From Promethearchaeota archaeon (GTDB lineage Archaea > Asgardarchaeota > Hermodarchaeia > Hermodarchaeales > Hermodarchaeaceae), in assembly GCA_048938295.1 (NCBI GenBank), contig JBHLMI010000008.1, positions 56,017-88,016 on the forward strand: 32,000 bases of DNA, given 5' to 3'. Made by a program: the position numbers and the translations under genes. Shown here in pieces: positions 1 to 32,000 of the stretch. Numbering within the stretch: position 1 is the stretch's first letter; each line of letters opens with the position of its first letter. The notes beneath the pieces are model-generated. The model was given only the letters and a program-made list of their open reading frames with translations, made no database searches and was not told the origin of the DNA.

Positions 1-2
1 CC

Positions 3-383
3 ATCACCATTAATCTGAGCGAAGGTAACACCTACTATATTGAGGTGTATTCGTATCCAACGGGCGATCTTAGTGCCGGTATCTTTCTACTCCAAGTTTT
101 CACCCCCTCAAGTACTGGTCCTGCCTTTCCAATACCTCCCCTAACCATGATCATGTTAATCGCAGGTATCGTCGTCGGTATCCTTGTTGGCGTTATCACC
201 ATCATTATCTACCGACGAAGACAAACCAGCAGTACCGAACCCCCGTCCCGCTACACTGCCACAACATACATGCCCGGTTCAGCACCATCAACCACCGAAA
301 GCACGAAATTCTGCGCCTATTGCGGTGGAGCAATCCCATCCCGTGCCCACTACTGCCCCATTTGCGGTTCCTCACTGGATTGA
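3..383 (+). CDS. 5'-truncated membrane protein: extracellular beta-domain end (PPC-like), one TM helix, Ser/Thr/Pro linker, C-terminal zinc ribbon
   Basis: The frame is open from base 3 (ITINLSEGNTYYIEVYSY...). It has a hydrophobic stretch IMLIAGIVVGILVGVITIII followed by RRR, and ends in CAYC-x10-CPIC, TGA at 381-383. Confidence 0.75.
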   Translation: MTINLSEGNTYYIEVYSYPTGDLSAGIFLLQVFTPSSTGPAFPIPPLTMIMLIAGIVVGILVGVITIIIYRRRQTSSTEPPSRYTATTYMPGSAPSTTESTKFCAYCGGAIPSRAHYCPICGSSLD

Positions 384-481
384 ATCCCACACCCAACCCT
401 CCTTCCCCGAATATCCGTGTCACCTCAGACCACAGTAGGATACAAAAACTTCCCGAAAACTCTGACACAAACGCTGTTCTT

Positions 482-506
482 TTGCATCCCAGTTGCCGAC
501 TTTAAG
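482..506 (+). promoter_or_regulatory. Putative polB2 promoter: TTGCATC-N12-TTTAAG
   Basis: TTTAAG at 501-506 lies 37 nt before the ATG at 538. TTGCATC starts 19 nt before it, the same spacing as upstream of the 9051-9368 gene. Confidence 0.5.
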
Positions 507-537
507 TAGGGTGCTGAGAGAGCCGTCCTGACCAACA

Positions 538-2745
538 ATGCGTGGCTGGATCCTCGACGTAACTCCCCGGTCCGACCACTTGGTCCTGTGGTTGCGCACG
601 GCAGCAAAATGCATTCCCTTGGAAATACCTTATCAGCCACAATTCTACTTACACGCACCTGGCGTCCAATTCGAGAACTATGCGCCGCTGTTCGAGAATC
701 ACCCACTGGTATGCGCTGTGACCCCGGCGTTTCGTCGGCTGCAATTGCGAGGCGCGCGACGACCGGTTCTCGCCGTAACAGTCTCCTCCTGCACCCAACT
801 CTCCCGAGTCGTTCACGAAATCAAAACCCTCGCTGTCCCCCGTTTTCGCGTCTTCAACGGCGATCTCTCCGCAACCCAGCTCTGGTACCTCGAGCAACGG
901 CGCTTCCCCTTCGAGCAGGTGGAGGTCCACACCGACCAGTCGGGGTCCCGTGTTACCCACATCGACTCCTGCGACTCCCGGTGGGCCCTCGACTACGAAC
1001 TGCCGTCCTTTGATACTGTGGACCTCCACCTAGAAGGAGAAGACCTGTTCTGTGCCACCAGCACCTCTGGTGAGACGTTGCAGACCACAGAGCCCATGAT
1101 GCTCCAGGATTGGATTAACATTCAAGATCCGGACATCATCTTCACCGAAGACGGCGACTACCGCATCTTTCCTACTCTCATTCGACGCGTCCAAGAGGAG
1201 GGGATGTTGCACCAGTTTTCGTTGAGTCGGGACCAGACTCCCCATGTCTTCAGTGACAAGACTCTGCCTGCAGGTCGTGCTGTCTTCCGGTATGGCGGCC
1301 CAGTCTTTTATCGTCCACACCCCTTTCTGCTCCATGGACGTTTGCATCTGGACCGATCACACATGACCTTCGGTAACTTCGACGGACTCATCGAATCAAG
1401 TCGAATTACCGCCTTTCCGCCCCAGCGTATGGCGCGAAGCAGCCCGGGCACCGGTATCAATATGCTCCAGATGCAAGAGGCACTCAACCGTGGTGTCCTG
1501 ATTCCCGAAACCAAAGCCGACCCAGAAGAGTACAAGACCGGGCTTGAACTCCTCAACGCTGACCGGGGTGGCCACGTCATCACCCCGCGTGTTGGCATCT
1601 TCAGTGAAGTCGGCGAACTCGACTTCCTGTCCATGTATCCGTCGCTGATGGTCAAGTATAACATCTCGCCGGAAGCCTTGTTCTGCGACTGTTGCCCCGA
1701 GGACGCCACTGTGGTGCCCGAGATAGGCTATTGGTTATGTCGGCGCCAGCGCGGCATTGTCCCTACCTTCCTTGAACCTATTCTCAAGAAACGAATCTAC
1801 TACAAGCGACACCGCCATGATGACCCTATATACGAGGCGCGGCAAGCCGCGTTGAAATGGCTCCTCGTCGTCTCCTTTGGTTACCTCGGGTTTCGAGCCT
1901 CACGATTTGGTCGCGTCGAAGCCTATGAATGTGTCACAGCCTTCAGTCGACGGGTCCTGCTGCAGACCAAAGCCGTCTGTGAACGCAAAGGCTTTGATGT
2001 GCTCCATGGCATCGTGGACTGCGTCTGGCTGCAGAAGCCCGGCGCCACTGTCGAAGACTACCTGACCGCCGGCGAAGCCGTTGAGGAAGTGACCGGACTA
2101 CCGATAGAATTTGAAGGCCGCTATCGGTGGATTATGTTCTTGCCTTGTCGCAATCAACCCTACGGCGCGCTGACACGCTACTGCGGAGTAAAACACGATG
2201 GTACCATTAAAGCCCGAGGCATTGAACTGCGACGCCGTGATACTCCACCGTTCATCAAGCAACTCCAGATGGACCTCCTCACTTGTCTGGCGGGAGCTGA
2301 AGACACTGATGAGATGCAGCAACTGCTCCCGCAATTGCTCGATATCGTCAAAGACTATCTTGACCTTTTGCACAGCGGTGGAATGACAACGGAGGACCTC
2401 ATCATCACTCAACGCATCAGCCGATCCCCCCACGAATACCAGCAGCAGTGCAGCCAGGCCATTGCCGCTGAACTCGCCATCCGATACGGGCAAGACATCC
2501 AGCCAGGACAAGCCATTAAGTACGTGCACACCGACTCCACGTCTCGTCATCCATTGCGCCGTGTCGCGCTCCCCCACACCGCAGCAGCAGTCCACTATGA
2601 CAAGGACAAATACACCGAGCTGCTGCTCCGCGCCGCCGATACCCTCCTGACACCCCTCGGTTGGAATTACGAGCGGCTCACACAATACTTCAGCGATAAA
2701 CCAGTCCAAACCTTGCTGGACTCTCATATTCGAGTGCGAAAGTAG
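538..2745 (+). CDS. polB2: Family B DNA polymerase, archaeal PolB2 group
   Basis: Motif A is DFLSMYPS. Motif B is KWLLVVSFGY (canonical KxxxNSxYG) and motif C is HGIVDC (canonical YGDTDS); these substitutions typify PolB2. The exonuclease motifs are degenerate and KARGIELRRRD is present. Confidence 0.9.
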   Translation: MRGWILDVTPRSDHLVLWLRTAAKCIPLEIPYQPQFYLHAPGVQFENYAPLFENHPLVCAVTPAFRRLQLRGARRPVLAVTVSSCTQLSRVVHEIKTLAVPRFRVFNGDLSATQLWYLEQRRFPFEQVEVHTDQSGSRVTHIDSCDSRWALDYELPSFDTVDLHLEGEDLFCATSTSGETLQTTEPMMLQDWINIQDPDIIFTEDGDYRIFPTLIRRVQEEGMLHQFSLSRDQTPHVFSDKTLPAGRAVFRYGGPVFYRPHPFLLHGRLHLDRSHMTFGNFDGLIESSRITAFPPQRMARSSPGTGINMLQMQEALNRGVLIPETKADPEEYKTGLELLNADRGGHVITPRVGIFSEVGELDFLSMYPSLMVKYNISPEALFCDCCPEDATVVPEIGYWLCRRQRGIVPTFLEPILKKRIYYKRHRHDDPIYEARQAALKWLLVVSFGYLGFRASRFGRVEAYECVTAFSRRVLLQTKAVCERKGFDVLHGIVDCVWLQKPGATVEDYLTAGEAVEEVTGLPIEFEGRYRWIMFLPCRNQPYGALTRYCGVKHDGTIKARGIELRRRDTPPFIKQLQMDLLTCLAGAEDTDEMQQLLPQLLDIVKDYLDLLHSGGMTTEDLIITQRISRSPHEYQQQCSQAIAAELAIRYGQDIQPGQAIKYVHTDSTSRHPLRRVALPHTAAAVHYDKDKYTELLLRAADTLLTPLGWNYERLTQYFSDKPVQTLLDSHIRVRK

Positions 2746-2752
2746 TCTGCAT

Positions 2753-3934
2753 CTACTTGTGTAAAAATTCTGTTATGCGTGATGCTGCTTCACGTATCCG
2801 ATTCGGTGGAGCAGAGCCCACACTGATGCGAATGTTATTGGGGTAGGCAGACCCAAATTGATCTCCAGGAACGACAACCACGCCCTTCTCTTCGAGGAGA
2901 GAGACAGCAAATTCAGGTCCTGTCATCCCAGTGTCTTCCACATCGGGAAACAGATAGAAGCCTGCCACAGGTTCATAGGTGAATGTGAAGCCTTTGATGG
3001 GCTTGAAACTTTCAAGGGCCACTTTGCGACGATCGTCTAAGACATTACGATGCTGCTCAATGATTCCCTTGAAGGCGGTGGGATTTGACAGCGTCTTCAT
3101 AGCACCTACCTGAATAGGAGTGGGAGCACAGGCGGTATTATATTGGTGCACCTGATAGATCGGACGCATCAACTTCACAGGAGCTATGACATAACCAAGG
3201 CGTAACCCAGTCATCGCTAATGCCTTGGAAAAACTATTGGCGATAATGACATTATCTCGATCAAAGTTGGCAGCACAGGTGTGTGGATGACCATCAAAAC
3301 GTAAGAATTCATAGCATTCATCGGAAATTAGAATACTATCATACTCGCTAGCTAGTTCAACAATTGTCTTTATACTCTGATCTGAAGCCACTGAGCCAGT
3401 TGGATTACACGGTGAATTAATAATGACCATTTGAGGAGGTTTCTTTTCAAATTCAGCACGATACTTGTTAGCATCTAGGTCAAATGCTGAAGTCATTGGA
3501 ATCAATTTCACCTCTGCTCCTGCAAGTTTTGCTTGGTTTGCGAAGTAACCAAACGCAGGGTCTTGAACAAACACCAAATCGCCAGGATTAATTAGAGCCA
3601 GCATTGCATCAAGCAGGCCCTCCAAGGCGCCACAAGTTACCAAAATCTCATCAGCCGTATAATCCAGGTTGTAGGTTTCCTGATACCGGTCGGCAATAGC
3701 TTGACGTAATTCAAGAATACCCGCATTAGAGGAATAATGGGTTTGCCCTGTTGCGAATGCGTCGGCAATGGCATCGCCTAGAAAGGGAGGGAGGGGTAAG
3801 TCCAAATCCCCAATGCCTAAGGAGATCACATCCACCCCTTTAGCTGCCAGCCTAGAACCAATTTCGAAAAACTCTCGAAGCCCGCTAGGTGAAACACCTT
3901 GTAAACGTGAAGCAGTTTTGACAGTCTTTGGCAT
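2753..3934 (-). CDS. PLP-dependent class I/II aminotransferase (aspartate aminotransferase-like)
   Basis: Motifs LGIGDLD, HYSSNAGILELR, NSPCNPTG, DECYE and SFSKALAMTGLRLG (PLP lysine). Start placed at the ATG at 3934; the ORF track extends to 4015. Confidence 0.93.
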   Translation of the reverse strand: MPKTVKTASRLQGVSPSGLREFFEIGSRLAAKGVDVISLGIGDLDLPLPPFLGDAIADAFATGQTHYSSNAGILELRQAIADRYQETYNLDYTADEILVTCGALEGLLDAMLALINPGDLVFVQDPAFGYFANQAKLAGAEVKLIPMTSAFDLDANKYRAEFEKKPPQMVIINSPCNPTGSVASDQSIKTIVELASEYDSILISDECYEFLRFDGHPHTCAANFDRDNVIIANSFSKALAMTGLRLGYVIAPVKLMRPIYQVHQYNTACAPTPIQVGAMKTLSNPTAFKGIIEQHRNVLDDRRKVALESFKPIKGFTFTYEPVAGFYLFPDVEDTGMTGPEFAVSLLEEKGVVVVPGDQFGSAYPNNIRISVGSAPPNRIREAASRITEFLHK

Positions 3935-4088
3935 AAATTCAGGCTCCTCTCGATCATCGTCCCCTTTCCATACTCGTTTCTCCTTGAAAAAGTTCTGTAC
4001 ACACCAAATAATCAATACCTAGACTGATTGGTGAAATAAGATAGAAATTTCTAAAGCTATTTTAAGGAACAAAAGGCAATCTTGAGTC

Positions 4089-5489
4089 ATGAAAAAATAT
4101 GATGCTATTGTAATTGGCTCTGGATCTGGTGGAATCATCCTCGATCAAGCTTACCGGGCAGGATTCAAAGTTGCTTATGTTGATAGAGGACCTCTCGGTG
4201 GAACCTGTCTAAACGTTGGATGTATCCCGTCAAAAATGCTCATTTACCCCGCGGATCGAATCGTCGAAATCCAAGAGGCACACAAACTGGGAATCGATGC
4301 GGAGATTAAAAATATCGACTTCAAGGCAATCATGAAACGGATGCGGGAACCAATTGACGAAAGCCTTTCTCACATGCGGGCAGGCCTCCAACATGCCCAG
4401 AACCTTGACTTCTATGAAGCAGAAGGCCAATTTACTGGTAACTACACCATAGAGGTTGCTGGTGATGAAATTCGGGGAGAGAAGATCTTCATTGTCGCTG
4501 GTGCACGCCCCTCCATTCCCCCCATCAAAGGTTTAGACCAAATCAACTATCTTACGAACGAGACACTTCTCGAGCTCACTGAATTACCAAAGAGCGTTAT
4601 CATTATTGGTGGAGGATATATCGCGGCAGAATACAGCCATTTTTTAGCAGCCATGGGCTCCGAGATTACTATACTGCAACGTGCACCCAGATTGGTTCCC
4701 CAAAACGAACCCGAAATATCCCTCACATTGCAGAAAGCCCTCTCGAAGAGAATGCGCATCATCACAAATACTGCTGCCATTGAAGTGAAACATACAGCCT
4801 CGGGTGACACTGTTATTGCTGAAAACAAAACAACCGGAGAAGAGATGGAATTCACCAGCGAACGTATCCTTGTTGCAACAGGACGACGATCCAATGCTGA
4901 TGTATTGAAAGTTGAAAAGACAGGAGTCAAAACCGACGAACGCGGATTCATTGTGGTCAACGATTACCTCGAAACGAGTAAAAAGAACATCTGGGCCCTT
5001 GGAGATGTCACAGGACGTTACATGTTTAAACATGTCGCCAACCGTGAAGCCCAAATTGCTTGGAACAACGCTGTAGGCGATCAGAAACAGAAAATGGAAT
5101 ACCACGCTGTTCCCTACGCCGTGTTTTCCTACCCTCAAATTGCTGGCGTAGGACTCACTGCTGCTGAAGCAGCTAAGAAATATGACATCCTTCTGGGAAC
5201 AGCCAAATATTCAGATGTCGCTAAGGGTGAAGCTATGGTCGAAGAAGAAGGATTCGCTAAAGCCATCGTCGATAAAAACACCTACAAAATCCACGGATTC
5301 CACATCATCGGTCCCTATGCAGCGATGCTTATTCAGGAGGTGGTTGACATCATGGCCATTGGCGGTAACATGTGGACTCTCGCCCAAGGCATGCATATTC
5401 ATCCCGCACTGACCGAGTTGGTCGTATCTGCACTTGGGAACCTATATGATCCCACACATATCCATCATCATGAACACGAGCAGCATTAG
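4089..5489 (+). CDS. Class I pyridine nucleotide-disulfide oxidoreductase (dihydrolipoamide dehydrogenase/mycothione reductase-like)
   Basis: GSGSGG FAD motif, GGTCLNVGCIPSK redox disulfide, GGGYIAAE, ATGRRSN, WALGD and HPALTE, followed by a His-rich tail. Confidence 0.92.
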   Translation: MKKYDAIVIGSGSGGIILDQAYRAGFKVAYVDRGPLGGTCLNVGCIPSKMLIYPADRIVEIQEAHKLGIDAEIKNIDFKAIMKRMREPIDESLSHMRAGLQHAQNLDFYEAEGQFTGNYTIEVAGDEIRGEKIFIVAGARPSIPPIKGLDQINYLTNETLLELTELPKSVIIIGGGYIAAEYSHFLAAMGSEITILQRAPRLVPQNEPEISLTLQKALSKRMRIITNTAAIEVKHTASGDTVIAENKTTGEEMEFTSERILVATGRRSNADVLKVEKTGVKTDERGFIVVNDYLETSKKNIWALGDVTGRYMFKHVANREAQIAWNNAVGDQKQKMEYHAVPYAVFSYPQIAGVGLTAAEAAKKYDILLGTAKYSDVAKGEAMVEEEGFAKAIVDKNTYKIHGFHIIGPYAAMLIQEVVDIMAIGGNMWTLAQGMHIHPALTELVVSALGNLYDPTHIHHHEHEQH

Positions 5490-5500
5490 GAGCCCAACAG

Positions 5501-5833
5501 ATGGCAGATAAAATAATTGTAATCATCACCTCAGGTGATAGAGGTGTTGTAAAAACCGCTTTGATGTATGCTCGGAATACTCTGAAGTACAAATGGCTCG
5601 AAGATGTCAAAATCATCTTTTTTGGCCCCTCAGAACAATTGGTAGCCAACGACCCAGACCTTGCCAAGGAAGTTCAAGAAATCTGTATGCAAGGAGATGG
5701 TATTGCCTGTAAATTTATCTCGGATAATGAAGGCACCTCTAAATCACTTACTCAGCTTGGGCTCCAAATCGAATATGTCGGGGCCATCATTGCTGATTTC
5801 ATTAAAGGCGGGTACATCCCAATGGTATGGTAA
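5501..5833 (+). CDS. DsrE/DsrF-like protein
   Basis: 110 aa with the pattern IIVIITSGD...ALMYA...DVKIIFFGPSEQL...IACKFIS. It starts 11 nt after the oxidoreductase. Confidence 0.75.
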   Translation: MADKIIVIITSGDRGVVKTALMYARNTLKYKWLEDVKIIFFGPSEQLVANDPDLAKEVQEICMQGDGIACKFISDNEGTSKSLTQLGLQIEYVGAIIADFIKGGYIPMVW

Positions 5834-5844
5834 CCAATTTGCTG

Positions 5845-6072
5845 CTATATCGCAATGCAGGTTTCTGTGCGATTTACTCCATCCACACTATGGATACCTT
5901 CCATTACTTCCCTCAAATCCTCTGTAGAGGGAAGTACAGCATAAGCAATCACATCATAAGGTCCTGTTACGACATTGGATCGGTCGACACCTGAAATTTT
6001 CCCAATGGCTTGAGCGACATCCCATACCTTCCCTGCTTCAACCCGTATCAGAATGTATACAACTACCGGCAC
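5845..6072 (-). CDS. Stand-alone Lrp/AsnC ligand-binding (RAM) domain protein
   Basis: VYILIRVEAGK...VVTGPYDVIA...IHSVDGVNRTETCIA, with no HTH. The start is uncertain (GTG 6072 chosen; ORF open to 6105). Confidence 0.85.
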   Translation of the reverse strand: MPVVVYILIRVEAGKVWDVAQAIGKISGVDRSNVVTGPYDVIAYAVLPSTEDLREVMEGIHSVDGVNRTETCIAI

Positions 6073-6169
6073 TTCAATCACTACTTCAAAGTATATCTCA
6101 ACCAAGATATTAATCTAATAGATACCATTACAGTCGCCACCATCAAAACCTTTGAGATGTTTATAAGCA

Positions 6170-6970
6170 ATGAAACTAGCTAAACCGATCTTTAACAACC
6201 TCTTCGAGGTGATTCAGAATCGTCGGTCAATGCGCCTATTCCTTGATAAACCGATCCCAAACAATGCACTCGAAGTCATCCTCAAAGCAGGTTTTCGTGC
6301 CCCCTTCGCAGCCCAATTGTGCAGCCTCATCTACACACGTGATCGAAAGAAAATCGAAGACCTAGGGTTTCTGGGGGTATATCCGACAACACAGGTACTG
6401 ATATTTTTTCTCGTTGATTTGAATCGCCACGAGAAGGTCATGAACCAGCGAGGGCACAAATACGATTTTGATGATACTCTGGCTCTCTGGCTTGGTTTGC
6501 AGGATGTTTCCCTTGTTGTGGAAAACCTCATTCTAGCCGCAGAAGGTTATGGTTTAGGTTCCGTCTTGCTAGGTGCAACGCCTAATGCTGCTGATGAATT
6601 AACTAGGATGTTCAACATCCCTAAACGAGCCTTTCCAGTTGTTGGATTATGCCTAGGATATCCCAATCCTGCAGAACACACCGAAATTCGGCCCAGGTAT
6701 CCGCTTACCTTTAGTGCGTTTGAAGACAGATATCATCAACCATCAAAGGAGGAGTTACTAGAAGCCATGAAAGTCATGGATGAAGGGTATCTCGCTCAGG
6801 ATTACTATATTGAGCGACGGGCAAAGATTCCGCTTCGGAAAGGGAAAGACACCATCGATTATGACACCTATTCTTGGTGTGAGCATATCTCCCGAAAATT
6901 CATTTCAGGTGGATGGTCGAAAAGATCATTACTTGATACATTGCGAAAACACGGATTCACCTTAGACTGA
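6170..6970 (+). CDS. Nitroreductase family flavoprotein (NfsA/FRP-like)
   Basis: NRRSMRLF FMN-binding start, ENLILAAEGYGLGSVLLG, PVVGLCLGYP and RPRYP. Confidence 0.9.
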   Translation: MKLAKPIFNNLFEVIQNRRSMRLFLDKPIPNNALEVILKAGFRAPFAAQLCSLIYTRDRKKIEDLGFLGVYPTTQVLIFFLVDLNRHEKVMNQRGHKYDFDDTLALWLGLQDVSLVVENLILAAEGYGLGSVLLGATPNAADELTRMFNIPKRAFPVVGLCLGYPNPAEHTEIRPRYPLTFSAFEDRYHQPSKEELLEAMKVMDEGYLAQDYYIERRAKIPLRKGKDTIDYDTYSWCEHISRKFISGGWSKRSLLDTLRKHGFTLD

Positions 6971-6978
6971 TGTCGCTG

Positions 6979-7608
6979 CTAGCCTGGGAAGTGTGGACCT
7001 GATAAAACTGGGAAATGATCCATTTGGCTCTTCAAGGCATCGAGTTTTTTGAGGAGTTCTTGGTGCATTGCGGTGATGCTCATAATCACCGTGCCATCTA
7101 GACTTTGCTTCTCAGCCAGCATTGCAGCTTCGTCTTGTAAGCGTCCAGCAACCGAGACCATATCCGCGAGTCGTTGAATCATGCTTTTCATCAGGGTTTC
7201 CGTATCGCTGATGACAATGCGATCGGAGCGGAAAATCTGTTTCACATCAAAGCCGTTGAAGCTGAGTGGCTTATCCTTATATTGGTCAATAACTTCAGCG
7301 GTGTACGATTGAAGGAATAAGGAGCTTAACCGGTTCAGCGCATCATTGAGCTCAAACTCATCATGATCGTTTGATGACAGAATCACAAAAACGAGACTCT
7401 CAAACACGTTAAAAGCCATTTTTACTTGTAACAACCGCAACCGTTCTAAAGCTCCTGCATTCCGCAACACATTCACAAGAGTGACTGCAAGAGTCGAAAA
7501 CACGGAGGGATCCATCCCAATCGCCGCCAACCGACTTTTACCGGCAGGAGCCAAGTGGAAGAGTGGATTCTCAGTTTGCCGATGCACTATGAGGATATCA
7601 TGGATCAT
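6979..7608 (-). CDS. Longin-like domain protein with a C-terminal helical/coiled-coil segment
   Basis: The N-terminus MIHDILIVH...PLFH...D(P)SVFS...LVFVILS...LNRLSSLFLQSY fits the longin/sensor beta-beta-alpha-beta-beta-beta-alpha pattern. A heptad-like C-terminal ~65 aa follows. ATG at 7608 after a GGAAGGT site. Confidence 0.6.
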   Translation of the reverse strand: MIHDILIVHRQTENPLFHLAPAGKSRLAAIGMDPSVFSTLAVTLVNVLRNAGALERLRLLQVKMAFNVFESLVFVILSSNDHDEFELNDALNRLSSLFLQSYTAEVIDQYKDKPLSFNGFDVKQIFRSDRIVISDTETLMKSMIQRLADMVSVAGRLQDEAAMLAEKQSLDGTVIMSITAMHQELLKKLDALKSQMDHFPVLSGPHFPG

Positions 7609-7766
7609 TGTAGCCTTACCTTCCCAACACAAGTGTCTTTCAAAGACCTGTCTAACTAATTTTGTCAGATACGCTCTTAAATCGATTGCCTAGGTACTGA
7701 CATTTCCAACTAAAATCCGAGAAAAGATGTAGCCAAAAAACACCTCATGAAAGGTTTCTGTCACCA

Positions 7767-9038
7767 TTATTCTCTATGGATTCTTCTATTCTGAGTATAT
7801 TTGTTGATGATTAGCAGAGAAGCTGCTATTCCGAAGATTAAGGCCAAGAAGCCAGCTAGATTTACAAAAGCATTTGGTGTTGAAGCTGAGTCTGATAGTG
7901 AGGGTAATACGTAGTCTTTGACAAGATTAAGAAACGGAACACCATCAGGTTCTTCAGCTGTAACCACAATCACTAAGTCATGTTGGGGAATGACGCAGAT
8001 CCCCTGACCCCCAGCACCAAACGCAGCGTAAGCACCAATAATGGGATAGATTATCCAATGGTATCCATAACCATAGCCGGGACAGAACATCGTATGCATT
8101 TGTGTTGATTCAACAACCCACTCTTCCGAAATCACCTGTTGCTGTTCCCATCGCCCCTTATGTAAATAGAGAAACCCATACTTGGCCATATCTCGTGGTA
8201 AGAGACTAAGTCCAAAACCACCATAATTGATTCCCTGACGATCCGACTCCCAATAGTGGCGTGTAATCCCTAGGGGTTGAAACAAATGCTCAGCAGCAAA
8301 GTGGTGCATACTTTCTCCGCTAGTGACGGTGATGAGTGTTGAGAGCATGGATGAGGCACCCGTGTTGTAGTACCATTTCCAATTGGGTGCACATTCCATC
8401 GGCAAATCAAGGAAGAACTGGACACTATCCTCACTCTGTATCCATTGCACAAAGGAATTTCTTGAATCATCATAAGAGTAGGTTCCTTCATCCCATTGAA
8501 GGCCTGTTTTCATTGTTAACAAATCCCGAACAGCAATCATATCCTTCAATGGGTTCGGGTTTGCCACGGTCCGGTTAGGAAAATATGCGAGAACAGGATC
8601 CTGAATATTGCCAATATAGCCTTCATCGACCGCAATCCCAAAGATGCCTGCGGTGACGCTCTTAGTGACAGAAGCGAGAAAGTGAAGCTGATTCTCATCG
8701 TAGGCAGGATTAGGATAGGTTTCGAAGACAATGTATCCATGGTGCACGACCAAGAAAGCGTTATAGCACAGCTCATAAGAATTTAGCTTCGCATCTAATA
8801 GGTCCAAGAGACGTGAATCCATGCCCTGAGATTCCGGAGAAGCGAATAGCCAACCATCAGTGGGCCAATAATCTGGTTCACTTGGAGTACCATTAAGGTT
8901 CGATGAAGGTAGTGCGGCACTCACTGGAATGAGAAAAAACAACACAACCCAGAGAACCTGAAACCGAACATTCACTTGCCGTACCTCAGGTAGACCAGCC
9001 TCCAATCTAGTAGTTAAAAACTCAAATGATACAGGCAA
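7767..9038 (-). CDS. Membrane-anchored serine hydrolase, beta-lactamase class C/AmpC family
   Basis: SxxK (ASVTKS), YxN (YYNT) and LFQPLGI motifs, an N-terminal signal-like hydrophobic segment and a C-terminal TM helix. The true start may be somewhat downstream of 9038. Confidence 0.88.
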   Translation of the reverse strand: MPVSFEFLTTRLEAGLPEVRQVNVRFQVLWVVLFFLIPVSAALPSSNLNGTPSEPDYWPTDGWLFASPESQGMDSRLLDLLDAKLNSYELCYNAFLVVHHGYIVFETYPNPAYDENQLHFLASVTKSVTAGIFGIAVDEGYIGNIQDPVLAYFPNRTVANPNPLKDMIAVRDLLTMKTGLQWDEGTYSYDDSRNSFVQWIQSEDSVQFFLDLPMECAPNWKWYYNTGASSMLSTLITVTSGESMHHFAAEHLFQPLGITRHYWESDRQGINYGGFGLSLLPRDMAKYGFLYLHKGRWEQQQVISEEWVVESTQMHTMFCPGYGYGYHWIIYPIIGAYAAFGAGGQGICVIPQHDLVIVVTAEEPDGVPFLNLVKDYVLPSLSDSASTPNAFVNLAGFLALIFGIAASLLIINKYTQNRRIHRE

Positions 9039-9050
9039 ATCACAAAAGAA

Positions 9051-9368
9051 TCACAATTCGGCTTGCACCCGTCGCACAAACCCTTGGTAGTTGTGATTAG
9101 CAATCGAGCTCGCATGACCTGCCACCGTGGCCAGAGCCAGACGCAACTGTAGCACCTCCTGATACAGCCCCAGGATCATAGACATAAACAAGGCTTCAGA
9201 GGCACACGGACGAGCCACAGCACTGGCTGCATCCGCATAGGTCCGCGCATAGACAAAGAGGTTATCAAAGGCGGGTTGCTCGTCGGCACGCAACGCGGCA
9301 CGAAAGATTCCCCAACGCCGGCGCTCCTTTTCCAGTTGTAGTCGATAGGTAGGTACTGTACGTCCCAT
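9051..9368 (-). CDS. Small alpha-helical protein normally encoded beside PolB2 (arCOG07300-like)
   Basis: MGRTVPTYR...W..FRAALR..EQPAFD.LF..AR..ADAA...RP...E.LFMSM matches, from memory, the small protein found next to archaeal polB2. GGTGGTG site upstream of the ATG at 9368. Confidence 0.75.
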   Translation of the reverse strand: MGRTVPTYRLQLEKERRRWGIFRAALRADEQPAFDNLFVYARTYADAASAVARPCASEALFMSMILGLYQEVLQLRLALATVAGHASSIANHNYQGFVRRVQAEL

Positions 9369-9401
9369 CAAACACACCACCGGTGAGACTGGACGTACGG
9401 C

Positions 9402-9426
9402 TAAAAAGGCACCAGCACTGATGCAA
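9402..9426 (-). promoter_or_regulatory. Putative promoter of the PolB2-partner gene: TTGCATC-N12-TTTTTA
   Basis: The minus strand reads TTGCATCAGTGCTGGTGCCTTTTTAG. The T-rich box starts 39 nt before the ATG, with the same 19-nt offset as at polB2. Confidence 0.45.
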
Positions 9427-9474
9427 GAAATCGCCCATCATTCCCCAGGAATGACCCAGTTCTTGCTGTCACCC

Positions 9475-12400
9475 CTAGGGGCTGTCCGTGAAGCGGACAT
9501 CCTCACAAGTCGGGCACCCAGCATACAACACCTGCAGTCCTTCCAGGGATCCATCACGGAACACGGTGATGCCCTTCAACCCCAACTCATCCGCCAACAA
9601 GAATACCCGACGAATATCCTCCGTCGAAGCGTTGTTAGGCACATTAACGGTTTTGCTTACTGCATTGTCTGTGTGTTTCTGGAAGGCTGCTTGCACGCGC
9701 ACATGCCATTCAGGATCGATTTCATGAGCAGTTTTGAACAAGCGCTTGATATCGTCTGGTACACCTTCCACGTCCTGTACAGATCCCGTCGATGCCACTT
9801 CCTGCTCAACAGCTTCACACCAGAAGCCACGTTCTTCAGCAATTTCGACGAAGTATCTGTTTGTATCCGTCAAGCGGACACCTTCAGTGAGTACCCGATC
9901 ATGCACAATAGCAAACAAAGGTTCAATCCCACTACTGGTCCCCGCAATCAAGCTAATACTCCCAGTAGGGGCAATCGTGATTAGCGTTGCATTCCGCTTC
10001 CATTTCCGACGCTGCTTCAATAAATCAATGTGCTCGAAGTTACCCCGCACCTTCGCCAGTTCCGCTGACGCCCGCTCCGCACGATTCCGAATGAACTCCA
10101 TCACCTGTTCCGCTAATTCCAAGGCTTTCTCGGAATCGTATGGAATCCGCAGCTGAATGAGCATCTCCGTCCAGCCCATAATCCCAAGCCCAATCTTCCG
10201 CGTGGCTTTGGTCTGAATGGCAATCTCTTCCACCGGATACTTATTCAAATCAATAATATTATCCAAGAACCGCACCGCCAACGGAATAATTTCACCCAAC
10301 CGCTTCCAATTCACCTCACCATCCTCCACTAGGCGGGATAAGTTGATGCTACCTAACACGCACGACTCGTAAGGCAAAAGTGGTTGCTCACCACAATTTG
10401 AAACAATGATTCCTGATAGTTTTTTGTTCCCCTTTTTGCTTTCATACTCTCTAGTTATCGTGGCAAAATTATGATAGTCATCTACCGTGATGTTATAGAC
10501 ATCGGAGATTCCACAATCTTGAACCGAAGCAACTCGATGATTCAATTCAGCAATGGCAGGTTTGTTTAATGCCCTATAGGTATTGGAACAACCTCTTGAA
10601 CAACATACCTGTGGTTTTGATTTGATATACTCAATTCGCGTACCACAAACCGGACACTCGCCTTCCAAATTACTATCTTTCCACCTTTCTTTCGCAGCTA
10701 TGCTTATTTTCTCCCGAATTTCTTGATCAGCCATTACTTCATTCATTCTTTCTCGGAAAATCTTGCTAAACTTCTTGTCAGAGAATCTTCTTCGGGTTGA
10801 TTCACTAATTTTTACTCTTGTTTCATACGAGTGAATTCTGCCGAACATACCATTGTCTTCACCAGATCTCCCAACAGCCAGGTGTTCCTTAATCCAATCC
10901 TCTGGCATACGATGATAGGGATTGTTAGATCCAAGCATATCTCGTCGATGAAGCTTTCTGTGCTCATGGGATGTCATAATTTGAATATTTGCCCATGAAT
11001 TATCCAATGTATCATAGTTTATGTGATGAACAACCTCACTTCGCTTTAATTTCCGTCCAAGCATAAATTCTGCAATTATTTTATGCTCTCCACGATGAAA
11101 CACATTCTGATTTTGATGAATATGCCAATACTTGCTTTTCTTACCTCGTTGTCTGTATTGAATCTTGAAAAATGGCATTATTCGATCCCCCTCCTTCAGG
11201 CTGCCTGCTTCAACATAAGAACCGTCCCTTAGCATCACTCTATGGTTTTTAGTGAGTTTGAGAGAACTATTATCATCAAAAGTAACTTCAACAATTGGAA
11301 CTTGTTCTCTTGTTTTTCTTGGATTTCGACCCATTCTGACAACCATCCCATCGCCTGACCAACAAAAGACTGGAACACCTCTACCCTCTCGGGCAAGGTC
11401 CTCAATTGACACATAATTTCTCCCATCAGCGACGGCAATAAGCGTATCACCAGAAACACACGGATTCGTTGATTCTATTTGTTTGCCTTTGAGGGGGTGT
11501 TCGTCGTTAATGCGATCGATGAAGATCATGCCGGGGTCCCCGGTGTTCCAGGCGTTCAGGATCATAGAGTCGAAGATCATGCGAGCACTGATGGTTTGCT
11601 CGACTTCACCGGTGTGAGGGTTGATCAAGTCGATGTTCCCACCGGTTTTCAAGGCATGCATGAACTCGTGGGTGACGGCGACGGAGATGTTGAAGTTACG
11701 GAAGGATTTCTTGTCGGCTTTCGCACTAATGAACTCCATGATATCCGGATGATCACACCGCAAGATAGCCATGTTCGCACCGCGTCGCTTGCCTCCTTGT
11801 TTAATAACATCGGTAGCAGTATCATAGATGCGCATGAAGGAGACTGGACCGCTGGCGACTCCACCTGTAGATCCGACTGTTGTACCCTTTGGTCGGAGCT
11901 GAGAAAAAGAGAATCCCGTATTGTGTACTACCACAAGATGGCCATTTCCTGCTAGATAATTCTGGTTTATCGGAACAGAGAAGTCATAAAGAGTGGCACT
12001 TTCCCCTTTAATTTCTACATCTTTTACCTGAATTCTACGAAAACTGAATGGCTTATGTTTGCTTAGTCGGGGTTTCCGTTCGGTCGGGAATAAACGTCCA
12101 TAGCCTGTTGAGAAAGCAATTTCCCATCCTGTGGATCGAATACCAAAACGGGTTCTATCTCGTCTTCTAACCTTGTAATTTATTCCGATCATTGCGAGGA
12201 GGCTGGAGAGAAAGTCCTTTAGTGAGTCTGATGATGTGTAAAGACTTATCACATCTCGACCAAAGTAGCCATCTCCGTCTAATAGCCCAGCAATAAAAGA
12301 AAATGGTGCACCAGGTATGAATTGAGGAGTTAGCTTATCTTCCCCAACGATTTCGTATAAATGATAAATGAATGAATCTTTCTTTTTGGTAGTGGTTTTT

Positions 12401-13608
12401 AGAATATAGCAATTTTCTCTTGGATCTTTTTGTAGCTTCAATCGGCGTGTGTTTCTATACTTTGCAATGATTCGATTTGCTCTTTGAAGAATTTCCTGAC
12501 GTTCATCAAATAGACGTAGTCTAAGGCCATTGACTGTTATATCAAAACATCCATCAGCTATGATATATCCAATTAGCCACCAGAGACTGGCTTCCTTCTC
12601 AGTGAGTGGAACATCAAAAATCCCATTCTTCAGTAATGAATCACCTGAAACGAGCTCATCTGCACGTTTGATTTGGATTTTCTCGCCATTCCATACATAA
12701 AAAGGGTGCCAACAACTGGTTTCGATTTGTCCATTTGAACCATACGAGATTCGTACTGTTTTGTCTAAGGCGAATTTCCATCCCTGACTTACAGGTCGTT
12801 CTTCAAAGATTTGCAGTACAGGATTCCATGAATACAAGGTAATTGGAGATATTGTTTGTGGGAATCCTGTGATAGTTATATCTTTCATTCCGGGAATCTG
12901 CTCTATTTCTACTAGCCCATGTTCTTTTGTTAAGACCTTTGTTCCTTCTTTGACACACCCACCGCCAGATTTCTGAACTCGGGCCATATGCCAGAGGGTG
13001 TTGAAGATGGAGTCGATGTCGTCGCGAATTGGTAGCACAAAGCAAGCGCTGAGTTGTCCGATATCGGTGCCAGCGTTATAGAGGGTGGGGCTGTTAGGCA
13101 TGAACTCGAGGTTGGCGATCATATCATAGAAGAGCTGTTCGTAGGTTTTATAGTCGGCACTTTTATCGAAGATCTTTTCGGCTTTTGCGACTGCTTTCGC
13201 GACGCGATGGAAGAGTTGTGATGGGGTTTCGATGGGAGTACCGTCATCGTCTTTGAGGAGGTAGCGTTTGGCCACTGTGGCGGCGTTCGGTCCTAATTTC
13301 AGATCGTCGACTACCCCTACGGTGCGGAGTAGGCGTCGTGCAACGGCTCGTTTCTCGCGGTATTTGATGTAGCGCTTTGCTGTCTCAGTATAGCCGTTGA
13401 CCATTAGTACTTCTTCAACGATATCTTGGATTTCTTCAATGTGAATTGTGTCAACGTTTTTGTTCTTGATGATTTTGATAACTTTGTCTGTTAGTTTTTT
13501 TGCAGGTTTTGAATCTGCTTTATGTGATTCAAAAGCACGTCGAATGGCGTTCTCGATTTTGGTTGGATCCCAGTCAACAATACGTCCGTCACGTTTCTCA
13601 ACTTTCAC
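9475..13608 (-). CDS. nrdJ: Class II (adenosylcobalamin-dependent) ribonucleotide reductase with N-terminal ATP cone and two inteins (precursor 1377 aa, spliced 676 aa)
   Basis: ATP cone (VEKRDGRIVDWDPTKIENAI), PNSPTL, QLSACFV, GGKRRGANM, NP|CGEQ thiyl Cys, ESCVLGSINL, RKIGLGIMG, IAPTGSIS and a C-terminal CPTC. GGGAGG lies before the GTG, and there is no nrdB nearby. Confidence 0.93.
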   Translation of the reverse strand: MKVEKRDGRIVDWDPTKIENAIRRAFESHKADSKPAKKLTDKVIKIIKNKNVDTIHIEEIQDIVEEVLMVNGYTETAKRYIKYREKRAVARRLLRTVGVVDDLKLGPNAATVAKRYLLKDDDGTPIETPSQLFHRVAKAVAKAEKIFDKSADYKTYEQLFYDMIANLEFMPNSPTLYNAGTDIGQLSACFVLPIRDDIDSIFNTLWHMARVQKSGGGCVKEGTKVLTKEHGLVEIEQIPGMKDITITGFPQTISPITLYSWNPVLQIFEERPVSQGWKFALDKTVRISYGSNGQIETSCWHPFYVWNGEKIQIKRADELVSGDSLLKNGIFDVPLTEKEASLWWLIGYIIADGCFDITVNGLRLRLFDERQEILQRANRIIAKYRNTRRLKLQKDPRENCYILKTTTKKKDSFIYHLYEIVGEDKLTPQFIPGAPFSFIAGLLDGDGYFGRDVISLYTSSDSLKDFLSSLLAMIGINYKVRRRDRTRFGIRSTGWEIAFSTGYGRLFPTERKPRLSKHKPFSFRRIQVKDVEIKGESATLYDFSVPINQNYLAGNGHLVVVHNTGFSFSQLRPKGTTVGSTGGVASGPVSFMRIYDTATDVIKQGGKRRGANMAILRCDHPDIMEFISAKADKKSFRNFNISVAVTHEFMHALKTGGNIDLINPHTGEVEQTISARMIFDSMILNAWNTGDPGMIFIDRINDEHPLKGKQIESTNPCVSGDTLIAVADGRNYVSIEDLAREGRGVPVFCWSGDGMVVRMGRNPRKTREQVPIVEVTFDDNSSLKLTKNHRVMLRDGSYVEAGSLKEGDRIMPFFKIQYRQRGKKSKYWHIHQNQNVFHRGEHKIIAEFMLGRKLKRSEVVHHINYDTLDNSWANIQIMTSHEHRKLHRRDMLGSNNPYHRMPEDWIKEHLAVGRSGEDNGMFGRIHSYETRVKISESTRRRFSDKKFSKIFRERMNEVMADQEIREKISIAAKERWKDSNLEGECPVCGTRIEYIKSKPQVCCSRGCSNTYRALNKPAIAELNHRVASVQDCGISDVYNITVDDYHNFATITREYESKKGNKKLSGIIVSNCGEQPLLPYESCVLGSINLSRLVEDGEVNWKRLGEIIPLAVRFLDNIIDLNKYPVEEIAIQTKATRKIGLGIMGWTEMLIQLRIPYDSEKALELAEQVMEFIRNRAERASAELAKVRGNFEHIDLLKQRRKWKRNATLITIAPTGSISLIAGTSSGIEPLFAIVHDRVLTEGVRLTDTNRYFVEIAEERGFWCEAVEQEVASTGSVQDVEGVPDDIKRLFKTAHEIDPEWHVRVQAAFQKHTDNAVSKTVNVPNNASTEDIRRVFLLADELGLKGITVFRDGSLEGLQVLYAGCPTCEDVRFTDSP
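10396..11460 (-). mobile_element. Intein 2 (355 aa) with HNH endonuclease, NUMOD3-like motifs and a Zn finger
   Basis: Junctions ESTNP|CVSGD...GIIVSN|CGEQ. Block B is TKNH. HNH is EHKIIAE...VHHINYDTLDNSWANI...EHRKLH, followed by GEDNGMFGRIHSYETRVKISE and CPVC...CSRGC. Confidence 0.92.
11920..12957 (-). mobile_element. Intein 1 (346 aa) with LAGLIDADG homing endonuclease
   Basis: Junctions QKSGGG|CVKEG...VVVHN|TGFSF. Two LAGLIDADG helices: LIGYIIADG and FIAGLLDGDG. It is AT-rich (line 12361 has 15/60 G+C; extein line 11581 has 33/60). Confidence 0.93.
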
Positions 13609-13651
13609 AGGATAAGCCTCCCATTAACGCCCAATTGCATGGATAGTTTCG

Positions 13652-13715
13652 GCGCACTCAAGCAGTGTCTCTGCTTAAATGCCTTCAGGTCTTTTGATGG
13701 CATTTCTGAGTGCGC
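13652..13715 (-). other. Nested inverted-repeat element able to form a three-way junction upstream of nrdJ
   Basis: GCGCACTCA/TGAGTGCGC (9 bp) encloses AAATGCC/GGCATTT (7 bp) and AGCAG/CTGCT (5 bp). All pairs are Watson-Crick. The element ends 43 nt before the GTG. Confidence 0.6.
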
Positions 13716-13828
13716 AAAGTGTTACGGCTAGGCTCTAGCCGAACCAGATATTATACTGCACGCTGGGATTTAACTCCCAAGATTTTCAAGAGGTTAAGTG
13801 AAGTGAACCCAAGACGAAGGTATTGAAA

Positions 13829-14506
13829 CTACAATTCTGTTTTGGCGATAGTTTTGCCTAAATTGGTCGTGAGATCAACTCGGAACCAAGTTCCGGCAAC
13901 GATGTTTTCGAATTCAAACAGATCTGCTAATGGGTCGTCTTCGGTGTTCTGGAGGACAAGTTTTCCATCCCCAGCTAGCCCTTCATGAATGACGAAATCT
14001 AATTTGGCTGCAGTGATATGCTGCACGTCATAAGATTCACCGTCAACACTTGGAATGATTTTGAGGTTAATGGTGTCCCCTGTGTCAATCCATTCTCCAG
14101 GTCCTTCAAGGTCTATATCAAACTTCATTATAGGAACCTTATTGCTGAGAACTTGAGCTTTAATTCGGTTCTCTCTGCGAGAATACTTGAACTTGCCAGG
14201 TTTAGAAGGGAAGCCCCAGATTTCTCGATGAGCTACCATTGAAACAATATTATCAGTGTGCATGGTGACGCAATAGACGCCGAAATACGCTTCATAAAGA
14301 CATTGTACCACGATCGCTGATTCCCAAATATCCCCCCACGGGGAGTTGCGGAACTGAGCAAGATAAGCCCCCCCCAATAACCCGGGTGTAAGGGGTTTGG
14401 GGAGGATTCGTTCTAGGCAGTTTTTTGTTGGTTGGAAAATTACTTGGATCATTTCTGAATCCGTATAGCGAAGTGGCCCTTGAAACCAGGGCTTATAGAC
14501 TGGCAT
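13829..14506 (-). CDS. Acetoacetate decarboxylase-like superfamily protein
   Basis: YTDSEMIQVIF, LPKPL, HREIWGFPSK and INLKIIPSVDG. Start placed at the ATG at 14506. Confidence 0.8.
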   Translation of the reverse strand: MPVYKPWFQGPLRYTDSEMIQVIFQPTKNCLERILPKPLTPGLLGGAYLAQFRNSPWGDIWESAIVVQCLYEAYFGVYCVTMHTDNIVSMVAHREIWGFPSKPGKFKYSRRENRIKAQVLSNKVPIMKFDIDLEGPGEWIDTGDTINLKIIPSVDGESYDVQHITAAKLDFVIHEGLAGDGKLVLQNTEDDPLADLFEFENIVAGTWFRVDLTTNLGKTIAKTEL

Positions 14507-14675
14507 GGTCAATTGTTTCGTCAACCTTATTCCACATCCTTCCACAACTCATAATGTGTGACGAATTAGCTCATCTATGCAGATTTCACCTTTTAATTCT
14601 ACGTCTATGAATTGCAAAAGCCACAGAGTTCTAAAATAAAGCATTAAAAGAATGAGAAATTTAGTTGAAGTGATA

Positions 14676-14885
14676 ATGATGCGAACAATCGATATCGTGT
14701 GCCCATTATTATTGCTTGCCATTGCGCTCCTAATCACTTGGATTTTAGTTCTGATGAATCCAGTGATCCTTCCCTTTGCCTTGGGCTTCGCGGTCCTCCT
14801 TGTTATCTTCATTCTTCTTTCCTTTTGTACAGGACGGTATACTCGAAAGGATGCATCTGACCAAGTCTTGACCTACAAACGCTAG
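14676..14885 (+). CDS. Small two-TM membrane protein
   Basis: Two hydrophobic segments and a charged tail. It fills the gap between neighbours, with a GTGAT site before the ATG. Confidence 0.55.
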   Translation: MMRTIDIVCPLLLLAIALLITWILVLMNPVILPFALGFAVLLVIFILLSFCTGRYTRKDASDQVLTYKR

Positions 14886-14900
14886 AATCCGTTCCGTGAC

Positions 14901-15299
14901 TTAAGGGAAGAATATGAAAAACATGTAGTCGATGATAAAGTCAATTACGAAGATAAGAATCACTGCAATAGCTACGATTGTCAAACCACGGACAAACATC
15001 GTATCGAAGAAATGCTGTACCAAAACCATCCAAACAATGAAGGTAGCTAGCAGGCCAACCACAGTCCAAGCAAAGATAACAATCTCATTCAACCCGGGAA
15101 CAAGAACGTAGCTGATGGTCCAATCAATCCCCAGCTTCAGTAACAACCCCAGCAGCGCGACGAAAATTGCATCCGTGACCTTGGCATTAACACCAGAGAG
15201 CAGCCGACCTGCTGCAAAGAATGCAATCGTCGCCACAATGAAACTCACTATAAAAGTTACAACAGCGTCAATCTGAGCAGGTGAAAGGAACAGCACCAT
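14901..15299 (-). CDS. Four-TM membrane protein
   Basis: Four hydrophobic helices; AGGAG site before the ATG at 15299. Confidence 0.75.
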   Translation of the reverse strand: MVLFLSPAQIDAVVTFIVSFIVATIAFFAAGRLLSGVNAKVTDAIFVALLGLLLKLGIDWTISYVLVPGLNEIVIFAWTVVGLLATFIVWMVLVQHFFDTMFVRGLTIVAIAVILIFVIDFIIDYMFFIFFP

Positions 15300-15456
15300 T
15301 GTCAACTCCTATTCGACTAGCGGTAAGATACGAAGCTGCTTCCCTAAATAGCTTCGCCAAAGTGTTCATTGCAAAGTGATTGACATGATTAAGGCTAGGC
15401 TTATATCACAGAAGCCACCAAATCCTAAGCCACACGTCCGCATGGAGGATCACACG

Positions 15457-15870
15457 ATGAGCAGTAAGAAGACCGTCAGCGAACGAATCAAAACCGCGTC
15501 CATCGCCCAAATAACCGGCATCGTCCTCATCTGGTACGCAATCAGCATCATCACCTCCCGCCTTATCACCGTCATAATCGCCCCTGGCATAAGCATTGAA
15601 TCCGGTATCTACCATTATCATCACGTATTATGGGGATTGATTCTTATGATGATGGGAGGCTTCATAGCCTTGTATTGGGAAAGTCGACGCGCCAAAGTCT
15701 TTGGGGCCTTTTTCCTGGGTTTAGGACTGGGGCTAGCGGTAGATGAAGTCGGACTCATTTTAGTCACTGCAGATTCTGGGTATTGGGATCCTATCACGTA
15801 TCCCGTTATGATTATCGTGGCTCAAGTGCTCTTTATTGCATGGATGGTTGCCCGGCAACAAGGACGATAA
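15457..15870 (+). CDS. Conserved four-TM membrane protein with an HHxxWG...GLxxDE pattern
   Basis: YHYHHVLWGLILM and GLGLGLAVDEVG. GGAGG site before the ATG at 15457. Confidence 0.75.
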   Translation: MSSKKTVSERIKTASIAQITGIVLIWYAISIITSRLITVIIAPGISIESGIYHYHHVLWGLILMMMGGFIALYWESRRAKVFGAFFLGLGLGLAVDEVGLILVTADSGYWDPITYPVMIIVAQVLFIAWMVARQQGR

Positions 15871-15876
15871 TACAAG

Positions 15877-16872
15877 CTAGCGTTCTTCTTGCAAGCTCTC
15901 TAGGCTCTCAATTACAACGTCACGCTGTCCCTGTCGGGTGAGGCTCCGCAGAAACGTTCCTAGCACACCCACTTCACTGACACCAAGCCGTTGCATGGCA
16001 TGAATTGTTCGTTTTTCGAAATCATCTAATGAGAGGGCTTGCGGGTCAATTCCAATGAACTCTACTAAACTCGATTCCGTCTTGACCTCCACCACCACAT
16101 CTTCATGAACGGGTTGTGGTTCGCTTGGTGGTGGAATTGGTGTGGTGTCTGGTGCGTTTACTGGTGGTGGTTCCATCGGGACCACTACTTCAGGTTCAAT
16201 AGCTGGCTCCGGTTCAGGTTCAGGCGTTACCTCAACCACTGGTTTAGGAATTGGCTCAATGTTCGGCGTAGGAGCCACAGGTTCCGGTTCTGGAACTGGC
16301 GCGGGAGCGGCAGGTTCAGCAGGTGGTGGTGTAGGCGCCTCTTCCACTTGGCCTGGCCACTTGGATCCAATAATCGTTTTTGCCATTAGAATAAATGCGT
16401 CTCCCACATTTTCGTCCATCTTCGCACTTGTCTCAACATACTGCAACCCCGCTTGCGCCGCAAAGGCCTCCGCCTCCTCACGTGACACAACACGCTGATC
16501 CAGCAAATCCGTCTTATTCCCAATCAGAATCCCTGGAATATTCCCTGCATTCTTCCGCGTCTCTTCCAGCCAACCAGCAAGGTGCTCAAAGGACGACCGA
16601 TCAATTACACTTAACACATAAATGACACCGGTTGAGCCCTGATAGAACAAGGGACGCACACCCCCAAAATGGGGTTGACCTGCCAAGTCCCAAATTTGCA
16701 ACTTGACAATTACAGTCCCAAGATCAACAGTCTTTACGGCAAAAGATGTACCAATGGTCATTTTGTATGTGTCGGTAAAGGTCCCCTGTGTATACCGGAC
16801 AATAAGACTGGTTTTACCCACGGCGCCGTCGCCAGCAACAGGGACTTTGAAGATGTAGGTCGCTTTACTCAT
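15877..16872 (-). CDS. Rab-like small GTPase with a Pro/Glu-rich linker and a C-terminal helical domain
   Basis: G1 GDGAVGKTS, G2 TIGTSF, G3 WDLAGQ, G4 NKTD and G5 ETSAK, plus KLQIW and FYQGS Rab-family-like motifs. Confidence 0.92.
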   Translation of the reverse strand: MSKATYIFKVPVAGDGAVGKTSLIVRYTQGTFTDTYKMTIGTSFAVKTVDLGTVIVKLQIWDLAGQPHFGGVRPLFYQGSTGVIYVLSVIDRSSFEHLAGWLEETRKNAGNIPGILIGNKTDLLDQRVVSREEAEAFAAQAGLQYVETSAKMDENVGDAFILMAKTIIGSKWPGQVEEAPTPPPAEPAAPAPVPEPEPVAPTPNIEPIPKPVVEVTPEPEPEPAIEPEVVVPMEPPPVNAPDTTPIPPPSEPQPVHEDVVVEVKTESSLVEFIGIDPQALSLDDFEKRTIHAMQRLGVSEVGVLGTFLRSLTRQGQRDVVIESLESLQEER

Positions 16873-17000
16873 AGACAGTGTCTCCTTTAGGGGGTCAGTA
16901 AGGTGCTTAGGTATTTATTTTCTATGTTGGCTTTTAACTCGATTGGTGGTCCTTGCGTTTTACTTCGTTGGTGAATAGAAACACTACGTATTGAGCGTAG

Positions 17001-17687
17001 TTAATGCTCTTCGTCATCGTTGAAAGTCTCAAGCTGTTCGGGTGTGACGACCAAGATAGTGGTTTGATGATGAACCTCCTTGGTGTGGACTTGCTTTTTG
17101 GAGCGTCGTCGGCTGAAACCCAAACAGCTCACATTACAGACACAAGGAATAACGATGAGGACAATGACACCAATAACAAGAATATATACGAAGAGGCTAC
17201 TGAGTGACTCAACCGGATTTGTCGGAGTTGTTGGAACATTAGTTGACCATTGATAACGTGTGAGGCGGAGGGTAAAGTAGAGAGTGAGAGATCCTGTGTT
17301 GTTAAGGACAAAATACCACTGGCTCTGATGGGGTAGGTCGACGATGGTGTGGAGGCTGTAGTTGACGACAGTAGTGTATTGGCAGTGGCTGGAAGAGCCG
17401 GTATCTAGCCATTGGTTGTAATCGACTTCGTCACAAACAAGGAGTGTGGTGGGGTGTAAGCCAAAACCGCTGATGGTGAAGTTGATGCCCCACCGTTCTG
17501 TAGGCCCACGAGAGGCATTGAAAGTCCATTGGCTATTGCCAAGAAGAGGTTCGAAGTAGCCGATGTAGTCTTGTCCGGTTGCGATCCAATAACCCTCATA
17601 GGCGTCAACGGTAGAGATAGTAAAGATCACGAAAAAGAGTAGTAACAACAGCAGATAGGTGCGCAGATGTTGGGCCCGCATGGGCAT
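17001..17687 (-). CDS. Type I membrane protein: signal peptide, beta-sandwich ectodomain, Thr/Pro stalk, TM helix, Cys-rich/basic tail
   Basis: LLLLLLFFVIFTISTVDA signal, beta-rich LLVCDEVDYNQW...QWYFVLNN, and TM LFVYILVIGVIVLIVIP. GAGGT site before the ATG at 17687; the upstream extension to 17840 is not protein-like. Confidence 0.8.
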   Translation of the reverse strand: MPMRAQHLRTYLLLLLLFFVIFTISTVDAYEGYWIATGQDYIGYFEPLLGNSQWTFNASRGPTERWGINFTISGFGLHPTTLLVCDEVDYNQWLDTGSSSHCQYTTVVNYSLHTIVDLPHQSQWYFVLNNTGSLTLYFTLRLTRYQWSTNVPTTPTNPVESLSSLFVYILVIGVIVLIVIPCVCNVSCLGFSRRRSKKQVHTKEVHHQTTILVVTPEQLETFNDDEEH

Positions 17688-17808
17688 TACCTCTGCATTT
17701 GCCGCGTGATTTGGTCGCTTTTTATTTGTTTCGGTCCAAGCGAGTGGTTCCCCTCGCTCCCCTCTCCTCCATGAACCCCCGTGATGGAATAGATTCTGAA
17801 GTACGTGG

Positions 17809-17916
17809 TTAGTTGTCGCAATCGATGACGGTGTCGTCATCTGGTAGATAGGTTATTCGCCATTTGCGGGGATGCAAATAGGGGCGTTGGGGTTCCACTC
17901 GAATGTCACCGGTCAT
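17809..17916 (-). CDS. Candidate 35-aa small protein (MTGDIRVEPQRPYLHPRKWRITYLPDDDTVIDCDN)
   Basis: Read by hand, below the ORF-track cutoff. GGTGA lies 5 nt before the ATG and a TTTAAG box 41 nt upstream, in an otherwise empty ~250-nt gap. Confidence 0.4.
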   Translation of the reverse strand: MTGDIRVEPQRPYLHPRKWRITYLPDDDTVIDCDN

Positions 17917-18089
17917 GTTGTTCACCAGTAACCCCTCTAATCAGAAGGTGACTTAAATAGTCTGAGAGGGTGGCTGCCAACTAATATTCTCTTGGGATTA
18001 GTTGGAGAACCGTTCATTTCGTTGGGCAAGAGGTTATAAAGTACAGGTTTCAAAGGATGGTATCGGTTGATGTTCATAGGTGTATTCAG

Positions 18090-19178
18090 ATGACAATGAC
18101 TTTAGCTCGTCAAATTATCCGGGATGCTTTGCGAGTGCGTGATCAAGAAAGAGTATGGATTCATTCGTGGGATCACACTTTGGAGTTAGCGCAGGAAGTG
18201 GCGCAGCAAGCATATCTACACGGGGCCTCAGTAACTCTTACTTTAATGACAGAGACTTTGCTTTCGCATATTCTGAAGAAAGCTCCGCAAGAAGCCGTAA
18301 CTACGACACCGGCCCATTGGTTAGCAGGAGTGGGAAAGTCCGATGTGTTGATCGTATTAGATGGTCCCAATGATCCTGCTCCACTTAAAGCTGCAGACAA
18401 AGGGAAGGCGCTTTACGCTTCTGGGCAAATCATCCAGCTTCTCAGCACGGCAGTGTCAAATCGAGTACGGACACTTTTCGTTCGATCAACGGCGTTCACC
18501 GAAGCAGCAGCTAAGGCTTATGGGATTTCACATTCAACCCTAATGCAAGAAAATAACCAATGTATGTCAGCGACCCAGTCAGCCATAATCAATTTGGGAA
18601 ACCGTATCACAGCACTTCTTAGTAAGCACAGAGAGATTCATCTCAGTTCCAGTGAAGGAACAGACCTGCGATTCCGGACCCGTGGTCGCCCACTCATCGA
18701 TGATGGTATTATTGATCAAAATGACTTGCAAACCAAAAATGTCCTAGCCCAGATGCCTGCAGGGTCCGTCTCTATTCCCGTTGACCCGACCAGTGCTGAA
18801 GGCACAGTAGTCTTCAAGTGGCCTCGTGCATACCTTGGCGACACAATTGAAAATCTTCGACTGGATTTCAAGAAAGGGCAAGTCGTTGGCACCAGGGCGC
18901 TAAAAGGTGAAAAGACCATCGAAGAAGCACTACAGGCTGGAAAAGGAACAAAGGACCAACTCACTCGCTTAACCTTTGGCATTAATGAGAAAGCCACAAC
19001 CCACCTTGGACAGCCCCTCGACGATTTGATTCCAGGCTCAATCACACTGGGATTGGGAGCGAATACATTCTTGGGGGGGAGTAGCCACAGCAACATTGCT
19101 TATAGTCATACCCTTAACGATGCCATTGTGAGCATTGGGCCTACAGCTATTATCATGGACGAAAAACTCACGATTTAA
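18090..19178 (+). CDS. M29 (AmpS/thermophilic aminopeptidase) fold protein, apparently lacking metal ligands
   Basis: Overall M29 layout (SSSEGTDLRF, MPAGSV, F.KGQVV, FGIN, LGLGAN). TTATAAA at 18034-18040 and AGGTG before the ATG at 18090. Confidence 0.8.
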   Translation: MTMTLARQIIRDALRVRDQERVWIHSWDHTLELAQEVAQQAYLHGASVTLTLMTETLLSHILKKAPQEAVTTTPAHWLAGVGKSDVLIVLDGPNDPAPLKAADKGKALYASGQIIQLLSTAVSNRVRTLFVRSTAFTEAAAKAYGISHSTLMQENNQCMSATQSAIINLGNRITALLSKHREIHLSSSEGTDLRFRTRGRPLIDDGIIDQNDLQTKNVLAQMPAGSVSIPVDPTSAEGTVVFKWPRAYLGDTIENLRLDFKKGQVVGTRALKGEKTIEEALQAGKGTKDQLTRLTFGINEKATTHLGQPLDDLIPGSITLGLGANTFLGGSSHSNIAYSHTLNDAIVSIGPTAIIMDEKLTI

Positions 19179-19192
19179 CACCAAAACAGCAC

Positions 19193-19549
19193 TCACGATG
19201 AGCTGGTTTCATCAATAAGAATAAGGATAGCCCCAATCACAAGAAGTAATCCAGCAATCCCCCACGCACCAATAGCTACAATAATACCCAAACCTACCAA
19301 ATACAAAGCAGCGCGCATGGGATCTACTTGAAACCACTGAGGAAATCTATTGAGAATAAAATAGCAGATGCCTAGTGCGAAGATGCTGATAATCAGCATC
19401 AGTATCTCATAGACATTCACTGCAAGATATGGTGGACCAATCCCTAACAACACAGTATAACCCCAATATAAGCTCGAAAGAAGACCCAACACCAATCCCA
19501 GAATCGCGCCAACGCGAACAAGATACCCCGCGGTCTCAATCAATTCCAT
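19193..19549 (-). CDS. Four-TM membrane protein (tandem paralog of the next gene)
   Basis: Hydrophobic helices; C-terminal GAWGIAGLLLVIGAILILIDE. Confidence 0.75.
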   Translation of the reverse strand: MELIETAGYLVRVGAILGLVLGLLSSLYWGYTVLLGIGPPYLAVNVYEILMLIISIFALGICYFILNRFPQWFQVDPMRAALYLVGLGIIVAIGAWGIAGLLLVIGAILILIDETSSS

Positions 19550-19614
19550 CGATATCACATGTTTGATATTTTCTATTCCTATTCGTTATGGCTTGGTTAA
19601 TAGGGTTTACGAAG

Positions 19615-19649
19615 AAAAAAGGAGAGGAGACTAGCGAATAGATCGCTAG
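19615..19649 (-). terminator. Possible terminator: 7-bp hairpin followed by a pyrimidine/T tract
   Basis: CTAGCGA/TCGCTAG at 19631-19649, then TCTCCTCTCC-TTTTTT on the minus strand, shortly after the stop at 19678. Confidence 0.35.
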
Positions 19650-19677
19650 CTCCACGATTAATCGCTTTCGCTGGATT

Positions 19678-20025
19678 TCAAGCCTTTACGTTTTCTTTGT
19701 CCAGAACCACAAGGATTCCAGCAATGAAAATGAGAATTCCTCCAACGGCAGCCCAAGAAAGGATACCTAAGATAATGAGAGGGATCCAGGTTGCATGGTA
19801 GTCAGTTTCAAGCATGGGTACATATCTTCGCCAGACCAAAAAGGCACAGATTAAGGCAATGATATCCAGAATGATGTAGATCGTAGCACTTGGAAGGATG
19901 AAAATCGCCCATATTCCAGCCAGCATAATAGATACGCCTTGGAAGAGAATCGAAACTATCGCTAAGATCATAGCGATGATTGCACCCCAAAAGCTCAATA
20001 GACGGACATATTGTTCATAAGCCAA
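19678..20025 (-). CDS. Four-TM membrane protein (tandem paralog of the previous gene)
   Basis: C-terminal SWAAVGGILIFIAGILVVLDKE. GGAGG site before the TTG at 20025. Confidence 0.75.
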   Translation of the reverse strand: MAYEQYVRLLSFWGAIIAMILAIVSILFQGVSIMLAGIWAIFILPSATIYIILDIIALICAFLVWRRYVPMLETDYHATWIPLIILGILSWAAVGGILIFIAGILVVLDKENVKA

Positions 20026-20202
20026 AATATACCATCCTCCATAACGAGGTGACAACTCTTGTATTGTATCCTTAGAAAAGGTTTTCGTGTCAGAAAAAAA
20101 AGCCCATAAATTGTCTTCCTAAGCGAAAGCAAACAAATCCGTTACCAAAATAAATTTAACATTTCACAGTGCGACTGAAGTGACAAATAGGTGAAAAAAG
20201 CA

Positions 20203-20583
20203 ATGCCTAATGCTGTCCGATACTATCGTCCACCTAGACGCATCCCACGGGAAGAAGGTGATGATTACCCGTCTCGTTCCCGTATTCGAGACCTTATCTT
20301 GATCTTAGTTGGGTTAATCATTCTCATTGGCATCCTCTTCGGACTGAGTTATCTTTTTCAATTATGGGGACTTTACACCATTTCCCTTGCCCTGCAATTA
20401 TTCACCATCATCATAGTCTACGTTTGTGTTGGTGTTGGGTTTGCGGTAGGTCTAACCTATTTTGTTATGCAATCTTTTCTTAAACGTGAATTTAGAAAAC
20501 GCTTCGAACGGATGGATCAAGCCTATTACGAGCAATATCGCAAACGAATGGGACTTGACAACCCCGACAACGAGGAGAAGTAA
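20203..20583 (+). CDS. Two-TM membrane protein with basic/charged termini
   Basis: Two long hydrophobic helices; GGTGA before the ATG at 20203. Confidence 0.7.
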   Translation: MPNAVRYYRPPRRIPREEGDDYPSRSRIRDLILILVGLIILIGILFGLSYLFQLWGLYTISLALQLFTIIIVYVCVGVGFAVGLTYFVMQSFLKREFRKRFERMDQAYYEQYRKRMGLDNPDNEEK

Positions 20584-20686
20584 CCACCAGACTAATCCTA
20601 ATTTGCCTCCATCTTCTGAGGTTAGTTACATCGAGTAAGCGGCATTTAAGAGTAAGATGTACGAAAGCATACAAAGGTGCAGGTTT

Positions 20687-21178
20687 ATGGGAGGCGCAAA
20701 CGATCTGTTTCAACGTGCAGTCATTGCCTTAAGTGATGAAGATTATGACCGAGCTGAAAAACTCACTAAAGAGCTCCTAGAACTCGAACCCAAAAACACA
20801 GATGGTTGGAACCTGCTAGCCAACATATACCAGCATAAAAAGCAGCTCGACGAGGCTATTCAGGCGGCGAGTAAAGCCACCAGCCTCGACCCTGAGAATC
20901 TCCAAAACTGGAACAACCTTGGATACCTCTACCTACTCCAAGGTAACTGGAGTGAAGGCGAACGCTGCTATGCAAAAGCCATCACCCTTCCAGATCCCAC
21001 GCCAACGATTTTTCTCAACTATGCCTGGGCTCTCATCGAACTCGGAAAAGCAAAAGAAGCCGAACAACAACTCCGCAAGGCCTTAGACCGATCCCTCGAG
21101 GACACACTCTATGACGATATCGAAACAAATGACCACTATACCAAATTACGACCCATCTTCAAACAAATACGAAAGTAG
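20687..21178 (+). CDS. Tetratricopeptide repeat protein
   Basis: About four TPR units (WNLLANIY...A, WNNLGYLY, FLNYAWAL). GGCATTTAAG at 20641-20650 and AAGGTG before the ATG at 20687. Confidence 0.88.
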   Translation: MGGANDLFQRAVIALSDEDYDRAEKLTKELLELEPKNTDGWNLLANIYQHKKQLDEAIQAASKATSLDPENLQNWNNLGYLYLLQGNWSEGERCYAKAITLPDPTPTIFLNYAWALIELGKAKEAEQQLRKALDRSLEDTLYDDIETNDHYTKLRPIFKQIRK

Positions 21179-21190
21179 CTCAAGAGTCCA

Positions 21191-21634
21191 TCATGGCTCT
21201 TCCTTTATCTTGAAAAAGCTCCCCGAGGTTACAGTCTGCCCTACCCCACGAATCTGACGCAACTGATTAACCACAAGCTCACCAATCTCCTGAAGTGACC
21301 CACCCCGTGCTTTTAAAATGATATCCCATTGCCCTGCAACCACGTGCACTTCAACAACGTTTTTCAGCTTAGCAATGGCGCGAGCTACATCCTGTTGTGA
21401 GAGCCCGTCTACTGGATTATAGGTTACCAATACAAAGGCTGTAACTGGCAATCCAATCTGTGGATAATCAGGAATCGCGACAATCCGCGAAATGATCTTG
21501 TTTGATTTCATTCGGTCAATCCGATGTTGAACCGTTGAGCGTGGCAATCGTAATTTTCTGGCAATAGTTAATACCGTTTGACTTGCATCCAGCTGCAGCT
21601 CCTCGAGAATTCGCCAATCTTTTTTGTCAATCAT
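21191..21634 (-). CDS. Lrp/AsnC family transcriptional regulator
   Basis: IDKKDWRILEELQLDA...IARKLRLPRSTVQHRIDRM HTH, plus VHVVAGQWDII RAM domain. It is divergent from asnA; an alternative start is at 21643. Confidence 0.93.
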   Translation of the reverse strand: MIDKKDWRILEELQLDASQTVLTIARKLRLPRSTVQHRIDRMKSNKIISRIVAIPDYPQIGLPVTAFVLVTYNPVDGLSQQDVARAIAKLKNVVEVHVVAGQWDIILKARGGSLQEIGELVVNQLRQIRGVGQTVTSGSFFKIKEEP

Positions 21635-21636
21635 AA

Positions 21637-21712
21637 TTAGCATAATGCCAATAATAGCATATAATTCTTGCTATAGATGAGCAAATTACCATTGCCATTA
21701 GCAAAAAGCTAA
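21637..21712. promoter_or_regulatory. Candidate Lrp operator array (TTAGC-W5-GCTAA-like boxes)
   Basis: TTAGCATAATGCCAA (21637-51), TGAGCAAATTACCAT (21678-92, weak) and TTAGCAAAAAGCTAA (21698-712). Confidence 0.5.
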
Positions 21713-21750
21713 TAACAATTGACTAACCTAAAGGCGCTGGGTGCGTTCGA

Positions 21751-22767
21751 ATGGAAATGGAATCAACCCCACATCGTCAGCTCTCAAGCGAAGTAACCAC
21801 AGACATGGGACGTGGTGTTCGATTCCGCTACCGGTCCATCCGATCCGCACGAGCCCAAGCCATCCTTACCATTCAACATGAGATTTCTCGGGCGTGCCGA
21901 CACGTCTTGGACAGTAAAGGATTCTTGGAAGTCCTAGCCCCAATCATTGGCCCAGTGACAGACCCAGGCATCCGAGGCGCAGGAACGATCGAAGTGCCAT
22001 TCTATGGTGAGATCTATGTGCTGATGACCAGCATGATCTTATATAAACAGATGACAGTGGCGAGTTTCCCCCGTATATACGCTTTCTCCCCCAACATCCG
22101 ACTTGAAGCATCAGCCAGCTCCACAACCGGAAGACACCTGGCTGAGTTTTATCAACTCGACTTAGAAGTGGCACACGGCTCCTGCGAAGATCTGATGACG
22201 CTGGGAGACACATTGATGTTCAAGGTCATCCACACTGTCCGAAACAAGTGCAAAAAGCAATTGACCGCACTTGGACGCACCCTTCATTTACCACCTCGAA
22301 AGCTACCACGTATCACATTTGCTGAAGCCATTGAACTCCTCCGAAGCGACGGCTTTACGCTAGATCCCAATGAAGAAATTTCATGGGAAGCCGAGTGTCA
22401 CCTATCAAATCATTTTGGTACACCCTTCTGGGTCACTGACTATCCCGCCACATCCCGAGGGTTCTATTATCTAAGGGATGCTGACCATCCTAAACTCGTC
22501 CGATCCATGGATTTGGTGTTACCCGAAGGGTATGGTGAACTCTCAAGTGGAGGGGAGCGGGAACACACTATAGAGGGGGTAGTGCAGCGGATGCGAGAAA
22601 CAGGCGAGGATCCTAAGAAGTATGGCTGGTATATGGATATGTTAAGGGAGGGAATTCCCCCTTCAGCTGGCTTTGGTATTGGAATGGAGCGATTAACCCG
22701 ATATATCGCAGGTGTTCCCCACATCTGGGAATGCTCACCCTTTCCGAAGGTGCCCGGTGTAAGCTAG
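21751..22767 (+). CDS. asnA: Archaeal asparagine synthetase A (AsnRS-like catalytic domain without anticodon-binding domain)
   Basis: LMTSMILYKQ, SPNIRLE, RHLAEFYQLDLE, ELSSGGERE and PSAGFGIGMERL. At 338 aa it has no N-terminal OB fold. Confidence 0.88.
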   Translation: MEMESTPHRQLSSEVTTDMGRGVRFRYRSIRSARAQAILTIQHEISRACRHVLDSKGFLEVLAPIIGPVTDPGIRGAGTIEVPFYGEIYVLMTSMILYKQMTVASFPRIYAFSPNIRLEASASSTTGRHLAEFYQLDLEVAHGSCEDLMTLGDTLMFKVIHTVRNKCKKQLTALGRTLHLPPRKLPRITFAEAIELLRSDGFTLDPNEEISWEAECHLSNHFGTPFWVTDYPATSRGFYYLRDADHPKLVRSMDLVLPEGYGELSSGGEREHTIEGVVQRMRETGEDPKKYGWYMDMLREGIPPSAGFGIGMERLTRYIAGVPHIWECSPFPKVPGVS

Positions 22768-23288
22768 ACTTGCGTAAATTGTGGTTTAATCAAGGAGTAG
22801 GGAGCGATGCGTTGACCACAGTGAGGACACTTCCTTTTCGATTCAACCCACAATCTCATTTCATTGGAATGGCCAGCAGTATTGCAGCGAGGGCAGGCGA
22901 GTAATGCTTGCCCCCCAGCAATGAAGCGTTGACAGATGGGGCACCGTTCTCTAGGCTCACCGCACGTTGGACAAGCGGACTCAGTTTCCTCTTCAATTAC
23001 AGCACTACAATGCAAACACAATCCACCGATAGGGCTTGACTCAGGATCAAGAATCTGAGAGGGTGTATCCTGTGATCTAGTAGTTGGAAAGCTAGACCGC
23101 CGTTGGAATGGACGGTATCGTGTCCCTCGTGATGTAGTCTGGGAACTAGATAATCCTGAAATAACTCTGCAGAGCCCACAAATGATGAGAAATACCATTA
23201 CTAAAACTATAATGCTAAAGACTAACAACCCAAATGGATTGATGGGAAATGCCTGCAAAATATGGCGTAACCTCCACTCCGCTTTCAT
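22764..23288 (-). CDS. Membrane-anchored zinc ribbon plus RING-like protein
   Basis: N-terminal TM helix; CLHC-x11-CPTC; CPIC-x12-CPRC-x4-H-x2-E-x3-W-x6-CPHC. The start may be the TTG at 23258. Confidence 0.72.
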   Translation of the reverse strand: MKAEWRLRHILQAFPINPFGLLVFSIIVLVMVFLIICGLCRVISGLSSSQTTSRGTRYRPFQRRSSFPTTRSQDTPSQILDPESSPIGGLCLHCSAVIEEETESACPTCGEPRERCPICQRFIAGGQALLACPRCNTAGHSNEMRLWVESKRKCPHCGQRIAPYSLIKPQFTQV

Positions 23289-23400
23289 TGGGTGAAAACA
23301 AGAATAAAAGGCTTTTACCAGAAAACACTCCTAAGTAAACCTCAGCATAACAAAAAAGAACAATCATCCACCAGTAAGCAAAGATATGGAGAATGATTTC

Positions 23401-24039
23401 ATGAAAATACAAATCCTGTCACACACAGAGAATCCAGATATGCTTTGTGCCAAGATTGGCCGTTATTCCAACGTGCCTGAAACCTGGGATGAATTGGATC
23501 GCAAGATTCCAAGTGGCGGATGGGAGAAATTCCTCCAAAAAGTCATCAAGATGGGACACACCTCGGTCCTCGAACACGCCGTCTTCACCTTTGAAATCAC
23601 TGGCGTATCTCGCGTCTTCACCCATCAATTCGTCCGCCACCGAATTGCCTCCTATTTACAGAAATCGTTCAGAAGAACCAAAATCAAGAATCTCATCCTG
23701 CCCCCCTCAGTCATAGAGAATACGGAAGACCCAGCGAAGCTTCAGCAGGCTGCTGAAAGCCTATACCGCGAGTACTACCGACGCGGTGTGCCGATGGAAG
23801 ACGCCCGATACCTTGCCCCTATGGGATCCGAAACAGCGATTATAGCCACCTTCAATGCCCGTACCCTGTTGGAATCCTTCTTTCCCCTTCGTTTACACCA
23901 TACCGCCCAATTTGAAATTCGTGCTATAGCCAATGAAATGCTGCGTCAAGTCAAAGAAGTCGCTCCCATCATCTTCCAAGAATTGGAAGTCGATAAAGGC
24001 GTGCTGGAAAAATACAAGAAAAGTTTTGCACGTTTCTGA
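23401..24039 (+). CDS. thyX: FAD-dependent thymidylate synthase
   Basis: GHTSVLEH, VSRVFTHQFVRHRIASYLQKS (RHRx7S), EDARYLAP and AQFEIR. Confidence 0.92.
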   Translation: MKIQILSHTENPDMLCAKIGRYSNVPETWDELDRKIPSGGWEKFLQKVIKMGHTSVLEHAVFTFEITGVSRVFTHQFVRHRIASYLQKSFRRTKIKNLILPPSVIENTEDPAKLQQAAESLYREYYRRGVPMEDARYLAPMGSETAIIATFNARTLLESFFPLRLHHTAQFEIRAIANEMLRQVKEVAPIIFQELEVDKGVLEKYKKSFARF

Positions 24040-24094
24040 GACAAGCTGAATTAATGGTAAAAGAAAAGAAGGAAAGATCAAACACCCATTTTAG

Positions 24095-24379
24095 CTATTT
24101 CTTTTTCGGTGTTGACCCTTCGTCTTCGTCTTCGTCCTCGAAGAAATCTACTCTCCGAAGACTGATCTCATCACGGTGTTGGCTAGCAGCCATGAGGAAA
24201 TATTCGCCGCCTTCAAGTTCCATCATCTCGCGTATCTGCTTCGGGATAACGACATGATAGGAGGAGCCATCCGGTCGCATGTATCCTTTCACAATTACAC
24301 GAACCCGTTTATGCATGATTTTATGCTTTCTAAATGGGTGGGGTCGCTCAGGGGATTCAGGTATTTTATCGTCAAACAT
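24095..24379 (-). CDS. AbrB/MazE/SpoVT-family DNA-binding protein with an acidic tail
   Basis: SSYHVVIPKQIREMMELEGGE swapped-hairpin motif. GAGGTGA site before the ATG at 24379. Confidence 0.78.
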   Translation of the reverse strand: MFDDKIPESPERPHPFRKHKIMHKRVRVIVKGYMRPDGSSYHVVIPKQIREMMELEGGEYFLMAASQHRDEISLRRVDFFEDEDEDEGSTPKKK

Positions 24380-24396
24380 TTTTTCTATCACCTCCG

Positions 24397-24419
24397 TATA
24401 CTGATTATACTGAGTATAA
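24397..24419. promoter_or_regulatory. Candidate operator: palindrome TTATACT-G-AGTATAA with tandem TATACTGA repeats
   Basis: The palindrome is at 24405-24419, with TATACTGA at 24397 and 24406. It lies between the divergent AbrB-like and flavodoxin genes. Confidence 0.45.
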
Positions 24420-24519
24420 CTCGTAGCAAGAGTATACCCAGTAGTATTTAAAGATTCCGCCGAACAATACAAAATTAGAAAAATCAGTAGGCAAACCCAT
24501 TCCCCTAGGAGGAAGGCTA

Positions 24520-25014
24520 TTGAAGGTCCTCTTCACGTATCGAACACTAACCGGAAACACAAAGAAAGTCATCGATGCAATGCATGATGAAATCCAAGTT
24601 GAAAAGGAACTAAAACCCTGGTCTGAAACCGAATCCCTAGAAGGATACGATTTGATCTTCGTCGGATTTCCAATCGAGCAAATGGGCCCTGGACCCGCTG
24701 CTAAAGAATGGCTCGCAAAGAATGTTGAGGGAAGACGAATTGCAATAGTCATCACCCACGGCTCACCCGAGGACACTGTGCCCCTACAGGGATGGTTGCA
24801 ACAATGCCGAGATGCAGCAAAAGGTGCTGAAATCGTTGGATTCTTTCACTGTCGAGGTGACATGAGCGAGGCCCTCATTGAGGGCATGATTCAATCAGGT
24901 AATCCACAGTTCGTTGAGTGGGGACAACGAGCCAAGGAAGCACCACGCGGATTCCCAGATGCCAATGCGCTGAAACGAGCACGCGAATTTGCAAACGATG
25001 TCATCAACCAATAG
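24520..25014 (+). CDS. Flavodoxin-like protein
   Basis: YRTLTGNTKKV FMN loop, YDLIFVGFP and FFHCRG; TTG start. Confidence 0.88.
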   Translation: MKVLFTYRTLTGNTKKVIDAMHDEIQVEKELKPWSETESLEGYDLIFVGFPIEQMGPGPAAKEWLAKNVEGRRIAIVITHGSPEDTVPLQGWLQQCRDAAKGAEIVGFFHCRGDMSEALIEGMIQSGNPQFVEWGQRAKEAPRGFPDANALKRAREFANDVINQ

Positions 25015-25220
25015 ACCAGGTTGAATCATTCAAGAGTCTAATTTCGGATGAACGTTCATATAAGAAACCCAATCTTAAGAAGGGTGATTACAAAAGGGAT
25101 AATCAACTTGGTCCACAGAGTGTAGCATCGAAGGGAACGAGAAGAAGAGATAACTGACAAGATAAGTGTTTGTGAAGCTGAACACCAAAAGCACTAGCCC
25201 TGTGCGAGAAATAGTAGTCA

Positions 25221-26081
25221 TCAGGGTATCAGTAGCTTAGGTATCGTGATCGTGAAGAACAGTAGTAATCCGAAAATGGCGTTCCAATAGGGGTACAGCC
25301 AGTAAGCTTTTTCGATATTTGCTTTGCGATGGAGTAGCAGGTAGAGTGGAATTGCGGGATACACGAACATCAACAGGTTCCAAGGCGTATTCCAAGGGAC
25401 GATGAACACAAGTACAACAGCGAAGGTGAGCCAAAAGACAAGACAGAGAATGAGAGATGGAACAGCCCCAATATACACTGCTGTTGTGGTGACATTAGCC
25501 TCTTTATCGGCATCAATATCGGGAACGGCAGAGAACAGATGCATGGCTGATGTCCACATGAATGCTGCAAAAAGGGATAAGATAGAGGGAATAAAAAAAC
25601 GCAACTGATAGAAGGCTAAAATGGCTGGGACCACGTAAAGAAAGTTAGACATAAAATCTAGAAAAGGTCGTGCCTTGAAGCGAATCGGCTTCGCACTATA
25701 TAGAAACGAGAGCAGTAAGAAAACACCAAAGAGCGCCATGGTAATGAAGTCAGGTTGCAAGAGCATCAACACAACACCAAATGCAAACGAAACGAGGATG
25801 AAGGCGAGAAGAGTTCGGCGATCCTTTGTTGTCACCCGATATTCTTTGCCGTCTTTTTTCGGATTGAAGATGTCTGTATCCTCATCATAATAGTCATTGA
25901 TTCCATATAGGAACAAGTTGGCGGGAAACATGAAGAAGAACAACTGAAGGGCAAAGAAGGGATTCAGGAATTGGTCAAGTGTAGTCACCCCAATTGCATA
26001 ACCGATCAGGTAGGTTCCTCCCAGATATAACCAAAAACGTGGTCGTGAGATGCGAAACGCCAAACTTATCATACTACTCAT
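25221..26081 (-). CDS. lyeJ: UbiA-family prenyltransferase, lycopene elongase/hydratase (LyeJ/CrtEb-like)
   Basis: SRPRFWLY, YGINDYYDEDTDIFNPKK, YSAKPIRFKARPFLD and HLFSAVPDIDAD. It overlaps the upstream desaturase by 8 nt. Confidence 0.85.
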   Translation of the reverse strand: MSSMISLAFRISRPRFWLYLGGTYLIGYAIGVTTLDQFLNPFFALQLFFFMFPANLFLYGINDYYDEDTDIFNPKKDGKEYRVTTKDRRTLLAFILVSFAFGVVLMLLQPDFITMALFGVFLLLSFLYSAKPIRFKARPFLDFMSNFLYVVPAILAFYQLRFFIPSILSLFAAFMWTSAMHLFSAVPDIDADKEANVTTTAVYIGAVPSLILCLVFWLTFAVVLVFIVPWNTPWNLLMFVYPAIPLYLLLHRKANIEKAYWLYPYWNAIFGLLLFFTITIPKLLIP

Positions 26082-27570
26082 TCCGGTTCCGCCCCTTTTT
26101 CATCTGTGTCCTGATCTGGTCCATAACGATTTGGGAGGATACAATGGCCATGGGGACACCAATTCCTGGATGCGTATACTGTCCCGTGTAATAGAGATTG
26201 TGAACTTTTTTACTTCGATGACGGGGACGGAAGAAAGCAGATTGACGGAATGTATGCGTCAGTCCAACTGCGGTTCCCTTGTATGCGTGATAGTCTTGAG
26301 TAAAATCGTTCAAAGAGAAAATCCGCTTGATGCTTATCGAATCTTGGAATGATTCACCGATCAGCTTCTCCATGTGCGTGACGATTTTTTGAAGATAGGC
26401 TCCACGAATCCTAGGCGTATCTTCAATTCCTGGTGAGATGGGCACAGTGATGAAGATATTCTCTTTGCCTTTCGGAGCCACGAGTGGATCGTATCTGGAT
26501 GGGCAACAGACATAGTAAGCAGGCTTTTCAGGCCATGCAGGTTGCTTGAAGATTTGATCGAAATGCCGTACCCAGTCATATTCTAAGAAGACGTTATGGT
26601 GTGTCAACTGATCCAGTTTATGGTCGATACCCAGATACACTACAAAGGCGGAGGGGGCGATTATCTTCTTCTCCCAGTAGATTGCAGGATAGGTCTGATA
26701 TTGTTTGTCGAGTAACTCGATTTCGCTGTAGGGATAATCTGCATTGACAACGACAAGGTCAGTATCAATCACACCATCTGAGGTTTGAATCTGATGGGCA
26801 AGGCGATTCTTTACCGCGATTTGGGTAGCTTCAACACCAAAGTGGATTTCAGCTCCTTGCTCCTGAGCTAGCTTCGTTAATGCTTCAGGAATCTTCCCAA
26901 TCCCTCCTCGGGGGTACCAGACACCTAGATTGTAGTCAATATGTGAAATGATAGAGTACAGTGCAGGTGTGTTTTTAGGATTGCCACCCAAGAAAACGAT
27001 GGGGTACTCCAAGATTTTCCGTGCGCGATCACTTTTGAAAAACTTCTGAACGTAGCCATCGATGTTACTCAAAATATGCAACTTACGCCCCGCTTTCATG
27101 AGTGAAGGGCTGAACATGGACCAGAAACTGTCCAAGTCCTTGTACATGATACCCTGCATCATGAACTCATACGTTTCCTTGGCTTTATCCAAATATTCTT
27201 GGAGTTTTGCAGCCCCGCCTTCTTCAAAGCCTTCGAAGGTCTTTAGGTTTGACTCCAAATCTGCCGTGATTTCCACAATGTCATCTGCACCGAAGAAAAT
27301 TCGGTAATTTGGATCCAGTCGCATCAGTTCGTAGTAATCAGCTACAGTTTTATCGAACTCGTTAAAAAAATTCTCAAAAATCTCTGGCATCAGATACCAG
27401 GAAGGCCCCATATCGAACACAAATCCTTCTGTTTCCCAAACACGAGCTCGACCTCCAGGTTCTGGGTTGCGCTCTATGACATCAACTGTGTACCCTTCTT
27501 TCGCGAGCAGTGCTGCAACCGCTAGCCCACCAACACCAGCACCAATAACCAGCACATTCTCAGGTTTCAC
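26074..27570 (-). CDS. Phytoene desaturase family oxidoreductase, probable carotenoid 3,4-desaturase (CrtD-like)
   Basis: IGAGVGGL, FDMGPSWY and YYTGQYTHPGIGVPMAIVS. Its position directly before lyeJ matches the haloarchaeal crtD-lyeJ order. Confidence 0.85.
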   Translation of the reverse strand: MKPENVLVIGAGVGGLAVAALLAKEGYTVDVIERNPEPGGRARVWETEGFVFDMGPSWYLMPEIFENFFNEFDKTVADYYELMRLDPNYRIFFGADDIVEITADLESNLKTFEGFEEGGAAKLQEYLDKAKETYEFMMQGIMYKDLDSFWSMFSPSLMKAGRKLHILSNIDGYVQKFFKSDRARKILEYPIVFLGGNPKNTPALYSIISHIDYNLGVWYPRGGIGKIPEALTKLAQEQGAEIHFGVEATQIAVKNRLAHQIQTSDGVIDTDLVVVNADYPYSEIELLDKQYQTYPAIYWEKKIIAPSAFVVYLGIDHKLDQLTHHNVFLEYDWVRHFDQIFKQPAWPEKPAYYVCCPSRYDPLVAPKGKENIFITVPISPGIEDTPRIRGAYLQKIVTHMEKLIGESFQDSISIKRIFSLNDFTQDYHAYKGTAVGLTHTFRQSAFFRPRHRSKKVHNLYYTGQYTHPGIGVPMAIVSSQIVMDQIRTQMKKGRNRNE

Positions 27571-27612
27571 GTTTGGCCTCTCCTTGATAATGCGCCATTT
27601 CTTTTTGTTTTA

Positions 27613-27648
27613 TTTAATGATTGTGCATTAATATAGTAAATCATTAAA
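27613..27648. promoter_or_regulatory. Inverted repeat TTTAATGATT-N16-AATCATTAAA in the divergent crt promoter region
   Basis: Perfect 10-bp arms at 27613-27622 and 27639-27648. Confidence 0.4.
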
Positions 27649-27771
27649 CATTTAACAGATAGCTATATGAATTATATACTACCGATAGGAAAAGAGAATC
27701 GTTTAAAAGGAATTTCAATGGCTCATGGATTAAATTAACTCCGTTAAGAAGCCAATTGGAGCGTTTACTAA

Positions 27772-28725
27772 ATGTTAAGGGGAGAACAGCACCACCTGAA
27801 TATCGTTCCCACCCAAGTCCGAGTCAAAGATAATTTGACTATCGGTGATTTGAACCGAGCCTACGATTATTGCATGGGACTCTTCGCAAAGTATGCAAAA
27901 TCCTTTCATTTCGCCTCACGCTATCTGGAACCAGAACAGCAACGGAGTATCGCCGCTCTGTATGCGTTTTGCCGAATTACCGACGATTATGTCGATGAAG
28001 TTAATCTTGAACCAGACCAAATAAACACCGAAATGCGAATATTAGGCGAGATTGTCTCACGCTTAGGCAATGGAGAGCAGTTTAACCACCCGGTTTTTCA
28101 TGCCTTTGGGGACACATTAGTGAAGTATAGAATCCCAGTTCAATACATCTATGAATTGATTGAAGGCGTTCGCATGGACGTGCTTCGCCAAGAAATCCAA
28201 ACACAAGAAGAATTGAACCTTTACTGTTTCCGCGTGGCATCCACCGTTGGGTTATCAATGTGCCATATCTGGCGTGCGATTCACCCTGAAACTCTTGAGC
28301 GTGCTGCTGAACTAGGTATCGCCATGCAACAAACCAATATCCTCAGAGACATCGCTCAAGACTATGGTAAGGGACGCATTTACATTCCTGTCGAGACACG
28401 TAAGAAATTCCGAATCCGAATTGAAGACTTCGAAGCACGAACAATCACTCCGAATTTTCGAAATTTAATAAAACACGAAATCGCCAATGCTCGCGCAAAT
28501 TATGCAAGTGCCGAAATTGGTATGCAAGATCTTCCGCCCGCTGCATCCTTCACAGTTAAAGTTGCCTCGCGCGTATACGGAAATATCCTCAATGCAATTG
28601 AAAAGATGAATTATCAGGTTTTCAAACGACGTGCCTATGTGCCAAAATGGAAGAAGTTCTGGATTGCGCTTCAATGTCGACGTGAATATCTTCGCGATCT
28701 GAAACAATTTGTGGTAAACCCTTAA
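27772..28725 (+). CDS. crtB: Phytoene synthase
   Basis: KSFHFAS, LYAFCRITDDYVD, YCFRVASTVG and QTNILRDIAQDYGKGRIYIP. Confidence 0.93.
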   Translation: MLRGEQHHLNIVPTQVRVKDNLTIGDLNRAYDYCMGLFAKYAKSFHFASRYLEPEQQRSIAALYAFCRITDDYVDEVNLEPDQINTEMRILGEIVSRLGNGEQFNHPVFHAFGDTLVKYRIPVQYIYELIEGVRMDVLRQEIQTQEELNLYCFRVASTVGLSMCHIWRAIHPETLERAAELGIAMQQTNILRDIAQDYGKGRIYIPVETRKKFRIRIEDFEARTITPNFRNLIKHEIANARANYASAEIGMQDLPPAASFTVKVASRVYGNILNAIEKMNYQVFKRRAYVPKWKKFWIALQCRREYLRDLKQFVVNP

Positions 28726-28766
28726 TCGCAGAGCATTTACAGAATTGGAATATCTTAGGTGAAAGA

Positions 28767-30275
28767 ATGATGAAACCGGTTAATGCTACTCAAACGATTG
28801 TTATTGGGGGAGGATTTGGTGGCTTATCTACTGCAGTGAGACTCCAAGCTGCAGGGTACCCTGTCATAATATTGGAGAAACGTAACCAACTAGGGGGACG
28901 AGCAGGAGTTATTGAGAGAGAAGGGTTCAGGTTTGATACAGGCCCAACAATAATTACCCCTCCATCTGTGGTAGAAGATATTTTTCGAGATGCTGGGCGA
29001 AATCCTTCAGATTATGTTGAACTGGTTTCAATTCATCCACACTACCGCCTACATTTTACTGATGGCACACATTTTGACATCGGAACCTTTGAGGAAGTCG
29101 CAGAGCACATTAAACAGTTGAGTCCGAACGATTTGGTTGGGTATCAAAAATGGCTCAAAATCCTTGAACCCATCTATGAACTTGGTTTTGAAAAATTTGC
29201 TACTACACCTTTTGAAAGTCTATGGAGTATGGTGAAGATCATTCCACCTGCGATTCACCTGAAATCCTACAAGAGTGTCTATGGACTTGTTGCGCACTAT
29301 ATGCATGATGAAAAGCTCCGAATGGCTTTATCGTTTGTTCCTCTATTTATCGGGGGAAACCCATTCACTACTACTAGTGTTTATTCGCTGATTGCATATC
29401 TTGAAAATAAGTTTGGTGTGCTTTGGGTGCGAGGTGGAACCCACAGATTAGTTGAAGCCCTAGAAAGATTATTCCTTGAACTGGGAGGAACTATCCAACT
29501 AGATGCTGAAGTAACAAAAATCGAAATCGATGATAAAAACCGGAATGTAACTGGTGCTCTCACTACCGATGGAATCTTTTATCCTGCAGAAATTGTTGTG
29601 AGTAATGCCGATGTGGCAATGACATACATGGGTATGATCAATAAGCGATATCGTAGGAAAAACACTGACAGGCGATTCAAAAACGCTAAGTATAGTATGA
29701 GTCTTTTCATGGTGTATTTTGGGACAAAGAAGAAATATCCTGAAATGCCCCATCATAATGTAATCTTTGGCCCTCGATACAAGGAACTCATCAAGGATAT
29801 TTTTGACCGCCATATTCTTCCTGATGACTTTTCCATTTACTTGCATGTCCCTACTCGGACAGACCCTGAATTAGCCCCACCTGGATGTGAAACCTTTTAT
29901 GCATGTATACCCGTGACCCATCAAGATTCGGGCATTGATTGGGAAGAAATGAAGATCCCTTTCAGAGACCGAGTTCTACAGTATCTTAATGACAATTATC
30001 TTCCAGACCTGCTGAAAAATATTGTAGTGTGTGAGGTTTTCACTCCAAAGGATTTTGAAAGTGAACTAAACGCGTACAAAGGTAATGCATTTCAGTTACA
30101 ACCGCTAATGACTCAATCAGGTTGGTTTAGGCCACACAATCGATCCCGGGATATCAAAGGATTATATATCGTCGGTGCCGGAACACATCCTGGAGCTGGA
30201 GTGCCAAGTGTTTTACTCAGCGGAAAAATAACATCAGATTTGATCCTCAAAGATTACAAAATCACCTTAGATTAA
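28767..30275 (+). CDS. crtI: Phytoene desaturase
   Basis: IGGGFGGL, FDTGPTIIT, GGNPFTTTSVY, HHNVIFGPRY, FRPHNR and GAGTHPGAGVPSVL. Confidence 0.92.
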   Translation: MMKPVNATQTIVIGGGFGGLSTAVRLQAAGYPVIILEKRNQLGGRAGVIEREGFRFDTGPTIITPPSVVEDIFRDAGRNPSDYVELVSIHPHYRLHFTDGTHFDIGTFEEVAEHIKQLSPNDLVGYQKWLKILEPIYELGFEKFATTPFESLWSMVKIIPPAIHLKSYKSVYGLVAHYMHDEKLRMALSFVPLFIGGNPFTTTSVYSLIAYLENKFGVLWVRGGTHRLVEALERLFLELGGTIQLDAEVTKIEIDDKNRNVTGALTTDGIFYPAEIVVSNADVAMTYMGMINKRYRRKNTDRRFKNAKYSMSLFMVYFGTKKKYPEMPHHNVIFGPRYKELIKDIFDRHILPDDFSIYLHVPTRTDPELAPPGCETFYACIPVTHQDSGIDWEEMKIPFRDRVLQYLNDNYLPDLLKNIVVCEVFTPKDFESELNAYKGNAFQLQPLMTQSGWFRPHNRSRDIKGLYIVGAGTHPGAGVPSVLLSGKITSDLILKDYKITLD

Positions 30276-30317
30276 CAAGCCGACTAATACTTGCGATTTC
30301 AGACGCTTTTGAGAAGA

Positions 30318-31436
30318 CTAGCTCTTGAATAGACTAGCTGCCAGTTCTATGGCAGAACGTGCATCTGGAGCATACCCGTCAGCCCGTACCCGTTTCCAGA
30401 GCCAAGGATCCAGGGAAAACACTCGGCCACCAACAATGATTTTCATATCCTTGAATAGGGGGTCCTTGCGGATTTTAGTGATGAGTTTCTCAGCCTCAAT
30501 TACATGCCACGGAATAGTTACCGAGATAGCCAAAAGATCAGCGTGTTGCTCTCTGATTGTTTCAATGATGGCTTGAAGGGGTGTATCGGCCCCAGTTAAG
30601 TAAACGTCCCAACCACTTAACTCAAAGAAATCTGAAACCATCCGAATCCCAAGGTCATGCAGTTCACCGGCAACACAACTAGCCACAATAGTTCGGTTCA
30701 CCCGTTCAGATGGTCGAATATACGACTGAAGGGAATTCATGATTTGCCGAGTAAGGTTAGTAATATAGTGTTCTTGTGCTACTGTTAGTTGATTTGAGTG
30801 CCAGAGTCGACCGACTTCAAGTTGGACATTTTCTAACACTTGGAGGTAAATATCCCGGACATCAACCCCACTCTTGATTGCATCATGAATGAGTTGTCGA
30901 GCTTTCGTGGATTTACCCAGAAGAAGTGCTTCAAGATACTGGGTTGCGAGCTCAGAAAGGGGAAATTCATCCCGTAGATATGATGGAATTTCTACAGCAT
31001 CTGTATCAAGTAGAGTGAGTCCAGCATTCATAAACTCCAGTAGAATTTCACGAACGGGACTAGGCGCTTTTGCTTCAAACACTTGTTTAAAGCATTGAAA
31101 GTTAATCGCGATATCTTCAACTGGTATATTGAGACCAATAAGTAGCCCTTTGACCCATTCAATGTAAGACCCAAAGAGACCTTTACTCAAATATGTGAGA
31201 GCACTACGCAGGAACTTTAAATGAAATTTTATGTCTCGTTGGTAGTAGTCAAAGCCTTGTGAACCATACCGCGCCTGGATATCAGGTTGTACCTTCGCTT
31301 GACATCTAATAATATCATGGGTTAATTGATCGATATTTCGCGCCAAGTATTCACTCGCTTCATGCCCCAGCTGTTCCAAATTAAACGCCCCATTAATTTC
31401 ATCTTGACGTTGATTTCGGGACACAAAAGTGCTCAC
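30318..31436 (-). CDS. CarH-type cobalamin-binding protein with an N-terminal globin/phycobiliprotein-like domain and no HTH
   Basis: W212-H213-x8-E222-H223 and E258-x-H260-xx-G motifs, then a Rossmann B12 domain (GADTP, AISVT, IIVGG, ADGY). The N-terminal helical domain reads RYGSQG...RDIKFHLKFL. Confidence 0.88.
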   Translation of the reverse strand: MSTFVSRNQRQDEINGAFNLEQLGHEASEYLARNIDQLTHDIIRCQAKVQPDIQARYGSQGFDYYQRDIKFHLKFLRSALTYLSKGLFGSYIEWVKGLLIGLNIPVEDIAINFQCFKQVFEAKAPSPVREILLEFMNAGLTLLDTDAVEIPSYLRDEFPLSELATQYLEALLLGKSTKARQLIHDAIKSGVDVRDIYLQVLENVQLEVGRLWHSNQLTVAQEHYITNLTRQIMNSLQSYIRPSERVNRTIVASCVAGELHDLGIRMVSDFFELSGWDVYLTGADTPLQAIIETIREQHADLLAISVTIPWHVIEAEKLITKIRKDPLFKDMKIIVGGRVFSLDPWLWKRVRADGYAPDARSAIELAASLFKS

Positions 31437-31472
31437 ATCTTGCTCATTTAACTCGCTCTAATTTGGACCTTA

Positions 31473-31949
31473 CTAATCAGGCGACCCCAGTGCTATCGTT
31501 TCTACAACATTCATCAATTTCACAATATTGAGTGGTTTCTGGGGATCCAGTGCCTGCCATCCCTCAGATTTCTCCAACCCATGGGCGGCAAGAAAATTAG
31601 TTGATAAGCGCTGCAACCCAACTTCAGCCATACGACGAATTGCTTTTTCCCGTTCAGTGGTATCATCAACGACTACAAGCTCCCCTCTAAGGACAACGAA
31701 ACAATATTGACTTAAGTCTGGTTTGAATGTCTCAATTTCGACTGCAACACGATTATCTTGTTCAATAAGCTTCATTTTCTTCCCATATCGAGTGAAATGA
31801 AAATAGAGGACTCCTTCGACATAGGCATATTGGAAAGGAGCTAGGTAGGGATAGCTTTCCCCTCTGAAGGCAATTCGACAGAACACTTGATTTTGCAGAA
31901 GCTCCTTGACCATTCGCCTCTTCAATTTGGGTAGCTTAATCAATGACAC
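31473..31949 (-). CDS. Pyridoxamine 5'-phosphate oxidase-like (NimA-type) flavin-binding protein
   Basis: CRIAF...PYLAPFQY...LYFHFTRYGKKM...VAVEI. GGTGA lies 5 nt before the GTG at 31949. Confidence 0.85.
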   Translation of the reverse strand: MSLIKLPKLKRRMVKELLQNQVFCRIAFRGESYPYLAPFQYAYVEGVLYFHFTRYGKKMKLIEQDNRVAVEIETFKPDLSQYCFVVLRGELVVVDDTTEREKAIRRMAEVGLQRLSTNFLAAHGLEKSEGWQALDPQKPLNIVKLMNVVETIALGSPD

Positions 31950-32000
31950 AATAGTCACCCTATAGATACTTGAGGAACGCCTTCTCACATATATTCGATA

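Follow-up and report, generated by a model that had tools for sequence, protein, structure and literature searches.

Near one end of a 32,000-nucleotide stretch of archaeal DNA (the window) lies a minus-strand gene whose product is very likely a stand-alone photocobilin, a sensor with an N-terminal photoglobin domain that would work by AdoCbl photochemistry and by contacts with other proteins. The class has been published already (as photoglobin-B12 or photocobilin proteins), so neither the architecture nor the type of photoreceptor is new, although the gene offers a clear-cut natural case of the form in which the globin is N-terminal. The value of the find lies in its Asgard host, in the apparent lack of bilin synthesis there, and in a presence/absence series within one genus. 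In that genus, the sensor gene is a cassette that may or may not occupy one fixed position in a conserved photoprotection island, to which the protein would most likely provide an optional light input. An Asgard origin, as proposed in an earlier note on this DNA, agrees with the nearest named homologues, which are Hermod- and Odinarchaeota MAGs (one close homologue is labelled Hermodarchaeota and a partial one Odinarchaeota), and with the schizorhodopsin and Ras/Roc GTPases that the locus also carries.

Domain architecture and class assignment

As reported, the gene spans 30318..31436 (minus strand) and holds 372 codons from a GTG, with the ORF open. The coding sequence probably starts at a TTG (31377-31379, residue 20) and covers 30318-31379 on the same strand, giving a protein of 353 aa. 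This length is favoured because the TTG coincides with the ATG position of the homologues, as judged from the DNA alignment and the homologues' N-termini, and because residues 1-20 are predicted with low confidence in the full-length model. The numbering used for the photoglobin family (PMC8717448) also fits the TTG start, with its C46, D49 and L80 corresponding to Y46, D49 and L80 of the sensor; elsewhere in this text residues are counted from the GTG.

Three domains make up the protein. The photoglobin domain, a predicted six-helix, phycobiliprotein-like globin (residues 20-145; 31002..31379, minus strand), is followed by a B12-binding_2 four-helix bundle (residues 164-236; 30729..30947, minus strand; Pfam E 3e-14) and a B12-binding Rossmann domain (residues 249-363; 30348..30692, minus strand; Pfam E 7e-22). 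The bundle holds G209-R-L-W212, H213 next after the Trp, and E222-H223, with the W-x9-EH motif extending from W212 to E222-H223. The Rossmann domain holds G257-E258-L-H260 and G282-A-D-T-P286 (G282-x3-P286), and H260 occupies the lower axial His position within an ExHxxG motif (E258-L-H260-D-L-G). GxxW, EH, GxxH and GxxxP are the four "light-responsive signatures" of cobalamin photoreceptors (PMC11796333). All four are found in the sensor, and G209-R-L-W212, E222-H223, G257-E-L-H260 and G282-A-D-T-P286 are invariant across 23 homologues. Position 213, at which CarH has its light-state ligand, is His, Gln or Met in the same alignment, and a bis-His light state is thus no feature of the family. 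No HTH of any kind is detected in the sensor by Pfam at E <= 0.01, and the MerR-type winged-helix domain of CarH/LitR is missing, the N-terminal domain being a globin by profile and by predicted fold. The motif check and the Pfam search thereby confirm the earlier note's listing of W212, H213, E222, H223, E258 and H260 together with the absence of a MerR HTH.

Assignment of the N-terminal domain to the phycobiliprotein-like globins is based on profile and predicted fold. The 23 full-length homologues were aligned and the N-terminal domain was then excised for profile work. The resulting profile matches the biliverdin-binding domain of SasPcob (8J2W/8J2X; E 7e-8) and AbPcob (2e-6), and after these photocobilins dozens of allophycocyanin and phycocyanin chains. 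Searched singly, 14 of the 23 homologue domains match Pfam Phycobilisome (PF00502; best E 4e-11), while that of the window protein itself reaches no Pfam family. AlphaFold2 predicts six helices for the domain (pLDDT 90.6). The model has a TM score of 0.7-0.8 against smURFP and allophycocyanins in Foldseek, and no DNA-binding fold. It aligns in VIA-align with allophycocyanin (Z 17.1, rmsd 1.8-1.9 Å, 125-127 residues) and with residues 225-345 of SasPcob, its globin (Z 15.3, rmsd 2.6 Å, 119 residues). With the allophycocyanin and phycocyanin subunits and smURFP as a group, the predicted domain shares the globin core (Z 16-17, rmsd 1.8-2.2 Å, about 125 residues) and an Arg-Asp pair. It differs from phycobiliproteins in that the bilin-attaching Cys is replaced by Y65, the protein does not belong to a phycobilisome, and the N-terminal X-Y hairpin is missing, the alignment beginning at allophycocyanin residue 32. 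Y65-Q66-R67-D68 aligns both with the phycobiliprotein C-x-R-D and with a C-x-x-D of remoter family members, in which the Cys is retained, and R67-D68 corresponds to the bilin-type Arg-Asp pair. In the HMM alignment, D68 is paired with D270 and W94 with W296 of SasPcob; W94 is invariant among the homologues, and about 20 of the 23 sequences have D68. A globin-like N-terminus without the bilin-attaching Cys, as the earlier note had suggested, is thus supported by sequence, profile and fold.

When the full sensor is compared with the PDB by phmmer, the photocobilin structures 8J2Y, 8J2W and 8J2X come out on top (E 7e-23 to 7e-20), above CarH and the corrinoid proteins of methylamine methyltransferases, and the match to CarH is far weaker (2e-7 vs 7e-23). 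In the same search, residues 62-146 are weakly aligned to the C-terminal globin of 8J2Y. The full-length model forms one compact unit (pLDDT 92, pTM 0.87) and superposes best on the same three structures (rmsd 1.8-2.0 Å over 206-211 columns; Foldseek).

[quoted passage not shown] Two photocobilins have since been characterised, which bind AdoCbl via W-x-EH and E/DxH (Zhang et al., 2024; PMC10979010). One of them, SasPcob, binds biliverdin non-covalently through Asp270 and Trp296, with D270 binding the pyrrole nitrogens and W296 contacting both the biliverdin D ring and the corrin, and goes from dimer to monomer under light (PMC10979010). Structures exist for SasPcob in the dark (PDB 8J2W) and in the light (8J2X) and for AbDPcob/AbPcob (8J2Y), and stand-alone photocobilins alter diguanylate cyclase activity in trans in vitro (PMC10979010). 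The AdoCbl domain is N-terminal in some predicted groups and C-terminal in others, the N-terminal-globin group being predicted from AlphaFold models only (PMC10979010).

Like these proteins, the sensor combines in a single chain an AdoCbl module of the CarH type with a phycobiliprotein-like globin that lacks the Cys. It shares with them the conserved W-x9-EH and ExH motifs and the Asp (D270 = D68) and Trp (W296 = W94) of the bilin pocket, and it resembles SasPcob in having no output domain. It departs from them in its reversed domain order, with the globin N-terminal, in its archaeal host, in whose genome heme oxygenase was not found, and in lying in a carotenoid/photolyase island rather than beside STAS/SpoIIE or GGDEF genes. 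As in the photoglobin family, a six-helix non-heme globin is joined to the domains B12-binding_2 and B12-binding, although the sensor has Tyr at the distal Cys/Ser/Thr position. With CarH/LitR of Thermus thermophilus and Myxococcus xanthus (PDB 5C8A-5C8F) it shares the B12-binding fold, W-x9-EH, ExH, the His after the Trp (in the window copy) and carotenoid genes close by, but it has no MerR HTH and carries the extra globin domain. The CarH-type AdoCbl module proposed in the earlier note is therefore supported by sequence, profile and fold and matches the published photocobilins (PMC10979010), and the same lines of evidence favour its suggestion of signalling by protein contact with a possible second, non-covalent chromophore. 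Its description of the protein as a CarH with a replaced DNA-binding domain gives way to membership of a large family that had already been described, with at least 589 GTDB loci.

The matches to corrinoid proteins raise the alternative that the protein is a methyl-carrying component of a methyltransferase system, since the automatic JGI name of many homologues is "methanogenic corrinoid protein MtbC1" and there are weak matches to the NCBIfam models MtgC, MtbC and pyl_corrinoid (E 3e-20 to 3e-14), with which the B12-binding fold is held in common. We regard this as extremely improbable, because the scores fall far under the NCBIfam cut-offs (72.7 vs 370; 57.9 vs 350), the sensor possesses a globin domain as well as the W-x9-EH pocket for the adenosyl group, no methyltransferase gene lies in the window, and the genome encodes a separate, ordinary corrinoid protein without W-x9-EH on another contig (C65).

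The photoprotection island and the wider family

The sensor gene abuts crtI tail to tail, as the earlier note had stated: the crtI stop ends at 30275 and the sensor stop begins at 30318, leaving a 42-bp spacer between the two convergent genes. Upstream of the sensor is a Pyridox_ox_2 gene (a PNPOx-like split-barrel protein of about 146-161 aa; 31473..31958, minus strand), and beyond it 31959..32000 is part of a conserved divergent photolyase/PNPOx promoter region, at which the contig ends. On the other side of the sensor follow the crtI-family phytoene desaturase (28767..30275, plus strand), the crtB phytoene synthase (27772..28725, plus strand), a carotenoid desaturase of the CrtD/CrtID type (26074..27570, minus strand; NF058655, above cut-off) and a UbiA prenyltransferase of the lycopene-elongase type (25221..26081, minus strand; PRK12875, above cut-off). 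The order in the island as a whole is schizorhodopsin-like rhodopsin, fasciclin, redoxin, (Staygreen), photolyase (opposite strand), PNPOx-like gene, sensor, (ferredoxin-FixC), crtI and crtB (opposite strand), crtD, lyeJ-type UbiA and (cruF). It resumes on contig C63 of the same assembly, which carries the photolyase C-terminus, redoxin, fasciclin and a rhodopsin that, among PDB entries, matches schizorhodopsin 4 best (E 2e-31). A Pfam search for photolyase in the sensor's own genome was negative, which is explained by the contig break, as the C-terminal 95 residues of the photolyase stand at the start of C63.

The six closest homologues that were looked up with their flanks (about 57-68% identity) all lie in the same island site, as do two whole sensor copies from a survey of 40 relatives (14 congeners and 26 genomes outside the genus). 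The sensor was found in 5 of the 14 congeners and in none of the 26 other genomes, CrtB in 12 of the congeners and the PNPOx-like gene in 11. Seven congeners have crtI or the ferredoxin-FixC pair immediately after the PNPOx gene, which leaves no space for a sensor. Absence from the same site in half of the congeners (7/14), which nevertheless keep the island, points to an accessory light input and not to a required crt regulator, and anything under the sensor's control can evidently function in its absence. Congeners that have the same island with or without the sensor also mean that the contribution of the sensor could be read directly.

Beyond the genus, GTDB species representatives contain at least 589 family loci, none above 45% identity, which are spread over numerous bacterial phyla and several lineages of archaea. 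Neighbours were clustered for the best 80 of these. About 70 of the 80 sensor genes have a gene for a histidine kinase (or a GGDEF or REC-kinase protein) directly downstream on their own strand, and 32 have one for an ABM-type monooxygenase directly upstream; the order usually met in the family is ABM monooxygenase, sensor, histidine kinase. None of the 80 (at <=45% identity) has crt or PNPOx-like genes within 8 kb, and the linkage is thus specific to this genus. Linkage to crt genes, which the earlier note had proposed to check across archaea, holds for the close homologues in the crt island but not for these 80 distant loci.

A histidine kinase or GGDEF gene is absent directly downstream of the window sensor, and no other two- or one-component signalling gene adjoins it; in this it differs from the photoglobin loci at large, almost all of which were found to adjoin two- or one-component signalling genes (PMC8717448). 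A cognate kinase was sought elsewhere in the genome and rejected, as the kinases of the 70 distant loci match those of the sensor's own genome at only 24-30% identity, in the catalytic core. The own-genome kinases compared lie on contig C50 (around 39.5-40.6 kb), C49, C6 and C34, and none could be named as an orthologue.

The PNPOx-like neighbour might be thought a dedicated partner of the sensor, acting either as a bilin maker that stands in for the ABM monooxygenase or as a regulated output. Its position and strand are those of the ABM gene in the 32 distant loci, the pair is kept wherever the sensor occurs, and the PNPOx protein is highly conserved (68-81% identity). Such a partnership is nonetheless improbable: the island keeps the gene whether the sensor is there or not, and its staying in place, beside the photolyase gene, in 7 sensor-less congeners speaks against a partner dedicated to the sensor. 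The nearest proteins by sequence, moreover, are flavin proteins of the Nim/BH0577 type and not the HugZ/HutZ heme oxygenases. A HugZ/HutZ-like activity is accordingly given low odds: whether made with the single sequence or with a profile, searches against the PDB, NCBIfam and the ESM Atlas returned only Pyridox_ox_2 relatives of the Nim/BH0577 type.

Cofactor supply and a proposed mechanism

A CobA-type corrinoid adenosyltransferase gene adjoins that for methylmalonyl-CoA mutase, a second mutase is also encoded, and the genome has several other B12-binding proteins. The adenosyltransferase and the mutases make a supply of AdoCbl (from corrinoid) plausible. An endogenous bilin supply is doubtful, since no ALAD, heme oxygenase (PF01126) or ABM monooxygenase was found in the genome, which is 91.6% complete. 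Despite this, conservation within the clade is the same for the globin and the B12 part (57-68% for each). An Asgard host that apparently makes neither heme nor bilin is well suited to testing whether the globin requires a bilin at all.

If CarH and the photocobilins of known structure are taken as models, the AdoCbl-loaded sensor would form head-to-tail dimers in the dark, in which W212 and E222-H223 would pack on the adenosyl group and H260 would be the lower ligand of the cobalt. The Co-C bond would be cleaved by green or near-UV light, and the adenosyl pocket would then rearrange and the oligomer be altered. The signal would next be handed by contact to a candidate partner protein, a route proposed because the sensor has no output domain. 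The globin would pack on the B12 module and either hold a non-covalent linear tetrapyrrole via R67-D68 and W94 or merely shield and tune the corrin. No contact partner is visible at the locus, and the kinase or GGDEF gene of about 70 of the 80 distant relatives is missing there, an observation that counts against the contact-partner view.

A different reading of the same protein is that of a cobalamin-status or redox sensor, whose B12 module would signal in the dark how much corrinoid is available or how oxidised it is, with a globin that carries no chromophore. This would suit a genome that seems incapable of tetrapyrrole synthesis, as judged by the three enzymes looked for, and that needs salvaged corrinoid for methylmalonyl-CoA mutase and radical-SAM enzymes, and it would suit a gene that is dispensable in congeners. 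We give it little credence, however, given that the complete light-responsive signature is invariant, that the pocket residues R67-D68 and W94 are kept, and that every neighbour has to do with light (schizorhodopsin, photolyase and carotenoid genes).

A candidate crtB operator and the control of carotenoid genes

A palindrome, TTAACTCCGTTAA (TTAAC-N3-GTTAA; 27735..27747), lies in the crtB/crtD intergenic region between a TATA-like box and the crtB ATG, 25 nt upstream of the latter, and this position is kept in relatives; it is a candidate operator. Genome-wide there are 9 exact copies, 8 of them intergenic, compared with 17 of 123 copies for 29 other palindromes of the same composition. Other copies precede TusA-DsrE, a divergent ferritin/isochorismatase pair and a PLP-dependent enzyme (Pfam PALP). 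A further one precedes a gene (C23:31309-31620) for an HTH_3 protein of 103 aa that has a CxxC-x5-CC motif in its C-terminal part. This gene is divergent from one for a cysteine desulfurase, and in all 12 congeners examined the exact palindrome stands 28-36 nt upstream of this HTH_3 gene. The HTH_3 protein thus looks like an autoregulated regulator of the redox/Fe-S type, with crtBI in its putative regulon, and on this sequence evidence it is more likely than the sensor to be the direct regulator of crtB.

Stand-alone B12-binding anti-repressors are known from Rhodobacter, where AerR/PpaA have no DNA-binding domain and no globin and hand a light/B12 signal by contact to a transcription factor, CrtJ/PpsR, of which CrtJ is the known partner. 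The same logic could apply here if the dark sensor bound a repressor of crtBI and released it in the light, as AerR acts on CrtJ, with the globin domain as the difference; the repressor would possibly be the Cys-rich HTH_3 protein, the apparent owner of the TTAAC-N3-GTTAA operator. In favour of such a light-dependent anti-repressor are the location of the sensor gene, which when present is always between the PNPOx gene and the crt genes, the conserved operator-like palindrome between TATA-like box and ATG in the crtB promoter, and the contacts through which stand-alone photocobilins work in vitro. Fusions of an XRE-type HTH with the same B12 module also exist elsewhere (P0050). We consider this reading possible but doubtful, because congeners that lack the sensor conserve both operator and HTH gene just as well and the regulon looks to be one of redox, sulfur and iron (ferritin, cysteine desulfurase, TusA-DsrE, redoxin) and not of light. 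The P0050 fusion was also tried as a Rosetta-stone link and was rejected, its HTH having no similarity to the candidate regulator.

The light-regulated carotenogenesis circuit of the earlier note fares less well than its reading of the protein. Synteny alone suggests it, the sensor is absent from 7 congeners with the whole crt cluster, and the crtB palindrome points to a different, Cys-rich HTH regulator. The presence of the palindrome and HTH gene in congeners regardless of the sensor weakens the idea of the photocobilin as a crt regulator, and control of carotenogenesis by the sensor is, on the sequence evidence, rather unlikely. There is room left for the sensor as a light-dependent modulator, which may act on the HTH_3 regulator. 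In its most specific form, in which the photocobilin would be a light-released anti-repressor of the Cys-rich XRE-type regulator at TTAAC-N3-GTTAA in a subset of the species of the genus, the proposal is quite unlikely. If true, it would mean that a light input had been added to a photo-oxidative-stress regulon (C50 carotenoid, redoxin, ferritin and sulfur-trafficking genes), and the archaea, specifically Asgard archaea, would have their first gene circuit under B12-based light control.

Both in relatives and on C63, the fasciclin-redoxin operon likewise has the identical palindrome some 59 nt upstream. With its schizorhodopsin, photolyase and C50-carotenoid genes and this common candidate operator, the island provides a handle on how Asgard archaea of sunlit niches cope with light.

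A candidate operator of the carotenoid genes

The C50-type carotenoid cluster of the window (25221-30275) comprises crtI, crtB, a CrtID-type desaturase and a lycopene-elongase-type UbiA, and lacks cruF. The cruF gene lies directly 3' of the UbiA gene in several congeners, and a tblastn search of the genome studied here with the CruF of a relative gave no match; the end product of the cluster may be bisanhydrobacterioruberin-like. Nine exact copies of the palindrome TTAAC-N3-GTTAA are found genome-wide, of which eight are intergenic, as against 17/123 copies of other palindromes of the same composition. Exact copies lie at window 27735-27747 and, on other contigs of the same assembly, at C63:1382, C50:48676, C17:41049, C23:31648 and C66:50916. 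Six copies stand 25-72 nt from the start of a downstream gene, namely crtB, fasciclin-redoxin, TusA-DsrE, ferritin/isochorismatase, a PALP enzyme and an HTH_3 gene. The palindrome is a candidate operator, with a candidate regulon of redox, sulfur and iron genes together with those for carotenoids.

Contig C23 encodes (31309-31620, minus strand; locus L103) an XRE-type HTH protein of 103 aa with CxxC-x5-CC at its C-terminal end; its gene has a cysteine desulfurase gene as divergent neighbour. An exact palindrome is found 28-36 nt 5' of the start of this HTH gene in 12/12 congeners. The protein probably acts as an Fe-S/redox regulator that also controls its own gene, and is likely to be the direct regulator of crtBI.

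The photoprotection island and its contig break

The window's contig ends (31959-32000) within the divergent photolyase/PNPOx promoter, and the remaining island genes are found at C63:1-2800 (L110), which carries the photolyase C-terminus, a redoxin, a fasciclin, a schizorhodopsin-like rhodopsin and a conserved protein of 152 aa; an assembly gap therefore divides the photoprotection island. No Staygreen gene was found in this genome, though most relatives have one. In one relative (L084:7493-7949) it is called as two overlapping pieces of 89 and 79 aa, which may reflect a frameshift or assembly error.

The PNPOx-like neighbour and distant photocobilin operons

The PNPOx-like (Pyridox_ox_2) protein (31473-31958, minus strand) shows 68-81% identity across the genus, and its gene is divergent from the photolyase gene in every case. 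It occupies the slot held by an ABM monooxygenase gene in distant operons of photocobilins with an N-terminal photoglobin, where the sensor gene typically follows that for the monooxygenase and precedes one for a histidine kinase or GGDEF protein (L002-L081). Among the best 80 of at least 589 distant loci, the monooxygenase is present at 32 and the kinase or GGDEF gene at about 70; one possible role of the ABM protein is that of an IsdG-like bilin source. Most clade members (P0003, P0006, P0007 and others) carry the automatic JGI name 'methanogenic corrinoid protein MtbC1', which is unsupported, as NCBIfam scores fall far under the cut-offs and W-x9-EH is present in the proteins.

Other genes in the window

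Two intein-like insertions interrupt a ribonucleotide reductase of 1377 aa that has an ATP-cone (9475-13608, minus strand); LAGLIDADG is present in one of them and HNH/HINT domains in the other. Two further minus-strand genes encode eukaryote-like signature proteins, as would fit an Asgard genome: a small GTPase of the Ras/Roc/Arf type with 331 aa (15877-16872) and a RING/zinc-ribbon protein (22764-23288).
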